Part shown: piece by piece, positions 1 through 64,000 of the stretch
How positions within the stretch are numbered: position 1 is the first letter of the stretch
Layout: every line of letters starts with the position of its first letter
Assembly (NCBI GenBank): GCA_025830695.1
Contig: GCA_025830695.1_4111.1
Length of the DNA stretch: 64,000 nt
Reading direction: 5' to 3' (one strand)
From: a phage
Made by a program: the position numbers and the translations under genes
The notes under the pieces: generated by a model
What the model saw: the letters and a program-made list of their open reading frames with translations, nothing else
Told to the model about the DNA's origin: nothing
The model's database searches: none

Positions 1-905
1 TCCGTCGAGCAGTTTTATTCATTGGTGATCGTTGTCAATTGCCTCCAGTTGAGTCAGAAGGAACAATGGGCGAGACTAAATTGTCTCCTACGTTTGATGT
101 ACCTGTTCAATATGAGTTAACTGAGGTTTTACGACAAGCATTAGATAATCCGATTCTGGCAGTTGCAACTGCTATTCGTGAGTGTATTGGAACTAGTAAA
201 AATCCATTTGATATTATGCACCAAACATATGGTTTAAGCACTATTACACCTATTGATGATGAAGATTTGTTTTTGAATGTTTATCGTGAATTCATTATGG
301 AAAACAAGGGGTCATCTAAAAAAATATTTGATTTCGTAAATGAAAATAAAATCTTAGCATATACTAACTATAGAGTTAATTTGGCTAATATCTACATTAG
401 AAGTCAACTATTTGAAGTACCAGATGAATTTACTAAAGGTGAGCCAATTGTTTTTGAAAGCATAACTGAGAATAGTCCATATGTAGTACAACAAATTATA
501 CAATGTCCTGAAGTAAAACGTGAAAGTTTCATGGGAATAGATTGTTGGCAATTCCGTTTACCTAATGGTAGTTATATTTTAGGTGTAGGACCAGAAACAA
601 GAATTGCAATGGACGAAAAACTTGATAAACTTGTTAAGGATATTGAGAAAAAAGAAATAAATCCATTGACAAAGAAACCATATATGTGGCAGGATTACTA
701 TGTAATTAAGAACAAATTACATATCATCAATTATCCTTATGCAACCACTGTTCATAAATCACAAGGAAGTACTTTTGATAACATTTGGTTTGATACTGAT
801 TTTATTGAACGTATTGGTACAAATGATACTAAGTGTAGAATTTTATACACTGCCATGACACGCCCACGCTATAGTGTTATGTTGAGGCAAAATGCACGAT
901 TCTAA
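1..905 (+). CDS. dda: Dda-like SF1 DNA helicase, C-terminal part (5' end lies outside window)
   Basis: Frame is open to window start; upstream codons read ...FIGDRCQLPPV (SF1 motif III GDxxQLPPV); C-terminal YATTVHKSQGSTFD is helicase motif VI. Confidence 0.7.
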   Translation, partial: RRAVLFIGDRCQLPPVESEGTMGETKLSPTFDVPVQYELTEVLRQALDNPILAVATAIRECIGTSKNPFDIMHQTYGLSTITPIDDEDLFLNVYREFIMENKGSSKKIFDFVNENKILAYTNYRVNLANIYIRSQLFEVPDEFTKGEPIVFESITENSPYVVQQIIQCPEVKRESFMGIDCWQFRLPNGSYILGVGPETRIAMDEKLDKLVKDIEKKEINPLTKKPYMWQDYYVIKNKLHIINYPYATTVHKSQGSTFDNIWFDTDFIERIGTNDTKCRILYTAMTRPRYSVMLRQNARF

Positions 906-988
906 AAGACTAAATGTTATACGTAAATATTTTTGATTTTTAATAATAAATAATCAAAAGTGTTTTGTATTATGGAGAAGAATATACA

Positions 989-1555
989 ATGAACAATTTA
1001 CTACAAGTATTTAAAATTGAAGTTGCAGGGACGAACCTAGATAATATCCCATATTATATGTATGGTGATTATGATTCATCTTCCCCAACAACCGCACCGA
1101 CTGACCAGCAAACTATTGATAAGTCAATTGCACTTTTGCGTTACCTACAACTTTCTCGTTTGCTTTCAACTTATTCAGTACCAGTTTATAGCAATGTTGA
1201 ATTTGCTACACCAGGAACTGCAAAAACGATTCCAACTGGTGCAACAATCACCGTTGGATATATTAGTTATCAACCTTTTCTTAGTACTTTGAGTGTTGAA
1301 GAACAAGCAGCACTAACTACTGAAGATATGAAAACAGCAAAAGCTGCTGAGATTATCCAAACACTAATCAATGATTCATTGAAAGGTAATGGCACTAATG
1401 CACTAGAAAATGAAGAAATTACTGTACAAAAAACCATACAACGTATCAAGAATGCTCTTACTACGAGTACTGTTGATTTCATTGAGTATGAGAACGTGTA
1501 TCTTAATGTTCCTTCTGTTTCTGATGCATCTGTAGTATCTTACGTTAAATTATAA
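989..1555 (+). CDS. hypothetical protein
   Basis: ORF-track ORF trimmed to first ATG preceded by GGAG. Confidence 0.5.
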   Translation: MNNLLQVFKIEVAGTNLDNIPYYMYGDYDSSSPTTAPTDQQTIDKSIALLRYLQLSRLLSTYSVPVYSNVEFATPGTAKTIPTGATITVGYISYQPFLSTLSVEEQAALTTEDMKTAKAAEIIQTLINDSLKGNGTNALENEEITVQKTIQRIKNALTTSTVDFIEYENVYLNVPSVSDASVVSYVKL

Positions 1556-1578
1556 TTTTATAACATGGAGTTCTTGAC

Positions 1579-1773
1579 ATGACTGACAAAACATTTTATG
1601 ATCGTATTATTGAAGACAAGGGAGTTTTTGATAAGGTAGTTTATGACCTAGAACTTATGATCAAAGACGCACCGAACCCCCGTGTGCGAACCCAAGCAGA
1701 ATTTGCAAAAACTTATCTTGTTCAAGTTCAAGCAATCTGTGAAGCAATTAAAAAACACAATGATAGTGCTTGA
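1579..1773 (+). CDS. hypothetical small protein
   Basis: 64-aa ORF with GGAG upstream of ATG. Confidence 0.45.
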   Translation: MTDKTFYDRIIEDKGVFDKVVYDLELMIKDAPNPRVRTQAEFAKTYLVQVQAICEAIKKHNDSA

Positions 1774-1798
1774 CAGAACTAATGTTCTATCCTATAAT
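1770..1798 (+). promoter_or_regulatory. sigma70-type promoter (TTGACA-N17-TATAAT)
   Basis: TTGACA at 1770-1775, TATAAT at 1793-1798, 17-nt spacer, upstream of IF3-like gene. Confidence 0.6.
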
Positions 1799-1842
1799 TA
1801 CTATCGAACAAAACATTAAAATCATATTGGAGCTTTTATTAC

Positions 1843-2905
<1,063 letters not shown>

Positions 2906-2918
2906 AATATAGACTTAA

Positions 2919-5082
<2,164 letters not shown>

Positions 5083-5083
<1 letters not shown>

Positions 5084-5874
5084 TGCCAAGTAAGAGTAAA
5101 AGTCAGGCTAAATTCTTCGCAGCCGCCGCACACAATCCAGAATTTGCAAAGAAAGCTGGAATTTCACAAAGTGCTGCTAAAGAATGGAATGCCGCTGATG
5201 AAAAGGAAGGAAATCTTAAAAAAAGTTCTAAACTTCCTAATAAAGTAAAAGAAGCAAGTATGCGTAGTTTAGTCGATATTGTACAAGATGCAGAATTAGC
5301 TGATACAGACGACAGAACTTGTGATATAATGGATTCATGTGAAGACGACAAAGATAAGTTGGATGAAATGCCACAACGTTTCGATAGTTTTCAAGGTCAA
5401 GACCGAGACGAGTTTGTCGATAAAACTGCCGAAATGACAGGTAAGCACAACATGGTTAAGTTCGCAGAACATAAAGACTATGATGTATATATGAACAAAA
5501 ACGGTACTGGATTTATCGCTTACGATAAGTCTGGTAAACAGCTTGCTATAGTTAGTGGGCATTTATCCAATGATGCAGTACTTGGTGTTCAAAACGTTTT
5601 TGAAATTGCCGCAACTGCTTCTAAAACTGGAACTAAAGGTATAATTTATAATATCTTTATGGATATGATATCACATGGTATTAAAGTTCTGAGTGATAGT
5701 CTGCATACTGATGATGCGATTAAATTCTGGACCCGTTTAATTGGTTCCCATCAAGTTTATATTGTTGGTGGCGGTGAAGTACTTGCAAAGGCGAGTCCAG
5801 ATAAGGTTCATAAGTACTGGAGTGATGATGAATCAAGTCCAAGTGCCGAACTTCAACTTATGTTAGTAAAATAA
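5083..5874 (+). CDS. hypothetical protein
   Basis: 263-aa ORF, start overlaps upstream stop (TAATG). Confidence 0.55.
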
Positions 5875-5876
5875 TA

Positions 5877-5913
5877 ATATATCGGGACAAATCGTTCCGA
5901 TATTTTTTTTTTT
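5877..5913 (+). terminator. intrinsic terminator
   Basis: Hairpin ATATCGGGAC/GTTCCGATAT followed by an 11-T run. Confidence 0.7.
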
Positions 5914-5941
5914 GAGACAAACAAAACATTGGTGATACAAT
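5912..5941 (+). promoter_or_regulatory. possible sigma70-type promoter
   Basis: TTGAGA-N18-TACAAT upstream of topoisomerase gene. Confidence 0.35.
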
Positions 5942-5975
5942 GTTTTATGACAAAGAGACATGATAAGGAATTCAA

Positions 5976-7940
5976 ATGGCTAAGAAAGAAAGTGCTGTTC
6001 TACAGGAACATGATGTTCAACGACTAAATGATTATCAACATGCTCGTTTGCGTACCGAGATGTATCTTGGTTCTCGTTCAGTGCATGAAAGTCAAGTACT
6101 GATTTTTGGCGAATCAGGTTATGAGGTTAAGAACGTAGAATGGGTTCCTGCAATTCTTACTGCTACACGTGAAATTATTGATAACAGCTTAGATGAATTT
6201 AAAAAAGCTGGAACCAAAGAACCTGTTTTGAAAGTTGATTTCAATGAAGAAGAACTATCATTTGAAATTAGTGACAATGGACGTGGTATTCCAATTGATT
6301 ATGTTCCAGAGTATCAGAAAAACTTGTGTACTATGGTAATGACTGAAACAAAAACAGGCCGTAACTTTGACGATTCAAAACGTGATGAAACGATTGGTCA
6401 GAATGGTTTAGGTGGTTCTGTTGCAATGATTGTCAGTTCTAAGGCAGAGTTAGAAATTCATCGCCAAGGTCGTCCGTATAAAACACAAAGTAGTAATGAT
6501 GGTTATGATGGGTTTTATAAGTTCAATCAGAAGTTTGAGGAAGGAACTATTATGTTCCCTGAGCTTCATGTACACGAACCTACTATTAGAAAGGTACAAA
6601 CCGATAAAACTGGAACAACAATTCGTTTTACTTTGAGTAAAGAAGTTTTTCCAAACAGAAAACTACCAACCGAATTACTTTATAGTATTCTTAAAGAAAT
6701 GGCAGCAGCTAACCCAACTTATAAAATCTTTCTGAACGGGAAACGTATTGCTATTAAAGGAAACACTGAAAAAGCACTCTTCAATGCATCTAAATTAATG
6801 CAGTTGAATGTTAAAGATGATTCATTCAATTTTAACAGTACTTTTTATATTGTTCCTAATGCAGTAGCTGGCATGAACACGAATTTCCATATGCATGGGT
6901 TGGTTAACAATGCTCCTGCATTTGATGGTGGTACACATCTTGATACATTCAAGAAATTCTTCTCACTCGGTGTAGGAACTGCACTAGAGAAAGAATCTAA
7001 GAAACGTAGGATGAAACCTAATCGTTCTGATATTGAAGAAGGTTTGTTGATTTATAATGTCACAACTATGAAAGCACCTTCATTCAACTCACAGATTAAA
7101 TCTAAACTAACTAATGAAAACGTAATCCGTCCAATTCAACAAGCTATGAATACCGAATGGTTTGATGAATTAGTTAAGAAGAACAAAGAATGGGTTGATG
7201 AAATCTTCGAACGTTGTGCTGCCCGTACAAATAAGAAAGATGCAGAAGAAGATCGTCGCCTAGCAAAGAAACTTCTAAAAGGTAAAGTTGCAAAACTATT
7301 GGATAGTACTGGAACAGACCGTTCACAGTGTATTCTATTGATTGCAGAAGGTGACTCTGCAATTTCCAACATGGCTAGTGCTCGTATACCAAGTATTCAT
7401 GGTATTCTACCATTGCGTGGGAAAATTATGAACGTCAGTGGTACTGAGAAAACCAAAGAATTAATGGATTCAATGGCTTTACATGATATAATGGCTAGTA
7501 TCAACTTAGTTCCAGGTGTTAAAGCAGAACGTTCTGAACTAAACTATGGCAAGCTTTACATCTGTGCTGATGAAGATGAAGATGGGAAGAACATTGGTGC
7601 TCTAGTGTGTAACTTCTTATTTAAATTCTGGCCTGAATTGTTTCAAGACCCAGAAAATCCATTTGTGTATGTATTCAAAACACCATTTATCATTCTTGAG
7701 AAAGGTAAAGAATCAAAATACTACTATGGTCATAATGTGCATGAATATAACCCAGATGATTGGAAAGGCTGGAAAGCAACGCGTGCAAAAGGTTTAGGAA
7801 CTTTAGAAAAAGCAAACTTCCGTGATGCATTCACTAATAGTGTTGCAGTAGCGATCACCGATGATGGCCGTCTTGGTGAAACTCTTGATTTGATTTTCAA
7901 CAAGAAACGTGCAGATGATCGTAAGAACTGGATGGAATAA
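5976..7940 (+). CDS. 39: DNA topoisomerase II large subunit (gp39/gp60-type, ATPase + Toprim)
   Basis: 654 aa; Toprim motif LLIAEGDSA; contiguous with no split; RBS AAGGAA. Confidence 0.85.
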   Translation: MAKKESAVLQEHDVQRLNDYQHARLRTEMYLGSRSVHESQVLIFGESGYEVKNVEWVPAILTATREIIDNSLDEFKKAGTKEPVLKVDFNEEELSFEISDNGRGIPIDYVPEYQKNLCTMVMTETKTGRNFDDSKRDETIGQNGLGGSVAMIVSSKAELEIHRQGRPYKTQSSNDGYDGFYKFNQKFEEGTIMFPELHVHEPTIRKVQTDKTGTTIRFTLSKEVFPNRKLPTELLYSILKEMAAANPTYKIFLNGKRIAIKGNTEKALFNASKLMQLNVKDDSFNFNSTFYIVPNAVAGMNTNFHMHGLVNNAPAFDGGTHLDTFKKFFSLGVGTALEKESKKRRMKPNRSDIEEGLLIYNVTTMKAPSFNSQIKSKLTNENVIRPIQQAMNTEWFDELVKKNKEWVDEIFERCAARTNKKDAEEDRRLAKKLLKGKVAKLLDSTGTDRSQCILLIAEGDSAISNMASARIPSIHGILPLRGKIMNVSGTEKTKELMDSMALHDIMASINLVPGVKAERSELNYGKLYICADEDEDGKNIGALVCNFLFKFWPELFQDPENPFVYVFKTPFIILEKGKESKYYYGHNVHEYNPDDWKGWKATRAKGLGTLEKANFRDAFTNSVAVAITDDGRLGETLDLIFNKKRADDRKNWME

Positions 7941-7951
7941 TATAGACTAAT

Positions 7952-7974
7952 GGGGAACATGGTGTTCCCCTTTT
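7952..7974 (+). terminator. intrinsic terminator (likely partial readthrough)
   Basis: GGGGAACA-TGG-TGTTCCCC followed by TTTT. Confidence 0.6.
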
Positions 7975-7990
7975 ACCAAGAGACAATGGA

Positions 7991-9403
7991 ATGGCTAAAA
8001 GTAAAAAAACAGAAAATCATAATATCGATAACCAAACACTAACTCTACTAGATTATAACAGTTCTGATTATGTGAATACAACATCACTAGAATATTCGAT
8101 GTATACACTAGACCGTGCTATTCCTGGAATTGATGGTCTAAAGAGTTCACAACGTAAAGCAATCTTCACATTATCTAAAATTAGTGGGGAAATTAAAACA
8201 GTATCATGTGCTGGAAAAATGATTAGTGATGGTATCTATCTTCATGGGGACACGTCAGCATCGGGAACACTTCAAAATCTAGCATCTCCAGTAGCTAACA
8301 ACTATCCTCTTATTGGAAAACGTGGTGGTTTTGGTACACAAGTAAACAGTACACCAGCATCTGCTCGTTACACTTATGTTAAAAAGAATAAGAGTACTGA
8401 GATGCTTGTTTTGCGTGATGCTGATATTATACCAATGAAAGAGAACTATGACGGGACAACATATGAACCTGTTCATTTCTTGCCTATTATTCCATTATCA
8501 TTGTTTGGTAATGATAGTATGTCAGTTGGTTATAAGAGTACAATTCTACCACATAAAATTGAAGATATTATTGATAATTGCATTCGTGCTATTGATAAAA
8601 AACCACTAAAAGAAATGACCCCATATTATGTTTCATGTGGTGCAAGTGATGTTGTGACTAAGCTTGATGAAAATAAGTATGAATTCTATGGTAAAGCTGA
8701 GGTTATTGATGCAAGCACTGTTAAAGTAACAGGCTTACCACCTAATTACAGTATTGAGAAATTCATCGAAAAACTAATCAAAATGAGTGATGATGGTGAG
8801 ATTCGTGATTATGACAATGATAGTACTGATGTAATTGATATTACCATTAAACTTCCACGTGGAACGTCAGCTAAATGGACAGAGATGGATGTTATTGAGT
8901 ATTTTGGCATTAACAAAAAAATGACTCAACATTTAACTGTTCTAGGTGAAAATGGCAAAGTGAAAGTTTACGATACTACGATGGATTTGATTAAAGACTT
9001 CGTTGATTTCCGTTTCAAATATTACATCAAGCGTTATGAAAAGAAACTTGATGATTGTGCTGCTGAAGTTCGTTATAAAATTCTAATTAAAGAATGTTTC
9101 GATAATGATATGATTGCTAAGGTAAAAGGATTTGCAAACCGTGCTGAAATGGTTGAATTCGTTAAATCGTTAAATACCGAAATTGAAGCGACGGAAGAGA
9201 ATATTCAAAGCATTGTAAACTTCCCTTCATATCGCTGGACGCAAGATAATTATCAATCAGTACTACAAGATATTCAAGATAATCTTGATTTGATGGATAA
9301 GTACAATGAACTGTTATCTAATCATGACTTAATTTGGGACATTTATAAATCTGAACTAAAAGAACTAAGAAAGATTGACTTTACTCCTAAATCAGACAAT
9401 TGA
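7991..9403 (+). CDS. 52: DNA topoisomerase II medium subunit (gp52-type, GyrA-like cleavage domain)
   Basis: 470 aa; N-terminal YTLDRAIPGIDGLKSSQRKAIF resembles GyrA/ParC N-terminus. Confidence 0.85.
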   Translation: MAKSKKTENHNIDNQTLTLLDYNSSDYVNTTSLEYSMYTLDRAIPGIDGLKSSQRKAIFTLSKISGEIKTVSCAGKMISDGIYLHGDTSASGTLQNLASPVANNYPLIGKRGGFGTQVNSTPASARYTYVKKNKSTEMLVLRDADIIPMKENYDGTTYEPVHFLPIIPLSLFGNDSMSVGYKSTILPHKIEDIIDNCIRAIDKKPLKEMTPYYVSCGASDVVTKLDENKYEFYGKAEVIDASTVKVTGLPPNYSIEKFIEKLIKMSDDGEIRDYDNDSTDVIDITIKLPRGTSAKWTEMDVIEYFGINKKMTQHLTVLGENGKVKVYDTTMDLIKDFVDFRFKYYIKRYEKKLDDCAAEVRYKILIKECFDNDMIAKVKGFANRAEMVEFVKSLNTEIEATEENIQSIVNFPSYRWTQDNYQSVLQDIQDNLDLMDKYNELLSNHDLIWDIYKSELKELRKIDFTPKSDN

Positions 9404-9413
9404 TATATTTAAT

Positions 9414-9444
9414 GGAAGACCTTATGGGTCTTCCTTGTCCTTTA
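9414..9444 (+). terminator. intrinsic terminator (weak U tract)
   Basis: GGAAGACC-TTAT-GGGTCTTCC hairpin followed by TTGTCCTTTAT. Confidence 0.5.
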
Positions 9445-9452
9445 TATAAATA
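9445..9452 (+). promoter_or_regulatory. T4-type late promoter motif TATAAATA
   Basis: Exact TATAAATA about 40 nt upstream of ATG 9491. Confidence 0.45.
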
Positions 9453-9490
9453 ATCTATAGATAATGGCAGCTTGGCTATGGAGAATTATA

Positions 9491-11884
9491 ATGACAACTT
9501 TTACCCCACGATGGGATATAAAAGCCGATGCTCGATATATACAAGAAGGACAAGACATTCTTGTGCGTTTGAGTATCAATAAAGAAAGCACAACGGATGA
9601 TAGCTATGTATTAAATGAAGATGAATACTTAGAAATGATTCTTAACATACAATGCTTGGATAGTTCAGGTGCTGTATTTGATCCAGAACCACATTATACT
9701 TTTTATGTTGGTAATGACGAAAATACTTTTGTTCCTATTTCAGATGGTACAACTGGTAATAAATTAGTAAATGGTAAGCATAAGTGTAAAATCAGCAAAA
9801 ATGAATTTAACTTATCTGCAAGTACTAATAGTGAAGATGTTTATTTTATAAAAATTCATTGTAAAAATGATGGAACCTATAATAATACAGAAATTATAAA
9901 TTTTTATTTACAAGCAGTAAATGTTATGTATTTTGGAAATATTTCACCAAGTGGTGTTCTAGGATTAACTGATACATCAATAACATATGATAGTCAAGAA
10001 GTTTGGGTTACACCCGGAGTTGAGATTGGTGATGACAAAAAGCTTTATTGTATTGGTGATGTTGAGTATGGCTCCAACAGTACATTGTTCGTTCAAGGAT
10101 TTGGAAGAAGACGACCTTTCATTTTGGGTACTGACATGACTACTGATATTACACCTCGTGTCTTTTTTCCAGCATATCGTTTGATTGACATGGATATTTC
10201 TGAAGTTCCAGATAAACATATTACGAATGATTTCGCAGTATTCAAGCCAGCACAATCAACATGGCCTATTTCTGGTATAAACAAAGAAGTAAAAGTTAAT
10301 ATTCAAAATAGAAATGGTAATTTAATTGACACTGGAATGGTGTTCAACCCAAATGGGCAATTATTGCAAACATTTTTATATGACTCAGATGCTTGTGATG
10401 CATATTTTAAAGTTGAGATTGTTGATATATTAAGTACATACACCGAAGAAAGTGAAAGGTTTGCTATCAATCAACGATATAAAGCATATCAAATGTGGGT
10501 TTGTCCTGAAGACATAGATACTATATATTCTATTTCAGAAAAACCACTACCCAATCATTTATATCAATTAAAAGATAATGTTGTGTATCCATACGTAATT
10601 AGTGGTGAATACGATAATGGAACAATTAAGCCCGTTTATGATAGTAGTGATTGGATTGATTTAGGATATTATGACTCTACTCTTGGTGATAATATCATTG
10701 GTATGCAAAAAATGTTCAGGGTTTTGATAAACGCAGAAGAAGGTAATAATATAAACTTTATTACTGATAGTGATTTAGGAACCATACATGTTGGTGAATA
10801 TTTTGGAGACAGTATATATCCTAAAATTGAAACTGATAGCTCTAATCAAGTTTCGTATGTTTTAGATGGTGGTGATGACATTAGAAAGTATGGGATAGAT
10901 TTGACACCAGATGGATATCTTGTAGGAACTGCATATGCCAAAAGTATTGATTTTAGTGAAAATGATGATATTAAATTATCGTTTTATGTTAAAGCATTTA
11001 GTACTGAAGGTGGTGAAGCAAGAAAAATATTTAACCTTAAGATTGTAAGAGGATTCGGACAGAATTATTTGAGTGCACATGTATTACCTTCGGTTGCATT
11101 TGAGAGAGAATGGTTTAAATGTATAAGTACTTCATCATTCACTAATCAACTATTTTTCCGACAATCTGACAATAGATATGGTCTTCAGAAAATACCGAAG
11201 ATGTTATTGAAAGAAAACTTCCTAAGTCAAACGTATCCATATACTAACCTTTCTGATATCAAGAAAGTATTGAGAAATAGTATAATTAACCCAAATGGAA
11301 CTACTATTCCAAATGGAAAATTTAAAATGGTAATGGGTAATTATAAAATAATATCAGCACTTGACAATCAAGGTAACTTACAATATGATCTATTATATAG
11401 AGAGGTTTTACCTGAAGGTTCTTTAGTATCTGTATCCAAAAATCCACGTCAATATACTCAAATCGACAACGGTCAGCTTGGTGAATTATTTGGTTTACGA
11501 CAAAATATTTTTCAGGCTATTGGTGAAGACACAACCAACTTAGTAAAAGACCCAACCGATTTACAAAATCGTGGTCTATACGTTGATGCGATACCAAGTA
11601 TCAGTGATGAAATGCTTGATACGGTTCCAAGATTTATGAATCACCCATACATTGAAGATGGTATACAGAAAAAATTCATGCCTATCATTCCAGTTGCATA
11701 TTGTCAACCAGGCAAAGGTGAAGCATTTTTCAACACTTTACTTCAGAACAATGAACATGGTACAATGGTAGGTGTAGAGTTCGAAATCACATCGGTTGAA
11801 TTCGGATACTTTTCGCATGAATCAGTGAATTATGTTTCAGATACATTTTTGATTACATTGCAAAACAATAACATAGGAGGTTAA
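9491..11884 (+). CDS. large hypothetical protein, possibly a virion structural protein
   Basis: Long ORF; start set at ATG 9491 after GGAG; late-promoter motif upstream; no catalytic motif recognised. Confidence 0.55.
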   Translation: MTTFTPRWDIKADARYIQEGQDILVRLSINKESTTDDSYVLNEDEYLEMILNIQCLDSSGAVFDPEPHYTFYVGNDENTFVPISDGTTGNKLVNGKHKCKISKNEFNLSASTNSEDVYFIKIHCKNDGTYNNTEIINFYLQAVNVMYFGNISPSGVLGLTDTSITYDSQEVWVTPGVEIGDDKKLYCIGDVEYGSNSTLFVQGFGRRRPFILGTDMTTDITPRVFFPAYRLIDMDISEVPDKHITNDFAVFKPAQSTWPISGINKEVKVNIQNRNGNLIDTGMVFNPNGQLLQTFLYDSDACDAYFKVEIVDILSTYTEESERFAINQRYKAYQMWVCPEDIDTIYSISEKPLPNHLYQLKDNVVYPYVISGEYDNGTIKPVYDSSDWIDLGYYDSTLGDNIIGMQKMFRVLINAEEGNNINFITDSDLGTIHVGEYFGDSIYPKIETDSSNQVSYVLDGGDDIRKYGIDLTPDGYLVGTAYAKSIDFSENDDIKLSFYVKAFSTEGGEARKIFNLKIVRGFGQNYLSAHVLPSVAFEREWFKCISTSSFTNQLFFRQSDNRYGLQKIPKMLLKENFLSQTYPYTNLSDIKKVLRNSIINPNGTTIPNGKFKMVMGNYKIISALDNQGNLQYDLLYREVLPEGSLVSVSKNPRQYTQIDNGQLGELFGLRQNIFQAIGEDTTNLVKDPTDLQNRGLYVDAIPSISDEMLDTVPRFMNHPYIEDGIQKKFMPIIPVAYCQPGKGEAFFNTLLQNNEHGTMVGVEFEITSVEFGYFSHESVNYVSDTFLITLQNNNIGG

Positions 11885-11885
11885 T

Positions 11886-12197
11886 ATGTTTAATCCGTTT
11901 TTTGACCCGTCTGGAATGACGGAAAAAGAACTACAGTTAAAAATTAATGAACAGTCAATGCGTTTAACTTCTGCTCGTGCTGCTGGCCTAAGCGACATGA
12001 TTATTGGTAATATGCAAACTGTCTTAAATCAATGTTATGCTGAACTAGAACTTCGCCAAGGACAAAAAGAAAAAACTGTTTATGACGAAGAAGACCCATG
12101 TATCTTCGATATGGATTCATATCTAACTGACAACGAAGAGGCCCAGAAGAAGAAAAATGAAAGTACAAGGAAACAGATTTATAAGTCCCAATGGTGA
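11886..12197 (+). CDS. hypothetical protein
   Basis: 103-aa ORF, strong RBS GGAGG. Confidence 0.55.
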   Translation: MFNPFFDPSGMTEKELQLKINEQSMRLTSARAAGLSDMIIGNMQTVLNQCYAELELRQGQKEKTVYDEEDPCIFDMDSYLTDNEEAQKKKNESTRKQIYKSQW

Positions 12198-12675
12198 TGT
12201 GAAATGTAATCTTAACGCAGTTGTTTATGCAATCAATTGCGGTGCAGATATCCAGTACTTACAATTGCAGGAAATTGATGAACCTGAAAGGTTGAAATTC
12301 AATGATAACTGTAAAAAATTTGGCTTAGAACAACGTATGCTGGATTATACAATTGAGCATGATAAAAATCATGAACTGTGGCGATATGATCCAGTATACG
12401 ACAATATAAATCTGCGTGACTTTTTCTTACAAAAATGCACATCCGATGAAGCACGAAAACGTGTTGAGTATGAACTTGATTTATATGAATATTATAATAT
12501 GACAAAGCTACTAAGATGTATGATATGGCTTGTTGATTATATGGAAGAAAATGAGATCTTTTGGGGTCTAGGTCGTGGAAGCTCTGTTGCATCATACTGT
12601 TTGTTTTTGATTGGACTACATATGGTAGATTCATTGAAGTACGAACTTGATGTTAACGAATTTTTGAAATGGTAG
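12157..12675 (+). CDS. DnaE (Pol III alpha)-like palm-region fragment protein
   Basis: C-terminal GLGRGSSVASY...VDSLKYELDVNEFL matches DnaE GPGRGSGAGSLVAY...DLDPLEFDLLFERFL; ORF stops before the catalytic Asp motif; start uncertain. Confidence 0.45.
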   Translation: MKVQGNRFISPNGDVKCNLNAVVYAINCGADIQYLQLQEIDEPERLKFNDNCKKFGLEQRMLDYTIEHDKNHELWRYDPVYDNINLRDFFLQKCTSDEARKRVEYELDLYEYYNMTKLLRCMIWLVDYMEENEIFWGLGRGSSVASYCLFLIGLHMVDSLKYELDVNEFLKW

Positions 12676-12693
12676 AAAAACATGTGATATAAT
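12664..12693 (+). promoter_or_regulatory. sigma70-type promoter with extended -10
   Basis: TTGAAA-N18-TGaTATAATGTTT. Confidence 0.5.
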
Positions 12694-12716
12694 GTTTATT
12701 GTAGGCTTATATCACA
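12683..12716 (+). repeat. perfect 10-bp inverted repeat TGTGATATAA-N14-TTATATCACA over the -10 region
   Basis: Read directly from sequence. Confidence 0.7.
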
Positions 12717-12738
12717 CATACAATAAAAGGATTTTGAT

Positions 12739-13083
12739 ATGTCTAAACATACAACTTATCGTGGTACAACAATTGACATGGATATGCTCAAGTACCAAAA
12801 TCAACATCAGGTAGCATTAGGTAATGCTAATTTAAACGCACGTGGTGATAAAATCGGTTCAGGTGGAACAATTATTAAAACTCGTGAAGAGTTGATTCAA
12901 GAAAAAGAACGAGAAATGCAAATTCCTGATTATATCCCTGAACATCAACTTCATAGTACTGAACATGGTACGGATGAAGTATGGGATGATGAGAGTTTTG
13001 AAGTTAAGCCCGAAGAACAAGAAGCTGAGGTTTCTGAAGAGAAGAAAGCACCACGTCGAGCTAGAACCAAAGATCAGGAGTAA
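12739..13083 (+). CDS. hypothetical acidic protein
   Basis: 114-aa ORF downstream of promoter. Confidence 0.5.
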   Translation: MSKHTTYRGTTIDMDMLKYQNQHQVALGNANLNARGDKIGSGGTIIKTREELIQEKEREMQIPDYIPEHQLHSTEHGTDEVWDDESFEVKPEEQEAEVSEEKKAPRRARTKDQE

Positions 13084-13091
13084 TATATTAA

Positions 13092-13418
13092 ATGACTAAT
13101 AAAGTAATGACTGCATGTAAAGGTAAAGTACTGGTAACTGAACTGGAACATGGTGAACGCAAAACAGCAGGTGGTATCGTTTTAACAAACGATGACGGTA
13201 AAATTAGAGGTATTCGTTCTCGCTGGGCAAAAGTTTATTCTGTAGGCGAAGACATTACTGATATTAAAGAAGGTCAATGGATTTTAATTGATCATGGTCG
13301 ATGGTCAAGAACTATTGAAGTTGATGGTATTGAATTAAACTTGGTTGATTATCCAGCCGCAGTTAGTTTAGTTTCAGATGAAGATCCACGAACTAAAATG
13401 CTAACCTTTGGTCGTTAA
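13092..13418 (+). CDS. co-chaperonin GroES/gp31-like (Cpn10)
   Basis: 108 aa; mobile-loop-like KTAGGIVLT and overall GroES-like pattern. Confidence 0.65.
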   Translation: MTNKVMTACKGKVLVTELEHGERKTAGGIVLTNDDGKIRGIRSRWAKVYSVGEDITDIKEGQWILIDHGRWSRTIEVDGIELNLVDYPAAVSLVSDEDPRTKMLTFGR

Positions 13419-13432
13419 TAAAATATAATTAA

Positions 13433-13463
13433 AGCTCGGATGAATATCTGGGCTTTTTATTTG
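13433..13463 (+). terminator. intrinsic terminator
   Basis: AGCTCGGAT-GAAT-ATCTGGGCT (two G-U pairs) followed by TTTTTATTT. Confidence 0.6.
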
Positions 13464-13471
13464 GACAGATT

Positions 13472-13744
13472 TTGATGATAACTGATGATGGAAAATTTAG
13501 TTTCAAGGATGTAACATTAGTATCTAAAAACGGAAGATTCATGTTTGAAGATAGAAAAAATACCAAATATGTATATGAAGTTTCACATGATATGTTTAAA
13601 GTTTTATTAGTTGCATCAGCCCAAGCTGAAAGTACTGGGATTAAAAATAAGGCAAATTCTTTTAATTTTTTATTAAATCAATTGGAAATGACAGAAGAAC
13701 TTTTCACGGCTTTATTATATAATTCAGCCGATTGGATTCTATAA
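13472..13744 (+). CDS. hypothetical protein
   Basis: 90-aa ORF. Confidence 0.4.
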   Translation: MMITDDGKFSFKDVTLVSKNGRFMFEDRKNTKYVYEVSHDMFKVLLVASAQAESTGIKNKANSFNFLLNQLEMTEELFTALLYNSADWIL

Positions 13745-13767
13745 CACGTACACATAAGGAAATACAA

Positions 13768-14721
13768 ATGACCACACTATGGACTGAAAAATATCGCCCA
13801 CAATCAATGGAAGATTATGTATCAAAAAACGATGCACTACGCCAGAAAATGGAAGAATGGATTAAGACTGGTGACATTCCACATATTGGGTTTTTTGGCC
13901 CAGCAGGAACTGGTAAAACATCTGCGATCAAAGTACTAATTAATGGACTAGTTCAAAATGGACACCTTGATCCAAGTGATGTGACCACGCTTAACATGTC
14001 CGATGAAGGCATTGATGCTGTTCGTGACAAAATCGATGCCGCAGCAAAGCTATCATGTTTTGGTAGATATCGTATTTTTGTTCTTGAAGAAATGGAGCAG
14101 ATGAACCACAAAGCACAAGGTAGTTTGAAACGTGTAATGGAAGACTATCATGAAAATGCTCGCTTTATTTTAACAAGTAACGAACCACATAAAATTCAAA
14201 AACCTATCATTTCTCGTGTTCAAGTTATTACAATCGAAAAGCATGATATGGAACAATTCATGACTCGAATTTATAATATTCTTCTAGCAGAAGGTGTTGA
14301 TTTGAGTAGTGATGATAGTGTTGAACAAGTTCAAAAGTACATCAATGCTTCCTATCCTGATTTCCGTAAAACACTAAACGTATTGCAAAGTTCAGTTGTT
14401 GATGGTAAGCTAGTAAAACTTGAAGATAGTATTGAAAATTCAGCAGGGTATCGTACTGCAATTGTTGAAGCATTAAAGGCAGGCAACATTCGCCAAATGC
14501 GTGAACAAATTGTACAAAATATCCCTGATGATGAGATGGATGCATTTTTCTCTTACTTGTACAGAAATGCTGAAATGTTCAGTACTGATGAAATCACACT
14601 GATGAAGATTAAAGTTAAAATTCGTGATGCAGTTGTTAAGCAAGCAACAGTATCAGACCGTGAAATGAATCTTAGTGCTTTACTGTGTGAGATTGACCTA
14701 ATTTGTTCGGGGAACATGTAA
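13768..14721 (+). CDS. 44: sliding-clamp loader subunit (gp44/RFC-like AAA+)
   Basis: RFC box LWTEKYRP, Walker A GPAGTGKTS, SRV sensor; start at ATG 13768 after AAGGAAA. Confidence 0.85.
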   Translation: MTTLWTEKYRPQSMEDYVSKNDALRQKMEEWIKTGDIPHIGFFGPAGTGKTSAIKVLINGLVQNGHLDPSDVTTLNMSDEGIDAVRDKIDAAAKLSCFGRYRIFVLEEMEQMNHKAQGSLKRVMEDYHENARFILTSNEPHKIQKPIISRVQVITIEKHDMEQFMTRIYNILLAEGVDLSSDDSVEQVQKYINASYPDFRKTLNVLQSSVVDGKLVKLEDSIENSAGYRTAIVEALKAGNIRQMREQIVQNIPDDEMDAFFSYLYRNAEMFSTDEITLMKIKVKIRDAVVKQATVSDREMNLSALLCEIDLICSGNM

Positions 14722-15347
14722 TGAAACCACGTTGTATAGTTTTTGATTGTGATGAAGTTCTATTGGACCATATGGGTATGCTTTCTGAGTTTGTAAAACA
14801 AACTTATAATATCACACCATCAACACCATACCCATTAGAATATGATTTATCAGACTGGTTGGGTGTTCCTCAACCTGAAGTTAAAAAGATTCTTGAACAG
14901 TTCAACCAACAATCATATTTGTTTGGGTTGTTAAAGCCAGTCGAACCAAATACAGTTGATATTGTACAAGAGCTACGTGATCGTTTTCATAAAGAAAAAT
15001 TCGTAGTACTCACAAAATGTGGTAAAAAAGGCTATGGTGAAGTTTTACGAAATGTAAATCTAATGCGTGAATTTGGTGAAAACTGCTTTGATGAGATTAT
15101 TATCATAGAAATGAATGAATCAAAGAAAGAAGCATTAGAGGATTTACAAACACGATATGATGTAAAACTAATGATTGATGATTATATCAATAATATTGAA
15201 ACTGCTATGGGTCTTGGTATTCCATCAGTTATGATGGGATGTTCTCATAATACTATGTATAAGAATCATAGTGGTTTTGAATATATCGAAAACTGGACAG
15301 AACTTAGACTGAAAATTTATTCAGTACTAGGTAAATATTACAAATAA
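14721..15347 (+). CDS. HAD-superfamily hydrolase (putative nucleotidase/phosphatase)
   Basis: HAD motif I FDCDEVL, motif II VVLTK, motif IV MIDDY; start overlaps upstream stop (TAATG). Confidence 0.5.
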   Translation: MKPRCIVFDCDEVLLDHMGMLSEFVKQTYNITPSTPYPLEYDLSDWLGVPQPEVKKILEQFNQQSYLFGLLKPVEPNTVDIVQELRDRFHKEKFVVLTKCGKKGYGEVLRNVNLMREFGENCFDEIIIIEMNESKKEALEDLQTRYDVKLMIDDYINNIETAMGLGIPSVMMGCSHNTMYKNHSGFEYIENWTELRLKIYSVLGKYYK

Positions 15348-15359
15348 AACTTTTAAATT

Positions 15360-15385
15360 GGGGTTTGATTCAAACCCCTTTTGTT
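15360..15385 (+). terminator. intrinsic terminator
   Basis: GGGGTTTG-ATT-CAAACCCC followed by TTTTGTTG. Confidence 0.7.
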
Positions 15386-15443
15386 GTATTTTAAAAGTAG
15401 TAAATAGTATTATATGTGCTAGTTTTTAAGGATAATATAAAAT

Positions 15444-16007
15444 ATGGACGATTTAGATTATACAGATAATGCTATTCAGCAGTTGTATGATAACAGTGGT
15501 ATGTTAGATATACTTCTTGCTGTAGAGAAATATTTCGATGATAATGATTTATATGCGTATAAAGGAATTATTGAGGGTGAGTTGGTAGAGGGGCCAATTG
15601 TAAGTAAGTATTGGTGTACTGTTACATTTAAATACTATCGTGAAAATTTTCCCGATCCTACCGCATTCTCTATTTTAGAGAAACATGGAACTAAAGTATA
15701 TGTTAAAGCTGATTATGAAATAACTCCTATTAAAGAACCAAATCGTCAAGCTGACATGAAAAGTGTAGCGACACAATCTGGCTCTGTACGTATACCAAAA
15801 AATGAAAGAATCCCAGTACTATTGGTTAGAGTGCAGATTCCACGAAACTTGATTAATCCAGAAAGTTTTGATGAATATAAACTAATGGCAGCAGAATTCA
15901 ATAGTAATCCAATGAATTCTCCTGAGAATATTGAAGAACCTGTAACTGGTGATGATGTGGATTTGGATGTAGAAGTAACGGATGAGACACAAGAAGGTGG
16001 AATGTAA
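15444..16007 (+). CDS. hypothetical protein
   Basis: 187-aa ORF, acidic C-terminus. Confidence 0.55.
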   Translation: MDDLDYTDNAIQQLYDNSGMLDILLAVEKYFDDNDLYAYKGIIEGELVEGPIVSKYWCTVTFKYYRENFPDPTAFSILEKHGTKVYVKADYEITPIKEPNRQADMKSVATQSGSVRIPKNERIPVLLVRVQIPRNLINPESFDEYKLMAAEFNSNPMNSPENIEEPVTGDDVDLDVEVTDETQEGGM

Positions 16008-16687
16008 TGAAAAAGAAATTAAATGAACAAGGCTTACGTCCGCAAGTTCTCAAAGATTTGATTCATCCTATCATTAGTGTTGATGAATATACTCCTAAAA
16101 TTGAAGATAGTAATATTGTTATTATGTTTCAGGTACTTAACAACTTTGATGCAGCATATGATTTATCTTCTTTTATTGAAAAATCACCTATTGACGTAGT
16201 TGATACTGAAGCAGCAGAAACACCAAATCTAGATGGTCGTTATCAAGTTTATGTAGAAATGGAACGAAATGCTGAATTCCCAGAAAAACTATTACGTTTA
16301 ATTAAAACAATTGAAAATATTTGCCCAGACCCTGGTTGGAAAATCCAACTATATGGTGTTAATGATCCAATCGATGTTGATTTTGAAGAAATACAGCAGA
16401 GAATTGATTTGGGTATTCCTAGTTCAATTAGTGAGTTTCTTGATTACGCTGGTGTTTCAGTAATCAAAGAAGGAAACATGTTGACATTAAAAACAGCATA
16501 TGGTAAATTACATTACAGTACTGGAAGCGGTTTTGTTTCAGAAACATATGTGAAAAAGTTATTAAAGAATGATACACAATTAGACACTTCGCGTCTTAGT
16601 TCCATACTAGGGGAAAGCTATACAGTACTACGAAGTGGTGATCAATATGTAATTGGAAGAAACGGGAAATATTTGGTGTTGCGATGA
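16007..16687 (+). CDS. hypothetical protein
   Basis: 226-aa ORF, start overlaps upstream stop. Confidence 0.55.
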   Translation: MKKKLNEQGLRPQVLKDLIHPIISVDEYTPKIEDSNIVIMFQVLNNFDAAYDLSSFIEKSPIDVVDTEAAETPNLDGRYQVYVEMERNAEFPEKLLRLIKTIENICPDPGWKIQLYGVNDPIDVDFEEIQQRIDLGIPSSISEFLDYAGVSVIKEGNMLTLKTAYGKLHYSTGSGFVSETYVKKLLKNDTQLDTSRLSSILGESYTVLRSGDQYVIGRNGKYLVLR

Positions 16688-17502
16688 GAATTTTAAATAT
16701 GCTTAAATCTCTTCACGAAACAACCAAATTACATCAGGATGAAAAGTATCGTCGCAGCCTTACTAAAGATTTAGCATGTCGTATGTATATGCGTAGATTT
16801 GAAATTTCAAGAATTGGTAAAGGCTGGGATGATGTAAATCGTGAAGACATTGATCCAGATGCAATTTTTAAAGCATACATGGCTAGAAAAGTTTTCATAA
16901 ATGAAAAAACTTTTTATATTGATAGTGATAGAGAATTAGAAAATAAATTTACAAAAGGTTTATGGAAGATATGGTGTGTTGAAGTATTCGGTGAAGTATT
17001 ACCTGAGCCACCTGTTCCAGAAACTTATAAAGATTTAAAAAGTATTTTTGATAATGAACATATACATTCAAATTTCTCATTATATGATACTGTGTCAGAA
17101 GCTGTATTTTATGGTGAGTTACATGGTCATAACAAATACTTTGATAGTATGGTTAGTTTTGATTTGTTTTGTCACTTGCCTGGTGTATCAAGTTGGACAT
17201 GTGACCAACACAGAGCAAGTAAGATTGATAAGCGAAAATTCTCGGCCCAAAGATTTATGCAAGTTGCTATGAGTATGTATAAACTTGATTATCTTGGTTG
17301 TCCAGAACCATATAAACATTTTTGGAAAGAAAGAGCACAAAAATGTTTAAACTATTGTATAATCCGTTTAATGGACACATACATTCTTAAGTTTAGAAAT
17401 GCAACTGTATACGACATGCCTGAACCACCAAAGAATGAAAAATATCCACCTGTCAAGACATTTGTATGGTACAAGGATAAAAGTAACAAAAGGATGCACT
17501 AA
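16684..17502 (+). CDS. hypothetical protein
   Basis: 272-aa ORF, ATGA overlap. Confidence 0.55.
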   Translation: MRILNMLKSLHETTKLHQDEKYRRSLTKDLACRMYMRRFEISRIGKGWDDVNREDIDPDAIFKAYMARKVFINEKTFYIDSDRELENKFTKGLWKIWCVEVFGEVLPEPPVPETYKDLKSIFDNEHIHSNFSLYDTVSEAVFYGELHGHNKYFDSMVSFDLFCHLPGVSSWTCDQHRASKIDKRKFSAQRFMQVAMSMYKLDYLGCPEPYKHFWKERAQKCLNYCIIRLMDTYILKFRNATVYDMPEPPKNEKYPPVKTFVWYKDKSNKRMH

Positions 17503-17520
17503 GGTGCGTCCTTTTTTCTT
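17491..17520 (+). terminator. intrinsic terminator overlapping stop codon
   Basis: AGGATGCAC-TAAG-GTGCGTCCT followed by TTTTTTCTTTT. Confidence 0.65.
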
Positions 17521-17528
17521 TTCAGGTG

Positions 17529-17557
17529 TTGACATGTGTAGTCGAAGTATGTACAAT
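17529..17557 (+). promoter_or_regulatory. sigma70-type promoter
   Basis: TTGACA-N17-TACAAT. Confidence 0.55.
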
Positions 17558-17598
17558 ATCACCATAGCGTAAATTTTAATTGATTATGAGGTTTTATA

Positions 17599-18726
17599 AT
17601 GAAAGGTAAATATTTTTTCATTGAAAATGGCAAAGAAGTTGAGATTCAAGAATTTAACTATAATTATGTACTGAACTCTTTATTGAAACAATATGACCGT
17701 TCATCAAACAAAAAATACATTTACAATGTAATTGTACGTCGCACCTATGACTCGCTGGGTAATCCGTTATTTGATGTAAAAACTCTGTCATTAGATGAAA
17801 TCTATTTTGATAATAAACGTCTGAAAGTTCTTGATTTAATGAAGGATAAAATTCATTTTAGTAATATTAGAATTGATCCTAACATGCCAGTACCGCCATT
17901 AGAGCGTGAATATCGTGAATGGAAAGAAGGTCGTGCCAAACCACGTTTAGACTTGGTACAAACATCACCAGATGTACCTGCACCTATTGTTCTTAAGAAA
18001 AAACCTATCAACCCAGACGATAGCAGAATTGATGACATTGAAAGATGGGTTGAATTCCCTAGTACTATTGAAAAGAATTCAGTAAAAGTACTAGACTGGT
18101 TTGTAAACTTACCAGTTTGTGCACAAGAAATTGGAACTAAGATTCAACAAATTTCAGAACGTCAATTGGATCTTAACTCAGCATTACAACAGCATAGTGA
18201 TTATATTAGAATGCTTATGAATAACCTTACTGTTGCGTTGGAAACGTTGTTCCCATTGAAGCCGACCTTTACACAGAAATTGTTTGGTAAAACTGATATC
18301 AAAGTGCAACCATCAGATTTGCCAAAAGTGATGAAAGCACTAAATGAAGCAGTTAAGTATGACACTAATAAGTTTAGTGGTCTTAGTACGATGTTTTCAG
18401 AACTTAGAAACGAAGTTAATGAAATCAAAAATGAACTTGAATATGGTAAGTTGGGTTGTGAATACGCACTACGTTGTGTGGATGATGCGTTTGAATATGA
18501 ATTAACATTAGAACGTATTATGAAAATGGGAATCACCACCTCCATGACTGAAACGAGCATTATTGCAACAAGTAAGCAATATCAAGTTGATATGAATCGT
18601 ATGGTAGATATTCAAACTATTACTATTCCTTTGATTATCAATCGTTTACAATCACAGACAGGTAAAGCTGTGGATGAGAGTACTGTAGAAATTATTCGTA
18701 ATCTGGCATATGGTAACAAAGAGTAA
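17599..18726 (+). CDS. hypothetical protein
   Basis: 375-aa ORF, RBS GAGG. Confidence 0.55.
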   Translation: MKGKYFFIENGKEVEIQEFNYNYVLNSLLKQYDRSSNKKYIYNVIVRRTYDSLGNPLFDVKTLSLDEIYFDNKRLKVLDLMKDKIHFSNIRIDPNMPVPPLEREYREWKEGRAKPRLDLVQTSPDVPAPIVLKKKPINPDDSRIDDIERWVEFPSTIEKNSVKVLDWFVNLPVCAQEIGTKIQQISERQLDLNSALQQHSDYIRMLMNNLTVALETLFPLKPTFTQKLFGKTDIKVQPSDLPKVMKALNEAVKYDTNKFSGLSTMFSELRNEVNEIKNELEYGKLGCEYALRCVDDAFEYELTLERIMKMGITTSMTETSIIATSKQYQVDMNRMVDIQTITIPLIINRLQSQTGKAVDESTVEIIRNLAYGNKE

Positions 18727-18735
18727 AAAAAATAC

Positions 18736-18764
18736 TTGACTATCATACGTGCTGCCCGTATAAT
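18736..18764 (+). promoter_or_regulatory. sigma70-type promoter
   Basis: TTGACT-N17-TATAATGTTTAT. Confidence 0.6.
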
Positions 18765-18812
18765 GTTTATCACAGAGCAGCACATCATATTAAATTAAAC
18801 GAGGAATACTAA

Positions 18813-19949
18813 ATGTCCGAGAAAGAAATCAATCCTAAAAAAGCATCCACCGCAGCTAAATCAGCAAAACGCACTACTAAAACTGCGTCTAAAGGTCATA
18901 CAATTGATGCAAGTGATATTTTTAACCAAACTACAAAATCACTACCAGTACTGAAAGATGTTAAGGGAAATACTATGTCTCTAACAGTTCAAAACATCAA
19001 TACTGTTGGTACAACTGCTGGTGCTGCTGTTGGGCGTTTGGCTGATGAAATTATGTCTAAAGTTAATGTAACGGATGACAATACCGAGTTTGGTAAATCA
19101 ATCACCACAATTCTTACGTTGACTCGTGCAGTTGATATTGATAGTCTTCAAGAAGATAAATCAATTGTTGGTCGTATTAAGAAATTCTTTGTTAATGCTC
19201 AACAGAAAGTAGGTGATCAGTACAAAAACAGTAAAGAGCAAATTGACGAAATTATGAAAACTCTTCAAACTGGTATTAATCGCCAGCACGGAGAATGTGA
19301 ATGGCTTGATAAAGCATATAATGAAAACAAAGAATATTTGTTTGAATTACGTGATACATTAGTTGGTTTAGAAGAAGTAACTAAAACACAAGATGCATTA
19401 TTATTAGAAATGCAAGCAGACAAAAATGTAGACTCTTTTGCTATTCAAGAGCAAAAGATGATTTGTGAAGCACTTTCTAAACAAGAAGATAAGATTCGTC
19501 GTCTTATCATGATGTGCGAGCTAAGTGGTCCACGTTTGATGAGTATGAAAAAAGTAAACTTGAACACTGTTTCTAAGTTTGAAGATTTAAAATCTGTTGT
19601 TATTCCAGCATGGAAGTCTCAATTGGCTGAACAGTTAATTTCCGAGCGTCAACGTAAGGATAATGAACTAGGCAATCTAATTGATAATGAGACAAACCGT
19701 CTTTTGGAAACTAACTCTAAAATGGTTGCAGCAAATATGTTGGACGCAGCAAAGGCAAACAACCGTGGTATTGTGGATATTAAAACCTTGCGTAATGTAC
19801 ATAAAACGATGATTGACAGTATTGAAGCAGTTATTGAAGAAGAGAAAAAAGGTAAATTGGAACGTGAACGTGCTAAACAGGAAATTGCCCAACTTTCCTA
19901 TGAACTGGAAGACACTCTTCGTGAAATTGCCGAAAAAGCTAACAAGTAA
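18813..19949 (+). CDS. hypothetical alpha-helical/coiled-coil protein
   Basis: 378-aa ORF, RBS GAGGA. Confidence 0.55.
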   Translation: MSEKEINPKKASTAAKSAKRTTKTASKGHTIDASDIFNQTTKSLPVLKDVKGNTMSLTVQNINTVGTTAGAAVGRLADEIMSKVNVTDDNTEFGKSITTILTLTRAVDIDSLQEDKSIVGRIKKFFVNAQQKVGDQYKNSKEQIDEIMKTLQTGINRQHGECEWLDKAYNENKEYLFELRDTLVGLEEVTKTQDALLLEMQADKNVDSFAIQEQKMICEALSKQEDKIRRLIMMCELSGPRLMSMKKVNLNTVSKFEDLKSVVIPAWKSQLAEQLISERQRKDNELGNLIDNETNRLLETNSKMVAANMLDAAKANNRGIVDIKTLRNVHKTMIDSIEAVIEEEKKGKLERERAKQEIAQLSYELEDTLREIAEKANK

Positions 19950-19952
19950 TAG

Positions 19953-19981
19953 TTGACATATGAGTGCGTTTTTAATATAAT
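19953..19981 (+). promoter_or_regulatory. sigma70-type promoter
   Basis: TTGACA-N17-TATAAT. Confidence 0.55.
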
Positions 19982-20004
19982 CTTATTGAAAACGCACTCT
20001 TTTT
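19962..20004 (+). terminator. intrinsic terminator whose loop contains the -10 of the adjacent promoter
   Basis: GAGTGCGTTTT/AAAACGCACTC stem, 16-nt loop, followed by TTTTT. Confidence 0.55.
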
Positions 20005-20028
20005 AATGTACAGATAAGGAACTAACTT

Positions 20029-20718
20029 ATGAAACGTCGTCATATTAGTGTTGATATTGAAGCTCTTGGAACACCTGAACTTTCCGGTTATGATATTATT
20101 ATCCCAAATTACGCAGCAGTAGTAGTTCCAAGTAAACCTGAAAATGACATTCGTCAGTTCTTATATATTAAATTACCATACCAGGATCAAGTTGCTGCTG
20201 GTTTAAAATCAGACGCAGGTGCAATGGATTTTTGGATGAATACATGTCAGAAAGAATACCCTAATGCATATTCTGAAGTTGCCAGTACTATGAAACTCAA
20301 AGCACCTGAACTGTATGGACCGAATGGTCAATCACGACGATTTTTTGCATACAGTAGTATTGTTGATTTCTGGAAAGAATTACGTTACAATGATTATGGT
20401 GAAGAAGTTCCTCATTCAGTCTGGGGCAACGGATGTAACTTCGATTGTAGTATTTTACAAGCAAACCATTTAAAACTAATGAACGCTGGTGAGTTGTGGA
20501 AGTATGATGCACCTGAAAATGCACGCACATTGAAACGTTTATTGAATGAAGAAGCTCGTATTGAAATGGATGAAATCGTTTCGGTACAGTTGGATAAATT
20601 TATCAGATATGCAAATACGTGTGGGATTAATGGGTTGGAGTTACATCACCCACTGTTTGATGCAGCACGTGAAGCAATCCAGATTTCATTCTGTCTAAAC
20701 AAGCTTAAAATGGATTAA
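20029..20718 (+). CDS. DnaQ-like 3'-5' exonuclease (DEDDh), DexA-like
   Basis: Exo I SVDIEALG, Exo II GNGCNFD, Exo III HHPLFDAARE. Confidence 0.65.
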   Translation: MKRRHISVDIEALGTPELSGYDIIIPNYAAVVVPSKPENDIRQFLYIKLPYQDQVAAGLKSDAGAMDFWMNTCQKEYPNAYSEVASTMKLKAPELYGPNGQSRRFFAYSSIVDFWKELRYNDYGEEVPHSVWGNGCNFDCSILQANHLKLMNAGELWKYDAPENARTLKRLLNEEARIEMDEIVSVQLDKFIRYANTCGINGLELHHPLFDAAREAIQISFCLNKLKMD

Positions 20719-20721
20719 TAC

Positions 20722-21816
20722 ATGAATTTCATTATTCTGTTAATACCTGCTCTTATCGTTGTATTCGTTATGAAATACATGTACGATAAGCATATCAGTA
20801 CTAAAGAACTATTGATTCATATTGGTTGTTGTCTGGTTGGTGCGGCTCTTGTTCTTGGTATTTCATACGCAATCAACTATAGCCAGCTTTATGATGTTGA
20901 GATTCTGAATGGTCAAGTAACTTCAAAATACAGCCACAAAGAATATTGCACACAATCTAGTTCATGTAAGCACTATACATGGCATGAGAAGTGCCATACG
21001 CGATATGATAGTAAAGGTAAATCACATCGTGAGTGTGAATCATATAAGGTTTTTGATTACTCATATGAAGTTGATTGGTATGTGAAAAGTACAGTAGGTG
21101 AGTTTGAGATTGAACGTGTGAACCGTCAAGGTACAATGACACCACCACGTTGGCAGCAAGTTATGATTGGTGACTATGCCGCCGCAGAGAGTTCATATAT
21201 CAACTATCTATTTGCTGATAAGAACTCATTGTTTAGTCCTGAAGAACTACACAACATGTATGATGAAAAGTATCTTAGTACTATTCCAGAATACCCAAGT
21301 GTAGTTGATTATTACAAAACACATCACGTAATTAACACTACAAATTACAACGTTGATGGTTACGATGAATACCTTCGTAATGAGCTAAAAACGATGGGTG
21401 CACGAAAGCAGGTAAACATCCAAGTACTAGTTTATGATTACAAAGATGTGGATTTTGTTGATGCTACCCTTGCATCGTGGCGTGGTGGTAAGAAGAATGA
21501 TGTTATTATGTTCTTTGGTATTGACAATGATGGTAACGTTGTCAAATTTTACAGTACATCATTTGCACAAGGAATGAAGAATGAAGAGTTACATGCAAAG
21601 ATGCGTATTGATGCATTAAATGAAAAATTAACTCTTGACTTACTAGTTAAAGAAGTACATAATATTGACACACAGTTTGAGAGACTCTCTAATAAAGAGT
21701 TTGAGTACTTGTCAGTAAAAATGGAACCTAGAAAAGATGTTCTTATCGGTGCTTCCATTGTTTTGTTGATTCTGTCTATTTTCATTGGCCTTTATATGAG
21801 GGATAACGATTTATGA
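20722..21816 (+). CDS. membrane protein (N- and C-terminal TM helices)
   Basis: Hydrophobic N-terminus and C-terminus; Cys/His-rich central part. Confidence 0.55.
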   Translation: MNFIILLIPALIVVFVMKYMYDKHISTKELLIHIGCCLVGAALVLGISYAINYSQLYDVEILNGQVTSKYSHKEYCTQSSSCKHYTWHEKCHTRYDSKGKSHRECESYKVFDYSYEVDWYVKSTVGEFEIERVNRQGTMTPPRWQQVMIGDYAAAESSYINYLFADKNSLFSPEELHNMYDEKYLSTIPEYPSVVDYYKTHHVINTTNYNVDGYDEYLRNELKTMGARKQVNIQVLVYDYKDVDFVDATLASWRGGKKNDVIMFFGIDNDGNVVKFYSTSFAQGMKNEELHAKMRIDALNEKLTLDLLVKEVHNIDTQFERLSNKEFEYLSVKMEPRKDVLIGASIVLLILSIFIGLYMRDNDL

Positions 21817-22367
21817 ATGGTAAACTCCTTGCGTTAATTGGTATTTTGGTAGTTATTGTACTAATGGTGTTTGGTTCTATTAGTATGTATGTTGGTGCAC
21901 ATGATCGTGCAGTTGAGTTTGAAGGAAACATTAAAAAGTACTATGATGCATCTGAAAGTCAACTTAGCAATTATACTCTTACTATTCAAGATAAGGTTCA
22001 AGTAGCAGATAAGTACAAAAATGCGTTGAAAGAAACGATTGAGTCATACTTTAAAGGGCGTGAAGGTGTTGACCAGAAGTTTGTAATGTCACAGATTCAA
22101 CAACAGGTTCCAAATCTTGATCCTAAAATTTATCAGGAATTGATGGTGACAATTGAAGCAGGACGTACAAAGTTCAACAATCTTCAGAAAATGAAAATTG
22201 ACCAGTGTACTGATTATGCTAAGTTCCGCAAAGGCTTCTGGAATTCCAAAATTCTTGATTCGAATACGTTTCCAAGTGAAAATATTGAACACCTTTGTAC
22301 AGTAGTATCTGATACACGTACCAAGAAAGCAATGGATACTGGTATTCAAGAATCAATTAAACTATAA
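21813..22367 (+). CDS. N-terminally membrane-anchored protein (weak LemA-like resemblance)
   Basis: N-terminal TM helix then about 160 aa helical domain; ATGA overlap with upstream gene. Confidence 0.5.
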   Translation: MNGKLLALIGILVVIVLMVFGSISMYVGAHDRAVEFEGNIKKYYDASESQLSNYTLTIQDKVQVADKYKNALKETIESYFKGREGVDQKFVMSQIQQQVPNLDPKIYQELMVTIEAGRTKFNNLQKMKIDQCTDYAKFRKGFWNSKILDSNTFPSENIEHLCTVVSDTRTKKAMDTGIQESIKL

Positions 22368-22376
22368 TTAAATGTT

Positions 22377-22401
22377 GGGAGTACTTTGTACTCCCCTTTT
22401 C
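22377..22401 (+). terminator. intrinsic terminator
   Basis: GGGAGTAC-TTT-GTACTCCC followed by CTTTT. Confidence 0.65.
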
Positions 22402-22414
22402 TATGGGGTGTACT

Positions 22415-23002
22415 ATGTTTTTAAAAAATACTTATGAATTAATTAAAATGCTTCAAAATATGAATTCCGGTGGCTTGTTTCCCTATTACTCTGAGGATGA
22501 AACTCATCGTTTAGTCCTTAAATTGGATGAAACTGGACGTATTATATCACTAAGAACAACAGTCCCCAGTGTAGAACCAGTAATTACCAAATCAACTCAA
22601 AATTCAGGAACTGCTGTTAAAACACCACAAACATACAACTCTAATTACCAACAACCACAAATGTACACGATTAGCACTCCACCTATTAAACGAGTTGCTT
22701 GTATTGTGAATATAAAAGTATCTAAGGACTATCGCGACTTAATATCAGTTGAATGGTCAGAACTAACATCATCATTAGCAACAAATGGATTTGTAGTAAC
22801 AAATACAGGTCTAGCACAAAATGTGAAAGAAGGACAACAGATCATGAGTGCATTGTATCTTAGTAATGGTTGTGTTATCATCAATGGTAAGTTGTATAGC
22901 GATGCCGACCCCACTGCATTCACTGAAGATTTGATTGGTGATAAAGAATACAGCATTCTAGAAATTATGAATTTGAAAAAGGTATATGAAAACCATGACT
23001 AG
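22415..23002 (+). CDS. hypothetical protein
   Basis: ORF-track ORF trimmed to ATG 22415. Confidence 0.5.
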   Translation: MFLKNTYELIKMLQNMNSGGLFPYYSEDETHRLVLKLDETGRIISLRTTVPSVEPVITKSTQNSGTAVKTPQTYNSNYQQPQMYTISTPPIKRVACIVNIKVSKDYRDLISVEWSELTSSLATNGFVVTNTGLAQNVKEGQQIMSALYLSNGCVIINGKLYSDADPTAFTEDLIGDKEYSILEIMNLKKVYENHD

Positions 23003-23567
23003 ATTTCATCAGGATGATTTGCCATTTATCCAAGAACTAGAAGAACTGGTGATAAGTATTATGGATGAAATTAGTACTTGGGATATAACAGTTTTTCGAA
23101 ATGTATATGATAAAGTTGTGAATTTTAAAAATGTTAATATTGAAGTAAAACATAATAATTTTTACTTAACAAAACAATTCATTCTAACTCGACCAGGATC
23201 AAAGCCAGTTAAACGTAATTTATCATTCGGACACCTGATTGGTGCAGAAAATGTACATGATGAATGGGTTGATTCAATCTATTCGTATACAAAAGAACTT
23301 ATTCCTGATATTGAGAAAAAATATTATCTTAGTATCACATTAGATGAACAAGGAAAACTAAATGCGTATTCCATAAATTCATCAGCACACGTTCCATTAC
23401 ATTCAACGTCAATTGGTGATAAACAATTACTAATCGATTCATCAACATGGCACAATAGGGAAAGTTTCTCCGCTGAAACTTTTCAGTACTCGGTATCTGA
23501 ACCAAAGTCTCCATTTGATTTTGTGTTTGTTAATAACATCCTTTTACGTTTTGGTGTAGGAGTCTAA
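22986..23567 (+). CDS. hypothetical protein
   Basis: 193-aa ORF. Confidence 0.5.
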   Translation: MKTMTRFHQDDLPFIQELEELVISIMDEISTWDITVFRNVYDKVVNFKNVNIEVKHNNFYLTKQFILTRPGSKPVKRNLSFGHLIGAENVHDEWVDSIYSYTKELIPDIEKKYYLSITLDEQGKLNAYSINSSAHVPLHSTSIGDKQLLIDSSTWHNRESFSAETFQYSVSEPKSPFDFVFVNNILLRFGVGV

Positions 23568-23569
23568 TT

Positions 23570-23923
23570 ATGCTAATTTATTTGAGTGTTCTTGTTATTT
23601 CATTACTGGTATCATTAGCAGTACTGAAAGCTGTTGCCATCGGTCGTAGTAAAATTGACAGTACTGAAACGAGTTCCGTTCTAGATTTGATTATGGATCA
23701 TCCTAAAGTCTGTGGTATTATTGTATTGTTTGTTATTCTGATTAATACGTATATTGTCAGGGATCATTTATATAATATGTATGATTGTAGTGTTAGATCT
23801 ATATCACAAGGTGTTGAAACTGACTATAGCTGGTACTATGAGAAATGTAGATTTAAAAATCAGCATGGTATTTGGGTTGATTTTGACAAACTACGTGGAA
23901 CTCCTTCAGGAGAAGAAGAATAA
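23570..23923 (+). CDS. small membrane protein
   Basis: Two hydrophobic segments. Confidence 0.5.
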   Translation: MLIYLSVLVISLLVSLAVLKAVAIGRSKIDSTETSSVLDLIMDHPKVCGIIVLFVILINTYIVRDHLYNMYDCSVRSISQGVETDYSWYYEKCRFKNQHGIWVDFDKLRGTPSGEEE

Positions 23924-23925
23924 TT

Positions 23926-24417
23926 ATGTTTGAGTTCCCAGAAGAGTCATTTGACTTTATTGACCCTACTGATGATGGATACCGACACATTAACATTTAT
24001 AGTAAAGCTAGAACTAAGTTAGGTAGAGATCTATCTAACTTTTCTTCACATAGCTTCACACTTGAGCCATATGGTTGGTTCCCTTCAGTTGAAACATTTT
24101 ACTTTTGGTTTTTAACTGGGCAAAAACATGATGACCTTAGAAAAGTATCTGGTGCAGCAGCAAAAGCAGCCGCTAACAAATATATGCATGATCGAATTGA
24201 AATGACGGATGATTGTATTTCTATTATTCAAGATGCTATTTGTGCTAAGATAATTCAAAATCCAGAGTTAGCCGAAAGATTAAGAAAAAGCAAGTTACCT
24301 TTTTACCATTACTATGTATATGGTGGTAAAGTTGTAGATGTATCCGACGAACATGATTGGTTTGTTAAAACATTCGAATATATAAGAACGGTGTTAAAGG
24401 AAAACTATAATGGGTAA
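23926..24417 (+). CDS. hypothetical protein
   Basis: 163-aa ORF. Confidence 0.5.
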   Translation: MFEFPEESFDFIDPTDDGYRHINIYSKARTKLGRDLSNFSSHSFTLEPYGWFPSVETFYFWFLTGQKHDDLRKVSGAAAKAAANKYMHDRIEMTDDCISIIQDAICAKIIQNPELAERLRKSKLPFYHYYVYGGKVVDVSDEHDWFVKTFEYIRTVLKENYNG

Positions 24418-24688
24418 ATGTTGGGTATGCTTCAAGGTGTTTGATGAAGAATATGAAATAATATTAGATGTATTGCCACAGCAGTACATGGTGTGTAATG
24501 AAAAATACAAATTGGACACCTACCCGACCCCCAAGTACATGGGAATATGTCCTTTGTGTGATGCAAATGGCGTGTCCAATAGTGAGATTTCATTCACTAA
24601 CCAAGCCACAACTAACTGTGTATCTGGGTATATAAGAGAGAATCGAGAATATTTTATTAGGAGATTATATGAACGACAAAATCTTTGA
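24410..24688 (+). CDS. small Zn-ribbon-like protein
   Basis: CWVC...CPLC cysteine pairs. Confidence 0.45.
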   Translation: MGKCWVCFKVFDEEYEIILDVLPQQYMVCNEKYKLDTYPTPKYMGICPLCDANGVSNSEISFTNQATTNCVSGYIRENREYFIRRLYERQNL

Positions 24689-24899
24689 TACATATGACAT
24701 CGATACTTTACTAACACCATCTGATAACAGTACTGTTAAAATGGACATGTACTGGATTGTCGTTGATAAAAAAGTATTTAGACATAAAATTACTAAAGTT
24801 TGGCAATGTAATAAAAACAAATCTATTGTTGAAGGATTGGCACAATGCATTCCTAATGCAGAGGTTTTATTTTTACCATATGCATATACAAAGGAATAA
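24669..24899 (+). CDS. hypothetical protein
   Basis: 76-aa ORF, RBS GGAG. Confidence 0.5.
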   Translation: MNDKIFDTYDIDTLLTPSDNSTVKMDMYWIVVDKKVFRHKITKVWQCNKNKSIVEGLAQCIPNAEVLFLPYAYTKE

Positions 24900-24900
24900 A

Positions 24901-25062
24901 ATGAAAAAAACTTGGAAAATATTCACAATACCTGCTATAATGTTGTTATTGGCACTTTTCACACCGCAGAGTCATGTATTGTCTCTTAACATTGTGGAAA
25001 TAATTCTTCTTGTAATTCACTGTGTCGTGTGTTATAATTATGTAAAAGGTGATAAAGAATGA
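24901..25062 (+). CDS. small membrane protein
   Basis: Start at ATG 24901 after AAGGAA; two hydrophobic helices. Confidence 0.45.
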   Translation: MKKTWKIFTIPAIMLLLALFTPQSHVLSLNIVEIILLVIHCVVCYNYVKGDKE

Positions 25063-25481
25063 AGTTCTTTAAAATTCGAATTGGTGTAAGTTCTGGTTTA
25101 TCTCATTGGGTATTTTATGATTTACCTGATAGTTATACTATTGATGATGTAATTGATTTATATACCGAAGATCAACAATGGGTGTTAGATACCGAAACAC
25201 ATAGAATTGATTGTCAAGAGATTAGTGAAGAAGATTACAAACACGGAAAGCAAGCCATGAAGTATTTTGAAACAAATATCAAAATGCTGACTGAAAACGT
25301 ATTTCCAGTAAAAGAATGGGCAATTTTACTTGCTAATCCTAAAAAACCTGTTAGAATTGGTTATCCAAATTTTCATATGGTGTATCGTATGAATGATAAG
25401 CGAGAGCTTAACTATCAATACGATTACGATTCATCTAAGTTTGGAGTTCTTAAACAATTTTTAAAGGCTTATCCAGTATGA
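25059..25481 (+). CDS. hypothetical protein
   Basis: 140-aa ORF, ATGA overlap. Confidence 0.5.
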   Translation: MKFFKIRIGVSSGLSHWVFYDLPDSYTIDDVIDLYTEDQQWVLDTETHRIDCQEISEEDYKHGKQAMKYFETNIKMLTENVFPVKEWAILLANPKKPVRIGYPNFHMVYRMNDKRELNYQYDYDSSKFGVLKQFLKAYPV

Positions 25482-25813
25482 GTGAAGATAGTAAAGAGTA
25501 TATTTTACGTTGTTCTTGTGGCGATAAAATGGAGCATTGCGTTCACATTGCACAATTTGACTTGACAGAGGAATATGGAGATGATAAACTTGGTCAATGT
25601 CTGATAAGTATGCGTTTAAATCCTTTTTTAAAATGGTATAACCGTGTATGGGTTGCAGTAAAGTATGTTTTTGGTGTAAACGACTATCAATATGTAGAAG
25701 CAACAATTGATGTTGACATTCTAAAAGAAGTTGTGTTACAATTAGAAGATACTAGAACTGATGAGGTTAAAAAAGAACAAAGAGAAAAACGTACTGATGT
25801 GAAGGTTTTATGA
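25478..25813 (+). CDS. hypothetical protein
   Basis: 111-aa ORF, overlapping start/stop. Confidence 0.5.
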   Translation: MSEDSKEYILRCSCGDKMEHCVHIAQFDLTEEYGDDKLGQCLISMRLNPFLKWYNRVWVAVKYVFGVNDYQYVEATIDVDILKEVVLQLEDTRTDEVKKEQREKRTDVKVL

Positions 25814-26004
25814 GTACTGAACTTTATGAAAAAAAGTACTGTACAAATTGCTCAACTGAGTATACAATACAAGGTATGTTGATTTGTACAATATGTCAGT
25901 CAAAGAAATCAGCAACTTTCATCGTTGATGATAGATTTGGTGATTTGAAACAGTTTAAAGCAAACCGCAATCTTCGTATTTTTAGCAATCTAAATAAGGA
26001 ATAA
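25810..26004 (+). CDS. small Zn-ribbon-like protein
   Basis: CTNC...CTIC cysteine pairs. Confidence 0.45.
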   Translation: MSTELYEKKYCTNCSTEYTIQGMLICTICQSKKSATFIVDDRFGDLKQFKANRNLRIFSNLNKE

Positions 26005-26007
26005 TAT

Positions 26008-26436
26008 ATGAATATCGAACAAACTATCCGTGAACATTCTTTCTTCGCTCCAGAAACTGGTCGTGTTATTGAGAGCGTCAAAATCGAAGAACTAATGGTC
26101 AATGTTAAATACAAAGAACCAAATGATGAGATTAGCAGTACTTTTTGTGCTCTACGTGCACCATTCCGTAATGAAAAAGCTAAGAAACCAGCATATGTTC
26201 TTGCCATTGCACTGGGTTGTGTTGTAAAACTTGCAGTTGATGAAAATCTTCTGAATATTAAAGTTGCACCAAGCAATGACGATGAAAACATTGATTTGAA
26301 CTTTGATGGTTCTCTTGATGAAGATGTATTTTTCCAACAGTCACTTGTTTACGACTTCCGTACAGTGACACATTCTCACATCAAGTTCATTAATGAAATG
26401 GTTGAGATTGTTGCTGAATACGAAGAATCTCTCTAA
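26008..26436 (+). CDS. EExFFQxS-motif family protein (member 1)
   Basis: C-terminal DEDVFFQQSLVYD. Confidence 0.6.
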   Translation: MNIEQTIREHSFFAPETGRVIESVKIEELMVNVKYKEPNDEISSTFCALRAPFRNEKAKKPAYVLAIALGCVVKLAVDENLLNIKVAPSNDDENIDLNFDGSLDEDVFFQQSLVYDFRTVTHSHIKFINEMVEIVAEYEESL

Positions 26437-26445
26437 GTAAATACA

Positions 26446-26470
26446 AAAGCCTCCATTATGGAGGCTTTTA
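26446..26470 (+). terminator. intrinsic terminator
   Basis: AAGCCTCCA-TTA-TGGAGGCTT followed by TTATC. Confidence 0.6.
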
Positions 26471-26489
26471 TCACATAAGGAAATGAAAT

Positions 26490-27041
26490 ATGATAGACCA
26501 AATTAAAATCCTTACAAAGCAAATCACTGATTTTCTTTCTGATAAAGATGGATTTAATACAGAAGTAAAAATGCACGGTGTTAGTGTTGATGTAATTGCA
26601 CCAAATGGTAATGTAACAAGTTACGACATGTATGAATTACTTCTTTATACTCTAGCAGTACGTAAACTAGGTAGTGATATTGAACTCAATATCAATACTG
26701 ATGAAAGTGGGAATAAAATTTTTGCAATCAACACCAGTGCTAAATTCGATATCAGTACTGAAATTAAAAAAATAAATGAAAGTTTTATTGGCTTTAAGCA
26801 TGAATCAATTCAAAGTGTTTTTATTGGAAAGCAAACTTCTAATAGTGAATGCCCATATTGTGTAATGACTTTATATAAAGATGGAAACTGGATGCGTCAA
26901 GATTTAGTATTTGCTGAACTTCTGTATGCATTTACACATGAACTTAAAATCGAATTGGACGATAGTGTTTATTGCTTTAAGAAAATTCGAAATATAACTA
27001 AAGATATACAAACCCAACTTAAAGAATTAAATGATAAATAA
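26490..27041 (+). CDS. hypothetical protein
   Basis: 183-aa ORF, RBS AAGGAAA. Confidence 0.55.
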   Translation: MIDQIKILTKQITDFLSDKDGFNTEVKMHGVSVDVIAPNGNVTSYDMYELLLYTLAVRKLGSDIELNINTDESGNKIFAINTSAKFDISTEIKKINESFIGFKHESIQSVFIGKQTSNSECPYCVMTLYKDGNWMRQDLVFAELLYAFTHELKIELDDSVYCFKKIRNITKDIQTQLKELNDK

Positions 27042-27147
27042 ATATACCAGAAATGGTTAACATATCATGTTACTTTCCTCCCTTACATAATAATGATGCG
27101 TTATTATATTTTCATTTTGTTCTTATTCCCCTTTTGGTACAAAATCA

Positions 27148-27170
27148 TTTTAGTACTGCCCCGATCTTCG
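27148..27170 (+). terminator. intrinsic terminator
   Basis: GCCCCGA-TCT-TCGGGGC followed by ATTTTT. Confidence 0.65.
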
Positions 27171-27201
27171 GGGCATTTTTCTTATCTAAAATTGAGGATA
27201 T

Positions 27202-27597
27202 ATGAAGAACAATATTGGAACTTCAATAATTAAACCACTTTCTTATTACCTTGAAAAATTTAGAAGCACAAATGGTAATAAATTTAATAATATATTTCAG
27301 TTCTCTCATAAAGAATATATTACAATTGATCATTTTTCAAAGAAACTAATGTATGTAAATGATAATAGTCATATTATTAAATTATCATTCGATATTGAGT
27401 TAGATAAATTAACATTTACGGAATACATTAATCAAAAAACTTCTTTTTTATGTCAATACAATAGGAAAGTATATAGTAATATTTCTATGTATCTAAATGA
27501 TGAATATCACTTTCAACAATCTACAATAGAAGAAGTATTGTTCAGTACTGAAGAATTAAAAGAACTATATTACTGGTATAATTATTTCACATCTTGA
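27202..27597 (+). CDS. EExFFQxS-motif family protein (member 2)
   Basis: C-terminal NDEYHFQQSTIEE. Confidence 0.6.
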   Translation: MKNNIGTSIIKPLSYYLEKFRSTNGNKFNNIFQFSHKEYITIDHFSKKLMYVNDNSHIIKLSFDIELDKLTFTEYINQKTSFLCQYNRKVYSNISMYLNDEYHFQQSTIEEVLFSTEELKELYYWYNYFTS

Positions 27598-27652
27598 CAT
27601 TATTGTGGGTTTATCCTACAATACATGATGATGCTGCATTGAGGATAAATTT

Positions 27653-28063
27653 ATGAGTTTAGATTTACACAATGAACTAAAATATTTTTTAGATTTGGAC
27701 ATATCAGAATTGAACCACCACGTCAATCATATGACTAGTACTGTATGGTGGTCTAATGATCAAGACGACCCAATTATCCAACTAAGTGATGAATCGTCAA
27801 TTATGCGATTTTATAAGATTAATTATAAAAAGAACATCAAGATCACATATGTACCATACAAAAACATACTACTAGTCGAAACACTTAATCCAAGTTCTTT
27901 ATTAAAAATCACAGATTTAGATACATTACAAACAAGTGAATCTTTATTCCAACGTTCATTAGTTGATGATCTTGGTGGTATTACTTTTGAAGATATATTA
28001 CAATTGAAGAATATGTATAGTGAATTGTTGGAGATTAAAAACACTTTAGTAATGGGGAATTGA
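27653..28063 (+). CDS. EExFFQxS-motif family protein (member 3)
   Basis: C-terminal SESLFQRSLVDDLGGITFED. Confidence 0.6.
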   Translation: MSLDLHNELKYFLDLDISELNHHVNHMTSTVWWSNDQDDPIIQLSDESSIMRFYKINYKKNIKITYVPYKNILLVETLNPSSLLKITDLDTLQTSESLFQRSLVDDLGGITFEDILQLKNMYSELLEIKNTLVMGN

Positions 28064-28064
28064 T

Positions 28065-28469
28065 ATGGTAAGTTTACTAGATATTGATAATACCAGTTTA
28101 GTGCTGGTGAAAAAAGGTTTAATTCCCAATTCTACAAAAATTGATTATGCTGTTATTGAAACAAATATTGGAAATATCTGGTACGACTCTGAAAGGGATA
28201 TTGTGTTTAGCTGTGTAGACAGTGATCGATCTGAATGTTGTAGAGTCGGTCATGACGGACAATTTGTTTTTGAATTTCGTTATTGGAAGGACGCAAAATT
28301 TCACCAAGAACTGGTTGCTTTGTCAAATGAACTATATACAGAAGAATCGTTCTTCATGGCTAGTACTATTAATGATTTTGGTTCAGTTACATTTGAGTAC
28401 TATAAAAAGATATACGCACTATCCAGAGAAGTTATGAAAATTATCAGAACTGCTGAAGGTAAAGAATAA
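28065..28469 (+). CDS. EExFFQxS-motif family protein (member 4)
   Basis: C-terminal TEESFFMASTINDFGSVTFE. Confidence 0.6.
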   Translation: MVSLLDIDNTSLVLVKKGLIPNSTKIDYAVIETNIGNIWYDSERDIVFSCVDSDRSECCRVGHDGQFVFEFRYWKDAKFHQELVALSNELYTEESFFMASTINDFGSVTFEYYKKIYALSREVMKIIRTAEGKE

Positions 28470-28470
28470 C

Positions 28471-28848
28471 ATGACTACTATATATGATATTTTGGGTGTT
28501 CTGAGTAGAAATATAGATGATGATTTTGTTATTGTTCAAGATACTAGAAATACATTTCAACTACCAATAGGTTCACCAGATAGGTTAATTTTTAATAGAT
28601 ACTCAAATGAACTAACTTACATCCATGATGGGATTGCAATTGTATCAGTTTCTATAAACGACTATACAATACGATATGTATATGACTTCAACGATTATTG
28701 TACAAGAATCCACAGTATTGATATTTCCGAAGAGGAACTATTCCAATTGTCATTGATTGAGAAAAATGTAATAGGAATTACAGAAATTGGTATTATTAAA
28801 AAAGCATTAAACTATACAAATATAAGAATTAATGGTGGGTGCAGATGA
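28471..28848 (+). CDS. EExFFQxS-motif family protein (member 5)
   Basis: C-terminal SEEELFQLSLIE. Confidence 0.6.
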   Translation: MTTIYDILGVLSRNIDDDFVIVQDTRNTFQLPIGSPDRLIFNRYSNELTYIHDGIAIVSVSINDYTIRYVYDFNDYCTRIHSIDISEEELFQLSLIEKNVIGITEIGIIKKALNYTNIRINGGCR

Positions 28849-29300
28849 ATGTTGACGAAATAAAAAATCATTTTGAAATTGCAATGTCATGTGAATTTGA
28901 CACACAACGTGTTCATGACCCGAAAGAACATATACGCATTTGTTGTGAATTGTCAGATGATTGTAATATTTTTATTGGAAAAACCTATGACATGATCGAT
29001 CTTTCATGTATAGATCCATTGGAAAGAAAAACAAAATATTTATATCTGTACAACACAACATCAGATACGATTGCAATACAACTAATATCAACCACAACAT
29101 CCCAAAGTTATTATAACATAACTGAGGTTAGTAGTTTAACGTTAACCGAAGAAGGATTCTTTCAACAATCGCTTATTCGTGAAATTGGTGTTAGTTATGA
29201 TGAGTTAAATGTATTAGTAGATTGTTTCGAAAAATTGAGTACTTTTGTATTATCCCTTTTTAATATACAGTCGCAAAATCCAATGGTGGTGAAATGCTAA
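28839..29300 (+). CDS. EExFFQxS-motif family protein (member 6)
   Basis: C-terminal TEEGFFQQSLIREIGVSYDE. Confidence 0.6.
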   Translation: MQMNVDEIKNHFEIAMSCEFDTQRVHDPKEHIRICCELSDDCNIFIGKTYDMIDLSCIDPLERKTKYLYLYNTTSDTIAIQLISTTTSQSYYNITEVSSLTLTEEGFFQQSLIREIGVSYDELNVLVDCFEKLSTFVLSLFNIQSQNPMVVKC

Positions 29301-29734
29301 ATCCAAGTAAATTTCTCCACTTACTTTCGATAACATCAATACCGGATCTTACCAGTGAAACTAATGAATATCGTGAAGCTGGGGTGGTGTCTATGGAACT
29401 CGATACATTTGACCACAAATGCTATGTGACATATGACCCACCGCGTTATGGTAAAGAACATTCTTCTTTTATTTTTGTATTCGTATACACTGTATATGAT
29501 AATACAACACTTGATGATGTTTGTATTGACACTTACGAAATTTGTGATAATATCATAACTGATGACAACAATAACTCATTTGATATGTCACTATATAACA
29601 CAGAAGAATCGTTGTTTCAACTTAGTACTGTTATTGATGCACCATCATTAGAAGATATAAAACAATTTCAAGAACATCTTGACGCAGTTCGTGAGATGTT
29701 CTATAATCATTATCCAGAAGTAGAGTTCAATTAA
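29294..29734 (+). CDS. EExFFQxS-motif family protein (member 7)
   Basis: C-terminal TEESLFQLSTVID. Confidence 0.6.
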   Translation: MLNPSKFLHLLSITSIPDLTSETNEYREAGVVSMELDTFDHKCYVTYDPPRYGKEHSSFIFVFVYTVYDNTTLDDVCIDTYEICDNIITDDNNNSFDMSLYNTEESLFQLSTVIDAPSLEDIKQFQEHLDAVREMFYNHYPEVEFN

Positions 29735-29748
29735 CTAAAGGTAATAAG

Positions 29749-30009
29749 ATGACTAAAGTAGTTCGTAAACGCCACATGATGAACATGGATGAATTTCGCA
29801 CATTTGACAAATATCGTACTATGTTTCGTATGCTTTCACAGGGCCGTCCAATCGTCATTGTAACAGAGAATTACATGTCACCTGAGATTATGTTTGGTAA
29901 TTATGAAAAGGTCTTCATGTTGTACGTGAAGCGTGGATTACTTACAATCAAGACATTAGCTGAAGCAACTGATGAAGATATGGATGGTGATAATACCTTT
30001 ACCATGTGA
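29749..30009 (+). CDS. hypothetical protein
   Basis: 86-aa ORF, RBS AAAGG. Confidence 0.5.
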   Translation: MTKVVRKRHMMNMDEFRTFDKYRTMFRMLSQGRPIVIVTENYMSPEIMFGNYEKVFMLYVKRGLLTIKTLAEATDEDMDGDNTFTM

Positions 30010-30081
30010 GGAAATATATGTCTGAAAAGCCAAAAGAACCATTAGATCGTGATGATGATTTTTATGACGAACGATATGGAG

Positions 30082-30339
30082 ATGATGATGAGTGAACATA
30101 GTGCTGTGCTTAAAAAGATTTTAAAGGAACTTGATGGTGAGTTTAATGTCACAGAAGAAGACTATCAGCATTGGAAGAAAGGTTTTGAACAACTAACCGA
30201 GTATGATAAAGTGTTCAATATGATTGGCGTAATTAGCCAGTACTTACTCGGTGGAGGACGTGCAAGTGCTTCAATTCTGGCATCTGCAATCATCTGTACA
30301 TCACGATGGTGTGATGAAAAAAGTTTGGAAGATTTCTAA
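30082..30339 (+). CDS. hypothetical protein
   Basis: ORF-track ORF; start among clustered ATGs after GGAG; exact start uncertain. Confidence 0.4.
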   Translation: MMMSEHSAVLKKILKELDGEFNVTEEDYQHWKKGFEQLTEYDKVFNMIGVISQYLLGGGRASASILASAIICTSRWCDEKSLEDF

Positions 30340-30391
30340 ATAAGATGCTATAATATATTATAGTACCTTAACAATATAAAAAGGATTTTAT

Positions 30392-31252
30392 ATGAAACCT
30401 ATCCGAGTACTTTCTCTTTTTAATGGAATGAGTGTGGGATATATGGCATTGCAAGATGCTGGTATCCCAGTTGAAAAATATTATTCATCCGAAATTGATA
30501 AGTACGCAATAGCTGAATCTCAATCTAACTTTCCTGATATTATCCAATTGGGTGATGTAACTAAGTGGAGAGAATGGGATATTGAGTGGGACAAAATAGA
30601 TTTATTAATGGGTGGTTTCCCATGCCAAGCCTGGTCAGTTGCAGGTAAACAGGGTGGTTTAAATGATATACGTGGGCAGTTATTTTTAGTAATGGTTGAA
30701 ATTTTTGATCATATCAAAAGTCTCAATCCTAACTTGAAATTTCTGTTTGAAAATGTTAAAATGAAGGAAGATTTCAAAGAATACATTAATAGTATTTTAG
30801 GAATCACGCCAGTACTGATAAACTCCCAGCATTATACGCCTCACTTCAGGCAGAGATATTACTGGTACAGTACTGATAAGCTTTTTATACCACCTGCATT
30901 ATCCAATGCACCTAAACTTCAAGATATTATTGAAGATGGTTGGTACACTGACAGAACCGCTTCGTACTGTATAGATGCTAACTATTTTAAAGGTGGTGAT
31001 TGTAACCAGTACTTTAATAAATCCAGACGACAATTGGTGTTTCGTGACCCAGTGATCAGTCGTCAATATCTATTAGAGAATGGCAAAAGAAATATTGACT
31101 ATAGACACTTAAGTGTAGTAGAATGTTGTAAATTACAGGGTGTTCCTGAAGATTTCTTTAAAGTGTCTAGTAAGACACAAGCATACAAAATGCTTGGGAA
31201 TGGATGGACTATGCCAGTTATATCACATTTACTAAGAGAGATATTCTTTTGA
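30392..31252 (+). CDS. DNA (cytosine-5)-methyltransferase
   Basis: Motif I-like LFNGMSVG, motif IV GFPCQAWSVAG, motif VI FENVK, motif X MLGNGWTMPV; preceded by TGcTATAAT. Confidence 0.75.
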   Translation: MKPIRVLSLFNGMSVGYMALQDAGIPVEKYYSSEIDKYAIAESQSNFPDIIQLGDVTKWREWDIEWDKIDLLMGGFPCQAWSVAGKQGGLNDIRGQLFLVMVEIFDHIKSLNPNLKFLFENVKMKEDFKEYINSILGITPVLINSQHYTPHFRQRYYWYSTDKLFIPPALSNAPKLQDIIEDGWYTDRTASYCIDANYFKGGDCNQYFNKSRRQLVFRDPVISRQYLLENGKRNIDYRHLSVVECCKLQGVPEDFFKVSSKTQAYKMLGNGWTMPVISHLLREIFF

Positions 31253-31734
31253 ACATAAACAAATACCAAACTTATATAAAACGTACAGAAAGTTTCAAAC
31301 GGCTGGCTGTAAAATCTGAATTAGAATTTAATTTGTATTATCCTAATATTGGTGATGAGGTATTTTATTGCTCTCATTCAAAGAATGGAACTTTACTTAA
31401 ATCGGGTAAAGGAACTATTGTTGATATGACCGCAAATTTCAGAGGTAAACTTAATGTAATGTACAAAGTACAAGATTCAAGTACTGAGTGTATTCATGAA
31501 GTGATGCATAACATACCTGCATATCCAAAAGATTTTGTTCAGCTAATATCTCGAAGGGAGAAACCTATGTTTTATTGTGGTTACGATAAATTAACCAAAC
31601 AAATTATTCCTAATACTATGGGAAAATTTAAAAGTGATGTGAAATCTGAACTTGAAAAGAAATTTGGCACGTCATGGGAAACTGAAAACGAGTTTATCGA
31701 AATTCGTTTAATTGAAATTACTATACTTGAATAA
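31249..31734 (+). CDS. hypothetical protein
   Basis: ORF-track frame; possible TTG start overlapping MTase stop; start uncertain. Confidence 0.4.
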   Translation: MNINKYQTYIKRTESFKRLAVKSELEFNLYYPNIGDEVFYCSHSKNGTLLKSGKGTIVDMTANFRGKLNVMYKVQDSSTECIHEVMHNIPAYPKDFVQLISRREKPMFYCGYDKLTKQIIPNTMGKFKSDVKSELEKKFGTSWETENEFIEIRLIEITILE

Positions 31735-31740
31735 TTACAA

Positions 31741-31765
31741 ATCCACGCATTGCGTGGATTTTTCA
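31741..31765 (+). terminator. intrinsic terminator
   Basis: ATCCACGCA/TGCGTGGAT palindromic hairpin followed by TTTTTC. Confidence 0.6.
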
Positions 31766-31776
31766 TAGGTGCATAT

Positions 31777-32292
31777 ATGCCAATTCCTTATGTTAAAATT
31801 ATTAATAATATTCTCGATTCATGGGAAGATGTTATTACTGGTAAAAAGAAACCATCACCAGTACATGCTTTATCTGGGAAACTTCAATTCAGAATGTCAA
31901 ACCAAACTGAAACATTTAATAATCATGATATTTGCATTACATTAAAAACACCTGTTAGTATTGTAATTAAAAAAAATAAAGATGATGAATTGACATTATC
32001 TATTGGTCGTGATAAAATCATTTTAAGTAATTTGTCTGAAGAAGAATTCTTTCAAAGAAGTACTATTATCGATATGAAAGATTTCACATATGAATCATTG
32101 GTTGAACTCAATACACGTTTTAACGATATTCAGGAACGATTGCGACCAATTCTTCGTATCGAAGAAGAAGCCTGGATTGAAAGTATTAGGAAGATGCAAG
32201 AAATGTTGAAAGAAAATATTAACAATCTGGGTAAAGCTACAATGGAATTTGGTAAAACTTTTAAACTGAACTTTTCAAAGGATCGTAAATGA
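31777..32292 (+). CDS. EExFFQxS-motif family protein (member 8)
   Basis: SEEEFFQRSTIID; start trimmed to ATG 31777 downstream of terminator. Confidence 0.55.
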   Translation: MPIPYVKIINNILDSWEDVITGKKKPSPVHALSGKLQFRMSNQTETFNNHDICITLKTPVSIVIKKNKDDELTLSIGRDKIILSNLSEEEFFQRSTIIDMKDFTYESLVELNTRFNDIQERLRPILRIEEEAWIESIRKMQEMLKENINNLGKATMEFGKTFKLNFSKDRK

Positions 32293-32744
32293 AAATTGAT
32301 AATTTGATTCATGTTTTAGGATCTTTACATAAAATATTATCACATCTACATGAGATAAAGAAACTGGGATTTAACATCTCAAATTCAATTGAAACTACAT
32401 TTAAATATCAATCAATTACTGGTGATGGTTATTACATAATCGAATATACTTATGAAACCGATCCAGACTTCTATCCTCTTACGTTGAGAATTTATCCAAC
32501 AAATCCGAGAGGAATTCACGACATATCATCAATTTCACTTGATCCAGATGGTGAAACGAGTATTGAATACAATAATGATTCAAAACCAGAATTTTACATT
32601 GATGATATTAAAATGATGTTCAACGATGAATATGTTTTCCAACAAAGTACTGTGCATGATGTTGGAAGTACTAATGGACAATTTTGGAATACATGTTATT
32701 ATCATATGATTGAAATTTGTAAATTACTAAAAGGTGATGAATAA
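32289..32744 (+). CDS. EExFFQxS-motif family protein (member 9)
   Basis: NDEYVFQQSTVHD. Confidence 0.6.
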   Translation: MKIDNLIHVLGSLHKILSHLHEIKKLGFNISNSIETTFKYQSITGDGYYIIEYTYETDPDFYPLTLRIYPTNPRGIHDISSISLDPDGETSIEYNNDSKPEFYIDDIKMMFNDEYVFQQSTVHDVGSTNGQFWNTCYYHMIEICKLLKGDE

Positions 32745-33127
32745 TGAAATACTGCATTGAAGTACATTACACTACAGGGGACACTGAAACTGAAGATTCA
32801 GTTACCAATACATTGGATGTTCAATGGGAATCAAAGGATGAGGCAGTTGTAGCATTACAGTCTTTGAAAGAGCATTGGGTATTCTTTAAGAAACTCGATG
32901 ATGCATATAGTAACGAACGTGCTACAATAATCGATGAAGCCAAACATAAAGAATGGTTTGATCCAATGTCATGTGAATTCTCTTTCTTTGTAAAAATTGG
33001 AGATGAAAAAATCCCAGTACGTACACCGTGGAACGGCTACTTTGAAACTCTTCATAATGCACGAGTTGTCGCTGTTGATAATCCTGAACAAATCGATTTC
33101 GATTCATTGGACTGGAAAAAACTATGA
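32744..33127 (+). CDS. hypothetical protein
   Basis: 127-aa ORF, overlapping start/stop. Confidence 0.5.
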   Translation: MKYCIEVHYTTGDTETEDSVTNTLDVQWESKDEAVVALQSLKEHWVFFKKLDDAYSNERATIIDEAKHKEWFDPMSCEFSFFVKIGDEKIPVRTPWNGYFETLHNARVVAVDNPEQIDFDSLDWKKL

Positions 33128-33567
33128 CAGTACTGCACCAATTGAAGAAGGTTAAGCATCCAGTTGTATATGAGGACTGGAAACGTCAGAAGCTGATGGG
33201 TGATTTTTATTTCCCAAAATCTAAAGTACTAGCAACGTCAAAAGCTATATACTTGAAATATAAGGATGAAGATTGTTTGTGTATTCAAATGGGATTCCAT
33301 CCTAAAGTTGGTTTGTTTACAACAAATCAAACATTTTATAAATTTAGAATTCAAAAAGATACATTTAGTATTCATATCGAAAAACATGATGTACAAGATA
33401 CAATTTATCGTGTGGAAAGTGAGCCTTTGAATCTTGTTGAGATCCCGTACAATAATTTAGAAGAAATGTACTTTCAGCAGTTGACAATACAAGAAGACTT
33501 TGGTATGATAGGACTTCAAGAGTTAGAGATGATTAAACAAATTCGTGATATCTACTTTAAGGAGTAA
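33124..33567 (+). CDS. EExFFQxS-motif family protein (member 10, divergent)
   Basis: LEEMYFQQLTIQEDFG. Confidence 0.55.
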   Translation: MTVLHQLKKVKHPVVYEDWKRQKLMGDFYFPKSKVLATSKAIYLKYKDEDCLCIQMGFHPKVGLFTTNQTFYKFRIQKDTFSIHIEKHDVQDTIYRVESEPLNLVEIPYNNLEEMYFQQLTIQEDFGMIGLQELEMIKQIRDIYFKE

Positions 33568-33569
33568 CT

Positions 33570-33713
33570 ATGCCAGTACGTAACAGTACTTCACGCTTTA
33601 CGCTTCAACAGAAAGCAGATCTTTTGAATATGGCAAACAAAGATTCTAATTTTCACTATCTAGTGCTCGGTGGGTCAGTAGAAAAGATTGACCTACGTGA
33701 GTGTATGAAATAA
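33570..33713 (+). CDS. small hypothetical protein (47 aa)
   Basis: Not in ORF track (under 60 aa); strong RBS AAGGAG before ATG. Confidence 0.4.
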   Translation: MPVRNSTSRFTLQQKADLLNMANKDSNFHYLVLGGSVEKIDLRECMK

Positions 33714-33727
33714 CAAAAGGGGCTAAA

Positions 33728-33898
33728 ATGAGTCTACGTGAATCATGGGAACAATTTAAAGAAGAGATTGGTTATCGTGGTGTTAAGATTGAACCAATCA
33801 ATCGTACTGAAAGCATCAAAGCTAGTACTAATGGTACTACCTATGATCGTTATGATGAAAAGTATGGTTTACATTCTAAACCAAAGGATACTGAGTAA
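33728..33898 (+). CDS. small hypothetical protein
   Basis: ORF-track ORF trimmed to ATG after AAAGGGG. Confidence 0.4.
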   Translation: MSLRESWEQFKEEIGYRGVKIEPINRTESIKASTNGTTYDRYDEKYGLHSKPKDTE

Positions 33899-34037
33899 TG
33901 GTGTATACTAATATTTTTACTGGTATTATGCGTAAATTTATTAATGGTACTGGATACGTATCTAATGATAACGGTAGTACATGGGTAAAAAATAATACGT
34001 CTGAATCTTTAGTAAAAAGTCTTCCGTATTATAAAGC

Positions 34038-34066
34038 TTGACACATGAAAATGGAGTATATATAAT
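34038..34066 (+). promoter_or_regulatory. sigma70-type promoter
   Basis: TTGACA-N17-TATAAT. Confidence 0.55.
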
Positions 34067-34098
34067 ACTCCTATATTAATTAAACGAGGATATACGAA

Positions 34099-34671
34099 AT
34101 GGCTGGTGTTGATAAAATTTGTGAATTCAGTTCAGATTATGAAGGTTACGAGATGTACAAGTCCAAGCGTAATCACATTCAAGTACTGTCAAAGTACCGT
34201 AAAGAATTCAGAGGCCACAAAGCAACATTGTATGTTTTTGAGAATGGATATTCTGAAGTTTTTACAAGTGGTGGGTACAGTACAGCTAACATGGCACATA
34301 TCAACCCAAACCCAACTGAAGATGATTGGAATAGTGGTAACGCTTTTCGTATTTCAATTTTGAATAAAATGAATCGTTACGACCGTTATTGTACATTCTT
34401 TGAAAATATTTCAGAATACAAGCAAGCATTAAAGAAATATAATCAACGCTTACTAATGAATTATGATTACATTCTTCATGTGCCAACTGTTCCAGGTCAG
34501 GTTAATGGTCTGTATACGAATAGTACACATGATTTAACTGCGGTGAAGCGTCGCCTCAAACGTATGTTGGGTTGTCGTAATTTAACAATCAAGGTTGTGC
34601 GTAATGAATCAATGTATAACTTTTTAGATGTACTACACTACACATTGAAGGATAATAATGGAAACGATTAA
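34099..34671 (+). CDS. hypothetical protein
   Basis: 190-aa ORF, RBS GAGGA. Confidence 0.55.
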   Translation: MAGVDKICEFSSDYEGYEMYKSKRNHIQVLSKYRKEFRGHKATLYVFENGYSEVFTSGGYSTANMAHINPNPTEDDWNSGNAFRISILNKMNRYDRYCTFFENISEYKQALKKYNQRLLMNYDYILHVPTVPGQVNGLYTNSTHDLTAVKRRLKRMLGCRNLTIKVVRNESMYNFLDVLHYTLKDNNGND

Positions 34672-34855
34672 GTTTATGTTTGAGGTGTTTGTTGCATTCA
34701 TCTTATGTGCTGTGTCTATTACTATTGCTTTAATCCCAGTAATCGTTTACCAAGTTAATGGTGGGACAGATCCAACAATTGATATTTTACTTCGTTGTTT
34801 CGGGTTTTTTATATGGTTGGCGATGTTTATGTACTACATGCATCTTGAGGATTGA
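34658..34855 (+). CDS. small membrane protein
   Basis: 65 aa with two hydrophobic helices. Confidence 0.45.
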   Translation: METIKFMFEVFVAFILCAVSITIALIPVIVYQVNGGTDPTIDILLRCFGFFIWLAMFMYYMHLED

Positions 34856-35688
34856 TTATGTCATTAGAAAAAATAATCATTTCTGAATTCCGAAAGTATA
34901 TCATGGATTGTGATAGAGATGTACAGCGTAAGTTCAATGAGTACCTTGACAAATATCCGTATTTGATGTTTAATCCGTTTGAAACTGATGATGATTTATA
35001 TCTTGGTTTTTACATAGGATTTACTCAACGAATTCTTCATAAAGATGAAATGAAACAATCTGAGATTTGGGTAGAAACTGACTCATCCGAGTCTAATGTT
35101 TTTTATCTTTATACATATTATGCCGAAATTGTTAGAGATACGACACCTGATGGTTGTCTATTTGTACAATCTTCTGATATTGAAAGAATATATATCGAAC
35201 CTGTATCTTTAGATATGGTTGCACAGCTTCCAACTATCCAACAGTTAGGTGCAGACGAATTAACTTATTCTGTATTTGAATATCTAGGTAGAGATGATTT
35301 GACTCAAGAAATTGATAAAATGGTTTCTAAATATACTTCATCACTTATTTCGAATGGTAAACTTAAATTAGAATTAATTTTTGAAGATACTAGTATTAAT
35401 CCAGTAAGAGGGGTTACAATTGGAAAAGTTACCATACGTGTTGTTTACGATAATGAAGTACTAGGATATATTTCAAAACGTGGACATGATTTATGTATAA
35501 TTAGTACATTCGTTATTTCTCGTAAAAAATGGAATGATTTAATGCAAAAAATCGTGGACGGCAGTAAAATTCGTGATATAATATGTAATGACATGGTAAT
35601 TATGAATCCTGATGTTGACTGTGATGTATATTTTCCAGTTCCTGGATTTACACGAGAAAACTTTAGTAAATTGAAGGATACGAAATGA
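34852..35688 (+). CDS. hypothetical protein
   Basis: 278-aa ORF, ATGA overlap. Confidence 0.55.
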   Translation: MIMSLEKIIISEFRKYIMDCDRDVQRKFNEYLDKYPYLMFNPFETDDDLYLGFYIGFTQRILHKDEMKQSEIWVETDSSESNVFYLYTYYAEIVRDTTPDGCLFVQSSDIERIYIEPVSLDMVAQLPTIQQLGADELTYSVFEYLGRDDLTQEIDKMVSKYTSSLISNGKLKLELIFEDTSINPVRGVTIGKVTIRVVYDNEVLGYISKRGHDLCIISTFVISRKKWNDLMQKIVDGSKIRDIICNDMVIMNPDVDCDVYFPVPGFTRENFSKLKDTK

Positions 35689-35975
35689 AAATTTTAGAAG
35701 TCTTGCTAGAAAAAGATGCATCTGGTACTCTTTATGTTGGTAATGAGTTCAGTCCAGATCCAATTGATATGTTACAGAGAATCCAAACACTGACTCAAAA
35801 CATCTCGGTTAAAAAACCGTTTCAGAAAGAATTGGAAATCTTTTGTGATAAAGATATTGAACAGCATGATAATGTGATTTCAGATATTAAAAGTCTATTG
35901 ACAAAAAATGGTTATGTAGAGTATAATCCTCCTATCGTAATCGTTATTCCAGACTTCATGAAAGGAACAATCTAA
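35685..35975 (+). CDS. hypothetical protein
   Basis: 96-aa ORF. Confidence 0.5.
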   Translation: MKILEVLLEKDASGTLYVGNEFSPDPIDMLQRIQTLTQNISVKKPFQKELEIFCDKDIEQHDNVISDIKSLLTKNGYVEYNPPIVIVIPDFMKGTI

Positions 35976-36244
35976 TGACTAAAGACGAAATGAAATCTCG
36001 CTTAAGCGAACTGAAGAAAGAACGTAAACTAGTACGTTTAGACTGGGATATCCTTAACAGGAAAGATGAGCAATCATATGCTAACTGGAGTTCTGATAAA
36101 GTACGAAATGACCGTTCTAAAGAAGATGCAAAGCAATTCATGGCATTATCGAAGCGACTATCATCTTTGAACAGTGAAATTACTGGCCTTCAGAAAGAGA
36201 TCATTTCCATTCTTAAAGCGGAGATTGAATCACTCTATGAATAA
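35975..36244 (+). CDS. hypothetical protein
   Basis: 89-aa ORF. Confidence 0.5.
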   Translation: MTKDEMKSRLSELKKERKLVRLDWDILNRKDEQSYANWSSDKVRNDRSKEDAKQFMALSKRLSSLNSEITGLQKEIISILKAEIESLYE

Positions 36245-36533
36245 ACATGAAGTAATTCATTTTGATGATAAGATCTATATTCCAAATATTGATAGTACTG
36301 AAACATATTACCTAATCAATAAGATTATGGCTGAAACAAATACGTGTTGTCGTCAACAGCCAGGAAAATATGAGTTCAGTCAGACTATTGGTTATTACCG
36401 ATATGATATGTTAGAATCATTTACAATTGATAAGTCTAAAGTTATTGACATTCTTGTACAGAATGGATATAATGAACAACGTGTAAATGATACAGATTTA
36501 CCAGTTTCAAAAATTGTTCTTTCTAATAATTAA
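36237..36533 (+). CDS. hypothetical protein
   Basis: ORF-track ORF trimmed to ATG 36237. Confidence 0.45.
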   Translation: MNKHEVIHFDDKIYIPNIDSTETYYLINKIMAETNTCCRQQPGKYEFSQTIGYYRYDMLESFTIDKSKVIDILVQNGYNEQRVNDTDLPVSKIVLSNN

Positions 36534-36536
36534 AAA

Positions 36537-36565
36537 TTGGACAAGAACAGATATTGTGATATAAT
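36537..36565 (+). promoter_or_regulatory. sigma70-type promoter with extended -10
   Basis: TTGGAC-N17-TGaTATAATGTTT. Confidence 0.55.
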
Positions 36566-36648
36566 GTTTGTTATCGGCAGATATTAAAATGCAAACCATT
36601 CCTCAATGATGAGGGTTTTTCATAAAAAAGAAATAAAAGGGTATTAAA

Positions 36649-36858
36649 ATGGCTAAAGAAACTAACGCACAAGTACTAGATATCACCGACTTCGACCGCA
36701 CTGTGAACTACATTCAATTCCAGATTCATCAAGCAGAAGAAGCTCTAGCAGTATTCCACGGTACTGGTGCAAGGCCAATCCGTTTTGCTCACTTGATTGC
36801 ATGGAAGAAAAGTCTTCAAGAAGAACTATCTGAACTGCGTAAAGCAAATCGTAAGTAA
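36649..36858 (+). CDS. hypothetical protein
   Basis: 69-aa ORF, RBS AAAGGG. Confidence 0.5.
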   Translation: MAKETNAQVLDITDFDRTVNYIQFQIHQAEEALAVFHGTGARPIRFAHLIAWKKSLQEELSELRKANRK

Positions 36859-36869
36859 TTTATCTTACC

Positions 36870-36897
36870 GCCTCATCATTTTTGATGGGGCATTTTA
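36870..36897 (+). terminator. intrinsic terminator
   Basis: GCCTCATCA-TTTT-TGATGGGGC followed by ATTTT. Confidence 0.6.
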
Positions 36898-36923
36898 ATC
36901 ATATAAAGTAAGAGGATTTATAA

Positions 36924-37430
36924 ATGAGTGTTGAATATTGGTTTTTATTTGTGTGTATTGGTACACTTGCATTAATCACCATTGGATTGATTTTCAATAC
37001 CATGATTAGTGGAAGTAAGTACTTTAAGACATTCCAACTTTTAATGTCTGCTATGCCATATAGTGCTGATGCCGAAAAAACAATTTCTCTAATTTTAGAT
37101 AAGTTCGATGCAAATCTTTTGGTGGCTAAAATTTCAGCATGTGATACAAATATTTCATTCTACTCGGTAGACACGGATCTAGATGGAATTGATACACAAT
37201 ACTCAAATCCAGTAGTTGCTGAAATTTTCATTGGTTCAAAATATTATGCATATGGATATGTAAGAAAATATTATTCAGAAGCAAAAGCTGAGTTGACGAA
37301 GAAGCGACCATCAATAAAAACTTTAAAACGCATCATTGCGTTGGAAAAATCACTTCGTGGTCAAACAAGCGTTAATGAGCCACCATCAGTGATTAAATCC
37401 AAAAAAAGTAATGTTGTGGAGTTGGAGTAA
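36924..37430 (+). CDS. membrane-anchored protein
   Basis: N-terminal TM helix; RBS AAGAGGA. Confidence 0.5.
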   Translation: MSVEYWFLFVCIGTLALITIGLIFNTMISGSKYFKTFQLLMSAMPYSADAEKTISLILDKFDANLLVAKISACDTNISFYSVDTDLDGIDTQYSNPVVAEIFIGSKYYAYGYVRKYYSEAKAELTKKRPSIKTLKRIIALEKSLRGQTSVNEPPSVIKSKKSNVVELE

Positions 37431-37720
37431 TGGAACCAGAAAAATCAAGAAAAATTCTTATTGATGTCCAAACTAAATTACTAGATATTATGGAAATCAT
37501 CAATGAGTTACCACAGGGTTATCAGTACAAAGTTCGTGAAATGTTATCTTGTGCCGAAACCGTTGTTTCTATGTACGATGATATTCAACATGGTATTATC
37601 CCTGATATTCTCAAAGATGACGTAAATATTAACACTGAGGTAAAAGAAACTAAATTAGAATCAGAAACAGTATCTAATAAAAAAGTTCTAGACCTTAGTG
37701 GTATAAAAATTAATATCTAA
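37430..37720 (+). CDS. hypothetical protein
   Basis: 96-aa ORF, overlapping start/stop. Confidence 0.5.
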   Translation: MEPEKSRKILIDVQTKLLDIMEIINELPQGYQYKVREMLSCAETVVSMYDDIQHGIIPDILKDDVNINTEVKETKLESETVSNKKVLDLSGIKINI

Positions 37721-37742
37721 AAAACATCCAATAGGAGAAGTA

Positions 37743-37892
37743 ATGAGTAATCAAAAAATCGACTTAGTAGTAAAACTTCAAGAGATTCAAGCACTAGCTA
37801 AAGACCTTGATAACACACGTGCATCAGTAGTTGATTCACTATGTGCAACAATCCTGACTGTTTTTACAGATTACGAAAAGAAATCTGATTAA
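37743..37892 (+). CDS. small hypothetical protein (49 aa)
   Basis: Not in ORF track; RBS AGGAGAAG before ATG; followed by terminator. Confidence 0.4.
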   Translation: MSNQKIDLVVKLQEIQALAKDLDNTRASVVDSLCATILTVFTDYEKKSD

Positions 37893-37905
37893 ACGTTACT
37901 TTGTA

Positions 37906-37937
37906 AATACCCAGTCAAGTACTGGGTATTTTTTTAA
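37906..37937 (+). terminator. intrinsic terminator
   Basis: AATACCCAGT-CAAGT-ACTGGGTATT followed by TTTTTT. Confidence 0.7.
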
Positions 37938-37946
37938 GGAAATAAA

Positions 37947-38339
37947 ATGACTGAATCAGAACTACACGAAATGATAGATTTCATTTATGAAATGGTACAA
38001 GATAAAAATAACATCAATACAATTGCATCAGGCCCAAGACAAATTGGTAACCAAATAACATATTCTTTGTCCTTATGGTTACACCCGTGCATTAAGGTTG
38101 ATTGTTTGTATTTCCGTCCTGATATTGATGCTTATTATTTTGTCAATCATGATGCATTAATGAAACCACATAATCGTCCAGTTGATGATACCTTTGTGAC
38201 ACACCCATTTTACCTGGCTGATTCCGAAGAAGATGAGTTTCAAAAGAACACAACGTTAAGCCCAGGTGAAATTTGCATCCCTTACGTACTTAAAGATAAA
38301 ATGAATCACATCACAGAAGTTATGAAAACATGCTGGTAG
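37947..38339 (+). CDS. EExFFQxS-motif family protein (member 11, EEDEFQK subtype)
   Basis: SEEDEFQKNTT. Confidence 0.5.
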   Translation: MTESELHEMIDFIYEMVQDKNNINTIASGPRQIGNQITYSLSLWLHPCIKVDCLYFRPDIDAYYFVNHDALMKPHNRPVDDTFVTHPFYLADSEEDEFQKNTTLSPGEICIPYVLKDKMNHITEVMKTCW

Positions 38340-38387
38340 ATGCAATGAAACTCTGATATAATACAAATAATGATAATAGGAGGATAT

Positions 38388-38606
38388 ATGAAATTTATTG
38401 ATTTTGATATTTCTAAGGCCAAAGAATTATTTGTAAGAAATGAAGTTTATGATATCATGTTACATAACGGCACTGTACAAGAAGATGTTGTGTTGTTTTC
38501 GTTTGATGGTGAAAATCTCGAAACTATATATAAATTCAGCAACTTAGATGGTGACTTTTGGGAAACCAGTGCTGTTAAAATGTATAGAATTAAAAAGGAG
38601 CATTAA
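38388..38606 (+). CDS. hypothetical protein
   Basis: Trimmed to ATG after AGGAGGA. Confidence 0.5.
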   Translation: MKFIDFDISKAKELFVRNEVYDIMLHNGTVQEDVVLFSFDGENLETIYKFSNLDGDFWETSAVKMYRIKKEH

Positions 38607-38607
38607 C

Positions 38608-39096
38608 ATGCCAATTCGTGGTGTACCAGAACCATTAATGGAAGTTATTAAGCATGTTCGCATTGGAGATCGAGAAGTTAATCTTCGCCGTAATAACATT
38701 TATTACTTTAAAACTTCAGAAATGAGTTCTGTACAGATTGTCATTGGTACATCTATTAAGATTACTCGTGTACTTGATGGTAGTACTGACTTCGTTGAAT
38801 ATAATGTACTTACTAATAAAGTAACGCATATATATAAATGGAGTGGGTATAAAACTATTAAGTATGAATTTGACTTAGCTAGAACTGAAGAAGAACGATT
38901 TATGCTGAGTACTATCAATCCAGCAAACTATCCCGATCTTGATGCATTTTTGCTAATTTTAAAATTGTATAATGAAGCAAATCAGAAAGCTAAAGAGTAT
39001 GATAGAATCATGTATGAACGCCGAAAAGAACGTGCACAAAAAAGTTATGATCTGTATGATAGCCCATACGTGAAATATAGTAAGGGGTCGAAATGA
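38608..39096 (+). CDS. EExFFQxS-motif family protein (member 12)
   Basis: TEEERFMLSTINP; start at ATG after AAGGAG. Confidence 0.55.
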   Translation: MPIRGVPEPLMEVIKHVRIGDREVNLRRNNIYYFKTSEMSSVQIVIGTSIKITRVLDGSTDFVEYNVLTNKVTHIYKWSGYKTIKYEFDLARTEEERFMLSTINPANYPDLDAFLLILKLYNEANQKAKEYDRIMYERRKERAQKSYDLYDSPYVKYSKGSK

Positions 39097-39497
39097 ATAA
39101 AGAAGTTCAAATTATCATAACTCCACCTATACAAAGTCTGGATGTATCCATTAGTGATTTTTTGGAAAAATACTATGAATGGTTTAATGAAGATTCAGTA
39201 ATTTATAACCATTCATTACCAGATGGTTTCGTGGAGCTTATCGAATTAAATTCAAAATCACTATACTTCTGTGTTGAATACAATGATTATATGACAGATG
39301 AAGCTTATCGCTTTCGTTGTACATTGTATCCGAATTATTTTTCAATAGGTTATAAAGATTACCAGTACTGTACCACTAACTATAGTGTTGAGGAAGAATT
39401 TCAGTACAATTTACTTTATCCTGATTTAGATTATACGATTGCAGTACTGTTGACTAAAATCATGGATTTTTATAAAGATAAATATAATGCAGCCTAA
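39093..39497 (+). CDS. EExFFQxS-motif family protein (member 13, divergent)
   Basis: VEEEFQYNLLYPD. Confidence 0.5.
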   Translation: MNKEVQIIITPPIQSLDVSISDFLEKYYEWFNEDSVIYNHSLPDGFVELIELNSKSLYFCVEYNDYMTDEAYRFRCTLYPNYFSIGYKDYQYCTTNYSVEEEFQYNLLYPDLDYTIAVLLTKIMDFYKDKYNAA

Positions 39498-39672
39498 GAC
39501 ATTTGATGAGTGGTTTAATCTACACTATAATATAAATGCAGCAGATATATACTATTTTAAGCTTGAATTGTATATATCATTGCGTAACCCAATTGAGTAC
39601 TATAACAACATTATCAATTGTGATGATTTTGGTACATATTTTAGTATAGCCGTTATGGATATTAAGAGATGA
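39487..39672 (+). CDS. hypothetical protein
   Basis: 61-aa ORF. Confidence 0.4.
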   Translation: MQPKTFDEWFNLHYNINAADIYYFKLELYISLRNPIEYYNNIINCDDFGTYFSIAVMDIKR

Positions 39673-39848
39673 CACATGAAGAATGGATGGCAATGATGAA
39701 AAAACGTTATGACCAGTTTGGAAATGGATTTATTGATGGTCATTTCGATATTTTACGAGACAAATATAAGTTCGAATCATATGTACTAGATGAGAATGGA
39801 AATCGTTGGTTCATCTATGAGCTTGCGGTTAGAGACAAAAAAATATAA
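39669..39848 (+). CDS. MTHEEW-family small protein (member 1)
   Basis: Not in ORF track; ATGA overlap; MTHEEWMAMMKKRYDQFGNGFIDGHFDILRD... Confidence 0.5.
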   Translation: MTHEEWMAMMKKRYDQFGNGFIDGHFDILRDKYKFESYVLDENGNRWFIYELAVRDKKI

Positions 39849-39865
39849 TAACCTTTTCCATTGTC

Positions 39866-39926
39866 CATTGCAATGCTTTCTTTACAGAAGAATAAATGAA
39901 ACACTTAATTGAACTGGATACATAAA
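39866..39926 (+). pseudogene. decayed remnant of the 3' end of a paralog of gene 40229-40444
   Basis: Near-identical DNA to 40386-40444 but with an in-frame stop. Confidence 0.4.
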
Positions 39927-40103
39927 ATGACACATGAAGAATGGATAGAGTCACTAAAATATAAACATGATCATTTTGGATTTGGTATACGCCAAGGCCA
40001 TTATGATGTTTTGAACGATAAAAAAACGTTCGAATCATTGGTTTTGGACGAAGATTCCAACCACTGGTTCATCTACGAGCTTGCTATTAGAGATAAAAAA
40101 TAG
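39927..40103 (+). CDS. MTHEEW-family small protein (member 2)
   Basis: MTHEEWIESLKYKHDHFGFGIRQGHYDVLND... Confidence 0.55.
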   Translation: MTHEEWIESLKYKHDHFGFGIRQGHYDVLNDKKTFESLVLDEDSNHWFIYELAIRDKK

Positions 40104-40108
40104 TAAGA

Positions 40109-40444
<336 letters not shown>

Positions 40445-40445
40445 A

Positions 40446-40628
40446 ATGACACACGAAGAATGGATGTCCAAACAGCATAAAGAACATGACTGCTTTGGGA
40501 ATGGCATTCGTCAGGTACATTATGATATATTAAGAGATGAAAATCTTTTCAGGTCATATGTTTTGGATACCAGAAAACCCTGGTTTATATGCGAACTGGC
40601 ATTTAGAAAGTCAAATAATCAAAACTAA
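40446..40628 (+). CDS. MTHEEW-family small protein (member 3)
   Basis: MTHEEWMSKQHKEHDCFGNGIRQVHYDILRD... Confidence 0.55.
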   Translation: MTHEEWMSKQHKEHDCFGNGIRQVHYDILRDENLFRSYVLDTRKPWFICELAFRKSNNQN

Positions 40629-40644
40629 ACAAGGAATACAAAAA

Positions 40645-40863
40645 ATGGAAACAACTTTATTTGAAGTTATTCAATCATTAAAACCTGAAGATGAGGTTCA
40701 AGTACTACTACATGGTTATCGTGTAAAAGGTACTGTGGTTTTAGTCAATGATACAACATTGGTTATTACAGAAACAAACCCATATGATAGTAATCAACTT
40801 GCCAATATCCATATCGATATCACTGGAATTATTGGTGTCGGTGTATCTAAAACACTTGCATAA
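40645..40863 (+). CDS. hypothetical protein
   Basis: Trimmed to ATG after AAGGAA. Confidence 0.5.
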   Translation: METTLFEVIQSLKPEDEVQVLLHGYRVKGTVVLVNDTTLVITETNPYDSNQLANIHIDITGIIGVGVSKTLA

Positions 40864-40916
40864 ATCATTAATTCATTATATAATGATTATCACTGGTTCT
40901 AGATGAGGATAATATT

Positions 40917-41189
40917 ATGCATTTTGAAAAATTCAACGTAAATCGTAACACACGCATTGAAGTTCTTTATGAAACTCAAGACACCATTAGTATTCGTACA
41001 AGTAGTGGGGATGTATATCATGACTGTACGATTGGCTGGGAACAGGGAAGGACGCGTAGTGCAGTATTTGATAATTATCGCTTTTATCAAGGAGACACTA
41101 CGATTTGGCCTGAATACGTAGAAGATATTGCGTTTGAAGATGAACATAAAGATGAATTTATCAAATTTAATCCTCAAACTGAATCATAA
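40917..41189 (+). CDS. hypothetical protein
   Basis: 90-aa ORF, RBS GAGGA. Confidence 0.5.
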   Translation: MHFEKFNVNRNTRIEVLYETQDTISIRTSSGDVYHDCTIGWEQGRTRSAVFDNYRFYQGDTTIWPEYVEDIAFEDEHKDEFIKFNPQTES

Positions 41190-41193
41190 ATAA

Positions 41194-41323
<130 letters not shown>

Positions 41324-41326
41324 AAT

Positions 41327-41427
<101 letters not shown>

Positions 41428-41429
41428 CA

Positions 41430-41590
<161 letters not shown>

Positions 41591-41594
<4 letters not shown>

Positions 41595-41751
41595 CACATG
41601 AAGAATGGATGAATGACATTAATTTTAGATATTCGGGTATCGGTAAATGGCTAAAGTATCATTGGGAATTCATTTCAGAGCCACATCTGTATGATAAACT
41701 TATCAACGATCCAGCATATGAAATGTACTTAATTGAACTACTGGTACGATT

Positions 41752-41755
<4 letters not shown>
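41591..41755 (+). CDS. MTHEEW-family small protein (member 5)
   Basis: 54 aa, about 80 percent DNA identity to member 4; ATGA overlap. Confidence 0.5.
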
Positions 41756-41917
<162 letters not shown>

Positions 41918-41925
41918 AAAAAAAG

Positions 41926-42335
<410 letters not shown>

Positions 42336-42339
<4 letters not shown>

Positions 42340-42371
42340 CTAAATAATTCAGTACTGAGGATATTAATATG
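42336..42371 (+). promoter_or_regulatory. degenerate copy of the promoter cassette
   Basis: TTGACTAAATAATTCAGTACTGA then a poor -10. Confidence 0.3.
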
Positions 42372-42396
42372 TTTAAAGATGAACGTCCAGATTTGT

Positions 42397-42444
<48 letters not shown>

Positions 42445-42449
42445 ATCAG

Positions 42450-42782
42450 ACGTATATGGTGTAAGTTACGTCGATGCAATCCAGAACAAGATCTCTGGTA
42501 CTCTAGGAAGTGGTGAATGTTAACCTAGACGGGTTTGATAATTGGACGATAGGCAATTATTACTTGACTAGCAGGTTTAAACTAGAGGTGACTATCCTTC
42601 ACCAAACTGGAAAACCGGATGGACTTTTATTTAAAAGGGTAAGGCGTGGAAATATGTTTACAGAAGTTGCTTTTAGTAGCCTGTACGCCCCACGTCAAGG
42701 TAGCCGAAAGGCAAGTTAAGACGGGTGGTTATAAAGCTGAATTAACAGCGGCGTTTAAAAGCGTCACCATCCATTTTTTTTT
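42450..42782 (+). ncRNA. candidate structured non-coding RNA
   Basis: About 330 nt without a credible ORF, visibly GC-richer than flanks, promoter upstream and T9 run at 3' end. Confidence 0.3.
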
Positions 42783-42798
42783 AATTAAAGTTGGTGAT

Positions 42799-43608
<810 letters not shown>

Positions 43609-43632
43609 ACGAAATTACAATAGGAAATTAAA

Positions 43633-43818
43633 ATGCAACTTTTAATTCTTTCAATATTGTATATTATTATAATGGTTCCGATATCAATACGTTTAATTAC
43701 ACTTGAACGATTTTTATCGAAACATGGAAATAGATCTATGATCTTAGTACCAATCGGGCTTATATTGTTTGGTATTTTTGCATTTATAATGGGAATTAAC
43801 GCTACATTCATTTCATAG
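43633..43818 (+). CDS. small membrane protein
   Basis: 61 aa, two hydrophobic helices. Confidence 0.45.
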   Translation: MQLLILSILYIIIMVPISIRLITLERFLSKHGNRSMILVPIGLILFGIFAFIMGINATFIS

Positions 43819-43827
43819 GAAACAAAT

Positions 43828-44085
<258 letters not shown>

Positions 44086-44093
44086 GAATTTAA

Positions 44094-44495
44094 ATGAAAA
44101 AGAATGACTTGATCAAAATGCTTCAAGAAATTGACGGCAATCCAGAGATTGTTATTTGGAATGGATACGTCGATGATTATATGAACATCGAAAAAGGCTT
44201 GACTAAAATCACTCTAGTCAAAGAAACCGAACAGTTTCTTCAGGGTGCATTAGAGCACGAATGGTGTGAACGTAACAATACATTCGACATTCCAGAAGAC
44301 CAACGAACCAAGATTGCAGAACGTGCTAAAGAACTGCATAAGAAACGTGAATACGATTTCCAGAACCCATATGTCACTGAAGACGAATTCAATCGCTGGT
44401 ACGGTAAAAAGAAATTGATAAAGTATGTCCTTTCACCTAAACTACGTGGTAAGACTTCACTTGGTGTATTCAACGCCGCAGACTTAAACTACTAA
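44094..44495 (+). CDS. hypothetical protein
   Basis: 133-aa ORF. Confidence 0.5.
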   Translation: MKKNDLIKMLQEIDGNPEIVIWNGYVDDYMNIEKGLTKITLVKETEQFLQGALEHEWCERNNTFDIPEDQRTKIAERAKELHKKREYDFQNPYVTEDEFNRWYGKKKLIKYVLSPKLRGKTSLGVFNAADLNY

Positions 44496-44507
44496 GAGAG
44501 TATTTAA

Positions 44508-44981
<474 letters not shown>

Positions 44982-45016
44982 CAGGGGAGGTTGTGATTCC
45001 CGATTCAGTAGCTTAT

Positions 45017-45139
<123 letters not shown>

Positions 45140-45140
45140 T

Positions 45141-45275
<135 letters not shown>

Positions 45276-45277
45276 TA

Positions 45278-45334
<57 letters not shown>

Positions 45335-45419
45335 AGTAAGAGTAAAAATGAAAGTAAGTAAAAAAACTACCAAGCAGCTTGAAGAACTTTGTAGTGCTGC
45401 ACCTATGCCGACTCTTGGC

Positions 45420-45520
<101 letters not shown>

Positions 45521-45532
45521 TATCTTACTTCT

Positions 45533-45622
<90 letters not shown>

Positions 45623-45628
45623 TACACT

Positions 45629-46054
45629 ATGAAATACAACATTGTTAAAATGGTGAACTATATATTAAAAAACAACGCATGGTCACTGCATGATGTACAA
45701 TTAGAAGATATTGGTGAAGTTAGAGTATTTTGCTATGATCCAGATTTGAATCAAACCACAGATTTGAGTAAATGTTTTAATATTTTTCTTGGTTATGAAT
45801 TCAATAATCATTTTTATTCATTTGATGTGTATTTTGAAAAAGTTATATTCAGAAGTTATGAATGTGATAATGAAGATTATGATTATGATGATGAATCAAT
45901 TGAATTGAATGTTAACGATATTGATACTGAAGAAAAATTCTTCCAGTACTGCCTCCTTAACGACACATTAGGATTAACATTTGAGGACATTAAAGCTATA
46001 CTTAAAGTTCAAAAGTTGATTCCAGAAGAGGTTCTAAATCCATTAAATGACTAG
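45629..46054 (+). CDS. EExFFQxS-motif family protein (member 16)
   Basis: TEEKFFQYCLLNDTLGLTFED. Confidence 0.55.
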   Translation: MKYNIVKMVNYILKNNAWSLHDVQLEDIGEVRVFCYDPDLNQTTDLSKCFNIFLGYEFNNHFYSFDVYFEKVIFRSYECDNEDYDYDDESIELNVNDIDTEEKFFQYCLLNDTLGLTFEDIKAILKVQKLIPEEVLNPLND

Positions 46055-46412
46055 TCTAATAGTACGTATAATGCAAGATGTTTGTAATAACCTTTATACA
46101 GGCAATTTTGACGATCCGAACATAAAAATATTATGTTATGATGGTTTTACAATGGTACATCCATCCTATTCAAATAATATCTACGTAGCATATACAGGTG
46201 AAAATCTATTATATCAATTTGATATATATAGTACAATGACAAAGATAATTTTGGATGCCTCTAAACCAGCAATCTTTATTGCTTCTCATGATTACCATTA
46301 CACTGAAGAATCACTATTTCAGTACTCAATGATTAATGACATTGGTGGGTTGACATTGGATGAGGTTAATGCTATACTAGCTGTCTCACGTTTGGTTAAA
46401 ACCCACAATTAG
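46047..46412 (+). CDS. EExFFQxS-motif family protein (member 17)
   Basis: TEESLFQYSMINDIGGLTLDE. Confidence 0.6.
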   Translation: MTSLIVRIMQDVCNNLYTGNFDDPNIKILCYDGFTMVHPSYSNNIYVAYTGENLLYQFDIYSTMTKIILDASKPAIFIASHDYHYTEESLFQYSMINDIGGLTLDEVNAILAVSRLVKTHN

Positions 46413-46421
46413 GAGATTCAT

Positions 46422-46613
46422 ATGTTCTGGAATTTATTATGCTTGTTTGGTCGTACATTGGTTCTTGCTATTATTCATACACCTGGTATTCGTAATTATG
46501 TTTCTTATGAATTTAAGAAAAATTATCACAACAATACTGAAGTTCGTACAACTAAGATGTGCAAAGACTTCAAGGTAGATGTTCCACCATTCAAGAAGTA
46601 CGAGGATGAATAA
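46422..46613 (+). CDS. small membrane-anchored protein
   Basis: 63 aa, RBS AGGAG. Confidence 0.5.
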   Translation: MFWNLLCLFGRTLVLAIIHTPGIRNYVSYEFKKNYHNNTEVRTTKMCKDFKVDVPPFKKYEDE

Positions 46614-46897
46614 TGGAATTCATTGTTGCACCTGATGAACTTAAAACATTCACGTTCAGAGATAATAACAATTATCCTTATACAAATCATTCATTGAATT
46701 CATTACATGTTATTGCAATCATTGCATCTGAATACAGGGATAATCCATGTATTGATTTTAAAACCACTGATGGCGAATATACATGGGTGATCCCAAAAGA
46801 TAAATATAGTTATCAAGGGGCAGTAGAAATTCGTGACTCGATTCTAAAACAAATCGAAGATGGAAATACTCATCCTAAACTAAACACTCAGTACTGA
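46613..46897 (+). CDS. hypothetical protein
   Basis: 94-aa ORF. Confidence 0.5.
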   Translation: MEFIVAPDELKTFTFRDNNNYPYTNHSLNSLHVIAIIASEYRDNPCIDFKTTDGEYTWVIPKDKYSYQGAVEIRDSILKQIEDGNTHPKLNTQY

Positions 46898-46910
46898 AAT
46901 CGTTTAACCC

Positions 46911-46966
46911 GATAGCTTCTAGTCAGTACTGATTCCTCCTTATGTATAGAAGCTATCACTTTTTTA
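46911..46966 (+). terminator. hairpin with large loop plus T-run (terminator-like)
   Basis: GATAGCTTCTA/TAGAAGCTATC stem, 25-nt loop, followed by TTTTTT; flanked by TCAGTACTGA copies. Confidence 0.4.
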
Positions 46967-47085
46967 CGTATAATGATATTACCCTCAAATTCATTATATT
47001 CGTTACCCTCTAACAGTATCTTTTTATTCCTCTTGGATGCTGTAATTTAGAAGTTGACTTTTTAACTTCTACTGTGTTATACTTA

Positions 47086-47114
47086 AGGCTGATTCGATGA
47101 ATCGGCCTTTTTTC
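47086..47114 (+). terminator. intrinsic terminator
   Basis: AGGCTGATTC-GAT-GAATCGGCCT followed by TTTTTTC. Confidence 0.65.
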
Positions 47115-47122
47115 TTATATAG

Positions 47123-47551
47123 GTGAATGCAATGAGTTATTTGTTTACTTTAATTGATAAGTATGTTGACATTGTATACCGTCAAGTTTGTAGTGATACG
47201 TTTGAAACAAAAAACCCAATTAGAGATGGCATTTTTGATGTTGTCGTTGGATCATTTTTGAATGGATACACCGAGACATTATACAACAGTAATAATATTT
47301 TTATTTCAGTTCAATCCAGACATACATCAGACTATGCTGTTAGCATTGATATTTGGGAAAATAATATAGAAATAGATATAACGGAACATACTAACATTCA
47401 TGTTGATGATACATTTAATCAATTAACTGAAGAAATGTACTTGCAGTTGAATTTTGTACATGATCTTACAAATATCAGTTATGATACATTAAGGAAAATA
47501 TGTTTTCTTAGTGGGGCGATCCGTAGTAATATGAGTAAGGATGGGAAGTGA
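47123..47551 (+). CDS. EExFFQxS-motif family protein (member 18, divergent)
   Basis: TEEMYLQLNFVHD. Confidence 0.5.
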   Translation: MNAMSYLFTLIDKYVDIVYRQVCSDTFETKNPIRDGIFDVVVGSFLNGYTETLYNSNNIFISVQSRHTSDYAVSIDIWENNIEIDITEHTNIHVDDTFNQLTEEMYLQLNFVHDLTNISYDTLRKICFLSGAIRSNMSKDGK

Positions 47552-47552
47552 A

Positions 47553-47969
47553 ATGTTAAAAATTCCACCTAAGTCGTTAACACATCTTATTGAATGTGGT
47601 GTAATATTTTCCGAAGGTGATACCTCATCATACACATTGGTCGATGAACCTTATAATTTTTCATACCAATCTTATAAAAATAATTCTAAAATTTCTTGTA
47701 GAGATGCTGAAAACATATTAATAGATGTTTCGTTACATAATGTTCCGAAATTTTACATTGATATCTTTGGTGATTCTTTGACAATTCGAACATATGATTA
47801 TTTTATTAATAACGACCTCTTGAGTCTTCCAATTGAACATGATACTATAGATTCAGAGATGTTCTTTCAACTATCAACAGTTTACGATTTACAGGGTTTA
47901 ACTGTTGAGCAGTTGAATGGAATATTTGAGATTTCACGAAACATACGAAGCAGGAATAAAAATGTCTAA
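47553..47969 (+). CDS. EExFFQxS-motif family protein (member 19)
   Basis: DSEMFFQLSTVYDLQGLTVEQ. Confidence 0.55.
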   Translation: MLKIPPKSLTHLIECGVIFSEGDTSSYTLVDEPYNFSYQSYKNNSKISCRDAENILIDVSLHNVPKFYIDIFGDSLTIRTYDYFINNDLLSLPIEHDTIDSEMFFQLSTVYDLQGLTVEQLNGIFEISRNIRSRNKNV

Positions 47970-48378
47970 TATTTTAAATGAAAAAACAGTTGATGTTGTT
48001 ATTGGTGTTCTTAACACCGCAACTTCATTTCAGAAGAAACACAGTACTGTATACTTCGGTGACGATTGTTGGCTGAACTATACATCTGATAATTCGTTTA
48101 TAATTCGTGTTGAGAAGGGTGATATTGGATTAACGATACATGCTTCCCACACTAAAACTGATAAGAAAATCACTGTTATTGCAAACAAGCCAAGTGTCTC
48201 AGATTTCTGGGATAGAATTGATGATTGCGACCATTTCATGTCAACATTCTATAAAACAGAAGAAGAACATTTCATGGATAGTACGGTCAAAGAATTAGCT
48301 ATTCCATTTAAACTTATGAAAGCAGTAAGAGATTTTATTTTAAAATACAAAAAAATAGGAGTTACTAATGCAATTTAA
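47962..48378 (+). CDS. EExFFQxS-motif family protein (member 20)
   Basis: TEEEHFMDSTVKE; start trimmed to ATG after AGGAA. Confidence 0.5.
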   Translation: MSNILNEKTVDVVIGVLNTATSFQKKHSTVYFGDDCWLNYTSDNSFIIRVEKGDIGLTIHASHTKTDKKITVIANKPSVSDFWDRIDDCDHFMSTFYKTEEEHFMDSTVKELAIPFKLMKAVRDFILKYKKIGVTNAI

Positions 48379-48814
48379 TGGTAAAGTTTCCAAAGTAGGT
48401 TTGGTTTTTGAAAACTGTGAATTTGTTGATATTGATGTAAAGAATGTTTTATGGATGCATATTGCTGATGAGAAGACTCTTTGTAGCCGTTTTTCAAACG
48501 GACTGACAATTAGTACTGTTATCGGTGAGTTCGGTATTGCATTACGCAGCAATACACCATCGGATTTCATGGACAACTCTACACTGTTAGACCGTTTAAA
48601 AATGCGTGACGTTACACATGTTTATCTATATGATACTAACGGTGTTGAACAGCGTTATGTAGTTGAATGGGCTAATTATAACCTTAGTGATCAATATTCA
48701 GTAAACCAGCGTGTTCAACTCACCCCTGGTGGTAATATTGTGTTTGTTAGTTCAACTGGTAAATTAATCAGTGTAGATGATAAAAACATTGACCTATTCA
48801 CCGCATATAACTAA
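48368..48814 (+). CDS. hypothetical protein
   Basis: 148-aa ORF, RBS AGGAG. Confidence 0.55.
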   Translation: MQFNGKVSKVGLVFENCEFVDIDVKNVLWMHIADEKTLCSRFSNGLTISTVIGEFGIALRSNTPSDFMDNSTLLDRLKMRDVTHVYLYDTNGVEQRYVVEWANYNLSDQYSVNQRVQLTPGGNIVFVSSTGKLISVDDKNIDLFTAYN

Positions 48815-48825
48815 TACGAGCTTCC

Positions 48826-49245
48826 ATGAAAACAATCCAAATTCATTTCAAAGACACTTGGACAGAAGTAAGTACTGGTAATATTCAGGATATTTTATAT
48901 AGTACTGAAACTATTCATGTTTATGATGAAGAGACTGCTTCCGAGCAGTTAAAAGTTTTGCATCGTAGTGTTGGTGTGCACACTGAATATGGCATTAAAC
49001 ATACTCGTGAATTACTTAATACTAATCACATTGAAACCCGTAAAGCAAACTTATCAAAAGAAGAAATGTTCGATTTCATCCTGAACCATAAAGTTCATAT
49101 TGAGCCTGATGGGTCTATATGGGAGAACACTGCTGGACAAAAAGTGCTGAAAAAATATCATGTTTCAATTGATAATGTAAAAATGTCAGGGTATGATTTG
49201 GAAGATGCAATTAATGAATATGTATCTAGGCAGAGGGCAAATTGA
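48826..49245 (+). CDS. hypothetical protein
   Basis: 139-aa ORF. Confidence 0.5.
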   Translation: MKTIQIHFKDTWTEVSTGNIQDILYSTETIHVYDEETASEQLKVLHRSVGVHTEYGIKHTRELLNTNHIETRKANLSKEEMFDFILNHKVHIEPDGSIWENTAGQKVLKKYHVSIDNVKMSGYDLEDAINEYVSRQRAN

Positions 49246-49616
49246 TGAGCTTGATAACATTTACAATTATTTGTTGCATTACTATTGTACTTTGTCGCCT
49301 GATTCATGTATACTCATATCATAAAGCGTTGCGAATCGAACAAGAGATTTACAACGAAAACCGAGAACCAGAACCAGTCAAGAAGCCACCATCACCTTAT
49401 GGGTTGAAACGTGAGATGCATTCTCAAAGTAAAAAGTGGGGTTATGCAATTACTAAAAATGGCTACATCTATACTGCAAGTAATGGTTATTTTCAAATTC
49501 ACCACGAATTAGAAGTGGCAGTTCAAATTTTGTGGGAGATGGAGGACATTGGTGGTTATGAGCGTACTAAGTTTGAATTCATATCAAATGATCCAGGAAC
49601 TTCACGAGAAACATGA
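49242..49616 (+). CDS. membrane-anchored protein
   Basis: N-terminal hydrophobic helix; ATGA overlap. Confidence 0.5.
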   Translation: MMSLITFTIICCITIVLCRLIHVYSYHKALRIEQEIYNENREPEPVKKPPSPYGLKREMHSQSKKWGYAITKNGYIYTASNGYFQIHHELEVAVQILWEMEDIGGYERTKFEFISNDPGTSRET

Positions 49617-49761
49617 TATAATTGTTGATGTGGAGAAGAAGGAAGTCGTTATGAAAAAGCAAGCATATAGAATTTTAGAAGACTTCCATCTAAAAGCATT
49701 TATAATGAAGTTCTGTACAGATGAACATCTTACCGGACGAGTAATACGTAAGGAGTTGTAA
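49558..49761 (+). CDS. hypothetical small protein (start uncertain)
   Basis: ORF-track ORF overlapping upstream gene; alternative start ATG 49651 after GGAGAAGAAGGAAG. Confidence 0.3.
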   Translation: MSVLSLNSYQMIQELHEKHDIIVDVEKKEVVMKKQAYRILEDFHLKAFIMKFCTDEHLTGRVIRKEL

Positions 49762-50103
49762 ATGAACTTAAGTTCAACAATTCAGTACTTGAGCAGTAAC
49801 TTCGAGAAAATTATTTCTCGCGGTGGGATGATTGTACACCCAGAAACAGAGGAAATGTACATCATTGGATTTGATAAAAATTCTTATGATCAAGTACTTG
49901 TAATTTCCAAGTTAGAAAGTTATAATGAAGTTGTTCAGTTTTGCTGTACCGAATTTGGTATCTATATTAAAGACGCTGAAACTAATACAATTTCGCATTA
50001 TTTTTACCACACACTGATGGGTACTAAAGACTTCGGCTTGAAGTTCGATGATTTAGTACAATGTCACTATATGTTTAAAACCTTCCCAGCTAGTGGGCAT
50101 TAA
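49762..50103 (+). CDS. hypothetical protein
   Basis: 113-aa ORF, RBS AAGGAG. Confidence 0.55.
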   Translation: MNLSSTIQYLSSNFEKIISRGGMIVHPETEEMYIIGFDKNSYDQVLVISKLESYNEVVQFCCTEFGIYIKDAETNTISHYFYHTLMGTKDFGLKFDDLVQCHYMFKTFPASGH

Positions 50104-50116
50104 GGAGTATATCAAT

Positions 50117-50905
50117 ATGAGCAACATTTTCTTCAAAACTATTTCTTTCAAAAAAGCATCTTACTCCTACGCCTACGTTGATGGTAAAGTGCTTAATATT
50201 GTACTGGATGGTGTTGACGTACCAGTTGAATTTAAAACACATGAAGAAGCAGTTGAAGGTGCTAAAGAATTGAATTCAATTCTTAATGGTGAAGTAAGTC
50301 AAAAACAACATGTAAAATCTGATTTAGATGTACTTTTGGAAAAAATCAAAACTGGTGAAGTATTAGAAATTTTAGACAACTGTAATGAAAAACTTCGTAA
50401 TGTAGTTAATAATGTTCGTGACCAGATTCAAGAAAAAGCACTAGAGCAAGCATTCAAACATGTATCCAAGAATGCTGAATCTCGTATTGACGGTATGGTT
50501 AAAAATCTTGATGATGTACTATCTCATCTCTTTACTAAAGAATACGAACAAGAAGTTGAAGAAGAACCAGTAAAAGAAACTAAAAAAGAAAAACGTAGCT
50601 TTGGCTCAGGTGATGATGTGTTTGGTTTTACGAATGTCCGAACAAGTGCAGATGAACCAAAAGAAATTAGTGAGATGCTCATTGGTGACATGACAACTAA
50701 GCAGCTTCGTAATGAAATTGACAAGTTTGTAACTAGTTGTATCAAATCAGAACGTGCACAAAGTATGTTTAAAAGCATTAGTGAGAACTTTGGTCCAGAA
50801 GCAACTGAGCAGGCACTAACTGCATTTAAAGAATTGATTTATAATGTAGCCATTAGCAATCCAGATAAAACACTTGAAGAAGTTCTACGTGACAATTTCA
50901 AATAA
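50117..50905 (+). CDS. hypothetical protein
   Basis: Trimmed to ATG after AAGGAG. Confidence 0.55.
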   Translation: MSNIFFKTISFKKASYSYAYVDGKVLNIVLDGVDVPVEFKTHEEAVEGAKELNSILNGEVSQKQHVKSDLDVLLEKIKTGEVLEILDNCNEKLRNVVNNVRDQIQEKALEQAFKHVSKNAESRIDGMVKNLDDVLSHLFTKEYEQEVEEEPVKETKKEKRSFGSGDDVFGFTNVRTSADEPKEISEMLIGDMTTKQLRNEIDKFVTSCIKSERAQSMFKSISENFGPEATEQALTAFKELIYNVAISNPDKTLEEVLRDNFK

Positions 50906-50918
50906 TTAGATAAAATTA

Positions 50919-50947
50919 AAGCCACTACAATGTAGTGGCTTTTTTTA
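50919..50947. terminator. bidirectional intrinsic terminator between convergent genes
   Basis: AGCCACTACA/TGTAGTGGCT palindromic hairpin followed by TTTTTTT on + and an A-run upstream (U-run on minus). Confidence 0.65.
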
Positions 50948-52102
50948 TTATGCGTTGTAACCAACTATTACGACTGAGCAGTCAAGCGGTTCTACTACTT
51001 TAAGAATTACATTATCATCTTCATCCACTTGTATTTCACTATGAACTACATGATTGTCTGAAGAATATAATTGAACTTGTGGTAGTGCTTTACCATGTTC
51101 AGTTACTGGAACTGAGATAGAGTACATAGAGTCTTCACCGAGAACCCACTCACTTAAAGTATATTCTTTATGGAAAGGAGTAGTATGCAGTGTTTTTCCG
51201 ATTATACTCAAAGAAACAGGTAAATTGTCAGTTTGATACACAGTAATATTACCTTCTGCGTCTACAGAAAGATCTACACCAACTTGATATAAGTCACCAC
51301 TGTATGCTTGAAGTGCTAAGTACTGTCCACGATCATGAACATCAAATGGAACAACCGCAGAAAATACACCTTCCGAAACAGGTTCAAATTGGGATAGAAG
51401 AACTGATGTAACAAAATCAATATCCTCACCACTTTCAAGAACATCAAATTCCACCACTTTAGTGTTATAATATGGAGAAGTGAGTGTAGCAGTACCTTTT
51501 CCTGATTGTGTGATAACATCAACTGGAATTGTAAATGCATCATTAACAAATTGGGTAGTAAAGTATTCTGTTCCGTCTGGTAATACGATTGTTATTACCA
51601 TACCGTTAGTATCAATTTCTGAACCAGTATTGAATAATTTACCACTAATTGAGTCATTACCAACAAATACTGGTGAAATGAGAATATTATCTATATCACG
51701 ATCTATAATACCACATTCAGGTGTATACATATGATACAAGGTTTGTGAACTACCTAAAATTGTTCTATGTAGCATGAATTTATATACAAATCCAGTATCA
51801 GTTTCTTGTGGCTCTTCAGAATATCCACGAACAAAGAAACAATTTTTATTAATTTCACTTAATAGTTGGTCATTAGTTTTATTGTAATTTAATAGATAAC
51901 CTTTATTATCTTTAGTTGTTATTTGTACTTTACGATATATTATATTAGTTCTTGGATCAACTAAATCATATAATCTATGGCTTCTTTGGCGATAGATTCT
52001 AATATTTTTTAGTCTAGTTCCATCATTGAGGATTGCACCATCAACAACATAACCACATTCACCAAACTTATAGCGTCCAGCCGCAGCAATTGACCTTGAC
52101 AT
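50948..52102 (-). CDS. hypothetical protein; only sizeable minus-strand gene in the window
   Basis: 384-aa ORF on minus strand; strong RBS GGAGGG; own promoter; no motif recognised. Confidence 0.6.
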   Translation of the reverse strand: MSRSIAAAGRYKFGECGYVVDGAILNDGTRLKNIRIYRQRSHRLYDLVDPRTNIIYRKVQITTKDNKGYLLNYNKTNDQLLSEINKNCFFVRGYSEEPQETDTGFVYKFMLHRTILGSSQTLYHMYTPECGIIDRDIDNILISPVFVGNDSISGKLFNTGSEIDTNGMVITIVLPDGTEYFTTQFVNDAFTIPVDVITQSGKGTATLTSPYYNTKVVEFDVLESGEDIDFVTSVLLSQFEPVSEGVFSAVVPFDVHDRGQYLALQAYSGDLYQVGVDLSVDAEGNITVYQTDNLPVSLSIIGKTLHTTPFHKEYTLSEWVLGEDSMYSISVPVTEHGKALPQVQLYSSDNHVVHSEIQVDEDDNVILKVVEPLDCSVVIVGYNA

Positions 52103-52124
52103 TTATCCCTCCATTGGTATAATT

Positions 52125-52153
52125 ATTATAACGTATTTATTATGCATATCCAA
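52125..52153 (-). promoter_or_regulatory. sigma70-type promoter for the minus-strand gene
   Basis: On minus strand TTGGAT-N17-TATAAT. Confidence 0.45.
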
Positions 52154-52163
52154 AAAATGAGCT

Positions 52164-52192
52164 TGACTGGTGTATGATTTGGTGTTATCATG
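52164..52192 (+). promoter_or_regulatory. sigma70-type promoter, divergent from the minus-strand promoter
   Basis: TTGACT-N17-TATCAT. Confidence 0.5.
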
Positions 52193-52218
52193 TAGTGAAT
52201 GAATAATGAGGTGTTTTT

Positions 52219-52803
52219 ATGAATGTTATTGATAATAGATTAGTACTGAAAAATGGAAAAATGACTGTTAAGTTATATAAAGATGAAGCTGATTCTTTTA
52301 TGGCAAAAGCGATTGAAAAATCAGAACGATATAAACTTTTGGCTCCAGCAAGTAAATCGCCATATGGTTTTAATCATGCACATAGTCATTTTGTTGGTAT
52401 GGTGTGTGAGCACGCATCTTTAGTACTTTTTAATGAAATTGAAAACAATACTGGTATTAAACTTAATATCGATCCAGCATTCCAAAATGAAGCACGTGAC
52501 GGTGAATGTGATATTAAGGTAAACAACCTTCGTATTGAAGTAAAAGGTATCAAGTATAAATCATGGACTGACTTTGGACCATGTGTTAGTACTCGACAGT
52601 TAAAAAATATCCAGAAAAAAGCTGACGTAATACTATGGGTATTGTATAATGAGAAAAAACAAGAGTTCACGTTTGAGGGATTCAACTATGTAAAAGATAT
52701 TAGTTCTATCCCAGTTATCCTCACTGGTGTACCAGGGCGACCAATGATTGAAAATCACCCAGTACTCGGTATTATGAAACCACTACAGGAGTTACCATTG
52801 TGA
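52219..52803 (+). CDS. hypothetical protein, possible PD-(D/E)xK-like nuclease
   Basis: Motif GECDIKVNNLRIEVKG resembles D...(D/E)xK. Confidence 0.5.
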   Translation: MNVIDNRLVLKNGKMTVKLYKDEADSFMAKAIEKSERYKLLAPASKSPYGFNHAHSHFVGMVCEHASLVLFNEIENNTGIKLNIDPAFQNEARDGECDIKVNNLRIEVKGIKYKSWTDFGPCVSTRQLKNIQKKADVILWVLYNEKKQEFTFEGFNYVKDISSIPVILTGVPGRPMIENHPVLGIMKPLQELPL

Positions 52804-53027
52804 TTACTGCAACTGTATATCAAGATATCAATGAAGAATTTCATTCTAAAATTGCGTTCTTATCATTTCCTGTACTCCCAGCAGTTGGGTCAACGTTGAA
52901 TCTTACCATTTGTGGTTTTGAGAAATATTATAAAGTACTAGATATTGAGTACTGTGCTGATGTATATTCATGTAATAGTGAAATTGCAATTCCAGTATCA
53001 ATCGATATTATTGTAAAAGAGGTTTGA
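52800..53027 (+). CDS. hypothetical protein
   Basis: 75-aa ORF. Confidence 0.45.
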   Translation: MITATVYQDINEEFHSKIAFLSFPVLPAVGSTLNLTICGFEKYYKVLDIEYCADVYSCNSEIAIPVSIDIIVKEV

Positions 53028-53485
53028 TTATGTTTAAGAATTTTATGGTTATCGTAGCAGTACTGTTTGGTACATCATGTTTCATTTCCCCAGTACACGC
53101 AGAAGAACAACGTCAAACTATTAAAACTATTGGGACTGGTAAAACTCCCCCTAAACGTACTGCTGAAGAATACATGCCTGAAATGCGTGAACGTTATCGT
53201 CAGACATACAGGGAAAAACATGCTAATGATAAACCCATCAAGAAGCATAAATGGGAAGTTGTTAAATCTCCTTCATTTTGTGCTGGATATGCTAAAGTAA
53301 AGATTGAGCAGCACAAAAACCAGTACTATAAAGATATGTATTCCTTCTATGACTCCAGAATTTCTGACACAGATATGATGGCAGGGAAGGTTGATAAAGA
53401 AGAATTTCTACAAGGCTATGATATGATGGACGATGACAAAATCATGGAATGCGTTGAAGTGTATGAAAAATACAGAGGCTTCTGA
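53024..53485 (+). CDS. secreted/periplasmic protein
   Basis: N-terminal signal-peptide-like VIVAVLFGTSCFISPVHA. Confidence 0.5.
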   Translation: MIMFKNFMVIVAVLFGTSCFISPVHAEEQRQTIKTIGTGKTPPKRTAEEYMPEMRERYRQTYREKHANDKPIKKHKWEVVKSPSFCAGYAKVKIEQHKNQYYKDMYSFYDSRISDTDMMAGKVDKEEFLQGYDMMDDDKIMECVEVYEKYRGF

Positions 53486-53961
53486 TGTTAACAATAGTGT
53501 TGTTGGTAAGTCCATTTGTGTATTTTGTGCTGTATAATATTTTTAGTAATGCTAATCATTTTAAATATGCACAAACAATTGCAAAGCATGAAGGTTTTTG
53601 GAATTTTTTCCCAGCATTACTATGCTCATATCTATACCATGAACGCTATTTCATTTTTCCTGAATATAAAAATTATGGTTATGATTCTAAAGTAAATGGT
53701 ATAATTGAGTACTGTATAAGAAATTATCTTAATAATAATGATAACGTCCAAGTAAGAATAGGAAATGGTAATATATCAAGAATAGTTTTCATACCTGATA
53801 TACAAGATCCAATATACTTATATCCATATGATTATAGTATTAGTGTAGGTTGTTCGATACATGGTAGTAAATCTATGTACGATTACTTTATCTTACCACC
53901 AACACAAATTAGATTAATAGAAAAATATTTGAGGGAAAAGTTTGACAACAAAGATTCTTAG
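53485..53961 (+). CDS. hypothetical protein
   Basis: 158-aa ORF, hydrophobic N-terminus. Confidence 0.5.
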   Translation: MLTIVLLVSPFVYFVLYNIFSNANHFKYAQTIAKHEGFWNFFPALLCSYLYHERYFIFPEYKNYGYDSKVNGIIEYCIRNYLNNNDNVQVRIGNGNISRIVFIPDIQDPIYLYPYDYSISVGCSIHGSKSMYDYFILPPTQIRLIEKYLREKFDNKDS

Positions 53962-54002
53962 TATTATAATTAACACACCAAGTAACCCAAGGGGGGTGGA
54001 AA

Positions 54003-54461
54003 ATGGATGTATTAGCTACAAATTTCAAACGTAATGTTGAAGAGCGTGAAGGTTATTTTAGTATTAGTGAAGTTGTCGATGACAATTTTAAACAATACAT
54101 TTTTAATAGTGCAATTAAATTAAAATGCACAAAAGATTCACCTGATCGTAGCTTTACTAAATGGATTGCGTATTGGGAAGATTCACCAGTTGCAATTGAA
54201 ATGACTGTGATTACAACAGTACTTGAAACTGGTTACATCAAAGCCATTATAGTTGATAAGAAAGTCCGTACTCTTGATGAAATTAATCCATATCCAGCCC
54301 GAAATTCTAAAGTTTTTGGTGTGTTGGTTGATGGTAAATTTATGATAGAAAAAGATGCAAAGGAATATGTAATTAATAAACTTCAAACTACATCAGAAAA
54401 AAAGGAAGTAGTGGACCAAAACTCTGTTGATGCAATCAAAAAAGCATGGGGACTAAAGTAA
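54003..54461 (+). CDS. hypothetical protein
   Basis: 152-aa ORF, RBS GGGGGTGG. Confidence 0.5.
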   Translation: MDVLATNFKRNVEEREGYFSISEVVDDNFKQYIFNSAIKLKCTKDSPDRSFTKWIAYWEDSPVAIEMTVITTVLETGYIKAIIVDKKVRTLDEINPYPARNSKVFGVLVDGKFMIEKDAKEYVINKLQTTSEKKEVVDQNSVDAIKKAWGLK

Positions 54462-54462
54462 T

Positions 54463-54885
54463 ATGTTCACACTAAGTAATGCAAAATATCTTTTTCTTAT
54501 TAGTATTATTGGTTGGGTTATGGCTCCAGTGCTAAATGCACTGGGGTTTTCCGATGAACATAAACTTTTAAATGTTTCAGGTTTAATTCAGGGTATTTCA
54601 TGGTATACATTAATTACATTTTCAGTGTGCATCAATACATTTGCCCGTGATTATCGACGTTTGTTATATCTGAAAGTATTTGGAACTACACGATATAGTT
54701 TTGTTTACACTTTCATTTTAGTACCGTGTATGTTATATGCATTTGTATTTGATTACTATACATATCTATGGGTATGTGGAACTATGTTTGTTATGTTGGA
54801 ATACATCAGAACTGTTCAAAACTCATATGCCGATGAGTTTCATGATCTAGAAGTTAAACGAAAATTAACGGAGCTAAACAAATGA
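54463..54885 (+). CDS. integral membrane protein
   Basis: Several hydrophobic helices. Confidence 0.5.
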   Translation: MFTLSNAKYLFLISIIGWVMAPVLNALGFSDEHKLLNVSGLIQGISWYTLITFSVCINTFARDYRRLLYLKVFGTTRYSFVYTFILVPCMLYAFVFDYYTYLWVCGTMFVMLEYIRTVQNSYADEFHDLEVKRKLTELNK

Positions 54886-55307
54886 GAGGCTATAATAAGA
54901 TTTGTATTTTTGTATTTTTAGTTTGTGCATTCAATTCGTTTGGTTACTACTGTACAGAAAATAATATTTCATATGGTTTAAATCCTTTGTGGTTTACAAT
55001 TTCCAATGTAGCACAAATTGGTATTGCTCTTATGTCTGCACTTATGTTCTGTCCAATTGTCACTATGGATACTGATCATGAAAGGCTTGGATTTCTCCGT
55101 GATACTGGAGACGAACCTTACAGTAGATTGATTGTGTTGTATCCATTTATTGTTATTTTAGGTACTAACATCCAACTTGGGTCATTATCTAATAGTGTTA
55201 CATCAGCAGCTATTGCTATATTTGCATTCACATTTTTTATGGTACACAAATCAGTACTTAATTGGTATATCACAAAAATGGCAGAAGAAGGTACTAAAAA
55301 TACTTGA
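54882..55307 (+). CDS. integral membrane protein
   Basis: Several hydrophobic helices. Confidence 0.5.
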   Translation: MRGYNKICIFVFLVCAFNSFGYYCTENNISYGLNPLWFTISNVAQIGIALMSALMFCPIVTMDTDHERLGFLRDTGDEPYSRLIVLYPFIVILGTNIQLGSLSNSVTSAAIAIFAFTFFMVHKSVLNWYITKMAEEGTKNT

Positions 55308-55332
55308 CATAATTTAGTATGTTATATATAAT
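55304..55332 (+). promoter_or_regulatory. sigma70-type promoter
   Basis: TTGACA-N17-TATAAT. Confidence 0.55.
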
Positions 55333-55366
55333 TATTTTGTTAAAAACAAATTAGAGTAAGGAACTT

Positions 55367-55618
55367 ATGAACATCGATAAGGTCAAAGAACTTAGTGCTG
55401 CACTAATTAAGAATGAAGAAGTTTGTGAAGAACTTCGCAGTACTATCAAAGTTGAGTACGCACGACTCCAAGGTATGCTTCAAGAATCAGAATGGGTAGT
55501 AACTAAATCTATCGAAGCAATCTATAAGGATATCGAATCCCTTTTCAACAAGAAAAGTAAGATTGAATCTGATTCATATAACAAACGTAAAGAGTTATCT
55601 ACTGCACTTGGTATCTAA
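55367..55618 (+). CDS. hypothetical protein
   Basis: 83-aa ORF, RBS AAGGAA. Confidence 0.5.
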   Translation: MNIDKVKELSAALIKNEEVCEELRSTIKVEYARLQGMLQESEWVVTKSIEAIYKDIESLFNKKSKIESDSYNKRKELSTALGI

Positions 55619-55624
55619 AAGTAT

Positions 55625-55653
55625 TTGACATAACAAATAATATGGAGTACAAT
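55625..55653 (+). promoter_or_regulatory. sigma70-type promoter
   Basis: TTGACA-N17-TACAAT. Confidence 0.55.
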
Positions 55654-55692
55654 GTGCTCCTAATTTAATTATCAGCTAGAAAGGAAAACATT

Positions 55693-55953
55693 ATGAAATC
55701 TATTCTCGTTGCAGTTAACTTGGTTGCTTCCCCATCTTTCAACTTCAAACAAGTTGTTGCTGATAATCTGAAGAAGATCTGTCCAAACGCTGAATTAACT
55801 TTCTGTGTGTTTGATTCAGAAAAAGTAACTAAAGTTGATCTAAACTATCTTTTGAACGAAGTAAAAAGCGTTTCTGGTGAAAGTAACTTAAAAGTTCTTC
55901 ATGATATTGCTGATGATTATGATGATACACTTGTAATTTCGGAGAAATTCTAA
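55693..55953 (+). CDS. hypothetical protein
   Basis: 86-aa ORF, RBS AAAGGAAA. Confidence 0.5.
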   Translation: MKSILVAVNLVASPSFNFKQVVADNLKKICPNAELTFCVFDSEKVTKVDLNYLLNEVKSVSGESNLKVLHDIADDYDDTLVISEKF

Positions 55954-55958
55954 ATAAA

Positions 55959-56378
55959 ATGTTTAGATTTCTTCAGTACTTAATCATTAAGTTCTTTGGT
56001 TATCATACGATTGAAGGAAAAGCTACACTTGCACATAAAATCTTTGTAGCATTATGTACGGGTGATTATGACGTATTGAATAAGTACTGTAAATCGCAAG
56101 CATGTATTGATATAATGGCACTTCGTATCTATGAGTGCCAGTTCAATAGATATAATTTTTACCAGTACAGATTTGATAAAGAAGAATTTGATAGCATCAA
56201 AATGCTAAAGAATTTATGTAACAATAAAAAGAATATGCATATATCAGAATTTGTTGCTTTGTATTTTTATTTAAAAAGTTCATTGTATATGAACACGATG
56301 CAAAGATTCGATACTAGAATTAATGTATTCACCGATAAAGAATTTTATATATACGATAAATTCTTAGATAAGGTTTAA
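55959..56378 (+). CDS. hypothetical protein
   Basis: 139-aa ORF. Confidence 0.5.
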   Translation: MFRFLQYLIIKFFGYHTIEGKATLAHKIFVALCTGDYDVLNKYCKSQACIDIMALRIYECQFNRYNFYQYRFDKEEFDSIKMLKNLCNNKKNMHISEFVALYFYLKSSLYMNTMQRFDTRINVFTDKEFYIYDKFLDKV

Positions 56379-56379
56379 T

Positions 56380-56877
56380 ATGACAACTGTTTATATTGAT
56401 AAACGATTAAATTTATTGATTACCGATTCTAGAGTTACGTCAACTATACCACGAAACTTATTTGGTTTTTTCCCACTAAGACCAAAATATCAATATGGAG
56501 TTGTTAATCAAAAAACTTTATATGTACATGACCGTTTATTCAGTGCTAGTGGGGTAGTAAGTGAAATTGATAAAGTACTGGATTGGTTAATTAATAAAGT
56601 ACCAGTTATACCTGACAGAAAGTTAAGTTGCCATTGTGTGCTTCTTTCTAAAGATTATGTTATTCATATGATTTTAACTAAAGGAAAGTTTATTAAAAAA
56701 CTTGAATATCTACATGAAGACTACACTTTCTTTATGGGAAGTGGTGGAGAATACATGCTAGATGCTGCTATTCATGAAGAACATACAACTTTATATGATA
56801 AAGTGTTTAGTACTTTCATGGATGTGCACAACCATGATTGCTTCACAGATGATAATATTAATGTATATCGATTTTGA
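56380..56877 (+). CDS. hypothetical protein
   Basis: 165-aa ORF. Confidence 0.5.
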   Translation: MTTVYIDKRLNLLITDSRVTSTIPRNLFGFFPLRPKYQYGVVNQKTLYVHDRLFSASGVVSEIDKVLDWLINKVPVIPDRKLSCHCVLLSKDYVIHMILTKGKFIKKLEYLHEDYTFFMGSGGEYMLDAAIHEEHTTLYDKVFSTFMDVHNHDCFTDDNINVYRF

Positions 56878-56898
56878 TTTCGTCATTAGGAGATGTAA

Positions 56899-57864
56899 GT
56901 GAAAAAGCTTGATTTAAATACAATTGCCGAAGAAGTTCTGGATGAATGTTTTGCTAATGAAGAAGTCAACACACTAGAAGCCTTAGATTTCGTTGAAGAT
57001 AAAGATGATAATGAAGGTAAAGTACAAAGCAGTTTCAAATATAATATTACACTTAAGCGACCACCAAATGTTTCCAATGAAGATCTAATTCGTGATATTC
57101 AAGCTGGTATCAATGTAAAGAAAAACACTGAACTGTTAGTTCGTTACAATTATGGACTGATTATTGATGTAGCAAGTAAATGTACTTGTTATATCCCATT
57201 TGAAGATAAGATTTCATATGGTGTTGAGGGGTTCATGAGAGCACTAAAAACCTTTGATCTTAATAAGAATGTTAAGTTCATTACCTATGCTTCTTCTAGT
57301 ATTTACATGACAGTCTATAACGAAAGTTCTGACGCTAACTATATGGTACACTTCCCACGTTATATGAGTGTTCATAAGATCAAAGTAAAAAGATTCTGCC
57401 AGGAATATATGCGTAAACATGGTGTTCGCCCAACACCTGAAATAATCTCAGAGGGTACTGGGATTGAGATTCAGCATGTTAATAATTGTTTATTATTTCA
57501 AAGCGAATACACTTCACTGGATGCACCATTAGACGGTGTTACAGATGGTACATTAGGTGACATTATTCATTCACCTGCTTCTGATTTTAACCTCAATGTT
57601 GATAGTATCCGTGCACCTTTACGTTATGCTATCAATGAACTAACTAACGAATTGAGTACTAAAGAACGTGAGATTATCCAGCGTGTTCATGGTCTAGGTG
57701 AATATGAACCTGAAACGCTTCGTGAGATTGCTGATAATGGTTTTGTTGATGATAATGGAAAATATGTTAAATCCCGTTCATCAATACACCGAAAGTACAG
57801 TGAAGCTATGCAAAAGCTTAAGAAGTTAGTACTTGCAAAAGGGTACGAATACGAAGATTTCTAA
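56899..57864 (+). CDS. phage sigma factor (sigma70 region-2 homolog, gp55-like but longer)
   Basis: GTG start after AGGAG; YGLIIDVASK...GVEGFMRALKTFD...KFITYASSSIYMTV matches sigma region 2 / T4 gp55 pattern. Confidence 0.55.
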   Translation: MKKLDLNTIAEEVLDECFANEEVNTLEALDFVEDKDDNEGKVQSSFKYNITLKRPPNVSNEDLIRDIQAGINVKKNTELLVRYNYGLIIDVASKCTCYIPFEDKISYGVEGFMRALKTFDLNKNVKFITYASSSIYMTVYNESSDANYMVHFPRYMSVHKIKVKRFCQEYMRKHGVRPTPEIISEGTGIEIQHVNNCLLFQSEYTSLDAPLDGVTDGTLGDIIHSPASDFNLNVDSIRAPLRYAINELTNELSTKEREIIQRVHGLGEYEPETLREIADNGFVDDNGKYVKSRSSIHRKYSEAMQKLKKLVLAKGYEYEDF

Positions 57865-57872
57865 AGAACAAG

Positions 57873-57897
57873 GGTTGGCTTATGCCAACCTTTTTTT
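57873..57897 (+). terminator. intrinsic terminator
   Basis: GGTTGGC-TTAT-GCCAACC followed by TTTTTTT. Confidence 0.75.
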
Positions 57898-57918
57898 ATG
57901 GGATGAAGTAAAAGTTTG

Positions 57919-57927
57919 TGATATAAT
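57919..57927 (+). promoter_or_regulatory. extended -10 promoter element (TGaTATAAT), weak -35
   Basis: Same TGTGATATAAT element as other promoters; lies in front of ORF-free segment. Confidence 0.4.
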
Positions 57928-57934
57928 TATCTTG

Positions 57935-58400
57935 TACAATTCTGTTGGCATGATATTCATGTACCTGATCCACTCGAAAACGTAGAGGGCAGTTGAGCAG
58001 TCCGACAGTGCGAACAGCAAAAGAAACCCGTTAGATGTGGGCATAGTTTGAACCCCTCACGGCAATGCGGCTGTATAAAGAACCACGTTAGGATAGCTGG
58101 TGGTTCCTTGATAGACATATAAGGATAACACCTTACGAATTATCTAAGGGAGAGTTATCGAATTTTGTACAGGAAAGTTGCGTCCAAAATTTGAGTACTC
58201 ACATTAAGTATTTGATTGCATAGATACTTAATGAAGATACACTATGTTTAAAAGTGTAGACCGTCATATGAAACTGAAGTAGAGAGAAACAGGATGACCC
58301 GCTTTCGCACTCGTTATGAGTAATCTTCAATGCAATAGCTCTGATACCATCAGCGTCAAATTTCCCTCCTTGTGGGGGGAAGAAAAATCCCTTCCTCAAA
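57935..58400 (+). ncRNA. candidate structured non-coding RNA
   Basis: About 470 nt with no + strand ORF, visibly GC-richer than surrounding coding DNA. Confidence 0.3.
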
Positions 58401-58421
58401 TCCCGTCAATATTAAAAGTCC

Positions 58422-58450
58422 TTGACAGTTATTAATCATTCGCGTAGAAT
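58422..58450 (+). promoter_or_regulatory. sigma70-type promoter
   Basis: TTGACA-N17-TAGAAT. Confidence 0.5.
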
Positions 58451-58514
58451 ACGTAGTATTAGAAGCGAACAGACATCTCGAAGAGATGGATGATTAACCA
58501 TTAAGGAATATCCA

Positions 58515-58724
58515 ATGAATTCAGTAATCTTTTTAGTAATAGCTTTTTCTGTTAATTCCGGTGTACAAATAACCCCAATGAATTCCATGAATCAATGTAT
58601 AGCAGTACGTGATAGTACATACGAACAAGTAAACAAAGATATTTGGATTACAGTTAATAAAGAACAAATGTGGTGTTACAATAGTAATACTAACACAAAG
58701 CTTATTGTAGGACAAACTCAATGA
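58515..58724 (+). CDS. small secreted/membrane protein
   Basis: Hydrophobic N-terminus; RBS AAGGAA. Confidence 0.5.
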   Translation: MNSVIFLVIAFSVNSGVQITPMNSMNQCIAVRDSTYEQVNKDIWITVNKEQMWCYNSNTNTKLIVGQTQ

Positions 58725-58951
58725 GTTATGGCGTTCGTTTTGAGATTCGTTCTATTGTCATCAGTGCAGAGAAACAAGTATCGTTGGATGGTGATATACG
58801 TGAAATTTATCTATCATGTATCCGTGCGAAATCTGAAGCAGATGCCTTAGTACAAATGTATAGTTTTAACTTTTCAAATGGATTCTATTTGGTACGAGTT
58901 ATTGAAGTGAAAAAAGTACTTATTGGTTGTAGCATAGAAGGATTAATGTAA
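58721..58951 (+). CDS. hypothetical protein
   Basis: 76-aa ORF, overlapping start/stop. Confidence 0.5.
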   Translation: MSYGVRFEIRSIVISAEKQVSLDGDIREIYLSCIRAKSEADALVQMYSFNFSNGFYLVRVIEVKKVLIGCSIEGLM

Positions 58952-58952
58952 A

Positions 58953-59741
58953 ATGAGCACTATAGATGAACTGATTCGACGGAATTCAAAATATTACCAA
59001 CCATCAGAAATTGTAGGTAACATTACCAAATCAGAGTTTGGTCCAAATACTCGAAAACTCATTCATGTAATGTCACGTGATGGCTTTAAATGTGATTGTT
59101 GCGGTGAATCTAATGTAGTATTCACTTTACACAAGCACAGTACTAAAGATCGTTATAAATTCAGACCTTATGTACTTAAAGGGAAACGCCTTGTACGCAT
59201 GACGTTAGACCATAATGTACTGGACTGTCTTCAGGGCGGTAATGATAAAGAGAACATGACTGCACTGTGTGAAGATTGTAACGCATTACGCCAGCATAAG
59301 TTTGCTGAATACAGTGAGTTTAAACACTGGTATCATAACGCGGATCGTTCAATCGAGCCTGACGTTAACTACTGCTTCATTGAGTACATTAAGAATGCCA
59401 AAGATACATACATTCTTAAATCAATGTCACCTATTACCGTGTTTCCTGAGAACCTATTCACTACATTAAAGAATAGTTTTATTGTGGGTGATATTGATGC
59501 ATTCAAGTATTTTGACAAAGGTGCAAAACATTTTGAAATTCAATGTCTTAGTACTGCACTATGTGAACTCATTAAAATTTACATAAAAGAGTATTTGGGT
59601 ATTGACAATGTACGTGTACCAGAGTATACTTTTTCTATTGAATTCGATTGTGAATCAATCAAAGAGTTTGGAATTCTTTTCAATAAACAAATAGAACTTG
59701 CAATTCAAAACGAAATCAAGTACTATACTACTAACATTTAA
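58953..59741 (+). CDS. HNH-family endonuclease
   Basis: FKCDCCGES...LDHNVLDCLQGGNDKENMTALCEDCN (Cys pairs, His-Asn-Asn pattern). Confidence 0.55.
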   Translation: MSTIDELIRRNSKYYQPSEIVGNITKSEFGPNTRKLIHVMSRDGFKCDCCGESNVVFTLHKHSTKDRYKFRPYVLKGKRLVRMTLDHNVLDCLQGGNDKENMTALCEDCNALRQHKFAEYSEFKHWYHNADRSIEPDVNYCFIEYIKNAKDTYILKSMSPITVFPENLFTTLKNSFIVGDIDAFKYFDKGAKHFEIQCLSTALCELIKIYIKEYLGIDNVRVPEYTFSIEFDCESIKEFGILFNKQIELAIQNEIKYYTTNI

Positions 59742-59756
59742 TCAGAGGAAATTATC

Positions 59757-59939
59757 ATGCAAATTATCATTCTTATCGTTGGCATCATGCTGGGTGTTTA
59801 CGGTCACTCCTGGATGAACGAGAAGTTTCCTAATACGCGTCCTGAGTATTGCAGTACTAATGTATTCCAGAATGGTGAGAAACCAAAGGAAAGCATTGGT
59901 AAAAAGCTGGATAAAGTACTTGATGTGATCAATGAATAA
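59757..59939 (+). CDS. small membrane protein
   Basis: 60 aa, hydrophobic N-terminus, RBS GAGGAAA. Confidence 0.45.
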   Translation: MQIIILIVGIMLGVYGHSWMNEKFPNTRPEYCSTNVFQNGEKPKESIGKKLDKVLDVINE

Positions 59940-59949
59940 GGGCCATAAA

Positions 59950-60150
59950 ATGTTTAAACCGAATTCCAATGTTGGTAAGAAAGTTCAATTACTTGAAGAT
60001 GTATCCACCATGAGTGGAATTTTCCCAAGAGGTCACATCATGACTATTATTGCCGAAACATCCCGTGGGTGGGATTTGGAAGATGCTGATGGTAATCGCA
60101 TCCTTGAGGCTGGATTCTATGGTCATCGTGAATATAAAATCGTTGATTAA
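59950..60150 (+). CDS. hypothetical protein
   Basis: Trimmed to second ATG. Confidence 0.45.
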   Translation: MFKPNSNVGKKVQLLEDVSTMSGIFPRGHIMTIIAETSRGWDLEDADGNRILEAGFYGHREYKIVD

Positions 60151-60246
60151 GGATACAACATGACTTTAGAGATTGTCTTTGGTATTGTTAGCTTAGTCGT
60201 CTGTGTGGGTTGGTTTGGGTATCTGATGATTTTTAGTGATTAATAC

Positions 60247-60274
60247 TTGACATAAGATATCAGTACTGTATAAT
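60247..60274 (+). promoter_or_regulatory. sigma70-type promoter
   Basis: TTGACA-N16-TATAATGTTTAT; spacer contains TCAGTACTG. Confidence 0.6.
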
Positions 60275-60319
60275 GTTTATATCAAACGAAATCCACTTTA
60301 ACAAATGATAGGAAATATT

Positions 60320-60598
60320 ATGTCTTTTTCTAAAGAAGAACGTGACCTTATTAAAAAAGCAATTTGGTTTTATGCTAATGAAGGGAAGTGCGATGAAGAA
60401 AAAGCACGTGAACTGTGTAATATCCTTGAGAAGAAACAAGAACTGAAAGTGTATCGTATCCGTGATTTGGATGAAGGGGATCGTATTGTCCTAGCTGAAA
60501 CAAAAGAAGAAGCAGAACAAATCTTCACTGATAAAAACGAAAATCCACATTGGATGGAAGAAGTCTGTGATGTTAAAAAAGGTACTTATATCGATTGA
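60320..60598 (+). CDS. hypothetical protein
   Basis: Trimmed to ATG after AGGAAA. Confidence 0.5.
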   Translation: MSFSKEERDLIKKAIWFYANEGKCDEEKARELCNILEKKQELKVYRIRDLDEGDRIVLAETKEEAEQIFTDKNENPHWMEEVCDVKKGTYID

Positions 60599-60623
60599 CA
60601 GTACTGAATAATAGCAGTATTAT
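60595..60623 (+). promoter_or_regulatory. sigma70-type promoter overlapping upstream gene end
   Basis: TTGACA-N17-TATTAT; spacer contains CAGTACTGAA. Confidence 0.5.
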
Positions 60624-60636
60624 GTTTTATATAAAA

Positions 60637-60697
60637 GGGAATGCAGTGAAAGGAAAGACAGCATAATCGTACTCGTCACTGCGTTCCCGCCCTTTTA
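60637..60697 (+). other. long hairpin (13-bp stem, 26-nt loop) followed by GCCCTTTT
   Basis: GGGAATGCAGTGA pairs with TCACTGCGTTCCC (one G-U). Confidence 0.5.
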
Positions 60698-60717
60698 AAT
60701 TAAATGAGGAATTAACT

Positions 60718-61026
60718 ATGTTTCAAACTAACACTCAAGGTTTTGTAATCATCGATTTGAATCAAAACAGCGGTCATTGGATGAAACCTACTGACGCATG
60801 TATGCAGTTTGATTTCTTAGGTTACAAAATTAGTGTAAGTACTGGTGCTTCTGTACTGAGAGGTGGTTGTATCGTTGAACATCTGGTAACTGATCCAGAA
60901 GGTCGTGAGTATGAAATCGCAGGTTCAGTACAAGATGCCATTATGTTTGTATGTCAGCGTGAAATGAATGGTTCGAATTCAAATGCACTGACTCATGCTC
61001 TTTCTCAAGAAGTGGAGGTTCGTTAA
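60718..61026 (+). CDS. hypothetical protein
   Basis: 102-aa ORF, RBS GAGGAA. Confidence 0.5.
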   Translation: MFQTNTQGFVIIDLNQNSGHWMKPTDACMQFDFLGYKISVSTGASVLRGGCIVEHLVTDPEGREYEIAGSVQDAIMFVCQREMNGSNSNALTHALSQEVEVR

Positions 61027-61271
61027 TGAAATACATTGTAGCAGTACTCGTCGCATTTCTACTCACTGCATGTGATGCTTCTACCAAAGAACGTACAAGT
61101 GATTTTGTTCTACCTGCTGAATTAAAAGAAGCAGGGTGTAAGATTTATCGTATGCAACAAGATGGTGCTGGTGCGACTTTATACACTGTGTACTGTCCTA
61201 ATGCAAACACTTCTACGTCGCATACGAGTGGGAAAATTCGTATGAATACATCAGTGGTTCATGGAGAATAA
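61026..61271 (+). CDS. putative lipoprotein
   Basis: Signal peptide ending in lipobox-like LTAC. Confidence 0.5.
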   Translation: MKYIVAVLVAFLLTACDASTKERTSDFVLPAELKEAGCKIYRMQQDGAGATLYTVYCPNANTSTSHTSGKIRMNTSVVHGE

Positions 61272-61273
61272 CA

Positions 61274-61642
61274 ATGAGTCTTGATACAACTCGTGCAGCA
61301 AATATCTTAGAACGTTTGAATGATGAAGAATATCTTGCTAATGCAAAATATCAGCTTGAAAAACTCATTCGAAATGTAAAATATGTTGATATCACTACAC
61401 AGCTTCCACTAGATGAATATCACAAGCTAAACGAAAATATTGTATATCACCCAAATGAAATTTGGATTGAGTGGGAATCATGGACCCATTCGGTTCTCCG
61501 TATCGAGGGCTATTGTGTGAAATATGAAAGTTCACCAGGTGATTTTACAAAAAAACTGTCGATATTGTGCACTGACACACATGAAATAGTTGAGGTGAAT
61601 TTGAATCATATGAAGGGTTGCCGTTGGGGAGATCTTAAATGA
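61274..61642 (+). CDS. hypothetical protein
   Basis: 122-aa ORF. Confidence 0.5.
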   Translation: MSLDTTRAANILERLNDEEYLANAKYQLEKLIRNVKYVDITTQLPLDEYHKLNENIVYHPNEIWIEWESWTHSVLRIEGYCVKYESSPGDFTKKLSILCTDTHEIVEVNLNHMKGCRWGDLK

Positions 61643-61914
61643 TTAAAAAACTATTGACTGTGTTTGTTGTATTCTGTACAATGTTTCTTACAGCATGTAA
61701 TGATGACGGCAGGTTTAGTGCAAAAGACTTAGTTCGTCAGGATTGTACATTCACAGGCAAGTCTTTTATTAACGAGTATGAAATATGTACACAATCAGGT
61801 CGTATCTGTGGTGGTTGGGAAAAACGTCAGGAGCGATTGTATGTATATGAATGCCCTGGACATCACAACAAAGTACTAAGCACACACAAACTTGTTTATG
61901 ATAAGGTTGAATAA
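61639..61914 (+). CDS. putative lipoprotein
   Basis: Signal peptide ending in lipobox-like LTAC. Confidence 0.5.
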   Translation: MIKKLLTVFVVFCTMFLTACNDDGRFSAKDLVRQDCTFTGKSFINEYEICTQSGRICGGWEKRQERLYVYECPGHHNKVLSTHKLVYDKVE

Positions 61915-62129
61915 TGACTACCAATGAAATGATGCAGGTTATTTGGGATAAAGGTTGTGATATTAAAATCACTAGTACTGATGTTCGTGTATTCAAAACT
62001 GAATATATGGAGTACTTGGATCTTGATACTTATAATAATATTGTATCAATCGAACACAAAGGTGCAGTACTGGAAACGATTGATGTAGTACTCAAGAAAG
62101 CTACCGACCTATTAGGAGTGGCAGTGTGA
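61914..62129 (+). CDS. hypothetical protein
   Basis: 71-aa ORF. Confidence 0.45.
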   Translation: MTTNEMMQVIWDKGCDIKITSTDVRVFKTEYMEYLDLDTYNNIVSIEHKGAVLETIDVVLKKATDLLGVAV

Positions 62130-62283
62130 ATAACAAAGAGTGGGAAGATTACCGCAAGAAGTGCCGAGAGTTTGATAAAGAACTCACAGGTGCAGTGAAC
62201 GCGGTAATGTGGGTATCTGCAATTATTGCAGTACTTGGTTTGGGTGCTATTATTATTATTAATAAATTATTGTAAGGACTAAT

Positions 62284-62484
62284 ATGTTTACTTTATATCT
62301 TGCAGTAGTACTAACTAATGGTGAAATCACTCGCACCGTTGGTGAAGGTGTATATAAAACACCTGAGCAGTGTTACTCTGCAACTCATTGGCCTCGTGAT
62401 GCTGGTGATGAATCTCGCACTGAATACAAATGTATGAAGGTTAAAGGTGATTTTGTAAATCTAAAGGTTATTGAGACTAAGTAA
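62284..62484 (+). CDS. hypothetical protein
   Basis: 66-aa ORF, RBS AAGGA. Confidence 0.5.
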   Translation: MFTLYLAVVLTNGEITRTVGEGVYKTPEQCYSATHWPRDAGDESRTEYKCMKVKGDFVNLKVIETK

Positions 62485-63002
62485 TGGATATTAATGAGTT
62501 GTTGAAATTAGTGTTTAATCGTGAACGCCGCGATACAAGACCAATTGAATATCAAGATGTGATACGCATTGAAACTGATTTCTGTTATGGTAAAACAACT
62601 CATGACCTTTTGAATCTCTCTGGAAAACGCTATGCTGATGTTTGTTTTTCAGAGAGAAGTGATGGTTCAGAAATAACGAGTACTGATATTGTTTGTTACG
62701 CACGCAGTGCTGATAAATCTTATGAAATAGAACTTATATATTCCCCTAGTTCTAAAACAAATCATCACCGCCATATTTTATATGATGTTTACACACCACC
62801 TGGTATTGCTGAATATTTTGTTATTGATTATAGTACTGAAGAAAATGTGTTTCAACAAAGTTTGATTCATAACTTTGAGGTGAATGATCCATTAGTACCA
62901 AAGTTGTTCAAACTACTTGACACCATAGATGTTGATTTTGAATTTGTTATGTGCATTAGAACTTCTTTATTCAATGAATTCATGGAACTTTTTAATATAT
63001 GA
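62484..63002 (+). CDS. EExFFQxS-motif family protein (member 21)
   Basis: TEENVFQQSLIHN. Confidence 0.55.
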   Translation: MDINELLKLVFNRERRDTRPIEYQDVIRIETDFCYGKTTHDLLNLSGKRYADVCFSERSDGSEITSTDIVCYARSADKSYEIELIYSPSSKTNHHRHILYDVYTPPGIAEYFVIDYSTEENVFQQSLIHNFEVNDPLVPKLFKLLDTIDVDFEFVMCIRTSLFNEFMELFNI

Positions 63003-63220
63003 ATAGATACTATGTTGTGTATGAACACGTCTCTGAATTTAATAACATACGCGGGTTTTCCAGAGTAGTCACCAAGATGGATGTATTCATTCGTGCTCTT
63101 AGTGAAGTAGATGCACTGTTTAAATTGTTTGATGAAATTACAAAGTATAACACACCTAAAACACACCGCTATGTGGAAACTGTACATAGCATTATGCTAA
63201 CTGAAAGTGATGAGGAATGA
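62999..63220 (+). CDS. hypothetical protein
   Basis: 73-aa ORF. Confidence 0.45.
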   Translation: MNRYYVVYEHVSEFNNIRGFSRVVTKMDVFIRALSEVDALFKLFDEITKYNTPKTHRYVETVHSIMLTESDEE

Positions 63221-63223
63221 TAA

Positions 63224-63442
63224 ATGAATTTATATCTAGTTGAAGGTTTAGTACAAGTCTATAAACCAGAAGGTGAAGGTCAACGTTTTTCACACGTAGA
63301 AGAATTTAAGTACGTTGTACAGGCTGATGGTCAGTACGATGCGGAAATTCAAGTAGATGAATCATTACGTAAGAAAAATGAAATTGGTAAATTTCAATAC
63401 CAGAACTTACAATATAAAGTATGGCCTAGTATAAATGACTAA
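63224..63442 (+). CDS. hypothetical protein
   Basis: 72-aa ORF. Confidence 0.45.
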   Translation: MNLYLVEGLVQVYKPEGEGQRFSHVEEFKYVVQADGQYDAEIQVDESLRKKNEIGKFQYQNLQYKVWPSIND

Positions 63443-63650
63443 GATGTGGTGGTGTCATGGTGTATATAACGTGTATGTAAATGGTAGATATAAAATGTCT
63501 AGTACCTATGCAAGACGTGTTAATGCGAACAACCAAGTTGATGCTGCTTGTGAGATCATTGAGTGGTATGCTGAGTTCAATGCACCTGACTATATGTACG
63601 AAATAGTTACAATAAATGTTGTACAAATCGATACATCTTTGATACAATAA
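63435..63650 (+). CDS. hypothetical protein
   Basis: 71-aa ORF. Confidence 0.45.
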   Translation: MTKMWWCHGVYNVYVNGRYKMSSTYARRVNANNQVDAACEIIEWYAEFNAPDYMYEIVTINVVQIDTSLIQ

Positions 63651-63682
63651 CCACATCAAAAAAATTGCATCTGAGGATACTT

Positions 63683-64000
63683 ATGTTAGTTAATCTTAAT
63701 TTCATCACTTCACCTGACTGGGCATTACGTGGAGTTTCTTTAAACTTCAAGGAAACTATGTTTGACTACATTGGTGAGTGTACATTGGTAAATGCAACTT
63801 TTGATCCAAATCATCCGTTTTGGGCTGAAATTCATGATCCAAATGTAAACAACAATACATCTGTTATGACTATTGTCCAGACTAAACATGCAGGTATCCT
63901 TGCAGGTTATCGACCTGCACATGCAATTGAACACTTCACTGATTACGATGTCGTGGATGAATACCCAATGATCCATGAAGATGGAAGTCTATACACATCT
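63683..64000 (+). CDS. hypothetical protein (3' end outside window)
   Basis: ATG 63683 after GAGGA; frame open to window end (MLVNLNFITSPDW...). Confidence 0.4.
   Translation, partial: MLVNLNFITSPDWALRGVSLNFKETMFDYIGECTLVNATFDPNHPFWAEIHDPNVNNNTSVMTIVQTKHAGILAGYRPAHAIEHFTDYDVVDEYPMIHEDGSLYTS

Follow-up and report, generated by a model that had tools for sequence, protein, structure and literature searches.

A predicted ~480-nt structured RNA gene, present in several copies in Rak2-like jumbo phages and also found in an Escherichia coli island

The intergenic gap and its transcription signals

The DNA analysed here, referred to as the window, is a 64,000-nt stretch of phage contig GCA_025830695.1_4111.1. 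Its region of interest was 98-100% identical to the Asteriusvirus coliphages phAPEC6, SHEFM2K, 121Q and PBECO4 (Rak2-like jumbo myoviruses of ~350 kb), an identity that assigns the window to a Rak2/121Q-like jumbo coliphage. The gene at 56899-57864 encodes a sigma-70-type factor (Pfam Sigma70 r2, r3 and r4), bearing out a sequence-only reading that had placed the segment downstream of a sigma-factor gene, and the next gene with an annotated counterpart begins at 58515, leaving an intergenic gap of 650 nt (57865-58514). The same reading had described ~470 ORF-free nucleotides, apart from a 66-codon minus-strand ORF. That ORF is present (58199-58399, TTG start), but the gap is longer than described and is also overlapped by further short ORFs, of 50 and 39 aa on the plus strand and of 54 and 53 aa on the minus strand. 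Nor is the gap clearly the largest non-coding stretch in the window, as had been proposed, given an ORF-free stretch of comparable length at 44946-45538, upstream of a tRNA-Thr gene. The reported elevation of G+C content above the flanking genes holds over 57900-58199 (0.43-0.44, compared with ~0.29-0.37 in the flanks), but the value falls to 0.35 over 58100-58299.

No reading frame was conserved among the copies of the element described below, the 66-codon ORF of the window being broken by stops or frameshifts in nearly all of them; the conserved coding frame in relatives that was to count against a structured RNA was thus looked for and not found. A small ORF starting from an AUG after the G-run of the element was also considered and rejected, the window copy having AAG at this position and the frame not being conserved. 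Some annotation pipelines call tiny "hypothetical protein" ORFs over the RNA, while others leave the gap blank.

The predicted RNA unit lies on the plus strand and comprises a promoter (57899-57927), a leader with a hairpin (57940-57961) and a conserved core (57963-58411). The signals around the core are as follows:

57870-57900, plus strand: intrinsic terminator of the sigma-factor gene (10-bp stem at 57870-57893, 4-nt loop, T-run)
57899-57927, plus strand: putative RNA promoter, with TGGGAT in the -35 position (57899-57904) and extended -10 element TGTGATATAAT (57917-57927)
57940-57949, plus strand: leader motif YYCUG-N-UUGRY, here TTCTGTTGGC
57949-57961, plus strand: leader hairpin h0, CATGA-TAT-TCATG
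58422-58450, plus strand: sigma-70-like promoter of a downstream 69-aa ORF (TTGACA, 17 nt, TAGAAT), not conserved with the RNA family
58439-58469, plus strand: downstream imperfect hairpin (UUCGC...GCGAA) with apex ACGUAGU at 58451-58457

Both upstream signals had been recognized from the sequence, and both were upheld: the strong terminator, which marks the upstream boundary of the RNA unit, and the extended -10 element TGaTATAAT, found as TGATATAAT at 57919-57927. Among 38 distinct full-length copies of the element (alignment A2), TGnTATAAT occurred within 90 nt upstream of almost all, with a TGAAAC/TGGGAC box 12-15 nt further up from the -10 element in most. A "divergent RpoD-like" promoter class, located mostly upstream of DNA-synthesis genes, was described in the CBB genome paper (PMC5259590), and from their boxes the promoters of the RNA family appear to belong to this TGAAAC class. 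Within the window, the tRNA-Ser gene is preceded by the same type of promoter.

From the promoter, the RNA start is inferred to lie near 57934-57936, ~25 nt earlier than the conserved core. A start near 57935 rather than at the core is indicated because the leader motif and hairpin h0 precede the latter. A strict regular expression for the leader motif matched 29 of the 38 copies (two further matches were excluded as promoter sequence), with variants visible in most of the others, and a hairpin forms at the h0 position in 37 of the 38, using more than 12 different stem sequences that covary. Pairing of the leader UUGRY with the GUCAR boxes at the 3' end of the core is only suggested; the variation there is one-sided, and the leader is also able to pair locally beside h0.

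Comparative evidence for a conserved fold

RNAalifold applied to alignment A2 predicted 66 base pairs, 44 of them with compensatory changes. When every pair of columns was scanned independently for stacked covariation, these helices reappeared along with two pseudoknots, which brought the combined structure to 72 pairs in 14 helices, pseudoknots included. In this structure 97.1% of 2684 cells were paired, compared with 37-44% when partners were slid by 1-3 columns, and changes on both sides with pairing kept were seen at 54 of the 72 pairs, against 14-25 in the slid controls. None of 500 column shuffles reached the observed value on any of five measures. The proportion of paired cells fell to 90.6% when the minus strand was read in place of the plus strand, and G.U cells numbered 192 against 18 A.C cells. 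The compensatory changes and this 192:18 excess point clearly to selection for pairing within the single plus strand. The single-sequence folding energy was unremarkable (z = -1.6), so the case for structure rests on the comparative evidence.

The window copy is a clear member of the family. It matched the family profile with nhmmer at E = 4e-107, contains all of the family blocks (GAUAG, CACGGC, GACCGU, ACCCGC and two CGUCA boxes), and scored 122 bits with a covariance model of the 3' domain, for which two copies outside the training set scored 140 and 101 bits. On this comparative basis, 57935-58411 (plus strand, ends approximate) is predicted to be the gene for a structured non-coding RNA of ~480 nt. 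The proposal of a candidate structured RNA, together with the comparative alignment suggested as a check on it, therefore gained strong support from covariation. The elements of the core are:

57963-58135, plus strand: 5' domain, helices h1-h6, with invariant joining strands GAAACCCGUUAG, CACGGCAAUGCGGC and GAUAGACAUAUAAGG
57970-57975 with 57985-57989, plus strand: h1
57997-57999 with 58009-58011, plus strand: h2
58014-58018 with 58070-58074, plus strand: h3, enclosing h4
58028-58031 with 58059-58062, plus strand: h4, inside h3
58080-58085 with 58101-58106, plus strand: h5
58120-58123 with 58132-58135, plus strand: h6
58152-58200, plus strand: long variable arm, outer stem GAGU/ACUC, inner stem AAUUUUG/CAAAAUU, conserved apex with GUUGCGUCC
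58202-58233, plus strand: hairpin h7, whose loop AUUGCAU (58215-58221) forms pseudoknot PK1
58237-58259, plus strand: hairpin h9
58263-58329, plus strand: 3' core (PK2, h11, h12 and h13), with invariant strands GACCGU and ACCCGCUU
58263-58267 with 58294-58298, plus strand: PK2 (5 bp), GUCAU pairing with AUGAC inside the h12 loop
58275-58279 with 58325-58329, plus strand: h11, enclosing h12 and h13
58282-58286 with 58302-58306, plus strand: h12
58309-58311 with 58319-58321, plus strand: h13
58330-58336, plus strand: PK1 3' strand AUGCAAU, just 3' of h11, pairing with the h7 loop
58347-58359, plus strand: box 1, CCAUCAGCGUCAA, with CGUCA invariant (family consensus AUCAKCGUCAR)
58362-58381, plus strand: G/C hairpin h14, UUCCCUCC-UUGU-GGGGGGAA, G-run conserved
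58398-58409, plus strand: box 2, AAAUCCCGUCAA, a near-repeat of box 1 (consensus AUCYCGUCAR)

Support was strongest around the h7 loop, where all seven pairs of PK1 covary and 98.8% of cells are paired, while h7 itself showed changes on both sides at 10 of its 11 pairs. The variable arm formed an extended hairpin in each of the 13 copies sampled, with differing stem sequences, and in some copies this module is placed elsewhere in the RNA. Long unpaired stretches between the helices are invariant across copies, and the 5' strand of PK2 follows the pattern GUYRY directly after the invariant GACC. RNAalifold also predicted a closing helix between UGA (A2 columns 45-47) and the UCA of a box, which was not counted in the structure because all six columns are invariant.

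The 3' end of the element combines strong sequence conservation with variable termination. A hairpin followed by a U-run, forming an intrinsic terminator, lies between box 1 and h14 in ~45% of copies and is missing from the window copy, which has no terminator anywhere between the RNA and the genes that follow it. Even in copies with this internal terminator, h14 and box 2 remain invariant. Variation in h14 is almost all one-sided (C-G to U-G); a second GGGGGG occurs on the plus strand of the window only at 53991, where it forms a ribosome-binding site. The family profile ends at 58411, with box 2 as its final invariant block. Further downstream, the tip of a longer hairpin is formed by a CG(A/U)AG mini-hairpin (palindromic N-CG(A/U)AG-N), located at 58451-58457 in the window and 41-64 nt past box 2 in copies measured by eye. 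Of the 38 copies, 25 have it no more than 125 nt downstream, compared with ~0.03 expected per copy. Elsewhere in the window this motif was not enriched.

Distribution in jumbo phages and beyond

Sensitive blastn searches matched the core (~57964-58415) in 62 phage records. Identity was at least 87% in most Asteriusvirus genomes and ~70% in the distant Asteriusvirus members TH47 and EJP2, in Eneladusvirus (Serratia phage BF, Yersinia phage fHe-Yen9-04 and Erwinia phage pEa_SNUABM), in Mimasvirus (CBB, GAP32 and XbC2) and in the 7t3/Munch/XaC1 group. Within Asteriusvirus the core was 96.5% identical, compared with 91% for the whole gap, and positions 57963-58411 are the most conserved DNA of the neighbourhood, the flanks not aligning across genera. 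In annotated records the core always fell in a gap of 600-800 nt that was blank or held only tiny "hypothetical" ORFs.

The RNA was found in every Rak2-like jumbo phage examined, with three to five dispersed paralogues per genome, as counted by blastn (four to five places per genome) and from IMG/VR signature matches that passed an nhmmer filter. The mapped copies were:

GAP32: ~35, 99, 177 and 341 kb
CBB: 32, 174 and 336 kb
BF: 30, 174 and 335 kb
Yen9-04: at least three, at ~24, 93 and 335 kb, with one further match unmapped
371-kb UViG: five copies
345,809-bp UViG: one copy detected

No second copy was detected in the 64-kb window by blastn (word size 7), nhmmer or the covariance model. Paralogues of one genome were 62-81% identical, and between genera, copies sharing a map position were often more alike than this, with the GAP32 177-kb and CBB 174-kb copies 99% identical and the GAP32 35-kb and Yen9-04 24-kb copies 82% identical. 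Neighbourhoods were likewise shared: the gap between endonuclease VII and baseplate-hub genes in GAP32, 7t3 and XaC1; a Dam methylase/cytidylyltransferase block in GAP32 and Hallingskeid; an acyl-carrier-protein block in GAP32 and ph0011; and the sigma-factor block in the window, EJP2 and Yen9-04. The divergence of the paralogues, the likeness of same-position copies and these shared neighbourhoods together indicate that the duplications are old and that the positions have been maintained.

No adjacent protein gene was conserved, with downstream genes differing between genera; the ~260-aa proteins encoded downstream in the window and in phage BF, for example, are unrelated (E = 9) and have no Pfam domains. 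The 177-kb copy of GAP32 is flanked on both sides by opposite-strand genes and therefore cannot be a leader there. Because of the extended -10 element, the leader hairpin in 37 of 38 copies, the terminators in ~45%, this GAP32 copy and the promoter type shared with tRNA-Ser, we regard the element as having its own transcription unit. As read from these signals, it is an independently transcribed, non-coding, structure-constrained unit, untied to any neighbouring protein gene.

Outside the jumbo phages, two of 5426 complete E. coli genomes carried an identical full-length copy (nhmmer E = 6e-114) that was 84% identical to the 174-kb paralogue of BF. This copy has a promoter and leader of its own as well as the internal terminator, h14 and box 2, and keeps 69 of the 72 pairs intact, 24 of which differ on both sides from the window copy. 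It resides beside ffs in a ~10-kb integrative island, present in strains LR-29-1 and EEC_W5, that encodes a tyrosine integrase split by an IS3 element, genes of unknown function, a serine recombinase and the candidate defence system PDC-M45 (DuOB, DUF488 and mSLOG-DUF4326). None of its neighbouring genes in the island are jumbo-phage genes, and no recognizable replication gene was found in the island. The RNA unit has evidently been transferred as a self-contained module and is still intact. A pattern scan of bacterial and archaeal genomes gave no family member among the 120 matches listed, all of which were chance matches in GC-rich genomes; both matches in JGI metagenomes were also due to chance, and the element was present in 0 of 72,556 plasmids.

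Possible functions and comparison with known RNAs

Searches against Rfam 15 (4227 families) returned no family match for the whole window at the gathering threshold, nor for the locus or ten diverse copies at E <= 10, where there was only unrelated sub-threshold sRNA and snoRNA noise. The library scanned included group I and II introns, RNase P, tmRNA, 6S, GOLLD, ROOL, OLE, HEARO, raiA and self-cleaving ribozymes, and ARAGORN placed all six tRNAs of the window elsewhere, with no tmRNA at the locus. The Infernal check that had been suggested hence brought no family to threshold, and its named candidates (GOLLD, ROOL, tmRNA, RNase P and group I introns) found no counterpart in Rfam or ARAGORN results. 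A full-text literature search found no published description of the element, which thus appears to belong to a family not described before and to represent a new RNA class.

Individual candidates were rejected on further grounds. A group I intron matched nothing of the P3-P8 core (RF00028) at E <= 10 in the window or the ten copies, and the element lies between the sigma-gene terminator and a promoter, interrupts no gene and occupies four unrelated intergenic contexts. Bacterial RNase P RNA, modelled with CR-I to CR-V and the P4 pseudoknot, had no Rfam match; the segment ACAG...ACCCGCUU, which we take to resemble RNase P CR-V, forms PK2 and h12 in this RNA. A tmRNA was rejected for lack of a tRNA-like domain with a tag frame (ARAGORN) and of an Rfam match, and GOLLD, ROOL, OLE, raiA and HEARO for lack of a covariance-model match at the gathering threshold and at E <= 10. 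HEARO and the omega-RNAs of IscB and TnpB were further disfavoured by neighbours that have no Pfam domain and are not conserved; the 262-aa gene with an HNH annotation, 540 nt downstream, is confined to Asteriusvirus. For a retron msr-msd, no reverse transcriptase was annotated or detected within ~2.5 kb of copies with annotated records, and processive antitermination RNAs (put, EAR), which are short and have two hairpins, were rejected on the present RNA's length of at least 450 nt and on copies that have no downstream co-directional operon.

Taken as a whole, a ~480-nt structured RNA gene of an undescribed family that functions through its fold is the best explanation of these data, one to which we give roughly an even chance of being correct. 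As for mechanism, we tentatively favour, at somewhat under an even chance, a stable RNA over a leader of one particular gene. It would act in trans, either as a ribozyme or by serving a phage or host protein as scaffold or RNA subunit, because the fold is usually what matters in large RNAs so rich in invariant unpaired bases and pseudoknots. The transcript would be released by the intrinsic terminator after box 1 in those paralogues that have one, whereas copies that are read through, that of the window among them, would be processed at the CGUCAR repeats, with paralogues expressed under differing promoter or terminator arrangements. Against such a role, three to five diverged copies at fixed map positions would not obviously be needed, and the retention of h14, box 2 and the mini-hairpin past the terminator fits easier with a function at the DNA level or in read-through.

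These last features are what a replication-origin module, comparable to ColE1 RNA II or T4 oriF and oriG, would explain better. A replication element had also been among the candidates proposed from the sequence alone, and we consider such a module unlikely overall but the main rival. The folded transcript would form a persistent downstream RNA-DNA hybrid, helped by the C-run/G-run hairpin, and prime the leading strand, and the displaced strand would then present the CG(A/U)AG mini-hairpin for priming or for loading of a helicase. With several such origins in each 350-kb genome, the dispersed and positionally fixed copies would be accounted for. Consistent with this are the three to five dispersed copies per genome, syntenic from genus to genus, the conservation past the internal terminator of h14, box 2 and the mini-hairpin, the location of one paralogue beside the gp46/47 and endonuclease VII recombination genes, and the island, which carries exactly the RNA module and no recognizable replication gene. 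The promoters are of the TGAAAC class found mainly upstream of DNA-synthesis genes (PMC5259590), although the same promoter type drives a tRNA gene, and the downstream mini-hairpin can be likened to the GCGNAGC-type DNA mini-hairpins found repeatedly where priming takes place on phages and plasmids, for example at the G4 origin and at RSF1010 ssiA (PMC13037366). An origin accounts better for the fixed positions, the 3' conservation past the terminator, the mini-hairpin link and the capture by the island, but worse for the elaborate conserved fold and for terminators ahead of the presumed hybrid site. Priming needs no ~450 nt of invariant joining strands with two pseudoknots, and ~45% of copies terminate before the presumed hybrid region; in the remaining ~55%, the window copy included, transcription would meet no terminator ahead of h14 and box 2. 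The copies showed no distinct AT-rich unwinding element that is conserved, and the absence of the element from all 72,556 plasmids also weighs against an origin.

Three other readings are less likely. Control of transcription in cis at operon heads, by put-like antitermination or by a large attenuator timing the downstream genes, would suit the location of most copies, with a terminator upstream and co-directional genes next downstream, the terminator-like hairpins that directly follow box 1 in many copies and the promoter in the 24-35 kb paralogues, and the need for the window copy to be read through into downstream genes. It is nonetheless improbable, since some copies, such as those between endonuclease VII and baseplate-hub genes, have no co-directional downstream gene, and it fits poorly with downstream genes that are unrelated between genomes, with the 70-120 nt of known antitermination RNAs and with the separate promoter ahead of the downstream genes in the window. 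A selfish or mobile element, either a degenerate group I/II-like intron or a non-autonomous repeat that uses its RNA fold to spread, could draw on the multiple copies, the presence in an unrelated bacterial island, the near-repeat of boxes 1 and 2 on the 3' side, the HNH or Mob-type endonuclease genes near some copies and the repeat_region annotated over it in the UE-S1 record. We judge it very improbable because the copies are old and syntenic, as their shared positions across genera and 62-81% identity within a genome speak against recent mobility; in addition, the element sits between a terminator and a promoter rather than within a gene or tRNA, with no Rfam intron match and no target-site duplications or flanking exons seen. 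Finally, a reading with no RNA at all, as a missed small protein gene or as a conserved array of binding sites for proteins on double-stranded DNA, could draw on the short ORFs, some of them annotated by pipelines; with no conserved frame, and with compensatory changes and the G.U excess showing selection on plus-strand pairing, this reading is by sequence comparison effectively refuted and hardly credible.

To our knowledge, very few RNA classes above ~400 nt show such structural conservation. Most of these classes whose function is known have proved to be ribozymes or the cores of ribonucleoprotein machines. A stronger, possible but doubtful reading is that the element founds a new class of large functional RNA (a ribozyme or self-assembling RNA machine), which giant T4-related phages would maintain as several specialized copies, or else that it is the first tailed-phage replication origin defined by RNA structure and independent of protein, copied by a bacterial island to ride on or interfere with infection by jumbo phages. 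A trans-acting RNA, if confirmed, would offer a new target for structure determination and for phage-host biology, and an origin, if that is what it proves to be, would show where replication begins in phages of a group that is still little understood. The carriers include coliphages under development for therapy, and the several specialized copies per genome, together with the one captured by an island with a candidate defence system, provide experimental handles.

Among systems involved in replication, ColE1 RNA II shares with this RNA a size of ~500 nt, a dedicated promoter, a fold that matters, a G-run/C-run near the 3' end, a downstream hairpin of the single-strand-initiation type and the lack of a dedicated replication protein encoded alongside. 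It differs in that no sequence relation and no antisense RNA I counterpart were seen, and in the far stronger structure conservation found here. The T4 origins oriF (uvsY) and oriG (gene 34) resemble the element, which is carried by a T4-related myovirus, in their several dispersed sites, non-sigma-70 -35 box and good -10 element, and both use middle-mode promoters; we know of no conserved structured RNA among T4 origin transcripts.

Phage tRNA genes are likewise multi-copy and structure-constrained and share the tRNA-Ser promoter type, but this RNA is six times longer and has no tRNA or tmRNA features. In PA5oct, from a related jumbo-phage lineage, RNA-seq defined four ORF-free transcribed regions, ncRNA001-004, the only ncRNAs of that lineage with such support, spanning 236-619 nt by the GenBank record (ncRNA003 is given as 304 nt in the table of the PA5oct paper). 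Two of these four long RNAs are very abundant, and ncRNA004 is flanked by opposite-strand genes like the GAP32 177-kb copy. As homologues they were rejected, with no match from nhmmer --max on the first 30 kb (ncRNA001/002) or from the covariance model on all four loci, and a "GATAGAC...TAAGG" likeness in ncRNA001 was not significant.

GOLLD and ROOL, like this RNA, exceed 450 nt, have many helices and pseudoknots with conserved unpaired bases, and are phage-encoded as stand-alone genes. Both form RNA cages (PMC12286853), and by analogy the covarying loop-to-strand contact of PK1 could in principle act between molecules. Unlike them, this RNA is carried by enterobacterial jumbo myoviruses in three to five diverged copies per genome rather than one, and does not adjoin tRNA genes in the window and loci examined. 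The large ornate phage-associated RNAs are the closest in kind to the element, from which they differ in host range, copy number and architecture.

Promoters and leaders of the RNA copies

The promoter type common to the jumbo-phage RNA also precedes tRNA-Ser (window 41233), where TGGGAC, 11 nt and TGTGATATAAT occupy 41194-41222, and the extended -10 element TGnTATAAT occurs 20 times on the + strand of the window. Upstream of many paralogues, an inverted repeat makes up the spacer that separates the TGAAAC box from the -10 (e.g. L007 about 2390-2420 and L009 about 2310-2340; L-numbers denote loci with their own positions). Because the arms of this repeat covary among copies (CCACAA/TTGTGG, CAGATT/AATCTG, GGCAC/GTGCT), sequence comparison suggests that the spacer is a hairpin-forming promoter element, reminiscent of the promoter-early stem-loops in T4-type phages.

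Among paralogues mapping at 24-35 kb, the promoter is followed at once by a hairpin with U6, then by the strongly conserved leader AAUUGAGAAAAACUCUGAAUGAC and the RNA:

L082 about 7990-8070, promoter-proximal hairpin and U6
L028 about 6720-6800, promoter-proximal hairpin and U6
L025 about 590-670, promoter-proximal hairpin and U6

Were this hairpin a terminator, these paralogues would need read-through or antitermination.

Relocation of a sub-module and the 3' flank

Most copies carry the sub-module ACAAUAUAGAUCCGUCCAAAAUUUGAG joined to the long arm, whilst two have it within helix h13 of the 3' core instead and two others at both places (columns 285-315 versus 445-478 of the alignment of 38 distinct full-length copies). 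The atypical copies are Yen904_93k (L119), U1414_186k (L034), ph0011 (L010) and that of E. coli (L352). This shift is a natural domain relocation inside a single RNA family.

Directly 3' of box 2, a TAWTAAA motif is found in most copies (window 58410-58417, TATTAAAA), resembling the late-promoter consensus of T4 and CBB (TATAAATA / ATAAATA), with an RGUAC motif 10-25 nt beyond it.

The RNA in bacterial genomes and public records

E. coli LR-29-1 contains an intact copy of the RNA unit (L352 8993-9547, equivalent to NZ_AP027515 about 3478967-3479521), identical to that of E. coli EEC_W5 (NZ_CM130020). It lies within an integrative island of ~10 kb adjoining ffs, in which an IS3-split integrase and a serine recombinase accompany the candidate defence system PDC-M45 (DuOB, DUF488, mSLOG-DUF4326). 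Possible readings of the island are a satellite-like element, a decoy and the capture of an origin.

Several GenBank records place short hypothetical-protein CDSs over the RNA:

L007 2812-2925, GAP32_503A
L008, 7t3_0445 to 7t3_0447
L012, Kaldavass CDS0100-0102
L013, Hallingskeid CDS0625-0629
Records of SHEFM2K, E9.1 and JP4, further overlying CDSs

Since none of these CDSs matches a conserved frame, they are probably annotation artefacts. The UE-S1 record has a repeat_region across the 5' part of the RNA (ON568341 80759-80916, equivalent to L136 673-830); the repetition was therefore picked up by the annotation pipeline, and the UE-S1 paper does not discuss this feature.

Other ORF-free stretches

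Immediately 5' of tRNA-Thr (45539-45612), ~590 nt of the window (44946-45538) lack an ORF. This stretch, probably the first RNA candidate of the sequence-only reading, was ruled out as a family member by profile HMM and covariance model. Homology to the jumbo-phage RNA was likewise not detectable for PA5oct ncRNA004 (L356 1617-2235), a 619-nt, RNA-seq-defined lncRNA. It is encoded on the + strand between - strand genes, the same layout as the 177-kb copy of GAP32, to which it is analogous.

Follow-up and report, generated by a model that had tools for sequence, protein, structure and literature searches.

A conserved hairpin behind an early promoter of Asteriusvirus jumbo phages, probably the remnant of a pseudo-tRNA

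Judged by sequence identity, the stretch of DNA analysed here (64,000 nucleotides, hereafter the window) belongs to an Asteriusvirus jumbo coliphage of the 121Q/PBECO4 group, with E. coli as host and a genome of approximately 350 kb. The region 59900-61300 is 100% identical to that of Escherichia phage SHEFM2K, 92-98% identical to those of 121Q, PBECO4, phAPEC6, Sharanji and other Asteriusvirus jumbo phages of approximately 350 kb, and 60-80% identical to those of the Klebsiella Alcyoneusvirus phages RaK2 and K64-1. Within it lies a block of small genes of unassigned function, all on the + strand, which is dense in sigma-70-type promoters: the window holds 31 promoters that match at least 11 of the 12 consensus positions (29 of them on the + strand), compared with 5.7 +/- 2.1 in dinucleotide shuffles. 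This promoter-dense block is an early region read by the host polymerase, as has been predicted for related phages (PMC5259590).

The hairpin that is the subject of this work is located between two of these small genes (Table 1). The proteins that flank it match only PHROGs without assigned function, and no Pfam domains were found in them. The gene at 60718 is followed by other small genes, lipoprotein-like ones among them. Two small, early downstream genes (61026-61271 and 61639-61914) have lipoprotein-like signal sequences (..LLTAC, ..FLTAC), and homologues of 61026-61271 are annotated elsewhere as "Cor superinfection exclusion protein" or "lytic conversion lipoprotein". On the upstream side, an HNH endonuclease gene (PHROG 35175) occupies positions 58953-59741, approximately 900 bp from the hairpin; at the end of the Ecwhy_1 record this gene is reduced to a remnant, "similar to HNH endonuclease", and no link to the hairpin was found.

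Table 1. Features of the early promoter, the leader hairpin and the adjoining genes, in window coordinates, and structured elements of two Klebsiella phages, in the coordinates of their own records.
Feature	Position	Strand	Remarks
Upstream early promoter	60247..60274	+	perfect, 12/12; in front of gene 60320
Upstream early gene	60320..60598 (ORF 60305/60320-60598)	+	121Q gp173 / RaK2 ORF253 homologue, 92 aa, PHROG 24324
Early promoter, sigma-70-type, TTGACA-17-TATTAT	60595..60623	+	11/12 consensus match
-35 box TTGACA	60595-60600	+	contains TGA 60596-60598, the stop of gene 60320-60598
-10 box TATTAT	60618-60623	+	17-nt spacer from -35 box
Transcription start (predicted)	60629..60631	+	6-8 nt past -10 box, sigma-70 spacing rule
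5' arm, GGGAATGCAGTGA (= GGGAAUGCAGUGA)	60637..60649	+	invariant in all genomes sampled
Loop, 26 nt	60650..60675	+	invariant in all genomes sampled
Loop core, 27 nt, AGGAAAGACAGCATAATCGTACTCGTC	60651..60677	+	24/27 match to RaK2 pseudo-tRNA anticodon-like arm
3' arm, TCACTGCGTTCCC (= UCACUGCGUUCCC)	60676..60688	+	variable at 60682, 60686, 60688
Tail, GCCCTTTT (GCCCUUUUA at 60689..60697)	60689-60696	+	most variable stretch of region
A/U-rich spacer, SD GAGGA (60706-60710) and ATG 60718	60698..60720	+	ribosome-binding cassette "TTAAATTAAAxGAGGAA"
First gene of predicted transcript	60718..61026	+	121Q gp174 / RaK2 ORF257 homologue, 102 aa, PHROG 26720
Structured elements of K64-1 (L031)	1632-1695, 2045-2119, 2597-2663, 2850-3060
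Structured elements of RaK2 (L002)	1636-1722, 1989-2053, 2528-2603, 2628-2740

The preliminary description of this DNA had reported a promoter, TTGACA-N17-TATTAT, overlapping the 3' end of gene 60320-60598, with a hairpin of 13 bp and a 26-nt loop behind it; both are found as described. In 121Q-type genomes, the -10 box of this promoter is TATAAT. The promoter is conserved in Alcyoneusvirus as well, RaK2 having the same arrangement with the stop codon inside TTGACA. In sigma-70 promoters, the start of transcription is placed by a spacing rule from the -10 box, and the start predicted in this way precedes the hairpin, which begins 14 nt past the -10 box and ends 17 nt ahead of the SD. A strongly folded transcript start is found after only two of the 31 strong promoters: the one at 60595 and one located before a tRNA-Ser gene. 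The remaining strong promoters lead directly into an A/U-rich leader of approximately 40 nt with the ribosome-binding cassette of Table 1, which is common to other early leaders of the window. Since those promoters run straight into a plain A/U-rich leader, the hairpin looks like an insertion in the standard leader; its G+C content is 50% vs. 33% for the window.

Of its 52 bases (60637-60688), 26 form the stem, whose 13 pairs comprise 12 Watson-Crick pairs and one U.G. The minimum free energy (MFE) of the RNA fold is -26.8 kcal/mol (z = -4.36), a value not equalled in any of 200 shuffles, and a 71-nt version of the element gives z = -4.68. When stems of at least 12 contiguous pairs, with at most one G.U, at least five G-C pairs and a loop of 3-40 nt, were looked for, five loci were found in the 64 kb compared with a mean of 0.45 in dinucleotide shuffles, the hairpin at 60637-60688 being the richest of the five in G-C pairs. 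Another of these loci (62615-62657, + strand) lies within ORF 62484-63002; its 14-bp stem, perfect or nearly so, closes a loop of 15 nt. Other structures observed in the window are a long, palindromic hairpin at 26443-26471 (AAAAGCCTCCAT/ATGGAGGCTTTT), which resembles a bidirectional terminator, and, at 17488-17515, a long hairpin of 12 bp with 4 nt in its loop, which weakly matches the Rfam family STnc320 (E = 0.32).

The hairpin is unannotated and present in one copy per genome in all 36 Asteriusvirus records, even where the upstream gene has been deleted or replaced. In an alignment that took in every identity class of these records, none of the 39 columns of the 5' arm and loop is variable, and only three of 13 are variable in the 3' arm. 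By comparison, variability reaches 13 of 49 columns in the flanking non-coding DNA (12 genomes), 20 of 81 in the next promoter and leader upstream (6 genomes), 36 of 279 in the gp173-homologue gene and 46 of 309 in the gp174-homologue gene; in the flanking non-coding DNA overall, it amounts to approximately 25%. At a variation rate of 0.22, the chance of finding no variable column among 39 is approximately 6e-5. Furthermore, the longest invariant run of the 870-nt alignment corresponds to positions 60634-60685 (52 nt) and exceeds every run in both flanking genes. On sequence grounds, the hairpin is clearly a short non-coding sequence under purifying selection.

The evidence for selection on an RNA structure as such is suggestive rather than decisive. 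The three substitutions in the stem (60682, 60686 and 60688) are all C to U changes opposite a G, and hence all 13 pairs are kept in every sequence. Such changes, which preserve a G.U pair, are neutral solely for an RNA of the + strand; by our own estimate, three pairing-preserving transitions would occur by chance with p ~0.07. Loss of the stem in relatives had been named beforehand as the observation that would speak against the hairpin, and it does not occur within the genus: pairing is 100%, with G-C to G.U changes only. The folding and covariation analysis that had been proposed at the same time gave a divided answer, as the fold is strong and the changes fit a + strand RNA, but no double compensatory change in the 13-bp stem was found among the aligned Asteriusvirus haplotypes, so that the structural evidence is suggestive only.

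The probable origin of the hairpin is indicated by the Klebsiella phages. The RaK2 homologue of the upstream gene (52% amino-acid identity) likewise has TTGACA at its end, and the promoter behind it is the same; next comes an 87-nt element annotated as "tRNA-OTHER, pseudo" (L002 1636-1722); the authors of the RaK2 genome list two such elements, "pseudo-tRNA His and Val" (PMC3622015). The core of the window loop, AGGAAAGACAGCATAATCGTACTCGTC, matches the RaK2 sequence AGCAAACACAGCATAATGGTACTCGTC at 24 of 27 positions, with a local alignment score of 39 vs. 26 for the best of 2000 shuffles. The matched RaK2 stretch comprises the 19-nt loop and the 3' strand of the anticodon-like arm in a fold of cloverleaf type. 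In the window, the 5' strand of this arm can still be made out (GCAGUGA vs. GCAGCGAG); its partner there is the UCAC located four bases more 3', and the helix is lengthened by six added pairs (GGGAAU with GUUCCC). As the 3' stem partner has slid by approximately 4 nt, CUCG now lies in the window loop. Between the genera, the core is 89% identical and the neighbouring gene end and promoter 80%, a value for the core that, at the level of sequence, we take as proof of homology rather than of extra constraint.

The two elements are alike in lying directly after the homologous gene and early promoter, and in having a long closing helix that begins a few nucleotides past the predicted transcript start. 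They differ in that the RaK2 element is an 87-nt, cloverleaf-like structure with a T arm and an acceptor stem, whereas that of the window is a single 13-bp helix which is recognised as a tRNA by none of the tools used. From this homology at the equivalent position, the hairpin looks like the shrunken remnant of a tRNA-like (pseudo-tRNA) element, and a cloverleaf would apparently have been converted into a selected hairpin downstream of a mobile promoter.

Sister elements, different from one another, degenerate and placed immediately behind early promoters, are found in several related phages. In K64-1, KP13-7 and phiKp_21, a tRNA-like element without a D-arm occupies the equivalent site. RaK2 has an additional tRNA match with an 11-nt anticodon loop after an early promoter, and both K64-1 and RaK2 contain a clean cloverleaf (elB) and a hairpin with a 15-bp stem and a 37-nt loop (elC), in which a G-to-A change in KP13-7 converts a G.U pair to A-U. 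In Erwinia phage Hallingskeid, a TTGACG-17-GATACT promoter and a gp174 homologue (41% identity) are separated by a tRNA-like element (L056 582-664) whose "anticodon loop" has 16 nt; the element is unannotated, the record having small minus-strand ORFs there instead, and ARAGORN makes no call on it. Scored against RF00005, the additional RaK2 match and the Hallingskeid element reach 30.4 and 37.1 bits, respectively. Between RaK2 el.1, K64-1 elB and the Hallingskeid element, three of the five pairs of the anticodon-like stem show covariation. An association of the element with the gp174 family was considered and discarded, the leaders of this family being heterogeneous: tRNA-like in Hallingskeid, and plain, with no such element, in Xanthomonas phage XaC1 and in the 366-kb viral contig L059. 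Because the latter two leaders are plain, the structured elements belong to promoter cassettes and not to the gp174 gene. A scan of genome contigs for further gp174 homologues found none.

The promoter itself is a recombination junction. Gene 60320-60598 is absent from Ecwhy_1, fEgEco12, WPEC3, CMSTMSU, ph0011, EC.P1, TH47 and ELP-22; in the Ecwhy_1 group, a chimeric promoter takes its -35 box and spacer from the promoter at 60247 and its -10 box from that at 60595, the hairpin and all downstream sequence being intact. In Turkey5, yet another upstream gene is found, with the junction at the same place. Altogether, the hairpin has been kept through three different upstream rearrangements. Sequence comparison thus places indel breakpoints inside the promoter, as in the cassette shuffling of the promoter-early stem-loop (PeSL) type described for T4-type phages (Arbiol et al., 2010, PMC2839356; Comeau et al., 2014, PMC4122927). 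The best explanation is that promoter, structured element and ribosome-binding site move together as a cassette, and that genes are gained and lost by recombination in the promoter. The locus shares with PeSLs (i) a sigma-70-like early promoter, an SD and a start codon, which in T4-type phages form a repeated cassette; and (ii) gene insertions, deletions and replacements that terminate within the cassette. The difference is that a PeSL has its stem-loop immediately 5' of the promoter, where it terminates the preceding gene (PMC4122927), and occurs in many copies per genome, while the stem-loop studied here is downstream, would be transcribed from the promoter and is single-copy, with a long, invariant loop. 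A true PeSL-like layout, with terminator and promoter fused, was observed elsewhere in the window: at 19953-20005, the -10 box of a strong promoter (TTGACA at 19953, TATAAT at 19976-19981) is embedded in a hairpin with 16 bp in its stem and 6 nt in its loop (19962-19999), after which comes TTTTT. Contig L059 shows the same design ahead of its gp174 homologue (640-665, GGGAGTAT..TATAAT..ATACTCCC).

Searches for known RNAs at the site yielded no match. Rfam scans of the whole window and of 60500-60800 alone, with gathering and permissive thresholds, gave only chance-level matches (snoRNAs, miRNAs). With a tRNA defined by the gathering threshold of RF00005 (29 bits) or by an ARAGORN call, neither tool finds one at the site; the tRNA covariance model gives nothing at 60500-60800 even at E up to 10, and whole-window scans are likewise empty at the hairpin. 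A BLAST search with the 71-nt element found one place per genome and nothing outside Asteriusvirus, the rest being 20-nt chance matches in tail-fibre genes, and the related genomes hold neither a paralogue nor a long complementary partner. When a pattern made from the loop core was scanned, viral contigs returned only 121Q and RaK2, and metagenomes two window-type contigs and one RaK2-type contig, the remaining matches lying in unrelated sequence and being taken as chance. These scans gave no added diversity for covariation, since only window-type and RaK2-type sequences were found. No description of the hairpin was found in the papers searched or in database records, and these papers gave no transcript data for Asteriusvirus or Alcyoneusvirus.

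Several more specific identities were also discarded. On the + strand, the mini-ORF starting at ATG 60622 begins upstream of the predicted transcript start and is frame-shifted in 121Q-type genomes, and the mini-ORFs MQ-stop and MKGKTA-stop are not conserved in RaK2. An antisense ORF of 14 codons (60663 down to 60619, MLSFLSLHSLLYKT) is truncated in 121Q-type genomes. Masking of the SD would depend on a predicted CCCU/GAGG pairing that is weak and is lost in ph0011 and UE-S1. Loop motifs of the CsrA/Hfq type (AAGGA, ARN) were set aside, since the RaK2 sequence (AGCAAAC) has lost the GGA.

The preliminary description had offered three readings of the hairpin: a structured leader, an attenuator or a small RNA. 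The structured leader fits best, and the other two fare poorly. In its full form, to which we give about an even chance, this reading takes the hairpin as a selected, tRNA-derived 5' leader structure that would act in cis on an early mRNA; its descriptive part is much firmer than its mechanism. The host RNA polymerase would start an early transcript at approximately 60629-60631, with the hairpin at its very start, and the hairpin-bearing RNA would be the leader of the string of genes headed by the gp174 homologue. The element would descend from a pseudo-tRNA cassette, its loop being the former expanded "anticodon" loop; the cloverleaf would have collapsed to one 13-bp helix, with sister phages keeping degenerate cloverleaves at the same post-promoter position. 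As for its action, the hairpin may fix or protect the 5' end of the mRNA, through stability or processing, and would leave the SD unmasked. Besides, the invariant loop and 5' arm may be what a trans-acting factor recognises; this would probably be a protein with affinity for tRNA-like anticodon arms. It counts against the leader reading that a plain 5' stabiliser needs no invariant loop. Moreover, the predicted start leaves 6-8 unpaired nt before the 13-bp stem, and classical 5' stabilisers tolerate fewer than these; the number falls to 0-3 nt if AAAA/UUUU pairing extends the helix, as seen in the fold of Ecwhy_1 type.

If the hairpin were instead an attenuator or an intrinsic terminator, at which hairpin and U's halt part of the transcripts or the read-through from gene 60320, an RNA of approximately 65 nt and throttled downstream genes would be expected. 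The stem is indeed stable and G+C-rich (13 pairs, 7 of them G-C, about -25 kcal/mol), and UUUU lies 4 nt 3' of it; in the Ecwhy_1-type MFE fold, AAAAGGG pairs with CCCUUUU and the helix abuts the U run, and the related elements elC and elA of Klebsiella phages have U-rich runs after them. Yet a terminator is recognised by a short loop (about 3-8 nt) with an adjoining, conserved U-tract, while here the loop has 26 nt, the MFE fold of the window leaves a 4-nt spacer ahead of a run of only four U, and the tail is the most variable part. Among relatives, the tail reads GCCCUUUU, ACCCUUUU, GUACUUUU, AACCUAUU or GCCCUUU, with a spacer of GCCC, ACCC, GUAC or AACC and a U run that is 4, 3 or broken (UAUU). 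This variability, together with the separation from the stem, therefore argues against a terminator or attenuator. In addition, the scan for terminator-like sites makes no call at the hairpin, ph0011 cannot form the alternative register, and the UUUUAAAUUAAA context also precedes the SD in leaders that have no hairpin, all of which leaves the attenuator improbable. We regard as similarly unlikely a trans-acting small RNA or tRNA-mimic decoy, that is, a hairpin excised from the leader whose loop would bind an RNA or titrate a tRNA-recognising host protein. Invariance of loop and 5' arm while the 3' arm and tail drift is what such an RNA would show, and so are derivation from the anticodon arm of a pseudo-tRNA and early expression from a strong (predicted) promoter; the phage group also has tRNA-repair and CCA-adding genes (PMC3622015; PMC11895373). 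But, taken as a free-standing small RNA, the hairpin is without its own terminator; it matches neither a second place in any related genome nor an Rfam family (tRNA model included), it lacks a cloverleaf or L-shape, and the duplexes that its loop can form with the window do not surpass those of shuffled loops (best duplex in the 64 kb -20.8 vs. a mean best of -21.9 kcal/mol for shuffled loops).

A further reading would see the hairpin as a functionless relic, the decaying stump of a tRNA gene that chances to sit in a leader. It would agree with the homology to a pseudo-tRNA, with the wild differences among close relatives at this position (87-nt cloverleaf, D-arm-less form or hairpin) and with the leaders of distant gp174 homologues, which are without the element. 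Invariance, however, disfavours a neutral relic: the element contains the longest invariant run of the region, with no change in 39 columns as opposed to approximately a quarter in the neighbouring non-coding DNA, its stem is preserved in full in all haplotypes, and it was retained through all the upstream rearrangements, so that we hold a mere relic to be unlikely. Far less probable is an element that works at the level of DNA, as a protein-binding or recombination site, or as a hidden micro-ORF (the antisense ORF of 14 codons). It is true that the sequence itself is conserved, beyond pairing, over approximately 48 bp, that recombination junctions are found approximately 15 bp upstream and that the antisense ORF spans the invariant 5' arm. 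Nevertheless, the three stem changes keep G.U pairs, which are relevant only to a + strand RNA; the junctions fall in the promoter and not in the hairpin; a 1-nt indel in 121Q-type genomes cuts the antisense ORF to 10 codons; this ORF has no promoter or good SD, and positions 60664-60685 lie outside it; and every neighbouring gene is on the + strand.

Several known systems resemble the leader hairpin in part. The 5' stabiliser stem-loops of E. coli and phage mRNAs (e.g., that of the ompA 5' UTR) likewise place a stable helix near the mRNA 5' end and leave the ribosome-binding site free, but they act by structure alone and have almost no unpaired 5' tail, while here the loop sequence is invariant and a tail of 6-8 nt is predicted. 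The thrS operator of E. coli is also a leader hairpin related to an anticodon arm, and its natural reading is sequence-specific recognition of the loop; its anticodon-like loop has 7 nt and the operator extends into the ribosome-binding site, as against a 26-nt loop located 30 nt upstream of the SD, with a putative partner, in the window. Finally, C4 of P1/P7, CI of P4 (RF01695) and the RNase III site R0.3 of T7 are phage RNAs embedded in leaders and processed, and they share with the present case a hairpin between an early promoter and the first gene that may be excised or cleaved. Neither the C4/CI model nor any other Rfam small RNA matches the hairpin, no complementary target lies downstream, and the helix is shorter than classical RNase III sites. 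The kinds of component are therefore known (leader stem-loop, pseudo-tRNA and promoter cassette), and what is new is that they occur together and that a cloverleaf has apparently become a hairpin.

In Rak2-like jumbo phages of 350 kb, the control of hundreds of small early genes is almost wholly uncharted, and a hairpin within a promoter cassette through which genes are also gained and lost offers a handle on the fate of early mRNAs. It also illustrates how a phage tRNA gene, rather than vanishing, can decay to a different RNA element, from cloverleaf to hairpin. If it is only a 5' structure, the result is a useful but ordinary annotation. A bolder idea, to which we assign little probability, is that early tRNA mimics form a hitherto unrecognised family, of which the hairpin is the smallest member, and that they capture a host or phage protein which reads tRNA anticodon arms. 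Such a family would span Asteriusvirus, Alcyoneusvirus and Erwinia phage Hallingskeid, and its members would be the first transcribed element of strong early promoters, with (i) a long closing helix; (ii) an anticodon-like stem; and (iii) an "anticodon" loop of 16-26 nt with the related sequence AAACA..G.AUAAU.G. They might work in trans, or else serve on the mRNA as a platform; a synthetase, a modification enzyme and the anticodon nuclease of a defence system are candidate partners. If so, the hairpin would bear on the present interest in phage counter-measures against tRNA-targeting host defences.

Some observations on tRNA genes and tRNA-like elements remain to be mentioned. The window has a tRNA cluster at 40131-45612, in which five tRNAs are found at the Rfam gathering threshold and six by ARAGORN, the extra one being a tRNA-Gly at 40131-40203; a weak tRNA at 41327-41405 (32.6 bits), which surfaces only under permissive filters, may be the tRNA-Arg listed for Sharanji. 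The Klebsiella Alcyoneusvirus phages have four structured elements within 1.5 kb, located after or adjoining promoter-like sequences, and three of them are degenerate tRNA-like elements with anticodon-like loops widened to 11-19 nt. Only two of the four are annotated, as pseudo-tRNAs and in RaK2 only, and ARAGORN calls none. Lastly, the homologue of RaK2 ORF254 is found upstream of the ORF253 homologue in Asteriusvirus (59932-60150) and downstream of it in RaK2 (L002 1756-1959), where the gene joints hold cassettes made of a promoter and a tRNA-like element, an arrangement consistent with cassette-mediated shuffling.
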